The position numbers and the translations under genes are program-made. Under the pieces are notes generated by a model. The model had not been told where the DNA came from. It saw only the letters and a list, made by a program, of their open reading frames with translations, and made no database searches. A DNA stretch of 46,608 bases from sequence record SRR20825010_448; one strand, written 5' to 3'. Shown here piece after piece: positions 1 through 46,608 of the stretch (position 1 is the stretch's first letter; every line of letters starts with the position of its first letter).

Positions 1-30
1 GCCGGAGAGTAGCGCTACTCTCCGGCCTTT
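1..30. terminator. Perfect 26-bp palindrome (gccggagagtagc/gctactctccggc) followed by tttt; probable intrinsic terminator between convergent genes
   Basis: Bases 1-26 equal their own reverse complement, with a T-run at 27-30. It lies just downstream of the minus-strand atoE stop at 46. The left flank is cut off by the window edge. Confidence 0.7.
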
Positions 31-45
31 ATATTTGGATGGCAG

Positions 46-1353
46 TTAAAGCCAGGTCAGGCCCGCGCTGATAATGATGCCGGTGACGATCAGCAGCATC
101 AGGCAGTAGCCCATGATGTCCTTGGCTTTCAGCCCAGCGATGGCAAGCACAGGCAGAGCCCAGAAAGGTTGTAAGAGATTGGTCCAGGCGTCGCCCCACG
201 CAACCCCCATGGCCACTCTGGATATGTCAGCGCCAAGCTCCTGTGCAGCAGGCAGCATAACCGGCGCCTGAACGGCCCACTGGCCGCCGCCGGATGGCAC
301 GAATATGTTGACCACCCCGGCGCTGATAAAGCTCCAGAATGGCAAGCTCTCGGCGCTCGCAATGGACACAAACCCTGTTGAGATGCTTGCTGCCAGTCCG
401 GAAGCTGTCATTACGCTCATGATGCCGGCGTAGAACGGAAACTGGATAACGATGCCGGCGCCGCCTTTCACGGCTTCATTCAGGCTGGCAAGCAGGCGCT
501 TTGGGGTCTGGTGCAGGATGATGGCAACAAACAGGAACATGAAGTTCACGATGTTCAGGTTCAGCCCGCCACCCTCGATAAAGTATTGGAAGATGAATGC
601 GATACCACTGAACCCGATCAGCCAGGCAAGTGTTCTGCTGTTCTCCAGATAGTCGGCCGGGCGATTGATAACAACCGAAGTGTCGGGCTCATCGTCCAGG
701 ATTTTGGGGTCCGCGTACACGCTGTCTCTTTCGTTGGGCAGCATGAGGCGGTTAACCAGGGGCACAATAATAAAAAGTGCGGCGACGATGGCCAGGTTGA
801 AGAAGGCGAAGATGGTTTCACTGGTGCCGATAACGCCGATCACATCTGCAGTGAAGTGGTTCTCTGTGGCAATCGTCAGTGGGATGGAGCCTGCAAGCCC
901 GCCGTGCCAGACAATGAACCCGGAATAGGCACTGGCAATCAGCAACGGATAGTGTACGCGGATTTGCCGGGCGAGGGCTTTGGCAAACAGCGCGCCGACC
1001 ACCAGGCCAAAGCCCCAGTTGATCCAACTGGCGATCAGCGCGATGAAGGTAACCAGTACAATTGCCTGGCCCGGTGTTCTGGCAAGGCCTGCAATCCGGT
1101 TCAGGATGCCACGCACCAGTGGGGTGCTCGCCATCATGAAGCCGGTGACCAGTACCAGCAGCATTTGCATTGAGAAGGTCAGCAGGTTCCAGAAACCGTC
1201 CCCCCACATCTTTACTACCGCCATGGGGCTATGCCCCTGGAACACCATAGCGGCAACGAATGACAGCAGTGTCAGTATGATGACGAATAGGTAGGGGTCC
1301 GGTAGGTATTTGTCTACCAGACTGACCATAGGTTTGGCTGCTCTGTCTAACAC
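46..1353 (-). CDS. atoE: Short-chain fatty acid transporter (AtoE family)
   Basis: Highly hydrophobic ORF with family motifs YLPDP, WGDGFWNLLTFSMQM, FVPSGGGQWAVQ and AWGDAWTNLLQPFWALP. I placed the start at GTG 1353 after a GGGGGA RBS rather than at the ORF-track start of 1425. Confidence 0.9.
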   Translation of the reverse strand: MLDRAAKPMVSLVDKYLPDPYLFVIILTLLSFVAAMVFQGHSPMAVVKMWGDGFWNLLTFSMQMLLVLVTGFMMASTPLVRGILNRIAGLARTPGQAIVLVTFIALIASWINWGFGLVVGALFAKALARQIRVHYPLLIASAYSGFIVWHGGLAGSIPLTIATENHFTADVIGVIGTSETIFAFFNLAIVAALFIIVPLVNRLMLPNERDSVYADPKILDDEPDTSVVINRPADYLENSRTLAWLIGFSGIAFIFQYFIEGGGLNLNIVNFMFLFVAIILHQTPKRLLASLNEAVKGGAGIVIQFPFYAGIMSVMTASGLAASISTGFVSIASAESLPFWSFISAGVVNIFVPSGGGQWAVQAPVMLPAAQELGADISRVAMGVAWGDAWTNLLQPFWALPVLAIAGLKAKDIMGYCLMLLIVTGIIISAGLTWL

Positions 1354-1489
1354 ATTGTCCCCCAATATTTTTTTCAGCTTGTTTTGTTGCTGGCAAGCTA
1401 AACTAAAAGCCTGGGGTAGCACCAACTATCCTTTCGCCGTATTGCATTACTCATTCATTGGGGGAGGGGGGTACTCCAACCTTCGTCTA

Positions 1490-1518
1490 TTGCTCCCAGA
1501 TAGCCCGATTTCTATAAT
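1490..1518 (+). promoter_or_regulatory. Sigma70-type promoter of dctPQM
   Basis: TTGCTC (1490-1495), 17-nt spacer, perfect TATAAT (1513-1518), about 70 nt upstream of the dctP ATG. Confidence 0.65.
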
Positions 1519-1585
1519 CAATCGTTGGTCCGCTGCCTGATAGCGGCACAGCGATCTTCACAATCCCAATAAAAAGGAAAACCAC

Positions 1586-2596
1586 ATGTTGAAACGTCGC
1601 TCTCTTCTTGCTGCCGCGGCGGCTACCCTGCTGTTCAGTGCCGTTGCTCAAGCCGACTACAAGGATGAATACACCGTTTCCACCGTACTGCCGTCTGCGT
1701 TTCCCTGGGGCCAGGCTGCCGACAAATGGGTGGAGCTGGTGAAAGAGCGCTCCGATGGGCGTATCAACATGAAAATCTACAGCAACTCCCAACTGGTTTC
1801 CGGTGACCAGACCAAAGAGTTCTCGGCGATGCGCTCCGGGCTGATCGATATGTCGGTGGGGTCCACCATCAACTGGTCGCCTCAGGTGCCTGAACTGAAC
1901 CTGTTTTCCCTGCCTTTCCTGATGCCGGATTATGCCGCCATCGATGCGATCACCCAAGGTGAAGCTGGCGAGGCTGTCTTTGCCGCGATCAAGAAGCGTG
2001 GTGTTACACCGCTGGCCTGGGGCGAGAATGGCTTCCGCGAGCTCTCCAACTCCAAGCTGACCATCGATGAGCCGGCCGATCTGGATGGCCTGAAAATCCG
2101 CGTAGTCGGTTCGCCGCTGTTCCAGGATACCTTTACGGCCCTGGGCGCTAACCCCACCCAGATGAGCTGGGCTGATGCCAAGCCGGCGCTGACCACCGGT
2201 GCCGTCGACGGCCAGGAGAACCCGTTATCGGTCTTTGACGTGGCGCGTATCGATCAGGTTGGCCAGAAGTACCTGACCCGCTGGCACTACATGGCGGACC
2301 CGCTGGTGTTTGCAGTCAGCAACAGCATCTGGGACCAGTTCAGCGAGGAAGACCAGGCGCTGCTGAAGCAGGCGGCGATTGATGCAGGCCAGTGGGAAAT
2401 CGAGAAATCCCGTAGCGAAATCGATGCGACCCTGGCCGCCATCAAGGAACGTGGCGTAGAGGTCACCGAACTGACTGATGAGCAGCGTGATGCCTTCATG
2501 AAGGCCACCCAGTCGGTTTATGAAACATGGACTCCGCGCATTGGCGAGGATCTGGTCAAGCAAGCGCAGGAAGCGGTCGCCAACCGTAACCAGTAA
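1586..2596 (+). CDS. dctP: TRAP transporter substrate-binding protein
   Basis: Signal peptide ending AQA, DLDGLKIRV with the conserved carboxylate-binding Arg, GAVDGQENP, and an AAGGA RBS. Confidence 0.93.
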   Translation: MLKRRSLLAAAAATLLFSAVAQADYKDEYTVSTVLPSAFPWGQAADKWVELVKERSDGRINMKIYSNSQLVSGDQTKEFSAMRSGLIDMSVGSTINWSPQVPELNLFSLPFLMPDYAAIDAITQGEAGEAVFAAIKKRGVTPLAWGENGFRELSNSKLTIDEPADLDGLKIRVVGSPLFQDTFTALGANPTQMSWADAKPALTTGAVDGQENPLSVFDVARIDQVGQKYLTRWHYMADPLVFAVSNSIWDQFSEEDQALLKQAAIDAGQWEIEKSRSEIDATLAAIKERGVEVTELTDEQRDAFMKATQSVYETWTPRIGEDLVKQAQEAVANRNQ

Positions 2597-2611
2597 GAGC
2601 GATCTGTTCAG

Positions 2612-2640
2612 GCGCCCACCGGAAACGGTAGGCGCTCTTT
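2612..2640 (+). terminator. Intercistronic stem-loop (GAAA loop) after dctP; weak terminator or mRNA stabiliser
   Basis: gcgcccaccg-gaaa-cggtaggcgc with one mismatch, followed by tcttt. Confidence 0.55.
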
Positions 2641-2656
2641 CCGAACCGGAGTTACC

Positions 2657-3151
2657 ATGCCGTCCCGACCTCCCAAATTCCGGCTCGATGCCTGGCTGGC
2701 CACCATTGCCCTGGTTGCGATCTGCTTGATCAGCCTCGGCAATGTGATCGTGCGCTACGCGACAGATGCCTCCTTTGCCTTTACCGAGGAATTCTCGGTG
2801 TTCCTTTTGGTGGTGCTTACCTTCGCAGGCGCTGCGGTGGCTGCGCGACACAACCAGCACATTCGCATCGAGTTGATCGAGCACTATCTGCCGTCCTGGG
2901 CACGAAAGGTGGTGTTTGTCCTGCAATGGCTGGGCGGGGTGATGGTCTTGGGGATCATGACGTGGTATGGCAGTACTTTCGCCTTGCAGGAATACCAGTG
3001 GGAGTCATTGTCACCGGGTCTGGGATTACCCAACTGGATTTACGTGATTTGGCTGCCGCTACTATCTGCAGCCATCATCATCCGCATAACCCAGAACCTT
3101 GTTGATCGCCTTCGCGGCCGGGAAGACCCGGAGGTGATCCATGAGTCCTGA
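2657..3151 (+). CDS. dctQ: TRAP transporter small permease
   Basis: Four TM segments with NVIVRY, FTEE and HIRIE motifs; lies between dctP and dctM. Confidence 0.9.
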   Translation: MPSRPPKFRLDAWLATIALVAICLISLGNVIVRYATDASFAFTEEFSVFLLVVLTFAGAAVAARHNQHIRIELIEHYLPSWARKVVFVLQWLGGVMVLGIMTWYGSTFALQEYQWESLSPGLGLPNWIYVIWLPLLSAAIIIRITQNLVDRLRGREDPEVIHES

Positions 3152-4445
3152 TCTGCTGATGATTGGCAGTTTCCTGCTGGCGTTGCTGTTGGGCATGCCG
3201 GTCGCAATTGCCCTGGGCCTGGGCGGGCTGATGGGTATCGTAGCGGGACTGCCGCCCGCGATGCTGGGCACGTTTGGTACCAACACGTATAACAGCGTAG
3301 CCAAATACCCGCTGATTGCGATTCCCCTGTTTATTCTTACCGGCCTGATCTTCGAGCGTGCGGGCGTTGCTGCCGCGCTGGTGCGATTTGCCCAGTCGAT
3401 CATCGGCCCCCGCCATGGTGGGCTGACCGTTGTTGCGGTGCTGGTGTGTCTGATCATGGGTGGCATGAGCGGTTCTGGTCCAGCTGATGCGGCCGCTGTT
3501 GCCATGGTGATGCTGCCAAGCATGCAGAAGGCCGGTTATCCGAAGCCGTTTTCGGCGTCGTTGATTGCGGCTTCGTCGTCCACAGCAATCCTGATTCCGC
3601 CGTCCATTGCATTGATTCTTTATTCCATCGTGGTGCCTGGTGTTGATCTGCGGGCGCTGTTCGCCGCCGGTATTTTCCCGGGCATCCTGGCGGGTGTGTC
3701 TCTGCTGGCGCCAGCGTTGTATTTCGCGAAAAAGTACCGTTGGGAAGACCCCGAAGCGGTCGAACGCCCGCCTTTCTGGCCCAGCCTCAAGGCGGCCTTG
3801 CCCGCGCTGTTTGCACCGGTGATCATTCTTGGCGGCCTGCGCTCAGGCCTGTTTACGCCCACTGAGGCGGCCGTGGTGGCGGTGGCATACGGCGTGCTGG
3901 TCGGTTGCGTGTTGTATCGCAATCTCAGCTTGCGGAACCTCTGGGGCCTGATGACAGACGCCGCCGTTACCTCCGGTGTGGTGATGTTTATCATTGCGCT
4001 GGCGGGCATCTTCGCCTGGGCGGGGACGACGCTGGGTACTTTCCAGCACCTTGCGGATGCCTTGTTGTCGCTCTCGGAAAACGGCTGGGTGCTGTTGGGT
4101 CTGGTGATGGTCCTGGTGCTGATTGCCGGAATGTTGCTGGATGCAATCTCCATCTACCTGATCCTGATCCCGATTGTTCTGCCGCTGATGAATCACTTTG
4201 GCTGGAACCCGATCTGGTTTGGCATATTGCTGGCCATGAACATCGCCATTGGCCAGTTCACCCCACCAGTCGCCGTGAACCTGATGGTCACCACTCGCAT
4301 CGCCAATATCCGCCTGGAACACACCATCGGTTGGGCCATGGTGTTTGTGGCTGCGATGGCTGTCAGCCTGGTGCTGGTGATGTTGGTGCCGGGGATTGCG
4401 TTGTGGTTACCGGAAAAGCTTGGTTATGTCGTGGGTCCATGGTAA
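3141..4445 (+). CDS. dctM: TRAP transporter large permease
   Basis: Motifs LIAIPLFIL, SGSGPADAAA, LIPPSI, FTPTEAA and TPPVAVNL; overlaps the dctQ stop. Confidence 0.93.
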   Translation: MSPDLLMIGSFLLALLLGMPVAIALGLGGLMGIVAGLPPAMLGTFGTNTYNSVAKYPLIAIPLFILTGLIFERAGVAAALVRFAQSIIGPRHGGLTVVAVLVCLIMGGMSGSGPADAAAVAMVMLPSMQKAGYPKPFSASLIAASSSTAILIPPSIALILYSIVVPGVDLRALFAAGIFPGILAGVSLLAPALYFAKKYRWEDPEAVERPPFWPSLKAALPALFAPVIILGGLRSGLFTPTEAAVVAVAYGVLVGCVLYRNLSLRNLWGLMTDAAVTSGVVMFIIALAGIFAWAGTTLGTFQHLADALLSLSENGWVLLGLVMVLVLIAGMLLDAISIYLILIPIVLPLMNHFGWNPIWFGILLAMNIAIGQFTPPVAVNLMVTTRIANIRLEHTIGWAMVFVAAMAVSLVLVMLVPGIALWLPEKLGYVVGPW

Positions 4446-4487
4446 ATAGAGCACCGCTACGCTTCGCGGCCTCCCCAAGGATTACCT

Positions 4488-5279
4488 ATGAACCAACTTG
4501 ATCTGCTTTACGGATTCAGCAGTGTCGTTATCGTTGTAATTCTCTTCATGGCGATAGTTGCGCTTAATGAAGTGGGATTTAGAGTAGGGCGCTTCGTACA
4601 GTCCCATACGGACGATGAAGTTAAAGCGCTTACGAGTTCCATTCAGGCCAGCGTACTGGGTTTATTGGCATTGTTGCTCGGGTTTACATTCAGCATGTCC
4701 ATGCAACGATATGATAATCGAAGTATGGCCTTAATAGATGAAGCGAATGCCATAGGAACCGCAATACTGAGGGTTCAATTGCTGCCAGAGGAATACAGAG
4801 ACGAAGCTGGCAATCTATTCCGGCAATATGTTGGTTTGCGTGTAGAAATTGGCCAGTTGGACCTTACCAAAACGGAAGAGCGTACTTCCTACAATGATAA
4901 AATCGCCGACTTGCAGAATCGGTTATGGGCATTGGCAATATCAGCTACCGAGGTGGACCCCCGCCCGGTAACAACTGGCGCATTTGTAAAATCACTCAAT
5001 GACGTTATTGATAGCCAAGGTAAAAGAAATGCATTGCTTCAAATGCAAGTTCCAGAAGTTGTACTGGTTTTACTGTTTATAGTGTTCGTCTCCTCCGGGG
5101 GGATAATGGGGTATTCCGCAGGGTTGAGTGGAAAACGTATGTTCGCGCCGATAGTGTTGGTTTCCATACTGATTACCTTGATCGTCTTTATAATAATTGA
5201 TCTGGATCGACCAAAGCGCGGTCTTATACAGGTGAACCAGAGTGTCATGACTCAACTGCTGAATGATCGCAAGGAGTGA
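4488..5279 (+). CDS. DUF4239/bestrophin-like membrane protein
   Basis: LGLLALLLGFTFSMS..RY..R...EANAIGTA and IIDLDRP.RGLI motifs, four TM segments, and an AAGGA RBS. Confidence 0.7.
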   Translation: MNQLDLLYGFSSVVIVVILFMAIVALNEVGFRVGRFVQSHTDDEVKALTSSIQASVLGLLALLLGFTFSMSMQRYDNRSMALIDEANAIGTAILRVQLLPEEYRDEAGNLFRQYVGLRVEIGQLDLTKTEERTSYNDKIADLQNRLWALAISATEVDPRPVTTGAFVKSLNDVIDSQGKRNALLQMQVPEVVLVLLFIVFVSSGGIMGYSAGLSGKRMFAPIVLVSILITLIVFIIIDLDRPKRGLIQVNQSVMTQLLNDRKE

Positions 5280-5280
5280 T

Positions 5281-5526
5281 TCATTCCCTTGCCGTTGTCT
5301 TGTGCTTAGTCACTTGCGCCCGATATTCTGGCACCGGCAATCCCCCGATTCCCCAGTCCTCAAGCGCCACTTCATCAATCACGACCATGGTTGAGGCCGG
5401 TTTCTTGTCCAGAATTCGAACGAGCAAGTCGGTAACGCCTGCGATCAGTTCCGCTTTCTGTTGCGCAGAGGGTCCCTTGCCCTCAGGGCCGCCTTCGCGG
5501 GTAATTTTGATATTGACGTACGGCAT
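5281..5526 (-). CDS. 4-oxalocrotonate tautomerase family protein
   Basis: N-terminal catalytic Pro after Met (MPYVNIK), QKAELIAGVT, and VVIDEV..WGIGG; GGAGA RBS. Confidence 0.88.
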   Translation of the reverse strand: MPYVNIKITREGGPEGKGPSAQQKAELIAGVTDLLVRILDKKPASTMVVIDEVALEDWGIGGLPVPEYRAQVTKHKTTARE

Positions 5527-5528
5527 GG

Positions 5529-5918
5529 TCAGTCTCCCTGGCTTGTGATTTCATAGTGAAAGATTTTGGCCATGATGGCCCAGCGGCCTTGATCGTAGAT
5601 CAGGGTCAGGAAATCGGTGTAGTCGCGGCCCATCATGGTCATTTCCACTCGCGCGAACGCGAGAGTCGGGCCTCCCGTTTCGATCGAAATGATGCGCTCG
5701 TTGCGGGTTTCTCCGTTGCTTGCTGGCGGCACCCGTTGATCCAGCACCTTCCGGTATTCGTCGAACGACAGTACCCGGTAATCCTCTGGTGTCGCACTCA
5801 CATACTGGGCGTGCGGATGGAACACGCCAGAGAGCATGGCGCTGTCGGCCTTGTGCAGTCCTTCAAAATAGGTTTCGAGCAGGATCGGGATGGCTTCGTA
5901 AGGCTTGGGTGAGTTCAT
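5529..5918 (-). CDS. NTF2/SnoaL-like (putative lumazine-binding) protein
   Basis: YFEGLH..D...L..VFHP.A and YTDFLTL...GRWAIMAK pattern; ATGA overlap with the GST stop. Confidence 0.8.
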   Translation of the reverse strand: MNSPKPYEAIPILLETYFEGLHKADSAMLSGVFHPHAQYVSATPEDYRVLSFDEYRKVLDQRVPPASNGETRNERIISIETGGPTLAFARVEMTMMGRDYTDFLTLIYDQGRWAIMAKIFHYEITSQGD

Positions 5919-6517
5919 TGTGCGACCAGTCCTTCCGACGACATTGCGGCTTTAACGCTCGGCCGGGCCGAAATGCGATTCCAGAGGGTGTTCAGGAACG
6001 GCCAATCCTTGATATCGATCCCGGGCACGGCGGCCCAACTGCAGACTACAAAAAGGTAGGCGTCAGCAACGGTGAAGGTGTCGCCCACCAGATAGGCTCG
6101 ACCATCGTCGAGCAGAGACTCCAGGTAGTCGAAATGGCGGGGGATGGTCTCAAGTGCCTGGGCACGTTGTTCGTCCGTTGCGCTGGCTTTGAAGAAGGGA
6201 CCAAAGGCCTTGTGCAGCTCCGATGCAATGTAGTTCAGGTGCTCCTGCAAACGGGCTCGCTCAATTGTGCCTACGTCGGGTATCAATGTAGTTGATTCCG
6301 CCAGGTATTGAAGGATCGCAGCGCCTTCGGTCAGTACCGCTCTGCCGGTATCCAGCGCCGGCACATAACCTTTGGGGTTGACGGTTTTATAGTCGATACC
6401 GGACTCGGTGCGCTGGGTTTGGGTATCAACGGGCTCAAGGGTGAAATCAATACCCAGTTCTCTAAGTACAATGTGTGTCGCCAGTGAGCAGGCGCCGGGC
6501 TTGAAATACAGTTTCAT
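5915..6517 (-). CDS. gstA: Glutathione S-transferase, beta class
   Basis: MKLYFKPGACS (Cys10), NPKGYVPAL, LTEGAAI, SELHK and FTVADAYLF; AGGAG RBS. Confidence 0.9.
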   Translation of the reverse strand: MKLYFKPGACSLATHIVLRELGIDFTLEPVDTQTQRTESGIDYKTVNPKGYVPALDTGRAVLTEGAAILQYLAESTTLIPDVGTIERARLQEHLNYIASELHKAFGPFFKASATDEQRAQALETIPRHFDYLESLLDDGRAYLVGDTFTVADAYLFVVCSWAAVPGIDIKDWPFLNTLWNRISARPSVKAAMSSEGLVAQ

Positions 6518-6577
6518 GGGTAGATCTCCTTTGTGTGATAAGCACTGGGCTTGGACACAGAGGAGATTACTGCCTGC

Positions 6578-6629
6578 AATAAGAATAAAATAATATTGAG
6601 TTATTATGATAATGATAATTTAATAGAAT
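6578..6629. promoter_or_regulatory. AT-rich divergent control region with a T-N11-A LysR-type operator candidate
   Basis: Almost pure A/T tract between the divergent gst and lysR genes; T6610-N11-A6622 lies within ATAA-N7-TTAA. Confidence 0.45.
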
Positions 6630-6659
6630 CATCTTTGGTTGAAGAAACAAGAGGCGTCG

Positions 6660-7535
6660 ATGAAGCTGGAGCAATTGCGTGTACTGGATGCCATCGTGAC
6701 GCAAGGCAGCTTTCGCAAAGCGTCTGAGGTGCTCTACAAATCCCAGCCCGCTTTGAGCCAGGCTATCAAAAGCCTGGAAGAGGAAACCGGGCTAACCCTG
6801 CTGTCCCGGGAGAGTTACCGCCCGGTGCTTACCCCAGCCGGTAAGGCCTATTACCGCCAGGCACGGGGTGTACTGGACCAGGTACAGGCTCTGAAGGAGT
6901 TGGCCGGCAAGTTGTCGGCCAGCCAGGAAGCGGAGGTGCGGCTGTCGGTATCCGCCACTTGTCCGTTGGGTAATCTCCTGTCAGTGATCGGTGAGCTCAA
7001 GGAGGCATACCCAGCCACGGATATCCGGCTGATGTCGGATGCCATGGGTGGCAGTGCAGAACGACTCATGGCGGGCGAGGTTGATTTTATCATCGCCACA
7101 ATGGATGGTCTTTCCACAGAGGCAGTTCATGCTTCGCCCTACACCGCCGTGAATATCATCCCGGTAGCCCATCCCGGCTATGGTCCGGCAAGCAGTCGCA
7201 AGCGGCTGAGCAATGCTGAAATGCGCCCGTACGTTCAGGTTGTGGTGGCGGGTACCGGGCAGGGGCGATATGACCAGAGCCGGGACGTGGTTCCGGAGAG
7301 CCTACGGTGGACGGTGTCGGATTTTGCCGCTAAAAAAGAGATTGTGCTGGCCAGGATGGGATGGGGCGGTCTGCCGGAGCACTTGATTGCCCGTGAATTG
7401 GAGGCCGGCGAACTGGTAACGCTTGACCTGAAAGGTTACCCGATCCGCCGTTCACAGCTTCACCTGGTGCGTCGTCGGGAAGGCGCTCTGGGGGTGGTTG
7501 CCCATGAGCTTTGGGAGCGACTCTCCACCAATTAA
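6660..7535 (+). CDS. LysR family transcriptional regulator
   Basis: N-terminal HTH GSFRKASEVLYKSQPALSQAIKSLEE and C-terminal GWGGLPEHL. Start placed at ATG 6660 after GAGG. Confidence 0.93.
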   Translation: MKLEQLRVLDAIVTQGSFRKASEVLYKSQPALSQAIKSLEEETGLTLLSRESYRPVLTPAGKAYYRQARGVLDQVQALKELAGKLSASQEAEVRLSVSATCPLGNLLSVIGELKEAYPATDIRLMSDAMGGSAERLMAGEVDFIIATMDGLSTEAVHASPYTAVNIIPVAHPGYGPASSRKRLSNAEMRPYVQVVVAGTGQGRYDQSRDVVPESLRWTVSDFAAKKEIVLARMGWGGLPEHLIARELEAGELVTLDLKGYPIRRSQLHLVRRREGALGVVAHELWERLSTN

Positions 7536-7552
7536 CAATCTAGAGGTAAAAA

Positions 7553-8593
7553 ATGACCATCCAGAATGTGCTGGGAATTGATCTGCCTGTCATCCAGGCG
7601 CCAATGGCCGGCGTGCAGGGGCATGAACTGGCTGTAGCGGTGTCCAATGCTGGAGGGCTGGGCTCGTTGCCCTGTGCCATGCTCAGCTCTGAGGCACTGC
7701 GAAAAGAGTTGGAAGCACTGACAAGCCAGACCAGCAAGCCCTACAACGTCAACTTCTTCTGTCACACCCCGCCAGAGCCCGACGCCGAAGCAGAGCGTCA
7801 TTGGCGCAAGGCCCTCTCGCCATATTTTGACGAGCTGGGTATTGATTCCAATGATGTATCCGCACAAGCAGGAAGGGCCCCTTTCAGCTCAGAGGCAGCG
7901 GATGTGCTGGCGGACTTCAAGCCGCCGGTGGTGAGTTTTCATTTTGGCTTGCCAGCACAAGAGTTGATGGCGCGTATAAGAGGGTGGGGCGGGAAGATAC
8001 TGTCGACCGCCACAACCGTGGACGAAGCGCTCTGGCTGGAGGCGCAGGGCGTCGATGCCATTATCGCGCAAGGGCTTGAAGCAGGTGGCCATCGCGGATT
8101 TTTTCTGTCGCGGGATATCAGCACTCAGGTCGGCACTTTTGCCTTGATTCCACAATTGGTAGACGCGGTGAACATTCCCGTTATCGCCGCTGGCGGTATT
8201 GCAGACTCCAAAGGCGTACAGGCTGCAATGGCGCTTGGGGCGGCCGGAGCGCAGATTGGCACCGCGTATTTGTTGTGCCCCGAAGCTCAAACCAAAGCAG
8301 TGCATCGCGCCGCCCTGAAATCAGAGGCCGGCCGTGTTACCGCACTGACTAATGTGTTCAGCGGTGGCGCCGCCCGGGGTATTGTGAACCGAATAATGCG
8401 TGAACTGGGGCCGATGAGTTCCAAAGCTCCTGCTTTCCCCCTGGCGTCATCCGCCATTGCACCATTGCGTGCAAAAGCCGAAGCTGAGGGGAGCGGTGAC
8501 TTTTCGCCTCTGTGGGCGGGGCAGAATGTTGGTGGCTGCAAGGAAGTTTCTGCTGCAAGTCTTACACGGGAGATCGGGACTTCTTCGAAGTAA
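7553..8593 (+). CDS. Nitronate monooxygenase-family flavin oxidoreductase
   Basis: PVIQAPMAG, AQGLEAGGHRG, IAAGGIAD and LWAGQ motifs; GAGG RBS. Confidence 0.88.
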   Translation: MTIQNVLGIDLPVIQAPMAGVQGHELAVAVSNAGGLGSLPCAMLSSEALRKELEALTSQTSKPYNVNFFCHTPPEPDAEAERHWRKALSPYFDELGIDSNDVSAQAGRAPFSSEAADVLADFKPPVVSFHFGLPAQELMARIRGWGGKILSTATTVDEALWLEAQGVDAIIAQGLEAGGHRGFFLSRDISTQVGTFALIPQLVDAVNIPVIAAGGIADSKGVQAAMALGAAGAQIGTAYLLCPEAQTKAVHRAALKSEAGRVTALTNVFSGGAARGIVNRIMRELGPMSSKAPAFPLASSAIAPLRAKAEAEGSGDFSPLWAGQNVGGCKEVSAASLTREIGTSSK

Positions 8594-8754
8594 GAAGCCG
8601 GAGCCGGTGATGTTTGAGGGCTATTCGACGCTATGATGCAGCGAGAAGCCAAATTAACCTTGTCTTCGTAGTTGCCTGCAATAGACTGATAACTGCAGCC
8701 GGAAACCCGTCTTAGGGTGTTGTTGCGGCTTGATAATCAAAGAAAGGCCAACCA

Positions 8755-9687
8755 ATGAGAGGAATAACCGTGCCCGCTATCTCCCCTTTTTACCGCGCAG
8801 CGGCTTTTACCCTTGTTCTGATCTCCGGGCCGGCTCTGGCTGCTGATCCGGTGGTGGTGTCGTCCAAGATCGATACGGAAGGTGCTGTGTTGGGCCAGAT
8901 GGTCCTGCAAACCCTTGAAGAAGCCGACATTCCGGTTGAGAACCGCCTGCAGCTCGGCGCGACCAGCATCGTTCGCAATGCTATCAAGGCCGGCGAGATA
9001 GATCTGTACCCGGAGTACACCGGCAATGCCGCTTTCTTCCATGATCAGGCAGACCGGGACATCTGGAAAGATGCCGCCAAGGCCTACGAGCAGGCTGCCA
9101 GCCTTGATAAGAAGGCCCATAACATTGTCTGGCTAACACCGGCGAAAGCCAACAATACCTGGGCCATGAGTGTGCGGGGCGATCTGGCACGTGAGAACGG
9201 CTTGAACACGCTTGAAGATCTGGCTTCCTATATCAATGGCGGCGGCGCCTTCAAGTTTGCGGCCAGTGCCGAGTTTGTTGAATCCGCCAGTGCCTTGCCG
9301 GCGTTCCAGGAAGCGTACGGTTTCAAACTGGGGTCTGACCAGTTGCTGATCCTGTCCGGCGGCAACACTGCTGCGACGCTCCGGGCTGCGGCCCTGACCG
9401 ACAACGATGTGAATGGCGCCATGACCTACGGCACTGATGGTGGTCTGAACGCACTCGATCTGAAGGTGATGGAGGACACATTGGGTGTCCAGCCAGTCTA
9501 TCAGCCCGCGCCTATCGTGCGCGCAGAGGTGCTGGAAACGTATCCGAACATCCGCGAAGTTCTTGCGCCGGTCTTTGAGTCACTGGACCTGGAAACCCTT
9601 CAGCGTCTGAATGGTCAGGTTGCGGTGAATGGTGTACCTGCCGAAGCAGTTGCCCGGGACTATCTGGATTCCCTGGCTCAGGACTAA
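8755..9687 (+). CDS. osmF: Osmoprotectant/glycine betaine ABC transporter substrate-binding protein (OsmF/YehZ)
   Basis: Signal peptide, VVVSSKIDTEG, GEIDLYPEYTG, ANNTWA and QPVYQPAP. Confidence 0.88.
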   Translation: MRGITVPAISPFYRAAAFTLVLISGPALAADPVVVSSKIDTEGAVLGQMVLQTLEEADIPVENRLQLGATSIVRNAIKAGEIDLYPEYTGNAAFFHDQADRDIWKDAAKAYEQAASLDKKAHNIVWLTPAKANNTWAMSVRGDLARENGLNTLEDLASYINGGGAFKFAASAEFVESASALPAFQEAYGFKLGSDQLLILSGGNTAATLRAAALTDNDVNGAMTYGTDGGLNALDLKVMEDTLGVQPVYQPAPIVRAEVLETYPNIREVLAPVFESLDLETLQRLNGQVAVNGVPAEAVARDYLDSLAQD

Positions 9688-9690
9688 GAT

Positions 9691-10866
9691 TTGGCGATCA
9701 CCGAGACTTTGCGCCCAAACCGAGTCATTCCAGTGCTTGGGGGAGTGGCCCTGGCACTGGTCTGGTTGCTGGACCTTGGTACTATCCAACCCAACCGTAT
9801 TGTTCCGGGCACCGGCCATGGCCTGTTTTCGGCCGTGGGATGGACAGGGGCAGGGCTGGTTACGGGGATTCTGTTGGCGACCATTGTGCTGTCCACATTG
9901 CCGTTACGTCGTCGCTATGAGCTCCTGCTCGGTCTGATTGGGCTTTCACTGGCAACGATGCCGCTGTTGCTGGATATGTTTGCCGCCCTCCATCTGCCCG
10001 AGGGGTCGCCCTACGCCCGTTCGTCGGTCGGGGCAGGGTTCTGGTCTCTTCTGTTCCTGCTTTCGCTGATGTTGATTGAGACCCTTGGCCGGCTCGAAGC
10101 CCGGCGTTGGCTTCAACTGATACTGCTCGTGTTTATCGGTGGGAGCTGGATTGTCCTGCTGCGTGGCGAGGGCCTGGAAAGTCTGTCGCTGGTGCGGGAG
10201 TTCAACGCTCGCCCCGACAAGTTCCAGCAAGCGCTCTGGACGCACCTGGCCCTGGCATTGGGTGCGGTCACCATCAGTGCGGGCCTGGCGTTCGCCCTGG
10301 CGCTTAAAATGATCCGAAGCCCCGCCTGGCAGCGTCCTCTTCTGGGCGCCGTGAGTTTTCTGCAAACCATTCCAAGCCTTGCGGTATTTGGTTTGCTGAT
10401 TGCGCCACTCAGTGCGCTCTCGTCAGCGCTCCCGTTTCTGCAGGATCTTGGCATCCGGGGGATTGGCTGGGCGCCAGCGCTACTGGCGTTGATCGCTTAC
10501 AGTTTGCTGCCGATGGTGCGCAACACCTTTGTGGCTCTTACCGAAGTTCCCGAAAGCCTGGCCGATGCGGCGCGGGGTATGGGTATGAATGAACACCAGG
10601 TGTTTTATCAGCTCAAGCTGCCGTTGGCGCTGCCGGTGATGATTGAGGGTGTACGGATCACAACCATTCAGGCAATCGGCCTGACGGCGGTAGCCGCCCT
10701 CATCGGCGCGGGTGGTTTCGGTGGTTTTATCTTTCAGGGGTTGGGGCAGGCGGCGATGGACCTGGTGTTGCTCGGTGCTTTGCCTACGATTGCGTTGGCG
10801 CTGCTTGCCGACGCGTTACTCACGATGTTGGCGGCCAGTCTCAAGCCGACACCGGCAACGGTCTGA
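9691..10866 (+). CDS. yehY: ABC transporter permease (YehY-like)
   Basis: QTIPSLA, LLPMVRNT and EAA loop DAARGMGM; long N-terminal TM extension; TTG start. Confidence 0.82.
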   Translation: MAITETLRPNRVIPVLGGVALALVWLLDLGTIQPNRIVPGTGHGLFSAVGWTGAGLVTGILLATIVLSTLPLRRRYELLLGLIGLSLATMPLLLDMFAALHLPEGSPYARSSVGAGFWSLLFLLSLMLIETLGRLEARRWLQLILLVFIGGSWIVLLRGEGLESLSLVREFNARPDKFQQALWTHLALALGAVTISAGLAFALALKMIRSPAWQRPLLGAVSFLQTIPSLAVFGLLIAPLSALSSALPFLQDLGIRGIGWAPALLALIAYSLLPMVRNTFVALTEVPESLADAARGMGMNEHQVFYQLKLPLALPVMIEGVRITTIQAIGLTAVAALIGAGGFGGFIFQGLGQAAMDLVLLGALPTIALALLADALLTMLAASLKPTPATV

Positions 10867-10886
10867 TAGGGGAAGGAACTGGTCGG

Positions 10887-11834
10887 ATGATCGAACTGAA
10901 GAATGTCTCCCGGCGTTTCGGCGATACCGTCGCAGTGGATGGGGTTAACCTGACCATCGAAACGGGTGAAGTCTGCGTGCTGGTGGGCAGTTCCGGCTGC
11001 GGTAAATCGACCACGCTGCGCATGATCAACCGTCTTTTGCCCCACAGCGCTGGCGAGATATTGGTGGATGGTGAGGACATCACCACCATGAATCCGGAAC
11101 AGCTGCGGCTGAACATGGGGTATGTGATCCAGGGTACGGGGTTGTTTCCTCACTGGACGGTGGCGCGCAACATCGCCATGGTGCCCAGGTTATTGAACTG
11201 GCCGAGGGAGCGGATCGACGCACGAGTCGACGAGTTGATGACCTTGTTGGATCTCGACCCCAGCGCCCACGCCAACAAATACCCCCAGCAATTGTCTGGC
11301 GGCCAAGCGCAACGGGTCGGTGTTGCGCGGGCATTGGCGGCGGACCCCAACATTCTGCTGATGGACGAACCTTTTGGTGCATTGGATGCCATAACGCGGG
11401 AAAACCTCCAACTGGAAATGCTGCGGATCCAGAAGCAGGTCCGTAAAACCACTGTTTTCGTGACCCACGATATTGATGAAGCACTGAAGCTGGCCACCCG
11501 CATTGCCGTGATGGATCAGGGGCGCATCATCCAGCATGACACGCCGGAGAATATCCTCCGCCATCCAGCATCGGACTTTGTTGAAAACCTGATTGGCAAG
11601 CAGGACCGCGGTCTGAAACTGATGAGCCTGCGGCCTGTGCGGGACCTGATGGCCAATCACACCGAGCCGCGGCAGTCGGAACCCGGGGAGCATGTGCTCA
11701 GGGAGGAGGACAGTATTCGCCTGGCTCTGTCCGTGATGCTCTGGCAGGACCTGCGGCAGGTCGCGGTGTTCAATGCGCAGGGGCAGGAGACAGGTGTGAT
11801 TACCCGTGAACGCATTATCCAGGAAGGCGTGTAA
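10887..11834 (+). CDS. yehX: ABC transporter ATP-binding protein (YehX/OpuCA-like)
   Basis: Walker A GSSGCGKST, signature LSGGQ, Walker B LLMDEPFGALD, FVTHD, and a C-terminal CBS-like tail. Confidence 0.88.
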   Translation: MIELKNVSRRFGDTVAVDGVNLTIETGEVCVLVGSSGCGKSTTLRMINRLLPHSAGEILVDGEDITTMNPEQLRLNMGYVIQGTGLFPHWTVARNIAMVPRLLNWPRERIDARVDELMTLLDLDPSAHANKYPQQLSGGQAQRVGVARALAADPNILLMDEPFGALDAITRENLQLEMLRIQKQVRKTTVFVTHDIDEALKLATRIAVMDQGRIIQHDTPENILRHPASDFVENLIGKQDRGLKLMSLRPVRDLMANHTEPRQSEPGEHVLREEDSIRLALSVMLWQDLRQVAVFNAQGQETGVITRERIIQEGV

Positions 11835-12574
11835 TGCGTGTCTGGTTACCTGCCACTCTTTTGGCCTCACTGCTGCTCGTGCTGAGTGCCGGCATGCCGG
11901 TGCTGGAGCCATTGTTTAACTGGGTGCAGCCGGGCAAGCAGCAGGTGATCTATGAACGGGAGAGCTTTTTATTCCTGCTTCAGAATCACCTGATGCTGGT
12001 CGTCGTATCGGCGGCCGTGGGTACTCTCGTTGCGGTGGCTGGCGGCATCTTTGTCACCCGTCCTTTTGGCCGCGATTTCCTGCCCTTGGTTGGGCAAGTG
12101 GCCTCCATTGGCCAGACCTTTCCGCCGGTGGCTGTACTTGCGTTGGCGGTACCAGTGCTTGGTTTCGGCGAGGCTCCGATTCTTCTTGCGTTGGTCCTTT
12201 ATGGCTTGCTGCCCATTCTGCGCAATACCCTGGCGGGGCTGGAAGGTATCAATCCGGCTGTACGGGAGGCAGCACTGGGTATGGGCATGTCGCCAGTGCA
12301 GGTCCTTGTGCGAGTAGAACTGCCCCTGGCCGGAAGGGTCATTCTCGCGGGTATTCGAACCTCTGTTACTATCAATATCGCGACCGCCGCTATCGGCTCA
12401 ACCATTGGAGCCCGCACCCTGGGCGATCCGGTGATCGCCGGGCTGGTGAACGGCAATACCGCGTATGTGCTGCAAGGGGCGATTCTGATCGGGTTGCTTG
12501 CGCTGACAACGGATAGCCTGTTTGAAGCACTTGAACGATCCTGGGATCGTCGATTGCAATCCGTAGGAGTCTAG
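11834..12574 (+). CDS. yehW: ABC transporter permease (YehW-like)
   Basis: GQTFPPVAVLAL and EAALGMGM; TAATG overlap with yehX. Confidence 0.85.
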   Translation: MRVWLPATLLASLLLVLSAGMPVLEPLFNWVQPGKQQVIYERESFLFLLQNHLMLVVVSAAVGTLVAVAGGIFVTRPFGRDFLPLVGQVASIGQTFPPVAVLALAVPVLGFGEAPILLALVLYGLLPILRNTLAGLEGINPAVREAALGMGMSPVQVLVRVELPLAGRVILAGIRTSVTINIATAAIGSTIGARTLGDPVIAGLVNGNTAYVLQGAILIGLLALTTDSLFEALERSWDRRLQSVGV

Positions 12575-13186
12575 ATGGGTAGTTATCTGCTGTTTGTTGT
12601 TATCGCTATAGCGACTGTCCTCAGCCCGGGGCCAGGCGTTATGTTGACACTGACCAACGCCATTCGGTTCGGTGTGTCCGGTGCCTTCGGCGGAATTCTG
12701 GGGATTGCCTTTGGTACGTTCATTGTTGCGGGTATTTCAGCCACAAGCCTGGGCATTGTACTGGCGACGTCGGCGACGGCATTTAGCATCATGAAGTTTA
12801 TTGGTGCCGCCTACCTGATTTATCTGGGGGTAAAACTGTGGCGGTCTCCTGTTACGGAAATGGAGGAAGCGACGGCGGCAGCTCGGAGCAGGAAACTCCA
12901 GTTTCTTGAGGGGCTGACATTGCAACTCACAAACCCGAAAGCCGTATTCTTCTTCCTGTCTGTTTTTCCTCAATTTATTGATTACTCGACTGAATTTGTC
13001 GGCCAGTTTGCCCTTTTGGTCGTCACTTACAGCGCCCTGGTTGTCGCCATCCACTTGCTGTATGCACGCCTCGCCAGATCAGCCCGTGGCTGGCTTTCAT
13101 CTGAAAAAGGGGGGCACTTGGTCAATAAACTGGGTGGGGCGACGTTTGTTGGTTTTGGGGTGGGGCTGGCAACGGCGAGCAGGTAG
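12575..13186 (+). CDS. LysE/RhtB family translocator
   Basis: SPGPG, GAAYLIYLG and NPKA motifs; abuts the yehW stop, with AGGAG inside yehW. Confidence 0.9.
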   Translation: MGSYLLFVVIAIATVLSPGPGVMLTLTNAIRFGVSGAFGGILGIAFGTFIVAGISATSLGIVLATSATAFSIMKFIGAAYLIYLGVKLWRSPVTEMEEATAAARSRKLQFLEGLTLQLTNPKAVFFFLSVFPQFIDYSTEFVGQFALLVVTYSALVVAIHLLYARLARSARGWLSSEKGGHLVNKLGGATFVGFGVGLATASR

Positions 13187-13339
13187 CGGCGAGTCACTTC
13201 CAGCGCTTATAGGGGTGATTCAGTCGTCGGAAACTGCTCCATTGTCTGTGGTGTAGACATCGGTTAGATTCCCCAAACATGTCGGCGATAAAGTCAAAGA
13301 AAGTGGTAATGCCTAGTGCATGTCGAGGGGAGGAAAAGC

Positions 13340-13906
13340 ATGGAGCAAAGTGAAACAAACTCTCAGTTCAACGCGGAATTACTTTGTCCGGCCAAGCCCG
13401 GCGAAGGCGCTCCCTGGGCCTTTATTGTTCTGCCCCGGGAGGCAAGCAAAAAGCTTCCCAGGCGGGGAAGAACAACGGTAGAGGCCAGCCTCAACGGTCA
13501 TCATTTTCAGGTAACGCTCGAGCCCGATGGTCAATTGAGCCATTGGCTAAAGGTGAGCAAGGAACATCTCGAAGCTGCAGGTGTGAGCGTCGGTGATGTT
13601 GTTGATTTGGGCATCAGGCCGGTGGACCAGGAACCTGAACCAGAAGTTCCCTCGGACCTGCAAGAGGCGTTGGAAGCGGCCCCCGAGGCTCGGGTGGTTT
13701 GGAATGAGACAACCACCATCGCGCGTCTGGACTGGATTCATTGGATTGTCTCAGCCAAGCAGGCAAAAACCCGGACGAAGCGAATTAGCGATGCGTGCGA
13801 CATGCTGGCCTCGGGAAAGCGGCGCGTTTGCTGCTTTGATCCTTCAGGGTATTACAGCAAAGCACTCAGTGCGCCCAAGGCGGCGGACACACAGGAGATT
13901 GGATGA
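13340..13906 (+). CDS. YdeI/OmpD-associated family protein (DUF1905 plus OmdA domains)
   Basis: N-terminal beta domain (LPRRGRT, LEPDG...HWL), then VP.DL..AL...W...WI..AKQ..TR.KRI. Start placed at ATG 13340 after GGAGG. Confidence 0.8.
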   Translation: MEQSETNSQFNAELLCPAKPGEGAPWAFIVLPREASKKLPRRGRTTVEASLNGHHFQVTLEPDGQLSHWLKVSKEHLEAAGVSVGDVVDLGIRPVDQEPEPEVPSDLQEALEAAPEARVVWNETTTIARLDWIHWIVSAKQAKTRTKRISDACDMLASGKRRVCCFDPSGYYSKALSAPKAADTQEIG

Positions 13907-15291
13907 GCAAGCCCGTTGTATCAAGCCCCCTGCGGCGAGCTTTCCCGCTTGTCGCAATCCTTTTGCTCACCGCCTGCGATGCGCCACAACTTCTTCCGCC
14001 TGACGCCCGCCTTCCGGACGGCAGTACCTATTCCGGTGATATTCAGGATGGTTACTTTCACGGTGAAGGCGTTCAGGAATTTGCCAGTGGCATGGTCTAC
14101 ACCGGCCAGTTCCAGGAGGGCTACTGGCACGGCCATGGTGAGCTCGAATCTCCGGCGGGTTGGCATTACGAGGGCGAGTTCCAGAAAGGGACGATGTCGG
14201 GACAGGGCGTAATCGAAGACGACGGCAGTCGCTACGAGGGGGAATTCCGGAACGGTGAGTTTCACGGTGAGGGGCGTTACGAAGCCGGTGGCAGTGTCTA
14301 TATCGCTGAGTTTGAAGATGGCGAGCCCGTGGAGGGAAAACACGTTACGGATTACGGCACCTACGAAGGGGAGTTCCGTGACTGGTATTACCACGGGGAA
14401 GGCAGCTACGCCTTTACCGGCGAATCGGAGGATCTGGGTAGCCTCACAGGAACCTGGGAGTTTGGTGAGTTCGTCGACCAGGAAGAGTACGTCGCGGAAG
14501 CACCTGTCCCGGAAGAACCAGCGCTTTTGACTGAGACTGTTCTCGTCGAAGACCGTCGGCGCCTGAGCAACCAGATCGAGAGTCTCGCCCCGGAACAGGC
14601 GGGGGCGGCAGACGCCTACTTCCTGGCCGTGGGTGGCGACGGTACCGAGTCGGTGTTCATGCGCGATATCCAGGTTGCCAAAACTGGCCTTCAGGCGCAG
14701 TTCGATGTGGAAAACCGCATCATCATGCTGCTCAATCACCGGGACTATGAAACGTTTCCTCTGGCTACCCGGCCATCCATTGCCTCAGCTCTGGAGGCAT
14801 TGGATGCGCAGATGAACCCGAAGGAAGACCTGCTCGTGGTTCACTTGGTCAGCCACGGTATGCAAAACGGACAACTGCTGTTGCAGCAACCCGGTATCGA
14901 GTTGCCGAACCTCTCGCCGCAGGATTTTGCGGAAATGCTGGAACCACTGAACGTGCGCCGAAAACTGCTAGTGATTTCCGCATGCTACTCCGGCCAGTGG
15001 ATAGAGCCACTCAAGGACGAAGACACACTGATCATGACCTCCGCCCGGTCAGACCGTACCTCTTTCGGCTGTGGTGATGACTCGGAGATGACCTGGTTCA
15101 CCAAGGCGGTTTATCAGAGTGTGGGGCTGTCATTGGCCGACCCTGATGCCATGTTCGAGAACATCAACCAGCAGATCCGAACCTGGGAAGAAGAGATTGG
15201 TATGGAAGAATCGAATTGGTCCTATCCCCAGTCGCACGTCGGTGAGAACCTGCGTAAGTGGTTGAGCCAGATGTCTCAAACTACGCCATAG
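13903..15291 (+). CDS. C13 (legumain-like) peptidase lipoprotein with MORN repeats
   Basis: Lipobox LLTAC, repeated YxGxFxxGxxHGxG units, catalytic SHG and SACYSG, and TSFGC. Confidence 0.87.
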   Translation: MSKPVVSSPLRRAFPLVAILLLTACDAPQLLPPDARLPDGSTYSGDIQDGYFHGEGVQEFASGMVYTGQFQEGYWHGHGELESPAGWHYEGEFQKGTMSGQGVIEDDGSRYEGEFRNGEFHGEGRYEAGGSVYIAEFEDGEPVEGKHVTDYGTYEGEFRDWYYHGEGSYAFTGESEDLGSLTGTWEFGEFVDQEEYVAEAPVPEEPALLTETVLVEDRRRLSNQIESLAPEQAGAADAYFLAVGGDGTESVFMRDIQVAKTGLQAQFDVENRIIMLLNHRDYETFPLATRPSIASALEALDAQMNPKEDLLVVHLVSHGMQNGQLLLQQPGIELPNLSPQDFAEMLEPLNVRRKLLVISACYSGQWIEPLKDEDTLIMTSARSDRTSFGCGDDSEMTWFTKAVYQSVGLSLADPDAMFENINQQIRTWEEEIGMEESNWSYPQSHVGENLRKWLSQMSQTTP

Positions 15292-15319
15292 AAAGCTAAA
15301 ACACCGTGATGAGCTCGCG

Positions 15320-16540
15320 ATGGACCCGATGATCACAGCCGCTGGCCGAGCGCTTGCGATGGGCGACCCGTTGGCCGCGCTGAACTGCGTTGCCTTGCGC
15401 GACGACGCGCAGTCGCTTGCGCTGCGTGGCATCGCCATGGCTCAGCTCGGAGAACTGGACCGGGCCAGGGTGTTGATAGGCAACGCTACCCGTGCTTTTG
15501 GTTCGCGGGAACCGTTGGCACGTGCAAAGTGCATTGTGGCCGAGGCGGAAATTGCGCTTGCTTCCCGTGATCTCGGCTGGCCATCCCGCAAGCTTGACGC
15601 AGCGCGCGAGGTGCTGGAACAGCATGGCGACCGGGTGAATGCAACGCATGCGCGCTATATCGATATCCGGCGCCGGCTGCTGATCGGTCGACTCGATGAA
15701 GCTGAGCTCGAACTGGGGGTTATGGACGTAGCCTCGTTGCCGCCGGCGTTGAGAGCCATCCATGAACTTATTGTTGCCGGGATCGCTATGCGGCGCCTGG
15801 AAACCCAGGTGGCACGCGATGCGCTCCTGCAGGCCGAACGCGCCTCACAGCACGCCGGTATTCCGGCTCTTGTGGCTGAAGTCGCCAGTAAAGTTGAACT
15901 TCTGGGCTTGCCCGCCGCTCGCCTGACCAGGATGGGGAGTGAGCGGTTGCTGCTTCTAAATGAAGTAGAAGCGTTAATGGCGTCCCAGGCGTTTGTGGTC
16001 GACGGATGCCGTTTTACCGTGAAGCACAAGGAAGCTGTTGTGTCACTCGCGACGCGCCCTTTGCTGTTTGTGTTGCTTCGCATCATGGCTGAAGCCTGGC
16101 CCAAAGAAGCATCCAGAGACGAGCTGATTGCACGGGCGTTTCGCATGAAACAGGCTGATGATTCCCATCGTGCGCGTCTGCGGGTGGAGATCGGGCGCCT
16201 TCGTGAGTTATTGAAGCCGTTGGCAACCGTGGATGCCACCTCACGGGGTTTTGCACTGGTGCCCCATGAGGCGTGCGAGGTGGCCGTCCTGGCACAGCCA
16301 GTGGAGGAAAAGTACGCGCCTATACTGGCACTGCTTTCCGATGGTGAGTCCTGGTCGAGTTCCGCCTTGGCTCTGGCGTTGAATATCGGCCAGCGCAGCG
16401 TGCAGCGGGCACTCGATACGTTAGCGACAGAAGGCAAGGTTTATTCGTTTGGCCGGGGCCGCAACCGCCGCTGGACAACGCCACCCATTGCCGGATTCGC
16501 GACAATCTTGTTACTCCCTGGTTCACTGGCCCTTGGCTAA
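15320..16540 (+). CDS. Transcriptional regulator: helical N-domain, OmpR-type winged helix and a second C-terminal HTH
   Basis: SRDELIARAF...RLRVEIGRLR...RGFAL (OmpR/Trans_reg_C-like) and SSSALALALNIGQRSVQRALDTL...GKV (wHTH). Confidence 0.75.
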   Translation: MDPMITAAGRALAMGDPLAALNCVALRDDAQSLALRGIAMAQLGELDRARVLIGNATRAFGSREPLARAKCIVAEAEIALASRDLGWPSRKLDAAREVLEQHGDRVNATHARYIDIRRRLLIGRLDEAELELGVMDVASLPPALRAIHELIVAGIAMRRLETQVARDALLQAERASQHAGIPALVAEVASKVELLGLPAARLTRMGSERLLLLNEVEALMASQAFVVDGCRFTVKHKEAVVSLATRPLLFVLLRIMAEAWPKEASRDELIARAFRMKQADDSHRARLRVEIGRLRELLKPLATVDATSRGFALVPHEACEVAVLAQPVEEKYAPILALLSDGESWSSSALALALNIGQRSVQRALDTLATEGKVYSFGRGRNRRWTTPPIAGFATILLLPGSLALG

Positions 16541-16575
16541 TATGGGGACGTGATTCAGTCAACCAGGAGATGACC

Positions 16576-17202
16576 ATGAAACAGTTTAGTGCAGAGATTC
16601 TCAACGAGTACGGCCCCTTCCACGGAGCTGAGCAGATCCATGGGGTTACATTCGATGGGCAGCGCGTCTGGTTTGCGTCCGGTGACAAACTGAATGCAAT
16701 CGATCCGGATAGCGGCAAGCCGGTCGATTCCCTTAGTGTGCCCGCACAAGCCGGGACCGCTTTTGACGGACACCATATTTTCCAGATTGCGGACAGCCAG
16801 ATTCAAAAGGTTGATCCAAAAACCGGCGAGGTACTTGGAACCATCCCTGCGCCAGACGGCTGCTCGGGGCTGGCATGGGCGGAAGGTTCTCTCTGGGTGG
16901 GGCAGTATCAGGCGTGCAAGATTCATCAGCTGGACCCGCAAACAGGGAAGGTTCTTCGTAGCATCGAATCCAACCGACATGTGACCGGTGTTACCTGGAT
17001 CGACAGCGAACTTTGGCACGCCACCTGGGACGGTGACGACAATGAGATCAGGCAGATCGACCCCCAGACCGGGGACGTTCTGAAAAGCATTGCAATGCCG
17101 TCCGGCGTTGGCATATCGGGGCTTGAGGCCGATGGCCGTAGTCGCTTCTTCTGCGGAGGTGGCCAGAGTGGGAAGTTGAGGGTTGTTCGTCGTCCGGATT
17201 AG
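16576..17202 (+). CDS. Cytoplasmic beta-propeller repeat protein (glutaminyl-cyclase/PQQ-like fold)
   Basis: Four repeats of G(V/L)T(F/W)...(I/V/L)DPx(S/T)GxVLxxI; no signal peptide. ATG 16576 is well spaced from AGGAG. Confidence 0.75.
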   Translation: MKQFSAEILNEYGPFHGAEQIHGVTFDGQRVWFASGDKLNAIDPDSGKPVDSLSVPAQAGTAFDGHHIFQIADSQIQKVDPKTGEVLGTIPAPDGCSGLAWAEGSLWVGQYQACKIHQLDPQTGKVLRSIESNRHVTGVTWIDSELWHATWDGDDNEIRQIDPQTGDVLKSIAMPSGVGISGLEADGRSRFFCGGGQSGKLRVVRRPD

Positions 17203-17264
17203 CTGCCCAAACCATCCATGGACAGGTGGCTCAGTGGGGTTGTTGCAGGCGCATCCTACGCATC

Positions 17265-18509
17265 CTAGATGTCTCGTGATTCAAACTCTGTATTGCGCGG
17301 ATCAAGTTCCTCAACCCCCAATCCTGCTTCCGGAGTGACGGTGTAGTACTGCTCCTGCTGCTCCACAGTTGGGTGTTGGCGCTTCGGCCCCGCAACCATG
17401 AACAGGATCAGCCCTCCCAGCATCAGGGCATTGCTGACGAAAAGGCCCCGCGGCCCCAGAAGGTCCATGAACAGGGAACTGACCAGCGGGCCGATGATGC
17501 TGCCAATGCCGTAACTCAGTAACAGTGCTGTGCTCGCTGCGGTGATCTGGTGGGTTTCCATCAGGTCATTGGTGATGGCCACAGCGATGGGGTAGATGGC
17601 AGCACTGATGCCCATGTACAACCCGACAAACAGCACCAGGGCCACCATGCTGATGTTGCCAATAATGGCCGCAGCCAGACTGCACACGGCAGCGACGATG
17701 GCGGCCACCAGCATGACCCGGTATCGGTCGAAGCGGTCGCACAGTTGCCCGATGGGCCAGGCCATCAGCATGGCAGCCACGATGGCCGAAGCCATGAAGT
17801 TGGAGAGCTGCCCGAGGTTCAGGCCAATCTGATTGGCGTACACTGGTCCCATGGCATAGAAGGCACTGATGAGCAGCCCGGCGATCAGTGCGCCGAGCGT
17901 GCCCGTTGGTGACTTGTTATAGAGTTTACGTAATGACAGGCGTTCACCCTGCGAAACCGACGGTGACTCCCGGCGGGTCATTGTCAGGGGGGTGAGGGCG
18001 AGCACCACCAGGATGGTGGCCAGGGAAAAGGGAATAAAGCCCGCCGGGTCGGCGACGCGTATCAATACCTGACCCCCGGCAGTGGATAGGAAGAAGATGA
18101 CCTGGTAAATGGCAAACAGGCTGGCCCGGTTACGGTTGTCGGCCTTGCTGCTGAACCAGCTTTCCATCACGATCATCAGGCCGGCCATTACGAAGCCGCC
18201 CACGGCCCGCAGGCCACCCCAGAGTCCGGCCTGGACGGCCATTGGATAAATCAGAATCGAGGCAGAAAGCACCGCGGCGAAAACCGCGAACGCGCGGATG
18301 TGTCCCACCTTTTCAATGATGCGCCCGGCATAGAGCGTGCCGGCCACAAAGCCGATGGAGTAGAACGCCAGGATCCACCCGATCACACTGGCGCTGAAGT
18401 CTTCGATGCTGAGCCTGAGCCCCAGCAGGGTCATGAGGAAAGCGTTACCCGCGATGAGCAGAATGATGCTCAGGATCAGTGACGTCAGGCTGATGATGGT
18501 TTGCCGCAT
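17265..18509 (-). CDS. MFS transporter (YcaD-like)
   Basis: About 12 TM segments; GHIRAFA, ESW and WPIGQLCDRFDR motifs. Confidence 0.88.
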   Translation of the reverse strand: MRQTIISLTSLILSIILLIAGNAFLMTLLGLRLSIEDFSASVIGWILAFYSIGFVAGTLYAGRIIEKVGHIRAFAVFAAVLSASILIYPMAVQAGLWGGLRAVGGFVMAGLMIVMESWFSSKADNRNRASLFAIYQVIFFLSTAGGQVLIRVADPAGFIPFSLATILVVLALTPLTMTRRESPSVSQGERLSLRKLYNKSPTGTLGALIAGLLISAFYAMGPVYANQIGLNLGQLSNFMASAIVAAMLMAWPIGQLCDRFDRYRVMLVAAIVAAVCSLAAAIIGNISMVALVLFVGLYMGISAAIYPIAVAITNDLMETHQITAASTALLLSYGIGSIIGPLVSSLFMDLLGPRGLFVSNALMLGGLILFMVAGPKRQHPTVEQQEQYYTVTPEAGLGVEELDPRNTEFESRDI

Positions 18510-18683
18510 CAATCGTCGGTCCCCGCTTGTCCGCTAGTCTGGATGTCCGTATAAGTTTGTGGGGTTGTGCGGAAATACTGTAGTGATGGTCTCGCTTGAA
18601 TTAAAGGGGCCCATCCGATCCGTCTGTGGTGTGAATTCGTGCGCTGTTGAGAACAGCGCTTCAGAGGTGAGGTAGAAAGTTCA

Positions 18684-18911
18684 TTGACGCCGGAACAAAT
18701 CGATACCCTGCTGGAAACCATCCCCGACGCCCGTGACGGTCTCACCCGCACGGAGCGGATCATTCTCTATGTGTTACACGAAACCCAGCATGAGTTAAAA
18801 GGTCGTAACGTGCCAACGGTTATGCTCTATGGCCGGGTGGTGGAATACGTCAACATCAGCGAAGCGGAGCTCCATGTCTATCTGGACAGGTTGGGTGTGA
18901 GGGGCGGCTGA
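18684..18911 (+). CDS. Small hypothetical protein resembling the GyrA/ParC N-terminal winged helix
   Basis: 75-aa ORF fills the MFS-nuoA gap, with GAGGTGAGG upstream of a TTG start. IPDARDGL...RIILY matches the topoisomerase IIA motif LPDVRDGL...RRVLY. Confidence 0.7.
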   Translation: MTPEQIDTLLETIPDARDGLTRTERIILYVLHETQHELKGRNVPTVMLYGRVVEYVNISEAELHVYLDRLGVRGG

Positions 18912-18946
18912 GTTGCCCCAGGTCATTGATTTTCGCCGTTCATTAT

Positions 18947-18975
18947 TTGCGCAAACGCTAATCCACTGTTAGGTT
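18947..18975 (+). promoter_or_regulatory. Candidate sigma70 promoter of the nuo operon
   Basis: TTGCGC (18947-52), 17-nt spacer, extended -10 TG-n-TAGGTT (18967-75). The -35 lies within the palindrome tttgcgcaaa. Confidence 0.45.
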
Positions 18976-19014
18976 TCTAGTCAGGGCTTCATCCTGAATT
19001 CATAGGGAGAGCGC

Positions 19015-19431
19015 ATGGCAGACACCGTCACTGACTTGCTGGTCCGCTACTGGGCCACCGGCTTCTTCATCGTTGCCACATTGGGCCTTTGTGCCTTTAT
19101 GGTGGGTGCCTCCAGCTTGCTTGGAGGGCGTAGCCGGGGTGTCAGCAAATCCCTCCCTTTCGAGTCCGGCATCGTCGGCACCGGTGATGCCAGACAACGC
19201 TTTTCCGTCAAGTTTTATCTGGTCGCGATGCTGTTCGTGATCTTCGATATCGAAGCCGTGTTCCTGTTTGCCTGGGCCATTGTCATTCCCGACGTGGGCT
19301 GGACAGGATTCTGGGGCGCGGCGGTTTTTATCCTGATTCTGCTGGCCGGTCTGCTCTATGACAGTCGTACCGGTGCCCTGGACTGGGCCCCGGAATCATC
19401 CAGCGGTAGACCTCGTAGTCCGGCAGGCTGA
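19015..19431 (+). CDS. nuoA: NADH-quinone oxidoreductase subunit A
   Basis: [20 protein letters not shown] and GALDW; GGGAG RBS. Confidence 0.95.
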
Positions 19432-19503
19432 TTCAACGCACCCGATTACGGCGCGGGCCAACGGTGATTTCGCTGTTGGGACCAGCGCCCATGGAGGCGC
19501 AGC

Positions 19504-20181
19504 ATGTCCTACACACTGACCAGAGCGGAACCTTCGCCGGACGGTGACACGCAATACCCGGTACGGCAACAGGAACCGTCGGAAGATCCGGTGAAACGCC
19601 AGCTTGAACGCAATGTGTTCACCGGCAAGCTGAGCGACGTTCTCAATTCCGCGGTCAACTGGGGCCGCAAGAATTCCCTTTGGCCCTACAACTTCGGGCT
19701 GTCCTGCTGCTACGTGGAAATGACCACGGCCTTCACCGCGCCCCACGACATTGCCCGTTTCGGCTCCGAAGTTATCCGCGCATCGCCCCGACAGGCGGAT
19801 TTCATGGTGATTGCCGGCACCTGCTTCATCAAGATGGCACCGGTGATCCAGCAACTGTACGACCAGATGCTGGAGCCCAAGTGGGTAATCTCCATGGGCT
19901 CATGCGCAAACTCCGGCGGTATGTACGACATCTACTCGGTGGTGCAGGGCGTCGACAAGTTCCTGCCAGTGGATGTGTATGTGCCCGGTTGCCCGCCCCG
20001 GCCAGAGGCCTTTCTGCAGGGGTTGCAGTTGCTGCAGGACTCCATCCAGGAAGAACGCCGCCCGCTGTCCTGGGTGGTGGGCGATCAGGGGGTCTATCGG
20101 GCGGAGATGCCGTCCCAGCGTGAAAAATGGCGGGACCAGCGCATCCAGGCCACCGAACTGAGAACGCCGGACAAACTGTGA
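19504..20181 (+). CDS. nuoB: NADH-quinone oxidoreductase subunit B
   Basis: [10 protein letters not shown] (N2 ligands), [10 protein letters not shown] and PGCPPRPEA. Confidence 0.97.
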
Positions 20182-21938
20182 CAAACGCAACGATGACGAC
20201 AGGCACCGCTGACTTCGAGAGCCTGCTGGGCGATTTTAGAGAGGATGTACTGCATGTACAGCCCACGCTGACGGGCATGCCCGTATTCTGGGTGTCTCGT
20301 GAGAGCATCGTGGATATCCTGACCCACTTGAAGCGGCAGCCAGCGCCATTTTCCATGCTCTATGACCTGTCGGCCGTGGATGAGCGCTTGCGTGGTCACA
20401 GGAACGGTCTGCCAGAGGCTGACTTCACCGTGTTCTACCACTTGCTGTCGGTGGAGCGTAATGAAGACCTGATCCTGAAGGTTGGGCTGCCAGAGAGCGA
20501 TTTGCGGGTGCCCACCGTTAGTAACGTCTTTGCCAATGCCAATTGGTACGAGCGGGAAATCCTGGACATGTTCGGTATCGCCGTCGCCGGACACCCGCAT
20601 CCGGAGCGGATCCTGATGCCGCCGACCTGGACAGGCCACCCACTGCGGAAGGATTACCCTGCCCGGGCCACCGAGTTTGACCCCTATACCCTGACCGTGG
20701 AAGGCCAGGATGCAGAACAGGAAGCCATGAGGTTCGACCCGGAAGCCTGGGGCATGCAGCGTGAACGCGACGGGGCGGAGTTCATGTTCCTCAACCTGGG
20801 GCCCAATCACCCGTCCGCCCACGGGGCTTTTCGCATTGTGCTGCAACTGGACGGTGAGGAAATTGTTGATTGTGTACCGGACATTGGCTACCACCATCGG
20901 GGCGCCGAGAAAATGGCCGAGCGCCAGTCGTGGCACAGCTTTATTCCCTACACCGATCGCATTGATTACACCGGTGGCGTGATGAACAACCTGCCTTATG
21001 TGCTGGCCGCAGAAAAACTGGCCGGTATTGAGGTGCCGGAAAGGGTAAAGGTGATTCGGGTGATGATGGCCGAGATGTTCCGCATCACCAGCCATCTGTT
21101 GTTCCTCGGGACCTACCTGCAGGATCTGGGGGCCATGACGCCGGTGTTCTACACCTTCAGCGACCGGCAGCGGGGCTATGAGGTGATCGAGGGCATTACC
21201 GGTTTTCGCATGCATCCGGCCTGGTACCGCATTGGCGGTGTTATGCAGGACCTGCCTCAGGGTTGGGAAAAACTGGTGCAGGGCTTTCTGGACTGGATGC
21301 CCGCACGTCTGAAGGAATACGAGCGGGCGATGATGGAAAACGCCATCGTGCGCGAGCGGACCCGCCATGTGGCGGCCTTCAATACAGCCCAGGCACTGGA
21401 GTGGGGAGTGACCGGGCCTAACCTGCGGGCTACCGGCTGCGATTTTGATTTGCGTAAGCAGCGGCCTTACTCCGGTTACGAACAGTTCGATTTTGAGGTG
21501 CCGCTGGGTCACAACGGGGATGTGTTCGACCGGGGTCAGTTGCGTATTGATGAAATGCGCCAGAGCCTTCGAATCATTCAGCAGTGCGTTAACAACATGC
21601 CCACGGGTGACTACAAGGCGGATCATCCGCTGACGACGCCGCCACCCCGGGAACGCATGCTCCAGCACATTGAAACCCTCATTACCCACTTCCTGCAGGT
21701 GTCCTGGGGGCCGGTACTGGAACCCAATGAATCCCTGCAGATGATTGAGGCCACCAAGGGCATCAACAGTTATTACCTGACCAGTGACGGCAACACCATG
21801 AGTTACCGTACCCGCATCCGCACCCCGAGTTTCCCGCACCTGCAGCAGATACCGGCGGTAATGCGCGGAGGCTTTGTGCCGGACCTGATCGCCCACCTGG
21901 GCAGTATCGACTTTGTGATGGCAGACGTGGACCGCTGA
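20178..21938 (+). CDS. nuoC: NADH-quinone oxidoreductase fused subunit C/D
   Basis: NuoC motifs ANWYERE and GHPLRKDYP fused to NuoD motifs [20 protein letters not shown] and [12 protein letters not shown] 20178 overlaps the nuoB stop; ATG 20193 is an alternative start. Confidence 0.95.
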
Positions 21939-22453
21939 TGATGGCAACAACACCGCAGACACACCAGATTATCGGCACCGACGGGTTCGAACTTCATCCG
22001 GCGGACAAGTCCGCGATGCTCGAAGAGGTGGCGCACTACGAGCAGCCCCAGGCGGCGTGTATTGAGGCCTTGAAAATCGTCCAGCGTCGTCACGGCTGGG
22101 TGCCGGACGGTGCCATTGGCGCCATTGCAAAGGTGCTTGGTATTGGCCCCGCATCGGTAGAAGGTGTGGCGACCTTCTACAGCCTGATTTTCCGTCAGCC
22201 GGTGGGGCGGCATGTGGTGCTGGTTTGTGACAGCAGTTCCTGTTTTCTGAGTGGCTTCGATGAGTTGAAACAGGCGCTGGAGAGCCATCTTGGAATCGAC
22301 TATGGCCAGACAACAGAAGACGGACGGTTCACTCTGCTACCGGTCTGCTGTCTGGGTGCCTGCGATGGCGCGCCGGCGCTGATGATTGACGATGATACCT
22401 ATGGCCCGGTGTCGCCGGACGACCTGCCGGGTCTACTGGAGGGGTACCCATGA
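21938..22453 (+). CDS. nuoE: NADH-quinone oxidoreductase subunit E
   Basis: VATFY, CDSSSC and CCLGACD (N1a ligands). Confidence 0.95.
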
Positions 22454-23832
22454 GTGAGTCCATTTCCAGTCAGCGAACATCCGTGCGTTATCGCAGCCGG
22501 CTGTTGCAACCGGAGGCGGACCGTCATCCGGATAGCCATCCGTTGACGTGGCGTCTGCGGGACGACGGCGAAGTGATCTGGCTTGACGAATACCTGCGCA
22601 AGGATGGCTATCAGTCGGTTCGCAAGGCGCTGGACAACGGTGACCCTCAGGCCATCATTGCCACCATGAAAGACGCCAATGTACGAGGTCGTGGCGGTGC
22701 CGGCTTTTCTGCCGGGCTCAAGTGGAGCCTGACCCTGCAGGGCGGCAACATGCCCCGGGGCTACCTGATCTGCAATGCGGACGAAATGGAACCAGGCACC
22801 TTCAAGGACCGCCTGTTGATGGAGCAACAGCCTCATTTGCTGATCGAAGGCATGATACTGGGGGCTTTGGCTAACCATTCCTTTTATGGCTACATCTTTC
22901 TACGCGGTGAATACGTGGAGGCGGCTCGAGTTCTGAACCGCGCTCTGGACGAAGCCCGTGAGGCCGGTTGGCTGGGGGCCGACATCAACGGCAGCGGCTT
23001 TGATTTCGACATTGCCGTGCATACCGGCGCAGGGCGGTATATCTGCGGCGAGGAAACCGCGCTGATCAATTCGCTGGAAGGCAAACGGGCCAACCCTCGG
23101 GCCAAACCGCCTTTTCCAGGCCAATCCGGAGCCTGGGGTAAGCCTTCGGTGGTGAACAATGTGGAAACCCTATGCAACGTGCCGGCTGTGATTCTCAAGG
23201 GTGCAGACTGGTATCAGGCACTTTCCGGTGACCGCACCGACGATGGTGGCAGCAAACTCTATGGCGTGTCCGGCCCGGTGGAAAAGCCAGGCCTGTGGGA
23301 GTTGCCCATGGGGACAACTGGCGCCGAAATCCTCGAGCGGGCAGGGGGCATGCGTGCCAACCGATCACTCAAGGCCTGGCTTCCAGGCGGCGCCAGCACC
23401 GGGTTTCTGTTGCCGGAGCATCTGGAGCTGCCGCTGGATTTCGATACCGTGGGCAAGGAAGGCAGCCGCCTGGGGACGGGGCTGCTGACGGTGGTCCCTC
23501 AGGAACAGAGCATGGTGGCGCTGATGCGCAACCTGGAGGAGTTTTTTGCGCGGGAATCCTGTGGCTGGTGCACTCCCTGTCGGGACGGGCTGCCGTGGAC
23601 GGTCAAACTGCTGCGGGCACTGGAACTGGGGCAGGGTGAAACCGGCGATGTCGAACTACTGGACAAGCTGGCGGCGGACTGCGGGCCAGGGCTGACCTTC
23701 TGCGCCCATGCGCCCGGCGCTGCCATGCCGTTACAGACGGCCCTCAAACACTTCCGGCAGGAGTTTGAGCACGGCGTCAGCAAACCCAGGGGTAAGGCCC
23801 ATCAGGACCCGATTCCGGTGGGAGAAGTCTGA
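22450..23832 (+). CDS. nuoF: NADH-quinone oxidoreductase subunit F
   Basis: [28 protein letters not shown] and [10 protein letters not shown]...FC. Confidence 0.97.
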
Positions 23833-23862
23833 GCGAAAGTCACCGAAGGATAGGCAGGCATC

Positions 23863-26577
23863 ATGGCGACGATTCACGTGGATGGACAACGCTATACGGT
23901 CAATGGAGCCCACAACCTGCTCCAGGCGTGTCTGTCCCTCGGCCTGGATATTCCGTATTTCTGCTGGCACCCGGCCATGGGCAGTGTGGGCGCCTGCCGC
24001 CAGTGCGCGGTCAAACAGTACAAGGACAAGGACGACGACAAGGGCATGCTGGTGATGTCCTGTATGACGCCTGCCGCAGACCAGACCCGCATTGATATCG
24101 ACGATGAGGAAGCCAAAGCCTTCCGCGCCAGCGTGGTGGAATGGCTGATGATCAACCACCCACACGACTGCCCGGTGTGTGAAGAGGGCGGGCACTGTCA
24201 CCTGCAGGACATGACGGTGATGACCGGCCATGATCGCCGCCGTTACCGGTTCCGCAAGCGCACACGTCGGAACCAGTATCTGGGGCCGTTCATTGCCCAT
24301 GAGATGAACCGGTGTATTACCTGTTACCGCTGTGTGCGCTTTTACAACGACTACGCCGGTGGTAAGGATCTGGGGGCCTTTGGTGCCAAGGATAATGTCT
24401 ATTTCGGTCGCTACGAAGAAGGCATTCTGGAAAGCCCCTTTGCCGGTAATCTCACGGAAGTATGCCCCACCGGCGTGTTCACGGATCAGAGCCATTCCGA
24501 GCGTTACACCCGCAAGTGGGATCTGCAGTTTGCGCCCGGCATCTGCCACCAGTGTTCAATGGGGTGCAACATCAGCCCAGGGGAGCGATACGGAGAACTG
24601 CGCCGTATTGAAAATCGCTACCACGGTGAGGTGAACGGTTATTTCCTCTGTGATCGGGGCCGGTTCGGCTACGGTTACGTCAACCGCGCAGACCGTCCGC
24701 GGCTGCCGGAATGTCGGGAATCGTCAGACGGTAATCCGGTCAGCCTCGAAGTTGACACCGCACTGGCCCGTATCAGCGATGCCCTGCGTCATTCGCGCCG
24801 TGTGATCGGCATCGGCTCGCCAAGGGCGAGCCTGGAGAGTAATCATCAGTTGCAGGCACTGGTCGGCGTGGATAATTTCTCCACCGGCATTGAGGCTCAG
24901 GAGCAGGCCTGTCTTGACCTGATGAATCACCTGCAGCGCCATGCCGGCCTGCCAACATCCACGCCCCGAGAGGTGGAAGAGCACGACGCCGTGCTGGTTC
25001 TGGGCGAGGACCCGGTCCAGAGTGCCGGTCGTCTGGGCCTGAGCCTTCGTCAGGCGGCCCTGGCACGTCGCGAAACGCTGGGTGAGACCATCGGTGTGCC
25101 TGCCTGGAACGCCGAAGCCCTCAAAACCCTGGCGCAGGATCGTTACCATCCTCTGTTCATCGCCTGGCCCACCGCCACGGACCTGGACGATGTGGCTGCG
25201 GCTCGCTATGCCTTGGCCCCGGATGACATTGCCCGGCTTGGCTTTGCGGTGGCCCATCGGATCGACCCGGCCGCCCCGCCGGCGGAAGGCCTCTCCGAGG
25301 GCATGGCCGACGCAGCTGACGCTATTGCTGCCGCTTTAATGGCGGCAGAACGTCCGCTGGTGGTGAGCGGTGGCTCGTTGGGCTCCGAACCGGTACTGGA
25401 AGCAGCCGGGAACGTGGCCAGAGCATTGTCCCGGCGCGCCAAACGGGGCGGGCTGGCACTGATCCGGCGCGAGGCTAACAGCACGGGCGTGTCTCTGATG
25501 GGCGGCCAACCGCTGGACTGGGCGCTGGAGGAACTGACAAACGGCCACGCGGATGCGGTGGTGGTGCTGGAAAACGACCTCTACCAACGACTGCCCGGGC
25601 AAACGGTGGATGCAGCACTGGCGCAGGCAGAGATCTGCGTGGTGCTTGATCATCAACGCACGGCAACGGCCGGGCGCGCTAACTTCCTGCTTTCTGCGGC
25701 CAGTTTCGCTGAGGCGGACGGTACGCTGGTTAACCTGGAGGGCCGGGCGCAACGCTTCTTCCAGGTATACGATCCAAGTTACATGCGGCCCGAAAGCCGT
25801 ATTCACGAAAGCTGGCGCTGGTTGCACGCACTGGCGGTGAACCTGCATGGCGAGAAGGCTGGTGATATCACCCTGGATACCGTCGTCGCAGCGTGTGTTG
25901 AGGCTCATCCACAGCTGGCGGGAATGGAGGAGGCTGCCCCTGGCTCACACTATCGCATTGATGGTCTGCCGCTGGCGCGGGAGCCCCACCGGTACAGTGG
26001 CCGTACCTCCATGCGGGCGAACCAGAACGTCAGCGAACCTCGGGTGCCGCAGGACCCCGACTCCGCGTTTGCCTATTCCATGGAGGGTTACAGCGGTTAT
26101 CACCAGCCCCGGCAACAGGTACCGTTTGCCTGGGCGCCCGGCTGGAATTCTCCCCAGGCCTGGAACAAGTTTACCGACGAAGTAGGCGGGCATTTGCGTG
26201 GCGGTGACCCCGGCGTGCGTTTGCTGTGCCCGGTCCCGGGCCAGGGCGAATACAGCCTGCCGCCTCAACGGGAGGGAGACTCCCCAGGTTTACGGGCTCT
26301 GATTCTGCCGCGGCTGTTTGGTGGCGAAGAGACGTCCTCGTTGGCTGCACCCATACAGGAACGTACGCAAACGCCCAGTGTCACCCTGAGCCGGGAGGAC
26401 GCTGAACACCTGTCGGTCCGGGGCGGTGACACAGTGACCATTCTTGGGGAAACGCTATCGGTGGTTCAGCAGAATGGCTGGCCCAAAGGCTGGATTGGTC
26501 TTCCCGCCGGGCTGTTTGCCGGGCTGCTTCCGGGAGAGCCAGTCACACTGGATAGCTCCGCCGGAGGTGAGCCATGA
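23863..26577 (+). CDS. nuoG: NADH-quinone oxidoreductase subunit G
   Basis: PYFCWH..GACRQC (N1b), HPHDCPVC..C (N5), [11 protein letters not shown] (N4) and [11 protein letters not shown] (N7). Confidence 0.96.
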
Positions 26578-27551
26578 GTTGGTGGACTCCGCAACTGGCT
26601 GCCATCGCCTGGGGGATGTTCCAGGCCCTGGTGATTCTGCTTGGCGCCGTGCTGCTGGGTGCGGCACTCACGGTCGTTGAGCGCCGCCTGCTCGGGCTCT
26701 GGCAGGACCGTTACGGGCCCAATAGGGTCGGTCCGTTTGGCACGCTGCAACTGGTGGCGGACATGATCAAGATCTTCTTCAAGGAGGACTGGATACCACC
26801 GTTTGCCGATCGTCCGCTGTTTGTCCTGGCGCCGGTAATCGCCTTTGCCTCATTGCTGCTGTCGTTTGTCATTATACCCATCACCCCCGGTTGGGGCGTG
26901 GCGGACATGCACATTGGCCTGCTGTTTTTCCTGGCCATGGCCGGCATCAACGTCTACGCGGTGTTGCTCGGGGGCTGGTCCAGCGGTAATAAATACGCGC
27001 TGCTGGGTGCCATGCGGGCGACGGCCCAGACACTGTCCTACGAAGTGTTCATGGGATTGTCGTTGATGGGGGTGGTGGCCATGGCCGGATCGTTCAACCT
27101 GCGGGATATCGTCAACGCCCAGGAAGGTTTCTGGTTCATCATTCCCCAGTTCTTCGGTTTTGCCACCTTCCTGATTGCCGGTATTGCGGTGACTCACCGC
27201 CACCCGTTCGACCAGCCGGAAGCGGAACAGGAACTGGCCGACGGCTACCACATTGAATATTCCGGCATGAAATTCGGCCTGTTTTTCATCGGTGAATACG
27301 TGGGCATGGTGCTGGTATCGGCGCTGATCGTCACACTGTTCTTTGGCGGCTGGCACGGCCCGTGGCTGCCGCCAATCCTGTGGTTTGCGCTCAAGACCGG
27401 CTTCTTCCTGATGCTGTTTATCCTGCTGCGGGCATCGTTGCCCAGGCCCCGGTATGACCGGGTGATGAGCTTTGGCTGGAAGGTGTGCCTGCCCCTCACG
27501 CTGATTAACTTGCTGGCCACGGGGGCGGTCATGCTCCTGGTGGCCGAATAG
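26574..27551 (+). CDS. nuoH: NADH-quinone oxidoreductase subunit H
   Basis: [13 protein letters not shown] and [16 protein letters not shown]. Confidence 0.96.
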
Positions 27552-27560
27552 GGAGGACTT

Positions 27561-28130
27561 ATGGAAAGACAAACAGTCCCGATTATCAAACATATGCTCT
27601 GGCTGGTGCCCGCCACCTGGTCGCAATTGCGCACCCTGGGCATGGTGTTCATGCACAGTTTTCGCAAGCGTGAGACGGTGAACTACCCGGAACAACAGGT
27701 TTATCTGCCACCGCGTTACCGCGGCCGCATCGTGCTGACCCGCGATCCGGACGGGGAAGAGCGTTGCGTGGCCTGCAACCTGTGCGCGGTGGCCTGCCCG
27801 GTGGACTGCATTTCCCTGCAGAAGGGCGAGCAGGAAGACGGCCGCTGGTACCCGGAGTTTTTCCGCATCAATTTCTCCCGCTGCATCTTCTGCGGCATGT
27901 GCGAGGAAGCCTGCCCGACGTCAGCCATCCAACTGACACCGGACTTCGAGATGGGCGAGTACGATCGCCAGCAACTGGTCTACGAAAAAGAGGACCTGCT
28001 GATCAACGGTCCCGGCAAGGACCATGACTACCACTTCTACAAGGTGGCCGGCATGGCGATCGGTGGTAAAGACAAGGGGCAGGCCCAGAACGAGGAGGCG
28101 CCGGAAGATGTGCGTTCGCTGTTACCGTAA
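27561..28130 (+). CDS. nuoI: NADH-quinone oxidoreductase subunit I
   Basis: Two CxxCxxCxxxCP motifs; GGAGG RBS. Confidence 0.96.
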
Positions 28131-28148
28131 GCCGGAGGAGGGTGCCTG

Positions 28149-28691
28149 ATGGAGCTGGCCTTCTATGTCAGCGGACTGGTGGCGGTGTTGGCGACCATTG
28201 GCGTGATCACCGGTACCAGCCCGGTTCATGCGGTGGTCTATCTGATCGTGTCGCTGATCGCCGTGGCACTGGTGTTCTTTGCCCTGGGGGCACCGTTTGC
28301 CGGCGCCCTGGAAATCATCGTGTATGCCGGGGCGATCATGGTGTTGTTTGTGTTCGTGGTGATGATGCTGAACCTGCGGTCGGACGCAGAGCGGGAACCG
28401 TCCTGGCGGAATCCTCGCCACTGGGCAGGACCATCGTTGCTAACGTTGCTGCTTCTGGGTGCCCTGGCGGCCCTGATCGGTCAGGGTGGCATGGGGCAGA
28501 TGATCGGTGGTGAGCTGCTGACCGCACGTGCCGTGGCCCTGACCCTGTTCGGGCCCTGGCTGATGGTGGTGGAGCTGGCCGCCATTCTTTTGCTGGCGGC
28601 CCTGGTGACAGCCTCCCATGTGGGGCGGCGCTCAAACCCCCTTCGAAAGCAGACGACATTGGACAACCGCAACCAGGGAGGCCACTCATGA
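28149..28691 (+). CDS. nuoJ: NADH-quinone oxidoreductase subunit J
   Basis: PVHA and [22 protein letters not shown]. Confidence 0.95.
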
Positions 28692-28996
28692 CGGGAATTC
28701 CCATGGAGCATGGGCTGATCCTGGCCGCCATCCTGTTCAGCCTGGGGCTGCTGGGGCTGATGCTGCGTCGCAGCATGCTGTTTGTGCTGATGAGCCTGGA
28801 AGTCATGCTTAATTCGGCGGCTCTGGCATTTGTGGTGGGAGCCACAGCCTGGAATCAGCCCGACGGGCAGGCCATGTTCCTGCTGGTCATTACCCTGGCG
28901 GCGGCGGAAGCCAGTGTCGGGCTGGCGCTGATGATCCAGCTTTATCAGCGGTTCCGCTCCTTGAATCTGGATGCCGTTAGCAGGATGCGTGGATGA
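28688..28996 (+). CDS. nuoK: NADH-quinone oxidoreductase subunit K
   Basis: MSLEVMLN and [10 protein letters not shown]. Confidence 0.95.
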
Positions 28997-30861
28997 TGGC
29001 GATGGCAGTGACTCTTTCGTTTCTGTTGCCTCTGGCGGGCACACTGATCCTGGCGTTCAGCGGCGGACGCCTGGGTGCCTTGGCCAGTTCCGTGGTGGGT
29101 GTCGGTAGCGTCGGGCTGGCGGCGCTGGCCACGGCGTGTGCAATGATGGCTCATTCCGGCGGCAGTGAAGGTATAACCCTTTGGACCTGGATTGCCGTAG
29201 AGGATTTCCAGCCCACCATCGGCCTGGCAGTGGATGGCCTGGCACTGGTGATGATGTCAGTGATTACCGGTGTGGGTTTCCTGATTCATCTGTTCGCCGC
29301 CTGGTACATGACCGGTGAGGAAGGCATTACCCGCTTCTACGCCTGGATGAACCTGTTCGTGTTCAGCATGATGCTGCTGGTGCTGGGAGACAACCTGCTG
29401 CTGTTGTTCCTCGGCTGGGAGGGTGTTGGCCTCTGCAGCTATGGCCTGATCGGCTATTACTACCAGGGCAGCGCTAATGGCTGGGCGGCTTTCAAGGCGT
29501 TCGTGGTAACCCGCATTGGCGACGTGTTCCTGGCGCTCGGGCTGTTCCTGATCTTCATGGAGCTGGGCACACTTGATATCCAGCAATTGCTGGCCCTGGC
29601 ACCGCAGCAGTGGCAGGAAGGCAGTACCACCGCCAACCTGGCGGCGTTGCTGGTACTTGGCGGTGCCCTTGGCAAGTCGGCCCAGGTGCCGCTGCACACC
29701 TGGTTGCCCGACGCCATGGCTGGCCCTACGCCGGTGTCTGCGCTGATCCACGCGGCGACCATGGTTACGGCGGGCGTGTACCTCATTGCCCGGCTCAATG
29801 GCCTGTTCCTGCTGGCCCCGGATGTGCTCCTGCTGGTTGGCGTGATCGGGGCAGTGTCTCTGCTGCTGGCGGCCTTTGCGGCACTGGCCCAGACCGATAT
29901 CAAGCGCGTGCTGGCCTACTCCACCATGAGCCAGATTGGCTATATGTTCGTGGCGTTGGGGGTAGGTGCGTTCGATGCTGCGATTTTCCATCTGGTGACT
30001 CACGCCTTCTTCAAGGCACTGCTGTTCCTGTCAGCCGGGGCAGTGATCATCAGTTGCCACCACGAACAGGACATGCGGCGGCTAGGCGGGCTTTGGCGCA
30101 AGCTGCCCGTGGCTTATGGTGGATTCCTTGTGGGCGGTGCGGCGCTGGTGGCATTGCCACTGGTGTCGGCTGGTTTTTTCAGCAAGGACGAAATCCTGTG
30201 GCAGGCAATGGCGGCTGACCAGACCGGCCTGTTGATCGTTGGATTGCTGGGCGCGGTGTTGACCGGCATCTATACGGTTCGACTGATCCTCGGCACCTTT
30301 CATGGAGCCCCGGAAAGCGATAACGCACGTCATCCGGAGCCCGGCACCAACCCACTGACTCATCACCTGCCGTTGATGATGTTGGCGGTGCTGTCCACCT
30401 TTATCGGCGCCTGGCTCTATCCGGGCCTTAGCGGACTCTTTCCGGACGCACCCGGAGAAGCAGTGGAAACCGGCCACACCCTGCTGCAGGTACTGGCCAT
30501 AGGCGCCGCTGTCGCGGGTTTGCTGCTGGCAGCATGGCTGTTCCTGTGGCGGCGTGACTGGCTTGCAAAACAGGTCGGGCAGGGCATAGGTGCTCGTCTG
30601 TGGACGCTCTGGCACCATGCGTGGGGTTTTGACGCCCTGTTTGACCGGGTACTGGTGCAGCCCTGGCAGTGGATGGTGAAGGTTCTGCGGGTAGATCTGG
30701 TGAACCTGGTGATGAATCTGCCAGCGCTATTGGCGCGTGCGCTTAACGCCGGGCTGGTGAAAAGCCAGAACGGTCGCGTGCGCAGCTACGCTCTGGTGAT
30801 GGTGTTGGGCGCAACAATCATCCTGCTGGCTCTGGCGGTGTTGCCGGGAGGGCTAGCATGA
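28993..30861 (+). CDS. nuoL: NADH-quinone oxidoreductase subunit L
   Basis: [41 protein letters not shown] and HAFFKALLF. Confidence 0.96.
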
Positions 30862-32393
30862 TCCTGGTGTGGTTGATCCTGATCCCGTTTGTGGGTGGGC
30901 TGCTGTGCTGGCAGGCGGACCAGTGGGGCGATAGGGCGCCTCGCTGGATAGCGCTGGCCACCATGTTGTTTGTTCTGATCATCAGCCTGGTGCTCTGGGT
31001 AACCGGTGATTTTGCGTTGCCGGGTGAGGTCACCAGGCATTGGCTGCTGGAATGGAGAACGTCCTGGATCCCGCGTTTCGGTATTGAGATTCATCTGGCG
31101 ATGGATGGCCTGTCGCTGATCCTGGTGGCGTTGACCGGCTTCCTCGGTGCACTGGCCGTGCTCTGTTCCTGGCACGAGATTGACCACCGTGTAGGCTTCT
31201 TCCACCTTAACCTGCTGTTCATTCTCGGTGGTGTTGTGGGTGTATTCCTGGCGCTGGACCTGTTCCTGTTCTTCCTGTTCTGGGAAATGATGCTGGTGCC
31301 GATGTACTTCCTGATTGCGCTCTGGGGGCACAGCGGCTCGGCGGGGCAGACCCGGATTCGTGCCGCAACCCGATTCTTTATCTACACCCAGGCCAGTGGC
31401 CTGCTCATGCTGGTGGCGATACTCTCACTGGTGTTCGTGCATTATTCCAACACCGGCGAACTGTCTTTCAGCTACGATACCTTGCTGGGCACCGATGTTC
31501 CCGATGCGCTGGCGCCTTGGCTGATGCTGGGCTTCTTCGTCGCCTTCGCCGTGAAGCTGCCGGTGGTGCCCTTCCATGGCTGGCTTCCGGATGCCCATGC
31601 CCAGGCACCGACCGCCGGCAGTGTGGATCTGGCCGGTATCCTGTTGAAAACCGCCGCCTACGGCATCCTGCGGTTTGCGCTGCCGCTGTTCCCGGAAGAG
31701 TCCCAGGCGTTTGCGCCTGTCGCCATGACACTCGGGCTGGTGGGTATTATCTACGGTGCCGTACTGGCATGTGGCCAGCAGGACATCAAACGCCTCATCG
31801 CCTATACCAGTATTTCCCACATGGGCTTCGTGCTGATTGCCTTGTATTCAGGCTCGGAACTGGCAATTCAGGGCGCGATTATCCTCATGGTGGCCCATGC
31901 CTTCTCCAGTGCCGGGCTGTTCATCCTCAGCGGCCAACTGTATGAACGCATTCACACCCGTGACATGCGGATCATGGGCGGCTTATGGGGGCGAATTCCA
32001 ACACTGCCTGGTTTCACCTTGTGTTTCGTCGCCGCCTCCCTGGGCATGCCAGCCACGGCCAACTTCGTGGGCGAATTCATGGTGCTGTTTGGTACCTTCC
32101 CCAGCGCTCCGGTCGTCGTGGTGATTGCCAGCGTCGGGTTGGTGCTGGCGGCGATATACTCCCTGCTACTGATGCAGCGGGTGCATTATGGCCCGGAATA
32201 TCGCCAGGGCGCCCTGAAAGGACCGGACGCGCGCGAATACGGCATGATGCTGTCGCTACTTGTGCTGACGGTGGTAGTGGGGCTCTATCCTCAGCCAATA
32301 CTCGACATTACCGCACCGATAGCGGGCCCTGCAGCTGAGCTGTTTCAGCAAGCCGGAGCAGAATTGGCCAGCCGCACAGGGGAGGTGAACTGA
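30858..32393 (+). CDS. nuoM: NADH-quinone oxidoreductase subunit M
   Basis: FWEMMLVPMY, KLPVVPFHGWLPDAH and KRLIAYTSISHMG. Confidence 0.96.
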   Translation: MILVWLILIPFVGGLLCWQADQWGDRAPRWIALATMLFVLIISLVLWVTGDFALPGEVTRHWLLEWRTSWIPRFGIEIHLAMDGLSLILVALTGFLGALAVLCSWHEIDHRVGFFHLNLLFILGGVVGVFLALDLFLFFLFWEMMLVPMYFLIALWGHSGSAGQTRIRAATRFFIYTQASGLLMLVAILSLVFVHYSNTGELSFSYDTLLGTDVPDALAPWLMLGFFVAFAVKLPVVPFHGWLPDAHAQAPTAGSVDLAGILLKTAAYGILRFALPLFPEESQAFAPVAMTLGLVGIIYGAVLACGQQDIKRLIAYTSISHMGFVLIALYSGSELAIQGAIILMVAHAFSSAGLFILSGQLYERIHTRDMRIMGGLWGRIPTLPGFTLCFVAASLGMPATANFVGEFMVLFGTFPSAPVVVVIASVGLVLAAIYSLLLMQRVHYGPEYRQGALKGPDAREYGMMLSLLVLTVVVGLYPQPILDITAPIAGPAAELFQQAGAELASRTGEVN

Positions 32394-33835
32394 TGCTGAC
32401 CCTGGCAAATCTGGTTGCACTCATACCACTGATCGTCGCTGGCGCCACTGCGGTGATCGTTATGCTTGGCGTGGCCTGGCAGCGGCACCATGGCGCCACG
32501 GCGTTGGTTTCGGCCGCCGGGCTGGTATTGGCTCTGGCCTGCGTGCCTTTAGCCTCCACAGCGTTGTCGTCACCGCCACTGATGACGATGGATGGGCTGG
32601 CGTTAATGGGCAGTGTGCTGGTACTGCTGTGTGCGCTGGTCACGGTCGCCCTGAGTCATCATTATCTGACCGGTTACATCGGCCCCAAAGAAGAGTTTTA
32701 CCTGCTGCTTCTGTGTGCGGTGACCGGTGCACTGGGGCTGGTGGCCAGCGACCATCTGGCGACCCTTTTCATCAGCCTTGAACTGTTGTCGATGCCTCTC
32801 TACGGCATGTTGGCCTACAGCTTTCGGGCAGAACGGTCCCTGGAGGCCGGCATCAAGTATCTGGTTCTGTCTGCGGCCGCGACGGCGTTTCTGTTGTTTG
32901 GCATGGCGTTGATCTATGCCCGCACCGGGCGTCTCGACCTGGCGGGCCTGGCGACCGGGCTGGCAAACACTTCCGATGCATGGACGCTGGCCGGGGCTGT
33001 GCTGATGCTGGTGGGGCTTGGCTTCAAGCTCTCCATCGTTCCCTTTCATCTCTGGACGCCGGACGTTTATCAGGGCGGGCCAGCGCCGGCCACCATTTTC
33101 CTGGCCACGGTCAGCAAGCTGTCGGTGTTCGTGCTGCTTCTGCGTCTGGTGACAGCTGCGCCGGTATTCAACAGCGACTGGTTGAATACACTGATCACGC
33201 TGTTGGCCCTGCTTACCATGTTGGGGGGCAACCTGTTGGCGTTGTTCCAATCCAACCTGAAACGTCTGCTTGGCTATTCCTCCATTGCCCACTTTGGTTA
33301 CCTGATGGTAGCCATCGTTGCAGGTGGGGCGATGGCTGTAGAAACCGTGGGGGTTTATCTGGTGACCTACCTGGTTACCACACTGGCTGCTTTCGGGGTG
33401 GTTACCCAACTGTCCAGCCCGTTCAGCGGTGAAGACGCCGCCGGACTGCATTTTTACCGTGGGCTGTTCTGGCGCCGCCCGTGGCTGGCTGCGGTGATGA
33501 CTGTGAGCTTCCTGTCCCTGGCCGGCATTCCGCTTACTGCAGGCTTTATCGGCAAGTTCTATGTGTTGGCACTGGGGGTTGCCGACAGCCGCTGGTGGCT
33601 GGTAGGCGGTATCGTCGCAGGCAGCGCCATTGGCCTGTTCTACTACCTGAGGGTGATGGTCACCCTGTACCTGCCGGAACCCGGCATGCGCCGGATGGAC
33701 GCCACCAACGACTGGGGCAACCGCATCGGCGGGTTGACGCTGCTGGTCGTGGCCGTATTGATCCTGGTGTTGGGCGTTTATCCCTCGCCGATGATCCAGT
33801 GGGTGGTGGGGCTGTCAACCGGAGTTGTGTCATGA
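32393..33835 (+). CDS. nuoN: NADH-quinone oxidoreductase subunit N
   Basis: EAGIKY, FKLSIVPFHLWTPDVYQG, KRLLGYSSIAH and SLAGIP..GFIGK. Confidence 0.96.
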   Translation: MLTLANLVALIPLIVAGATAVIVMLGVAWQRHHGATALVSAAGLVLALACVPLASTALSSPPLMTMDGLALMGSVLVLLCALVTVALSHHYLTGYIGPKEEFYLLLLCAVTGALGLVASDHLATLFISLELLSMPLYGMLAYSFRAERSLEAGIKYLVLSAAATAFLLFGMALIYARTGRLDLAGLATGLANTSDAWTLAGAVLMLVGLGFKLSIVPFHLWTPDVYQGGPAPATIFLATVSKLSVFVLLLRLVTAAPVFNSDWLNTLITLLALLTMLGGNLLALFQSNLKRLLGYSSIAHFGYLMVAIVAGGAMAVETVGVYLVTYLVTTLAAFGVVTQLSSPFSGEDAAGLHFYRGLFWRRPWLAAVMTVSFLSLAGIPLTAGFIGKFYVLALGVADSRWWLVGGIVAGSAIGLFYYLRVMVTLYLPEPGMRRMDATNDWGNRIGGLTLLVVAVLILVLGVYPSPMIQWVVGLSTGVVS

Positions 33836-33858
33836 CTTCACAGCGGTTTCTCTGATTT

Positions 33859-33897
33859 TGACAATTTCCTTATAAAACCCCGACAAAGATCTGATAA
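33859..33897 (+). promoter_or_regulatory. Four direct repeats at 11-bp period (TGACAA-like); candidate OmpR-family operator
   Basis: tgacaatttcc ttataaaaccc cgacaaagatc tgataa, upstream of the response regulator. Confidence 0.55.
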
Positions 33898-33987
33898 TAG
33901 GCTGCTAACCTATTCGCTCAGTAATGATTGATGGTTTCAGGCAAGAGGGTAAACGAACACCCTTCAACACTAATGGAATTCGATGGA

Positions 33988-34710
33988 ATGACAGTTGATA
34001 GACCGCCCCTTAGACTGCTGATAGTGGAAGATCAGGTAGACCTTGCGGAAAATCTTTTCGAGTTCCTGGGGGAAGATCGCTATTGCCTCGACTTTGCTGC
34101 CGATGGTTTGACCGCATTGCATTTGCTGGCCACGCAAAGCTACGACGTCATCGTTCTCGACCTGATGCTACCCGGTGTTAACGGTTTTGATGTTTGCCGG
34201 CGTATTCGCGAGGATTTGCGATGCCAGACCCCCATTATTCTAATGACCTCCCTCAGTGCGTTGAACGACAAGGAAAAAGGGTTCGATTGCGGTGCGGATG
34301 ACTATCTCGTGAAGCCGTTTGAGCTGAGGGAATTGCAGCTGAGAATCGAGGCGCTTCACCGTCGCCATTCACCGCTGAAACCGGTATTGCAGGCTGGAGA
34401 GATCCGATTTGACCCTGGCACTCTGGAAGTTGAGTTGCATGGGCTGAAAACAACTCTGTCTGGCACATCGTCACGATTGTTCGAACTGCTGATGCGAGCT
34501 TATCCAAACTTTCTTGGCCATACGACATTGACGGATGCCTTATGGGGTGGCGCTCGTTATGGAGACGCGGAGGGAAACAACTTGCGGACTCAGGTCTACA
34601 CTCTCAGGAAATGCTTACAGGGGAGCCTTGGTAACGACCTGATAAAAACGATACACGGCAGGGGTTACCGACTGGAGTCACCGAAAGATACAGATCCCAA
34701 TACACCATGA
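33988..34710 (+). CDS. OmpR-family response regulator (ColR-like)
   Basis: LLIVED, LDLMLPG (phospho-Asp), GADDYLVKPF and wHTH IKTIHGRGY. The start is uncertain (33973 or 33988). Confidence 0.92.
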   Translation: MTVDRPPLRLLIVEDQVDLAENLFEFLGEDRYCLDFAADGLTALHLLATQSYDVIVLDLMLPGVNGFDVCRRIREDLRCQTPIILMTSLSALNDKEKGFDCGADDYLVKPFELRELQLRIEALHRRHSPLKPVLQAGEIRFDPGTLEVELHGLKTTLSGTSSRLFELLMRAYPNFLGHTTLTDALWGGARYGDAEGNNLRTQVYTLRKCLQGSLGNDLIKTIHGRGYRLESPKDTDPNTP

Positions 34711-35996
34711 AATCATCACTGACCGCCCGACTGACGGGAACCCTGTTCGTCCTGATTGCCGCTACTGCAGCGGCATCAATGTTCATTGTTGAGCAGTTTG
34801 TTGATGACATTGAAGACACCATTCTGGGCCTTGAGCTAAAGGCAGACGCGGACTATTTCAAGCAGCAGCTTCTCGAGGATGAATTCCGGCCTGTAAAAAC
34901 GGGGCGCCTGGAGGCAGTTTTTCTACCGGAAGGCGCGGAGGAATCGGTTCTGCCGGACTATTTCCAAGGGCGCACCCTGCCATTCTCCCGGGAAGTCGAG
35001 GTGGGTGAGACAACGCTGTTGATTGTCGGCGAACAACTGAATGAACCCGGTGGTAAACTTTTCCTGGCCCAGGATATTACTATCATGGAGAACCGTGAAT
35101 TCCTGGTTCAGCTTGTGCTGGTTGGTGTGGCGGCTGGTATGCTTCTGGTCGGCTATTTTATTGCCCGTGTGGGTGCCCGCTATCTGGTACGTCCTTTCAA
35201 GAAGTTGACCCGCGAGGTACTGGGCACGGAGCCCGGATCTTCCATGCCGAGAATTGCCACCCACTATCGCGACCAGGAGTTTTGCGACATTGCCGAAGCA
35301 TTCAACCGTTTCCTCTCAGAGCTTGAAAAACATATCGAACGGGAAAAGTCGTTTGTGAAGCTTGCCAGCCATGAGCTTCGCACGCCTCTGGCAGTGATGG
35401 GCGGTGCGCTGAACGTACTGGAACAGCGCCAAAGCCTTTCGGAGGCTGATCAGAAAACTTTGGGGCGCCTCCGTCGGGCAATGCAAACAATGCGCGATGA
35501 TACAGAAGTTCTGCTGGAACTGGCCCGCAGTGAGGCTTCCAGCGACGATGCAAGGATCATCGTGGTGAAGGACATCATCCGGAATACGATTGATGATCTG
35601 GAACATGGGCATCCGGGGCAGGGCGGTCGCATCACGATATTCGATGACAGTCCGGATCTCAGGATTAGAACCCACCCTATACTGGTGCGCATGTTGCTGC
35701 GGAACCTTTTGCAGAATGCGCTGCGTCACACCCAGTCTCCTGTTGAAGTTCACATCCTGTGGAACGGGATCCTGATAAAAGACTTCGGTTCAGGTCTTCC
35801 TGAAACCGTAGTGGAGACTCTGAGGTTATCGAATGAGCCCAGGGGCGCCGTATCGAAAACAGGCCAACTCAACAACACAACGTTCGGATTGCTCATTGTT
35901 CGCCTGGTATGTGAGCGATTGGGTTGGGGGATCAGAGTTGCCCAATCAGATGACCGGGGCACCGAGTTTCTGATTGAGATTGATAACCGGATTTGA
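34707..35996 (+). CDS. Sensor histidine kinase (ColS-like)
   Basis: Two TM segments, HAMP, H-box SHELRTPL, N-box NLLQNALRH and G1 DFGSG; ATGA overlap with the regulator. Confidence 0.9.
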   Translation: MKSSLTARLTGTLFVLIAATAAASMFIVEQFVDDIEDTILGLELKADADYFKQQLLEDEFRPVKTGRLEAVFLPEGAEESVLPDYFQGRTLPFSREVEVGETTLLIVGEQLNEPGGKLFLAQDITIMENREFLVQLVLVGVAAGMLLVGYFIARVGARYLVRPFKKLTREVLGTEPGSSMPRIATHYRDQEFCDIAEAFNRFLSELEKHIEREKSFVKLASHELRTPLAVMGGALNVLEQRQSLSEADQKTLGRLRRAMQTMRDDTEVLLELARSEASSDDARIIVVKDIIRNTIDDLEHGHPGQGGRITIFDDSPDLRIRTHPILVRMLLRNLLQNALRHTQSPVEVHILWNGILIKDFGSGLPETVVETLRLSNEPRGAVSKTGQLNNTTFGLLIVRLVCERLGWGIRVAQSDDRGTEFLIEIDNRI

Positions 35997-36017
35997 TGGT
36001 TTGTCGCTTCATTCTCG

Positions 36018-38036
36018 CTAATCATGATTGGGCCCTGACGATATACCGGGTAGACCATACGAGCGATTGCTATAGAGTTTTAACGGCAGCAGAGCATGGG
36101 CAAGGGCTTTGTTGAACAGGGTTTCGGACGAAGCCTTTTGCAAGTATTGGGTCTGCCCTCGTTCTTTGGAGTAAACGCCGGCCAGAGGTGGCTGGTCGGG
36201 GCGTAGCACCGTCACGTTAAAGTGGTTGTCCATCCAGGCGTAGTAATCATTGAACTGCATCATTGCCCGACCAGGTGCGTCCGGAAATGCAGCCAGGTCG
36301 CGACCGACCAGGGGATGTTCGCTGGTGATACCCATGAGAGACAGCAGCGTTGGCGCCAGGTCGATCTGGCTGGTGATTGTCTGGATTCTCCGGCCTTCAA
36401 TGTCTGCCCCCAGAATCAACCCCGGAATCTGGAAATTCTTGATAGGCACCAGTTCATCACCCCAAACCCTGGCGTCATGGTCGGCCACAATCAGAAACAG
36501 CGTATCCTTCCAGTAATCGCTGTTGCGAGCAGATTCCATGAATTCACCCAGGGCGTGATCCGCGTATTTGACGGCATTGTTGACGGTGTTTTTCTCGTCG
36601 TCGTATGGCTCAATACGTCCGTCAGGAAACTCAAACGGCGTGTGGTTGGAGGATGAAAAAACCAGACGGAAAAAAGGTTTCCCCGAGGTATGCAGTTGCT
36701 TCAGCTCTTCATGGGTTTTTTCAAATAGATCTTCATCGCTGACGCCCCAGCTTCCGGTAAAACTCGGATCGGTGTAGTCCTGCTGGTCGACAATCGTGTC
36801 GAAGCCATTACCGGTGAAAAAGCTGCGCATGTTGTCAAAGTGGGCCTCTCCTCCATAGATGAAGCCCGTGTCATAGCCTTTTCTTTTCAGCAGCTCGCCG
36901 AGGGTAAAGAAGTCGATCTGGGACAGGGATAGTTTCACCACGCTGCGTGCGGGAGACGGCAGGAAGCCTGAAACGACGGCTTCGATGCCCCGCACGGATC
37001 TTGTGCCGGTGGCATACAGGTTTTCGAACCACCAGCCAGAATCTTTCAGAGCCTCCAGATGTGGGGTAACGGGTGTTCCACCGAGCGATTCCACAAAAGT
37101 CGCACCCAGGCTTTCCTCAAGCACGATCACCAGATTGAGCGGGCGTGATCGTGTCCGGGCCGGGGTTTGGTGATGCAGCGTTGGAAACCGGTCTGACTCG
37201 AATTCGGCGTTGCTCAGCCATGGTTCGTTCCGTACTTCGTCTAGAATACGGGACATAGCCATGGAACCGTAATTATCGCTGGCCTCTGCCTCGTGTTTAA
37301 GGTTGTAGATCGCAAACGCCACGGACCAGGTCGAATTAAGAATCAGCGAGTTCACCAATGCATCGGAGGTTAGCGCAAACATGGCGGGATTCGCCGGCCG
37401 GTGGCCTGTTGTGGATCGAACGCTTATAAATACCAGGAGCACGACAATTGGCCATACCATTAAAGCTTTGCGGTAATGGCCAGGTTTGGCTTCCTTCAGC
37501 CATGGTCTCATCAGCCGGGCGAACAGCCATGTCAGAGTAATAACAATCAGGGTGCCCAGGACGACAGTGGTCAAATAGCCCTCCCAAAGCATGCTCAGTA
37601 CTTCCCTGGGATAATTCAGATATTCGATAAACAGCCGATTGGGGCGAACATCGTATTCGGCTATGAAAGTCGGGGTAGACAATTCCATGAAGAGGAACGT
37701 GCCAACCACGACCAGTGCCCAGAGAAAAGTAAGACGCTTCCAGACCGCCCAGCAATACTTATGGCCCAGAACCGGAAGGAGCAGCACCAATGGCGCCACG
37801 ACCATGCCGGCCATGATCAGATCCACCCGCAGGCCGTGAAGAAAAATATCGGGCCAGACGGACGTCGTCTCGACCCGATCAAATTGCCAGGCCACCAACA
37901 AGGACCGGGACAGTCCTCCGATGAGAAGAATGGTGCAAAACAGCATGAGTATTGGTGCATAGGCGCCGGCCCATCTGAACCAGCGATACACACATTCAGG
38001 CAGTGAAACGTTCCTTGCCGGCGATGAGGTAGGCAT
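36018..38036 (-). CDS. LTA synthase family (alkaline phosphatase/sulfatase superfamily) membrane phosphotransferase
   Basis: Five N-terminal TM segments, then metal-site motifs NLVIVLEES, TGTRSVRG, SNHTPF and VADH. Confidence 0.87.
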   Translation of the reverse strand: MPTSSPARNVSLPECVYRWFRWAGAYAPILMLFCTILLIGGLSRSLLVAWQFDRVETTSVWPDIFLHGLRVDLIMAGMVVAPLVLLLPVLGHKYCWAVWKRLTFLWALVVVGTFLFMELSTPTFIAEYDVRPNRLFIEYLNYPREVLSMLWEGYLTTVVLGTLIVITLTWLFARLMRPWLKEAKPGHYRKALMVWPIVVLLVFISVRSTTGHRPANPAMFALTSDALVNSLILNSTWSVAFAIYNLKHEAEASDNYGSMAMSRILDEVRNEPWLSNAEFESDRFPTLHHQTPARTRSRPLNLVIVLEESLGATFVESLGGTPVTPHLEALKDSGWWFENLYATGTRSVRGIEAVVSGFLPSPARSVVKLSLSQIDFFTLGELLKRKGYDTGFIYGGEAHFDNMRSFFTGNGFDTIVDQQDYTDPSFTGSWGVSDEDLFEKTHEELKQLHTSGKPFFRLVFSSSNHTPFEFPDGRIEPYDDEKNTVNNAVKYADHALGEFMESARNSDYWKDTLFLIVADHDARVWGDELVPIKNFQIPGLILGADIEGRRIQTITSQIDLAPTLLSLMGITSEHPLVGRDLAAFPDAPGRAMMQFNDYYAWMDNHFNVTVLRPDQPPLAGVYSKERGQTQYLQKASSETLFNKALAHALLPLKLYSNRSYGLPGISSGPNHD

Positions 38037-38100
38037 AACAGGACTCTACGTTGAGGGAACACTCTGTGGGCTGAGTAATGGAAACGTAGAGTAAGGGATG

Positions 38101-38141
38101 GTTTGTCAGTTTCAGGTCAGGGAATTGTCAGATATTCGTCA
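38101..38141 (-). promoter_or_regulatory. Four TGAC direct repeats at exact 11-bp period upstream of the LTA synthase-family gene
   Basis: Plus-strand gtca at 38105, 38116, 38127 and 38138. The sense strand reads tgacgaatatc tgacaattccc tgacctgaaac tgacaaac. Confidence 0.65.
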
Positions 38142-38183
38142 AATTCTGCCTCCGGATTATTGATCGCTAAACGGTTCACCTGC

Positions 38184-39350
38184 CTATTTGCCCAGCAATT
38201 CACCCACTGGGCGCAGATTGACGACATGGTCGCACAGGGATTTGACGATCATCAGGATTGGAGTGGCAACCACAAGTCCTACGGGGCCCCAAAGCCAGCC
38301 CCAGAACAGCAGGCCGATAAAAATGGCGACCGCGTTGAGGCTGGAAATATGGCTGGTAAGCCAGGGTGTCAGCAGGTAGCCCTGAACGCTGGTGATGGCC
38401 AGCGACGTACCGGCAACGATGATCGACATCTCCAATTCGCCAAACTGGATGAAGGCGGCCACACCCGTGCCCATAAGCACCAGGAACGGCCCCAGATAGG
38501 GCACAGCACTGGCGATGCCCGCCAGAACACCCCAAAAGCCGGCCTGTTCAACACCCAATGCCAAAAACGCCAGCCAGGTCAGCACGCCCACAAATACGGC
38601 ACCGACAAACATCACAAACAGGAACTGCCGTACGCTGCGATGGAACTCGTTCATGATTCGGGCGGCCTTGCGCATTCGAGCGAAGGATGGCCCGGATATT
38701 TTGACGATCTTGCGTCTGTACAGTGAGCCAATGGCGAGCACGAAATACACCAGCAACAACGCCGAGAAGCACTGGGAAATCAGCACCAGCGCCGCCGGGG
38801 AACCCTGAAGTACGTAATCTTTAATCTCGAGGGGTTCGTCCACCACGCGCACGGGTGTTGCACCCGATTGGGCGGCGTCTCCGTTGCCCTGATCGGGGCT
38901 GGCGGTGGCTTCAATTTTCTTCGCGGCGGATTGCGCTTTTTCCATCATGCTTTCCCCGTCCTTGGGGCGGCTGGCTTCATTCTGCTGAAACTGTTCGATG
39001 GCCACCGGTATCTTGTCCAGCATAGCCATGGCTTCCTGCTTCAGGGGAATACTGGCTCCGGCGATGATACCTATAAGCAGAATCAACACCACAGCCGCCG
39101 CCAGTGGGCGGGGTACTTTCAACCGACTGATTGTGGCGACGAGGGGTTCAAGGGCGTAGCTGATTAACACCGCCACCACCAGTGGTAAAAGAACCGCCTG
39201 GGCCCAGTCAATAAAGTAAAGGGTTGCGATACTTGTGAGTGTGATCAGCGACATGCTGCGCATGTTGATGGCGTCAATCAGCGCCTGACTGTTCTGGGTG
39301 TTGCTGTCTGCTCCTGACTCCTCACGCTTTGTCTTTTCACCGTTCTCCAT
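38184..39350 (-). CDS. AI-2E family transporter
   Basis: LISYALEP, VPYLG, LTPWL and FWGWLWGPVGLVVATP motifs. Confidence 0.88.
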   Translation of the reverse strand: MENGEKTKREESGADSNTQNSQALIDAINMRSMSLITLTSIATLYFIDWAQAVLLPLVVAVLISYALEPLVATISRLKVPRPLAAAVVLILLIGIIAGASIPLKQEAMAMLDKIPVAIEQFQQNEASRPKDGESMMEKAQSAAKKIEATASPDQGNGDAAQSGATPVRVVDEPLEIKDYVLQGSPAALVLISQCFSALLLVYFVLAIGSLYRRKIVKISGPSFARMRKAARIMNEFHRSVRQFLFVMFVGAVFVGVLTWLAFLALGVEQAGFWGVLAGIASAVPYLGPFLVLMGTGVAAFIQFGELEMSIIVAGTSLAITSVQGYLLTPWLTSHISSLNAVAIFIGLLFWGWLWGPVGLVVATPILMIVKSLCDHVVNLRPVGELLGK

Positions 39351-40161
39351 GGGAGATTGCCTCCGTGTCTAATCGGTAAAACCGTTGCAACGCTTCGTAA
39401 ACCTCCGGCTGTTCCGCTTTCAGGTGCTCCGGTTGTTGGTAAAAGGCTTCCGTCAGCACGGCAAAAAACTCGGCGGGTTCGGTGGCGCCGTATGGGTCCA
39501 GCCAGGGCTTCTGGTGATGTTGAAGCGACTGTCTCAAGTGTTCATAGGCCTGGGTCATCGTTTGCTGCCAGTGTTTTGCCTGTTCGCCACTGAGTGGCGG
39601 AGCACCGTCCGCAGTGCCGTCCAGATAGTCCAGCTGGTGGGCGAATTCGTGAAGAATGACGTTATGGTGCCCACCAGGGTTGACTGCTCCTTCCTCGCAC
39701 TGTGTCCAGGCCAGAACCACCTGTCCGTAACTTGAGGCTTCACCCGCACGAATCTCATTACTCTCGCTCACCACCAGGCCATCATGCTCAATATCCCTGA
39801 CACGATAGGCATCCGGATAGACCAGAATACTGCGGATGTCGTCGAAGTCAGAATAGCTGCGGTTCATGATGAGCAGGCAGGCATGTCCCGCGATGGTCAG
39901 GCGCACGGTATCGTTCACCTCGAACCCATCGCAGCCGTAAAAAGACTTTTCCGCCAGGAACAACTGTACATGTTGTTCCAGCTGTCGCTTCAGCTTGGCC
40001 GGCAACCCGGGGAACAGGGGCACCTGAGACTCGAGTGTCGCACGCCAGGTTTCCGGAAAAGGGGTCTGAAGCTGTCTCTCGCGGCGCCAGTTGCGGTAGA
40101 AAAACAGATAGAAAACCGAGGCGGCAATCACGGACAGCGCGCAGAGAGTGTAGATCAGCAT
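39337..40161 (-). CDS. mtfA: Zinc-dependent peptidase, MtfA (M90) family
   Basis: NVILHEFAHQLD zinc motif, DPYGAT.PAEFFAV.TEAF and ILVYP; N-terminal hydrophobic helix. Confidence 0.87.
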   Translation of the reverse strand: MLIYTLCALSVIAASVFYLFFYRNWRRERQLQTPFPETWRATLESQVPLFPGLPAKLKRQLEQHVQLFLAEKSFYGCDGFEVNDTVRLTIAGHACLLIMNRSYSDFDDIRSILVYPDAYRVRDIEHDGLVVSESNEIRAGEASSYGQVVLAWTQCEEGAVNPGGHHNVILHEFAHQLDYLDGTADGAPPLSGEQAKHWQQTMTQAYEHLRQSLQHHQKPWLDPYGATEPAEFFAVLTEAFYQQPEHLKAEQPEVYEALQRFYRLDTEAISHGER

Positions 40162-40376
40162 GGGCAAGATTCCGAGGCCGTATGGTGATTTGACATTTTA
40201 GTTCAGTTTGCTAATTAAATAGGTGTTGGGTAGCAATATTCCCACAGTGCGATTGAATTCTGATGCCGTTCATCATAGGGGGTTGTCGGGCGGCCGTCAG
40301 GGAACTTTTCGTTACTTCCTATCAGTAGTGGCCACCAGGTCGTTCCGTGGCATGGAAGCATAAAGGAATCTGCTCC

Positions 40377-41456
40377 ATGTATATCGTGACCAATCGAACC
40401 GTCAATGAAAGCAAACACACAGAGAGTGAAGCCTTTGGCAGCAAGCCCATTGAAGGCCCCAACGAGTTGCGGCTGGCGGAGGCATCCCGCCGGCGAAACC
40501 GCTGGCATATCGATATCCTGCCTGACCAGATCACACCGCAAATGGCGAGGAGTGTCGATCTTAATCCCGACAATATCTATCCGGCCAGCGCCTACGTGGC
40601 TCGCAAATTGATCGAGAAATCCGGCCAGGGCACTGGTGCGCGCCCGAACGGAAGAAACCTTTTGTTGTTTGTTCATGGCTACAACAACGATATGACTGAC
40701 GTTCTTGATCGTGCCGAAAGGCTGGAGCAGAACTTCGGTGTTGAAGTCATTGTGTTCAGCTGGCCCGCCAATGGCGGAGGATTGCATGGTGTGCTCAGCT
40801 ACAAGAGCGACAAGCGGGACGCCCTCGCCTCGGTAGGGGCATTCAATCGCGTGCTGGAGAAGCTGGAAGCCCTGGTGAGCGACTTTCATGCGCAGTACGT
40901 GATCGATCTGGAGGCGCGTGCGGAAGCCCGTTTTGCAGACAACGCCGCCGCGTGGGACCGCTACTTTGCGAAGGAAGTCGAGAAGCACTGCCCATTCACC
41001 GTGAATCTGATGTTGCACAGCATGGGGAACTATCTCTACAAGCATTTGCTGGGGAGTTCCGTGTACAGCGGAGATCGGCTGCTGTTTGATAACGTTGTGA
41101 TGGTGGCCGCGGACACCAACAATGAAAACCACGCCGAGTGGGTGGACCGAATTCCCTACCGCAACCGCCTCTATATCACCATCAATGAAAACGACGGCGC
41201 CTTAAAGGCTTCACGCCTGAAAATGGGCGAACAGCAAAAAGCCAGGCTTGGCCACTACCTGCGCCGGCTGGACTCCAGGGTGGCGACCTATATCGACTTT
41301 ACCAGCCAGCCTCATGTCGGTGATTCCCATGCCTACTTCGAGGCGTCGCCGTTAAAGAATGCGAAAGTTCTGGATTTTTTCAAAGCATCGTTGAATGGAA
41401 AAGTGGCTGAGAAGTCGACGCGTTATGATCCATCACGAAACGTTCACCGATTGTGA
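40377..41456 (+). CDS. Alpha/beta hydrolase (DUF900-like)
   Basis: YIVTNR, FVHGYNN, FSWP, nucleophile HSMG, AAD and C-terminal HAYF. ATG 40377 follows AAGGA. Confidence 0.8.
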   Translation: MYIVTNRTVNESKHTESEAFGSKPIEGPNELRLAEASRRRNRWHIDILPDQITPQMARSVDLNPDNIYPASAYVARKLIEKSGQGTGARPNGRNLLLFVHGYNNDMTDVLDRAERLEQNFGVEVIVFSWPANGGGLHGVLSYKSDKRDALASVGAFNRVLEKLEALVSDFHAQYVIDLEARAEARFADNAAAWDRYFAKEVEKHCPFTVNLMLHSMGNYLYKHLLGSSVYSGDRLLFDNVVMVAADTNNENHAEWVDRIPYRNRLYITINENDGALKASRLKMGEQQKARLGHYLRRLDSRVATYIDFTSQPHVGDSHAYFEASPLKNAKVLDFFKASLNGKVAEKSTRYDPSRNVHRL

Positions 41457-41465
41457 TTGCGAACT

Positions 41466-42317
41466 TCAGTTGACCCCAAATCGCCGCTCTCGCTCAAACC
41501 GGAAGAATCCGTCCCGTTCTTCAAGGGCAATGGTTTTGGCAGAGCGCCCGAAGTGTTCTGCACGCAAATCGTTCAGCGCTTCATCCAGTTGATCTCCTGA
41601 ATAGCGCCGGGCAAGTTGGTTTCGCTCGGCCATGTAGGCTTTGCCATTTTGCCAGCGTTCATTGCGTTGCTGGTCCTGCTTTGAAAGGCGACTGATCGCT
41701 TCTTCCGGATAGCCCATCTGGCGGCGCAGGCTGTTGATACGTTCCTGGCGGGCGTCTGCTGATAAGGTGTGGAGGCGGCTCTGAACGGCGTCGAGGCTGA
41801 ACAGTGTGCGAGCCATCACGTCCGGGCCAATAAGCTGTCGGGCCATATCGTTGTTGTAAAGCTGTTCTACGGAGGTTTTAAGCTGGTGCGCGGTTTCTTC
41901 CAGGGTGATTTCGTGGGCCTGGTCCAGTCGCTGCAGTTCCGCCTGGAAGGCGTCCTGGTTCGCATGCATGGGAGACTCCCGCTCGCCCCATATACGGCTG
42001 GCGTCGTCACCGAACAGTGCCTCCCGTTTTTCCCAGAGCGCTGTCTGGCGTTCGAGCATGGGCATGCCCTGCAACAGTAGCCGGTTATCTTCCAGCCATT
42101 GCTCGTAGGCTGAAAGCTTTGCAAGGTCTTCTTTGCCCAGGGCTGATGGCCCCTGCGATTGGGCCGGCGGTGATGTGGCTGGTTGACTGGACGGCGCCTG
42201 AGTGGAAGAGGTCTCGGACGTTAAAGGCTGTACGGGCGTTGTTGGAAGGCCAGGAATAAAGCCGGCTGTGCCCAGGATCACCACGGCCAGCCCTGAAAGC
42301 CAAAGGGATGTTTTCAC
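41466..42317 (-). CDS. Lipase chaperone (Lif/foldase)-like protein
   Basis: N-terminal membrane anchor and Pro/Ser/Thr linker, then a helical domain with REALFG..A and EEAISRL...D..R...W...Y..ER....L..LR..HF like the Lif C-terminus. GTG start after AGGA. Confidence 0.65.
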   Translation of the reverse strand: MKTSLWLSGLAVVILGTAGFIPGLPTTPVQPLTSETSSTQAPSSQPATSPPAQSQGPSALGKEDLAKLSAYEQWLEDNRLLLQGMPMLERQTALWEKREALFGDDASRIWGERESPMHANQDAFQAELQRLDQAHEITLEETAHQLKTSVEQLYNNDMARQLIGPDVMARTLFSLDAVQSRLHTLSADARQERINSLRRQMGYPEEAISRLSKQDQQRNERWQNGKAYMAERNQLARRYSGDQLDEALNDLRAEHFGRSAKTIALEERDGFFRFERERRFGVN

Positions 42318-42343
42318 GAATTGTTTTCCTGTTCGCCGGTTGT

Positions 42344-42377
42344 CAGGGGGCCTTTCAACATCGTCGACGGCCCCCTG
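42344..42377 (-). other. GC-rich intercistronic inverted repeat between the SGNH gene and the chaperone gene
   Basis: cagggggcc...ggccccctg 9-bp arms; no clear U-tract on the minus strand. Confidence 0.5.
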
Positions 42378-42383
42378 GTTGAG

Positions 42384-43163
42384 TTACAGCAACGGCTGTA
42401 GTTTCGGCCAGATCAGCTCCGCGATCTTTTGGGAGCCACTATCGGCTGGGTGTATGCCATCGAAGATGATGTCGCTCTCCGCCACCACCTGTCTTGGGTC
42501 TACGAAGGTGCAGTCGAGAGTGGAATATTCGCAGGCCCTGGCGAGGATTTTGTTGCCGTAGTCGACCGCCTGTTTCATGCTTTTAAGACGAAAAAGGCCG
42601 TTCTTGGTGTAGTAGTAACCCACCAGCACACCGTTCTCCACGCCCGCATCGGACAATTCGTTCAGATAGTTCACTCCGTCCACATACAGATCATCGATCA
42701 GATCCTTGCATTTGCTGCTAAGGCGGCCGAACTGGTACCACTGGGTTTTGCAGTTGTGTGGGTCAAGGGCAATCGCTGGAATAAGGATGTCGTTGCCGCC
42801 GCCATTGCCAACCATGGTGCGGATGTCGGGATTGTCCTCCTGCGCGGTGGCGAACTGCTCGACAACAGAGGGCGCGATAAACCCGCCGGTGAGTTCGGCG
42901 CCGGAGACCGTGTAGCGGCGGAAGGTTTCCCCGGCCTTTGCTTCCAGTTCGTCCTGGATCTTACCTGACAGGGCAAAAATTGAGTCGCCCAGGAATATCA
43001 CCTGATCGTTATCCGCATCGGAGACCTGGGGATTGCTGAGCAGTTGTCCCAGCTGGCCGCAGCCTGTCATGGCCAAGGCCATCGCAGTGACCGCCAGGAG
43101 TCGAAACAGGGAGCGATGCTTGGAAGATGAGTCTCTTTCGTCACAGTGTCGGATCTTGTTCAT
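42384..43163 (-). CDS. SGNH/GDSL hydrolase lipoprotein
   Basis: Lipobox MTGC; blocks FLGDSI (I), VSGA (II), GGGND (III) and DGIHP (V). ATG 43163 follows GGAGA. Confidence 0.85.
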   Translation of the reverse strand: MNKIRHCDERDSSSKHRSLFRLLAVTAMALAMTGCGQLGQLLSNPQVSDADNDQVIFLGDSIFALSGKIQDELEAKAGETFRRYTVSGAELTGGFIAPSVVEQFATAQEDNPDIRTMVGNGGGNDILIPAIALDPHNCKTQWYQFGRLSSKCKDLIDDLYVDGVNYLNELSDAGVENGVLVGYYYTKNGLFRLKSMKQAVDYGNKILARACEYSTLDCTFVDPRQVVAESDIIFDGIHPADSGSQKIAELIWPKLQPLL

Positions 43164-43341
43164 TGTTGTGTCTCCGTTGTTGGGGATGAATGGTGCCTGG
43201 CGAGGCGCCATTCATTTGCAACTTGCACAAATTATGATCAGTCCGACAGGTCGGAAGTGGCCGTTTTTTTGTCTTTTTCGGCGGGATGAGCTGGAGTGTG
43301 ACTGGCCTCTCGAAACGATGTGTTCGCTTTTGAACGGTAGG

Positions 43342-44367
43342 TTATGGCCGGGAGTGACCGGTGAGCTCATTCAGCAATTCAGAAGCACTCCAGGTTTTTT
43401 CTGTTTCCTCCCGTTGATGCATCAATCGCACGAGTTTGCGGTTGACCGGTGCGTCCGTACCCAGCTTTTCCGCCAGTTTCAACACTTCGCCATTGATCCA
43501 GTCAATTTCGGTTGGGCGCCCCGCCTGAAGGTCTTCCCACATGGACGAACGTGCAACAGGATCGATGGTAAGCATCCGTTTGGCCAGCCGGGTAAACAGC
43601 CAATCTGGTAGTGACATCACGGAAGGAATCAGTTTGGTAGGCAGGCCTGTGAGTTTTACCGTGGGTATGCCTGCCTCTTTGAGGAGCTCTAGCGTCTCTC
43701 TCTGAGCCATCGCCAGGCAGCGGCGATAGTCCCGTTGTGACAGCTCTTCCAACAGCGAAACGCCAGAGAGGGCGTTGACCGGGTTATTCAGATTGAGTAA
43801 TAGCTTGGACCACATCACCGATTCGATATCGCGTCGCAGTTCCAGGGGGAGCCCTGCATGCTCAAACCAGGGCAGGGCCGGTTGCAGTGACGGGTGTCGG
43901 TCGGCCATCAGGTGGCCTTCGGTGCCTTGATGGAAATACCCCGGCTCCTGTTGCAGCACGTTGAACGGAACCATCCCGGCCAATACGTTGGCGTTGGGCA
44001 TAGCGGCCTGGAGGTGCTCTGCGTTGGAGATTCCGTTTTGCAGGCTGACCACCGGTATGCCCTCGCTCACCCAGGGCGCGAGCTGTTTGCCGGCCTCGGA
44101 GGTGGCGGCGGATTTGACCGTTACCAGCACAAGATCGGCGTTGCCCGCCGCCTCTGCAGAGGTCACATACTGATGCTCGGCCAGTCGGCTGTGGAAGCGA
44201 AATCCTTCATAGTCAGTGACCGTCAGTGGAGAGGTTCGAAGGCGCTCCTGCATGGTCTTTCGGCCCACCATGACCACGTTTACACCGGAAGAAAGCAGCC
44301 TGCCTCCGAGGTAACAGCCGATACTGCCAGCGCCAAATATAACGACCTTGAAAGAACTCTGCGTCAC
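43342..44367 (-). CDS. panE: 2-dehydropantoate 2-reductase family protein
   Basis: GAGSIG, VTVKS, SLQNG, WSKLLLN and SSMWEDL..GRPTEIDWINGE. Start placed at GTG 44367. Confidence 0.85.
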   Translation of the reverse strand: MTQSSFKVVIFGAGSIGCYLGGRLLSSGVNVVMVGRKTMQERLRTSPLTVTDYEGFRFHSRLAEHQYVTSAEAAGNADLVLVTVKSAATSEAGKQLAPWVSEGIPVVSLQNGISNAEHLQAAMPNANVLAGMVPFNVLQQEPGYFHQGTEGHLMADRHPSLQPALPWFEHAGLPLELRRDIESVMWSKLLLNLNNPVNALSGVSLLEELSQRDYRRCLAMAQRETLELLKEAGIPTVKLTGLPTKLIPSVMSLPDWLFTRLAKRMLTIDPVARSSMWEDLQAGRPTEIDWINGEVLKLAEKLGTDAPVNRKLVRLMHQREETEKTWSASELLNELTGHSRP

Positions 44368-44392
44368 GGGCTTTGCCTTATTGTTTTCCCAG

Positions 44393-44421
44393 ATAGTGGA
44401 AGGGCTGCCCGCGAGAGTCAA
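44393..44421 (-). promoter_or_regulatory. Candidate sigma70 promoter for the panE-family gene
   Basis: Minus strand TTGACT (44421-44416), 17-nt spacer, CACTAT (44398-44393). Confidence 0.4.
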
Positions 44422-44473
44422 CTGTCGGGGCTCCGGCAACAAGCTGGCGGAGCCATGTTTTGGTGGTTCCGTG

Positions 44474-44815
44474 TCAGATGCTGTTCGGGTTCCGAGGCAT
44501 GGCAACCAGCCGTTTTGGCTGGAAGGCCCGCAGTGTCAGATAGGCGAGTGGCGCAATCACGCCAAGGAGTGGCGTGGCGATCAGGAAGGGGGCAAAGCTC
44601 CTGAATTGCCCGCCCTGGGCAACATGATCGCGGTACAGAAAGTACATCAGCAAAAGCAGGGCTATGCCCAGATCGAGGACCACCTGCAGCGATTCCGTTT
44701 CGGTGAACAGGCTGAGGAACCATTGCCAAAAGTTCTGATCCGAGGTGGCCAGCACCCATAGTGTGAAGCTGGTGAACAGTACGAAAACCAGTGGAACGAC
44801 GCGAGTCAGTATCAT
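44474..44815 (-). CDS. DUF2834-like small membrane protein
   Basis: Hydrophobic helices with the Q..LDL.IA..L..YRD..P..G..PL.YL.LR pattern; GGAGG RBS. Confidence 0.65.
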   Translation of the reverse strand: MILTRVVPLVFVLFTSFTLWVLATSDQNFWQWFLSLFTETESLQVVLDLGIALLLLMYFLYRDHVAQGGQFRSFAPFLIATPLLGVIAPLAYLTLRAFQPKRLVAMPRNPNSI

Positions 44816-44924
44816 GGCAGTGTGCCTCCGTGTACGGGGTGTAAAAATTGGTTATGCTCTCGACAAAGATCATGCGCTTGTAGCCATACCGGCGCACTTC
44901 CCGATAAGGTAAAGGTCACGCAAC

Positions 44925-45728
44925 ATGACTGTCAGCGAAACGTCGATTTCCCGAGGTGGCGAACACAGCGCGTTTGGTCACAAGTTGCGGTATTGGCGAC
45001 GCCACCGGGGCATGAGCCAGTTGGATCTGGCGCTGGAAGCGGACATATCACCCCGGCACCTGTCCTTTATTGAAACCGGTCGTTCCCGCCCCAAGCGGGA
45101 CTTGGTACTGAAACTGGCGGGAACCCTTGAGGTTCCCTTGCGTGAGCGCAATGAAATGTTGATGGCTGCGGGGTTGCCAGCGGCCTATTTCGAGGAGGAC
45201 TACGACAGCAAGGAACTGGCGGTCTATCGCAAGGCCATTCATGAGCTGATTACCAATCATCAGCCATATCCCGCCCTGGTGCTCAATCGCTGGGGCGATG
45301 TGGTGGATGGCAACGCGACGGCATTTCTGATGTTTCCTGAGTTCAAAGTAGACCCGCCTGCCAATCTCTATCGCGAGTATCTGTCCTCAACGAAATGGAA
45401 AGAACTGGTCGTAAACTGGGACGAGGTGGCCTGGGCGGCCTATGAACACCTTGCCAATGATGCCTCCCGCTACCACGGGGACAAGCGTATGCAGTCGCTT
45501 ATTCAGGAAGTCCAGGATCTGTTGCGAAAGACCCCCAGGCCGGATTTGATGCCGGCGAGTCCGTCGATCCACACGCGCCTGAATATGGGTGGAGACATCC
45601 TGGAAACCACCACAATGATTGCGCACTTCGGGCCCGTGAACGATGTGTTCCTCTCGGAGCTACGGGTCGAGATGATCTTTCCCGCCAACGACAATGCCCG
45701 GCGATTTTTCTCTCAACTTGAGGGTTGA
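44925..45728 (+). CDS. XRE-family regulator with MmyB-like ligand-binding domain
   Basis: WRRHRGMSQLDLAL.A.ISPRHLSFIETGRS.P, PLRERN, H.PYPALVLNRW and ELRVE..FPA. Confidence 0.87.
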   Translation: MTVSETSISRGGEHSAFGHKLRYWRRHRGMSQLDLALEADISPRHLSFIETGRSRPKRDLVLKLAGTLEVPLRERNEMLMAAGLPAAYFEEDYDSKELAVYRKAIHELITNHQPYPALVLNRWGDVVDGNATAFLMFPEFKVDPPANLYREYLSSTKWKELVVNWDEVAWAAYEHLANDASRYHGDKRMQSLIQEVQDLLRKTPRPDLMPASPSIHTRLNMGGDILETTTMIAHFGPVNDVFLSELRVEMIFPANDNARRFFSQLEG

Positions 45729-45784
45729 ACACTGCAGTGGTGAGTCCGTATAACGGACCTTTAGCCAAATAACCGGAGGTTTCC

Positions 45785-46456
45785 ATGCCTGAACAAAGAA
45801 CCGTTGTGATTACCGGCGCCAATCGCGGCATCGGCCTTGAGTTGGCTCGTCACTTTGCAGGTGAAGGCTGTGACGTGATCGGCGTATGCCGGGAAGCGTC
45901 CCCCGAGCTCAAGGAGGTGGCGGCTCGAGTCATTGAGTCTGTTGACGTCACCACGGCAAGCGGACTTCAGTCTTTGATTGACGGAGTGAAGGGCCAGTCG
46001 ATCGATCTGCTGATCAATAATGCCGGCCTGCTGCAGGATGAAAAGCTGGGCAGCATTGATTTCGATTCCATTCGTACTCAGATGGAAATCAACGCTTACG
46101 CGCCATTGAGGGTGGCGGAAGCGCTGGTGTCCCAGATACCGTACGGCGGTAAGATTGCCAATATCACCAGCCGGATGGGCTCGATCGCGGACAACGACTC
46201 CGGTGGCCGCTATGGCTATCGCGCGTCCAAGGCGGCGCTGAACGCCTTCGGCAAGTCCCTGGCGATGGATCTTAAACCAAAGGGCATTGCGGTGGCCCAG
46301 CTCCATCCCGGTTATGTGCAAACCCGCATGGTGAACTTCGGCGGACTGATTACGCCTGAGGAGTCAGCAAAGGGGTTAGCCGCGAGAATCGAAGGTCTGA
46401 ACCTGGAAAACACGGGATCCTTCTGGCACAGCAATGGTGAGGAGTTGCCTTGGTAA
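45785..46456 (+). CDS. Short-chain dehydrogenase/reductase (CsgA/C-factor-like)
   Basis: TGANRGIG, NNAG, SRMGSI, YRASK and LHPGYVQT; GGAGG RBS. Confidence 0.9.
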   Translation: MPEQRTVVITGANRGIGLELARHFAGEGCDVIGVCREASPELKEVAARVIESVDVTTASGLQSLIDGVKGQSIDLLINNAGLLQDEKLGSIDFDSIRTQMEINAYAPLRVAEALVSQIPYGGKIANITSRMGSIADNDSGGRYGYRASKAALNAFGKSLAMDLKPKGIAVAQLHPGYVQTRMVNFGGLITPEESAKGLAARIEGLNLENTGSFWHSNGEELPW

Positions 46457-46483
46457 GGATTTATCGGACGGGACACCCAAACG

Positions 46484-46510
46484 AAAAAAGGCAGCCGAAG
46501 CTGCCTTTTT
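46484..46510. terminator. Bidirectional intrinsic terminator
   Basis: aaaaaa-ggcagc-cgaa-gctgcc-ttttt between the convergent SDR and cold-shock genes. Confidence 0.88.
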
Positions 46511-46529
46511 CAAACGTGCTGGCTGTTAA

Positions 46530-46608
46530 TTAAACAGCAACGACGTTCTCTGCCTGAGGACCTTTCTGGCCGTCAGTTACGGTGAACTCAACCTGCTGGC
46601 CTTCTGCC
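46530..46608 (-). CDS. Cold-shock protein (CspA family), 3' fragment
   Basis: The minus strand translates AEGQQVEFTVTDGQKGPQAENVVAV*. The 5' part lies beyond the window, so it is absent from the ORF track. Confidence 0.9.
   Translation of the reverse strand, partial: AEGQQVEFTVTDGQKGPQAENVVAV

Follow-up and report, generated by a model that had tools for sequence, protein, structure and literature searches.

Genetic organization of the locus

The gene described here lies in a window of 46,608 nucleotides, which is the whole stretch of DNA that was analysed (sequence record SRR20825010_448), and encodes a protein of 75 amino acids, referred to below as the mini-protein. The 75-aa open reading frame with its own ribosome-binding site and a clean stop, as described in the original prediction, was confirmed. 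It begins with the TTG at 18684, the earliest start option downstream of an in-frame stop, and ends with TGA. The Shine-Dalgarno-like sequence is separated from the start codon by 11 nt, a spacing near the upper limit of what is usual. The features of the locus, in order of position, are as follows.

17265..18512, minus strand: MFS transporter gene, divergent from the mini-protein gene
18527..18555, plus strand: possible sigma-70-type promoter, TTGTCC-17 nt-TATAAG, a weak call read by eye
18572..18997, plus strand: a whole RNA-seq contig of 426 nt (run X12, record 3), apart from the contigs of the MFS gene and nuoA
18664..18672, plus strand: Shine-Dalgarno-like GAGGTGAGG, read from the sequence, 11 nt upstream of the TTG
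18684..18911, plus strand: mini-protein gene, from the list of open reading frames and its translation (75 aa, TTG start, TGA stop)
18723..18743, plus strand: codons for P14-L20 (PDARDGL), the motif in common with GyrA P35-L41; family columns 96-100% conserved, with the same consensus in 20 GyrA sequences
18816..18845, plus strand: codons for residues 45-54 (TVMLYGRVVE), a predicted helix equivalent to GyrA alpha3, from the hhalign pairing of G50 with G71 and V52 with V73
19015..19431: nuoA, the 3' neighbour of the mini-protein gene, followed by nuoB and a fused nuoCD (Pfam)

The nuo operon of the window begins directly 3' of the mini-protein gene, and its nuoC and nuoD are fused in one open reading frame of 603 aa (20127-21938, plus strand; Complex1_30kDa and Complex1_49kDa). 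On the 5' side, a protein of 462 aa (13903-15291, plus strand) combines MORN repeats and a Peptidase_C13 domain (legumain/caspase-like) with a lipoprotein-like N-terminus, and a 406-aa open reading frame at 15320-16540 (plus strand) has no Pfam family at E<=1e-5. A long open frame also runs antisense to the mini-protein gene (18509-18763, minus strand), and antisense frames are present in 34 of 61 loci of distant family members. This recurring frame has the character of a shadow that the coding frame casts in GC-rich DNA; it does not behave like a gene.

The mini-protein reading frame is covered by contigs of RNA-seq libraries from four runs in two studies. The contig of run X12 listed above and that of run X7, which belongs to the other study, both start at 18572, and the position of the TTGTCC-17-TATAAG element would suit this start. 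The contigs are a weak hint that the gene has its own transcript, since they cannot prove transcript ends and carry-over of DNA is possible. A consensus scan called neither a promoter nor a terminator around the gene; it missed TATAAG because its rule requires the -10 hexamer to end in T. No Rfam element was found within 18300-19200, and the structure of the leader RNA was not significant (z -0.54 for the fold of the 5' region).

Conservation and distribution of the mini-protein gene

The mini-protein gene is under strong purifying selection. Among 107 Marinobacter-type coding sequences, the median pairwise dN/dS was 0.062, taken over the 2955 of 5671 pairs with 0.1<dS<2, and the same calculation gave 1.93 and 2.98 in the two shifted frames. 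Third codon positions vary most in these 107 sequences, with variabilities of 0.09, 0.03 and 0.41 at the three positions of the codon. The check proposed earlier, namely whether homologues of about 75 aa are conserved with dN/dS below 1, thus had a clear outcome (median 0.06).

The gene is present as a single copy in 133 of 151 sampled Marinobacter genomes, and in 112 of the 123 that are of high quality. A word-indexed search returned 587 proteins of 41-132 aa at E<=1e-3. An exhaustive HMMER scan, which covered 1.84 billion cluster representatives, returned at least 356 clusters (50% identity) at E<=1e-3, of which 173 reached E<=1e-10. The lengths of the best 150 of these clusters range from 57 to 176 aa. 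When the search was seeded with the divergent member P0179, a second subfamily of 2539 further proteins was recovered at E<=1e-5, nearly all of them metagenomic, and the Atlas suggests that this large subfamily belongs to Pseudomonadota and Myxococcota. The independent small family that had been postulated from a single sequence was therefore found, at a considerable size. True members are sparse outside the genus: they were found in 8 of 400 genomes of the class sample (E 7e-37 to 2e-33) and in 4 of 401 genomes of the phylum-wide sample, three of these being Marinobacter. This distribution means that most bacteria run gyrase without the mini-protein.

In some genomes the gene is surrounded by a long open frame of 375-478 aa, and a fusion protein was considered for these cases. 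This reading was dropped. In the three such loci that were read, the part upstream of the real start looks like an uninterrupted stretch that lacks stop codons and encodes no recognisable protein; a fourth locus gave no match to the motif.

Sequence relation to GyrA and ParC

Single-sequence comparisons of the mini-protein with GyrA are weak. PF00521 matched the window protein at E 0.0051 with 16.2 bits, below its cut-off of 31, and the NCBIfam gyrA model TIGR01063 at E 0.056 with 11.3 bits, below its cut-off of 877. Among solved structures, a single-sequence search gave phage gpW (E 0.59) and GyrA (E 0.88), both at noise level. BLASTP against the GyrA of the nearest genome gave 11 identities in 42 positions (pairwise E 2e-5). 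Identity to GyrA is 23-26%, in agreement with the earlier statement that the divergence of the protein is too great for a recent gyrA fragment.

A stronger relation emerges from the family alignment A1, which contains 112 representatives and has the consensus LPDVRDGLTRxERVVLYVLxETQKERGGRNVPTAMLYGRVxEHxxISxxELxxxLxRLG. PF00521 is matched at E<=0.01 by 48 of the 112 members, and the best matches of the family profile among solved structures are GyrA/ParC chains (E about 0.009, over 25-29 residues). When the family was aligned by hhalign with GyrA N-termini taken from other genomes, residues 8-55 were matched with 96.7% probability (E 4.5e-10). A second alignment placed residues 6-55 on GyrA 27-76 (95.1%, E 2.9e-8), and the probability was 95.8% after a chimeric row had been dropped. 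These profiles show that, when its relatives are taken into account, the mini-protein resembles the beginning of the GyrA/ParC domain more than chance would allow; the homologous part comprises residues 9-55, which correspond to GyrA 30-76.

Eleven positions have the same consensus residue (>=80%) in the mini-protein family and in GyrA. Seven of them form the motif (P14=P35, D15=D36, V16=V37, R17=R38, D18=D39, G19=G40 and L20=L41), and four lie beyond it (R25=R46, L28=L49, G50=G71 and V52=V73). The PDxRDGL motif and the alpha3 glycine of GyrA are thus present as PDARDGL, R25 and G50, which are 96-100% conserved in the family, while the KP and the second Arg of the GyrA pattern PDxRDGL(KP)xxRR are replaced. 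Conservation in the family is 85-99% at M47, L48, G50, R51, V52 and E54. The pairing of TVMLYGRVV with SARVVGDVI that had been drawn from the single sequence is exactly that of hhalign (G50=G71).

The original prediction extended the match to the whole length of the protein. This holds for residues 6-55 (95-97% probability) but not for the last helix, which has no detectable sequence similarity to GyrA. No offset between helix 60-70 and the quinolone-resistance helix of GyrA gave a positive profile score; the best ungapped offset was 22, pairing R69 with R91, with a score of -0.6. By this measure the last helix is matched to GyrA in position and not in sequence.

An unplanned control was provided by the class sample, in which 243 of the 400 genomes matched the family profile at E<=1e-3 (G309 and G142, two genomes flagged as unpublished, are counted among them). 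The matches listed, other than those of the 8 true members, had E values of 9e-6 or weaker, covered profile positions of about 14-62 and were located mostly in open frames of about 850-900 aa. A GyrA-type N-terminus was found in 22 of the 24 loci that were read (L001, L002 and L093-L114), and all the listed matches inspected, true members aside, lay at the N-terminal end of the gyrA of their own genome.

Predicted structure

The AF2 model of the window protein contains helices at residues 3-12, 22-37, 45-52 and 60-70 (pLDDT 90.4), and a member of the other subfamily was modelled by AlphaFold with a pLDDT of 78.7. Both models have three core helices and no strand, and the three-helix core has helix-turn-helix geometry. 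The N-terminal helix of the first model is missing from the second, and the N-termini of the family vary in sequence and length. A beta-hairpin wing was not predicted in either of the two models, and the chain stops 5 residues past the last helix. The mini-protein is therefore described here as a three-helix core, and the earlier label of a winged helix was overstated.

Comparison by Foldseek, another check suggested at the outset, gave a divided result. Type IIA topoisomerases ranked top for both models (ASFV topo II, human topo II and E. coli GyrA), with TM scores of 0.55-0.70 (query-normalised) and an rmsd of about 2 A over 59-66 columns, but neither model had a match at E<=0.001. This ranking of modelled structures is suggestive only. 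In the superposition, residues 1..75 of the model lie on GyrA 22..106. An unbiased scan of 48,161 chains returned only assorted winged-helix domains among its top 50. It can be concluded that the fold alone is of a generic winged-helix type, and that what links the protein specifically to GyrA is its sequence profile.

Loss of the catalytic residues of GyrA

The residues of GyrA that are missing from the mini-protein were identified with a reference alignment, A2, of 20 gammaproteobacterial GyrA N-terminal regions, the numbering of which coincides with the E. coli GyrA numbering of PMC2094056 and PMC4018983. R32, R46, R47, A67, G71, H78, H80, R91, R121 and Y122 are invariant in A2. The C-terminus of the mini-protein corresponds to about GyrA residue 95, so that R121-Y122 are absent, and the earlier observation that the protein ends before the catalytic Tyr was correct. 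The position of R32 is occupied by E11 in the window protein and mostly by D in the family, and that of R47 by I26 in the window protein and V or I in the family. The GKYHPHG stretch of GyrA is replaced by EYVNIS, leaving H78 and H80 with no counterpart. With only 75 aa, the protein also lacks the tower, the coiled-coil C-gate and the C-terminal beta-pinwheel.

Arg32, Arg47, His78 and His80 are reported to be essential for catalysis in the part of PMC2094056 drawn on here, and an R32A mutant is described as inactive in the corresponding part of PMC4018983. Judged from its residues, the mini-protein cannot cleave DNA, because it is without Tyr122 and without counterparts of R32, R47 and the YHPHG motif, and it cannot be a topoisomerase.

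Genomic context and mobility

The original prediction suspected that the position of the gene just upstream of nuoA was incidental, and this was found to be so: nuoA lies within 4 kb of the mini-protein gene in 4 of 88 loci and the MFS gene in 1 of 88. Clustering of the neighbouring open reading frames gave no widely shared neighbour in 80 Marinobacter loci, and none was found in 61 loci of more distant and diverse members. The commonest neighbours in the distant loci are a proton-pumping pyrophosphatase (4), a DsrC/TusE-like protein (3) and a small membrane protein (3). The DsrC/TusE-like small protein is encoded about 300 nt 3' of the mini-protein gene, on the same strand, in three distant loci of different families (931-1254 in L087, 929-1237 in L091, and L177). 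In the nearest genome, an intact gyrA is located at 1.32 Mb and parC at 0.11 Mb, and the mini-protein gene at 3.67 Mb. As had been stated before, no gyrA-like sequence flanks the gene in the window: tblastn of GyrA 1-525 over the full length of the window gave only the mini-protein reading frame (E 0.11) and scattered noise.

A Marinobacter subgroup carries a gene for a PAS-GAF-GGDEF diguanylate cyclase of 441 aa. In 8 of the 77 loci from Marinobacter (L039, L045, L049, L050, L053, L060, L061 and L063; about 4210-5535 in L061), it starts a few bases 3' of the mini-protein gene. The two genes share a strand there and may form an operon.

Searches for mobile or defence-related forms of the gene were negative. 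The 58 pattern matches to the family on viral contigs included none that was confirmed, plasmids gave no match, and eight family members had no match to the PADLOC defence models. PHROGs returned just weak 'DNA topoisomerase II' matches (E 0.025 and 0.046).

No conserved LexA-type box or operator-like palindrome was found in 78 Marinobacter upstream regions. The window itself has a perfect palindrome, GCGCTGTT-GAG-AACAGCGC (18644-18662, plus strand), directly 5' of the ribosome-binding site of the gene, and this sequence does not occur in any of the 77 other Marinobacter upstream regions studied.

Possible function of the mini-protein

The mini-protein is very probably a genuine, expressed small protein of a large undescribed family, which branched off long ago, as a stand-alone form, from the N-terminal three-helix core of the GyrA/ParC DNA gate. 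The original prediction put forward three roles, all of them hypothetical: a DNA-binding protein, a modulator of gyrase and a decoy for toxins that target gyrase. The function of the mini-protein has to be approached through the pattern of conservation. Conservation is 85-100% in PDxRDGL, T21-R22, E24-R25, Q35, E37 and R41-N42-V43-P44-T45 and almost throughout helix 45-54. Among the helices, 60-70 varies most and has E or D at 61-62. The core is close to neutral, with a median net charge of -1 and a pI of 6.2. Gly (99%) and Ala (65%) occupy i, i+4 positions of the alpha3-like helix, with Val in place of the Ala in the window protein; by the alignment, these Ala/Gly positions would correspond to A67 and G71 of GyrA.

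The reading preferred here, though only tentatively, is that the mini-protein is a non-catalytic mimic of the DNA-gate surface of gyrase or topo IV. The strongest constraint falls on the loop, the first part of helix 2 and the alpha3-like helix over its entire length, and the counterparts of these parts in gyrase lie at the two-fold GyrA-GyrA interface, beside the cleavage site. Since the constrained parts are those of the GyrA interface and the recognition helix is acidic and variable, docking through protein-protein contact is proposed. The mini-protein would dock on a subunit of gyrase or topo IV, replacing the partner GyrA/ParC domain, and the docking would tune assembly of the enzyme or opening of the gate. 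Alternatively, the mini-protein might pair with itself through the same helix, by helix-helix packing. Several points speak against mimicry. The residues of the loop and helix may be kept purely for the folding of a small domain, and R25 (=R46) and possibly R69 (=R91) are retained, which suits DNA binding too. The N-terminal helix, the counterpart of the N-terminal arm of GyrA, is not conserved. Furthermore, the gene is unlinked to gyrA, gyrB, parC and parE, and it is sparse outside its genus (8 of 400 class genomes and 4 of 401 phylum genomes).

DNA binding is a serious alternative to mimicry, if a slightly less likely one. The mini-protein would then be a small HTH protein, probably a dimer, acting as a transcription factor or nucleoid-associated protein with no link to the function of gyrase. 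The invariance of the Arg equivalent to GyrA R46 fits this role, as does R69 (83% conserved), which may equal R91, a residue that helps to stabilise GyrA-DNA contacts according to the part of PMC4018983 drawn on here. The gene is monocistronic with its own upstream region, an arrangement common among small regulators. However, the canonical recognition helix (60-70) is precisely the one that is least conserved, with acidic residues at 61-62, and neither the lack of a predicted wing nor a core charge of about -1 suits a DNA-binding protein. There is also no conserved target gene adjoining it, and neither an operator-like palindrome nor a LexA box was found to be conserved upstream of the gene in 78 Marinobacter loci.

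A protein-protein adaptor unrelated to topoisomerases is another serious alternative, though again a less likely one. Its three-helix core would in this case be a generic interaction module, comparable to RPA32C, Stn1 or the cullin WHB domain, in which the GyrA-like motif survives merely as support of the fold. Several of the top structural matches are indeed protein-binding winged-helix domains, D15, R17, D18, E37, R41, R51 and E54 could form a structural salt-bridge network, and a PAS-GAF-GGDEF gene follows directly, in the same orientation, in 8 of the 77 loci from Marinobacter. Across genera, however, no partner is conserved near the gene, and an adaptor role leaves unexplained why precisely the invariant positions of GyrA have been kept over such divergence.

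A decoy or immunity protein, which would sequester a toxin or antibiotic directed against the DNA-gate domain of GyrA/ParC, is very improbable. The mini-protein presents part of the GyrA surface that is targeted by natural products and toxins (simocyclinone contacts, in the part of PMC4018983 drawn on here), and gyrase is known to be protected by proteins encoded as stand-alone chromosomal genes, among them the pentapeptide-repeat proteins covered in PMC10886550. Yet the compound-binding residues of GyrA, K42, H45, H80, S83 and D87, are not kept; no toxin, antitoxin or biosynthetic genes are conserved nearby; the gene was found neither on plasmids nor on viral contigs and falls in no defence family; and its near-core, single-copy pattern within one genus suits housekeeping better than conflict. 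A decaying gyrA/parC fragment or a functionless chance reading frame, which would fit only the short length and weak single-sequence scores, has a negligible probability and was ruled out by the dN/dS of 0.06 with its correct-frame signature, the thousands of homologues of conserved length, the lack of flanking gyrA remnants and the intact gyrA and parC elsewhere.

Comparison with known systems

The essential enzymes gyrase and topo IV are important targets of antibiotics, and to our knowledge few endogenous protein regulators of either are known. In eukaryotes, microProteins are short paralogues that contain only the interaction domain of a larger protein and titrate that protein; the concept comes from plants and animals. 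The mini-protein would share this logic, as a truncated paralogue that keeps an interface and has lost the catalytic or effector parts, and its titration of gyrase is hypothetical. A micro-protein regulator of this type, docking through the PDxRDGL loop and the Ala/Gly helix and controlling closure of the gate or assembly of the enzyme, is conceivable at somewhat long odds. A full-text literature search found no published bacterial topoisomerase microProtein.

The closest known relative is the N-terminal domain of GyrA/ParC (PF00521, about 100 residues), to which the mini-protein is linked by a collinear order of helices, 11 consensus residues and 95-97% profile probability. The differences are substantial. 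The mini-protein has 75 aa, whereas GyrA and ParC have more than 800, and it lacks the wing, Arg121-Tyr122, R32, R47, YHPHG, the tower, the coiled coil and the C-terminal domain. Its last helix is unrelated in sequence, and its gene is far from gyrA and parC. Small winged-helix and HTH proteins, such as PefI and the MarR/Fur-type domains, also differ from it, since the mini-protein has no wing, its recognition helix is acidic and poorly conserved, and its highest conservation falls on the loop and helices 2 and 3.

Protein inhibitors and modulators of gyrase were reviewed in 2024 (PMC10886550), and the part of the review drawn on here names ParE, CcdB, TsbT, microcin B17, phage peptides and FicT, together with pentapeptide-repeat proteins (Qnr/MfpA), YacG, MurI and GyrI/SbmC. 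These modulators are small, some are stand-alone and chromosomal, and they act by binding and not by catalysis, as described in that part of the review; they are a proposed parallel for the mini-protein. The mini-protein has no sequence or fold relation to those listed there. None of the modulators listed in PMC10886550 originates from a domain of gyrase, and the word 'winged' does not occur in the review.

It is a solid conclusion that the DNA-gate domain of gyrase and topo IV has given rise to a new family of small stand-alone proteins, which is near-core in Marinobacter and occurs widely in metagenomes. This family keeps exactly the invariant residues of the GyrA DNA-gate surface over deep divergence and discards the catalytic ones. 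If the preferred reading of a DNA-gate mimic is true, the family would be a new class of endogenous gyrase regulator that acts by subunit mimicry, and a mini-protein that binds gyrase would offer a natural handle on the DNA-gate interface, which is also exploited by newer inhibitors of gyrase. Should it fail to bind gyrase, it would still be a clean case of an enzyme domain freed as a small independent protein.

Annotation of the family and related database proteins

Pfam and NCBIfam have no model for the family, and no published description of it was found in a search of freely available full texts. The best matches of the word-indexed search are Marinobacter 'hypothetical proteins', and a few were automatically named 'DNA topoisomerase (ATP-hydrolyzing)'. 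The family deserves a name of its own in place of the former label and of the latter, which is misleading.

Some database proteins combine family or GyrA sequence with other elements. P0240, from a metagenomic contig of 582 bp, has the appearance of a hybrid of GyrA and the mini-protein but was not accepted as an intermediate between the two. Up to residue 47 it is identical to a true GyrA fragment, P0418, and from there on it has mini-protein sequence. Given this identity and the short contig, the most likely explanation of P0240 is a chimera made in assembly, with the join at the stretch coding for PDVRDGL that both have in common. P0240 is the row whose removal left the hhalign probability at 95.8%. 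In P0131, a database protein of 176 aa, the mini-protein reads as if fused to PAS-GAF-GGDEF. The metagenomic GyrA fragments P0460 and P0468 have an insert that begins with Cys after the active-site Arg-Tyr, and this insert looks like an intein at the catalytic tyrosine.
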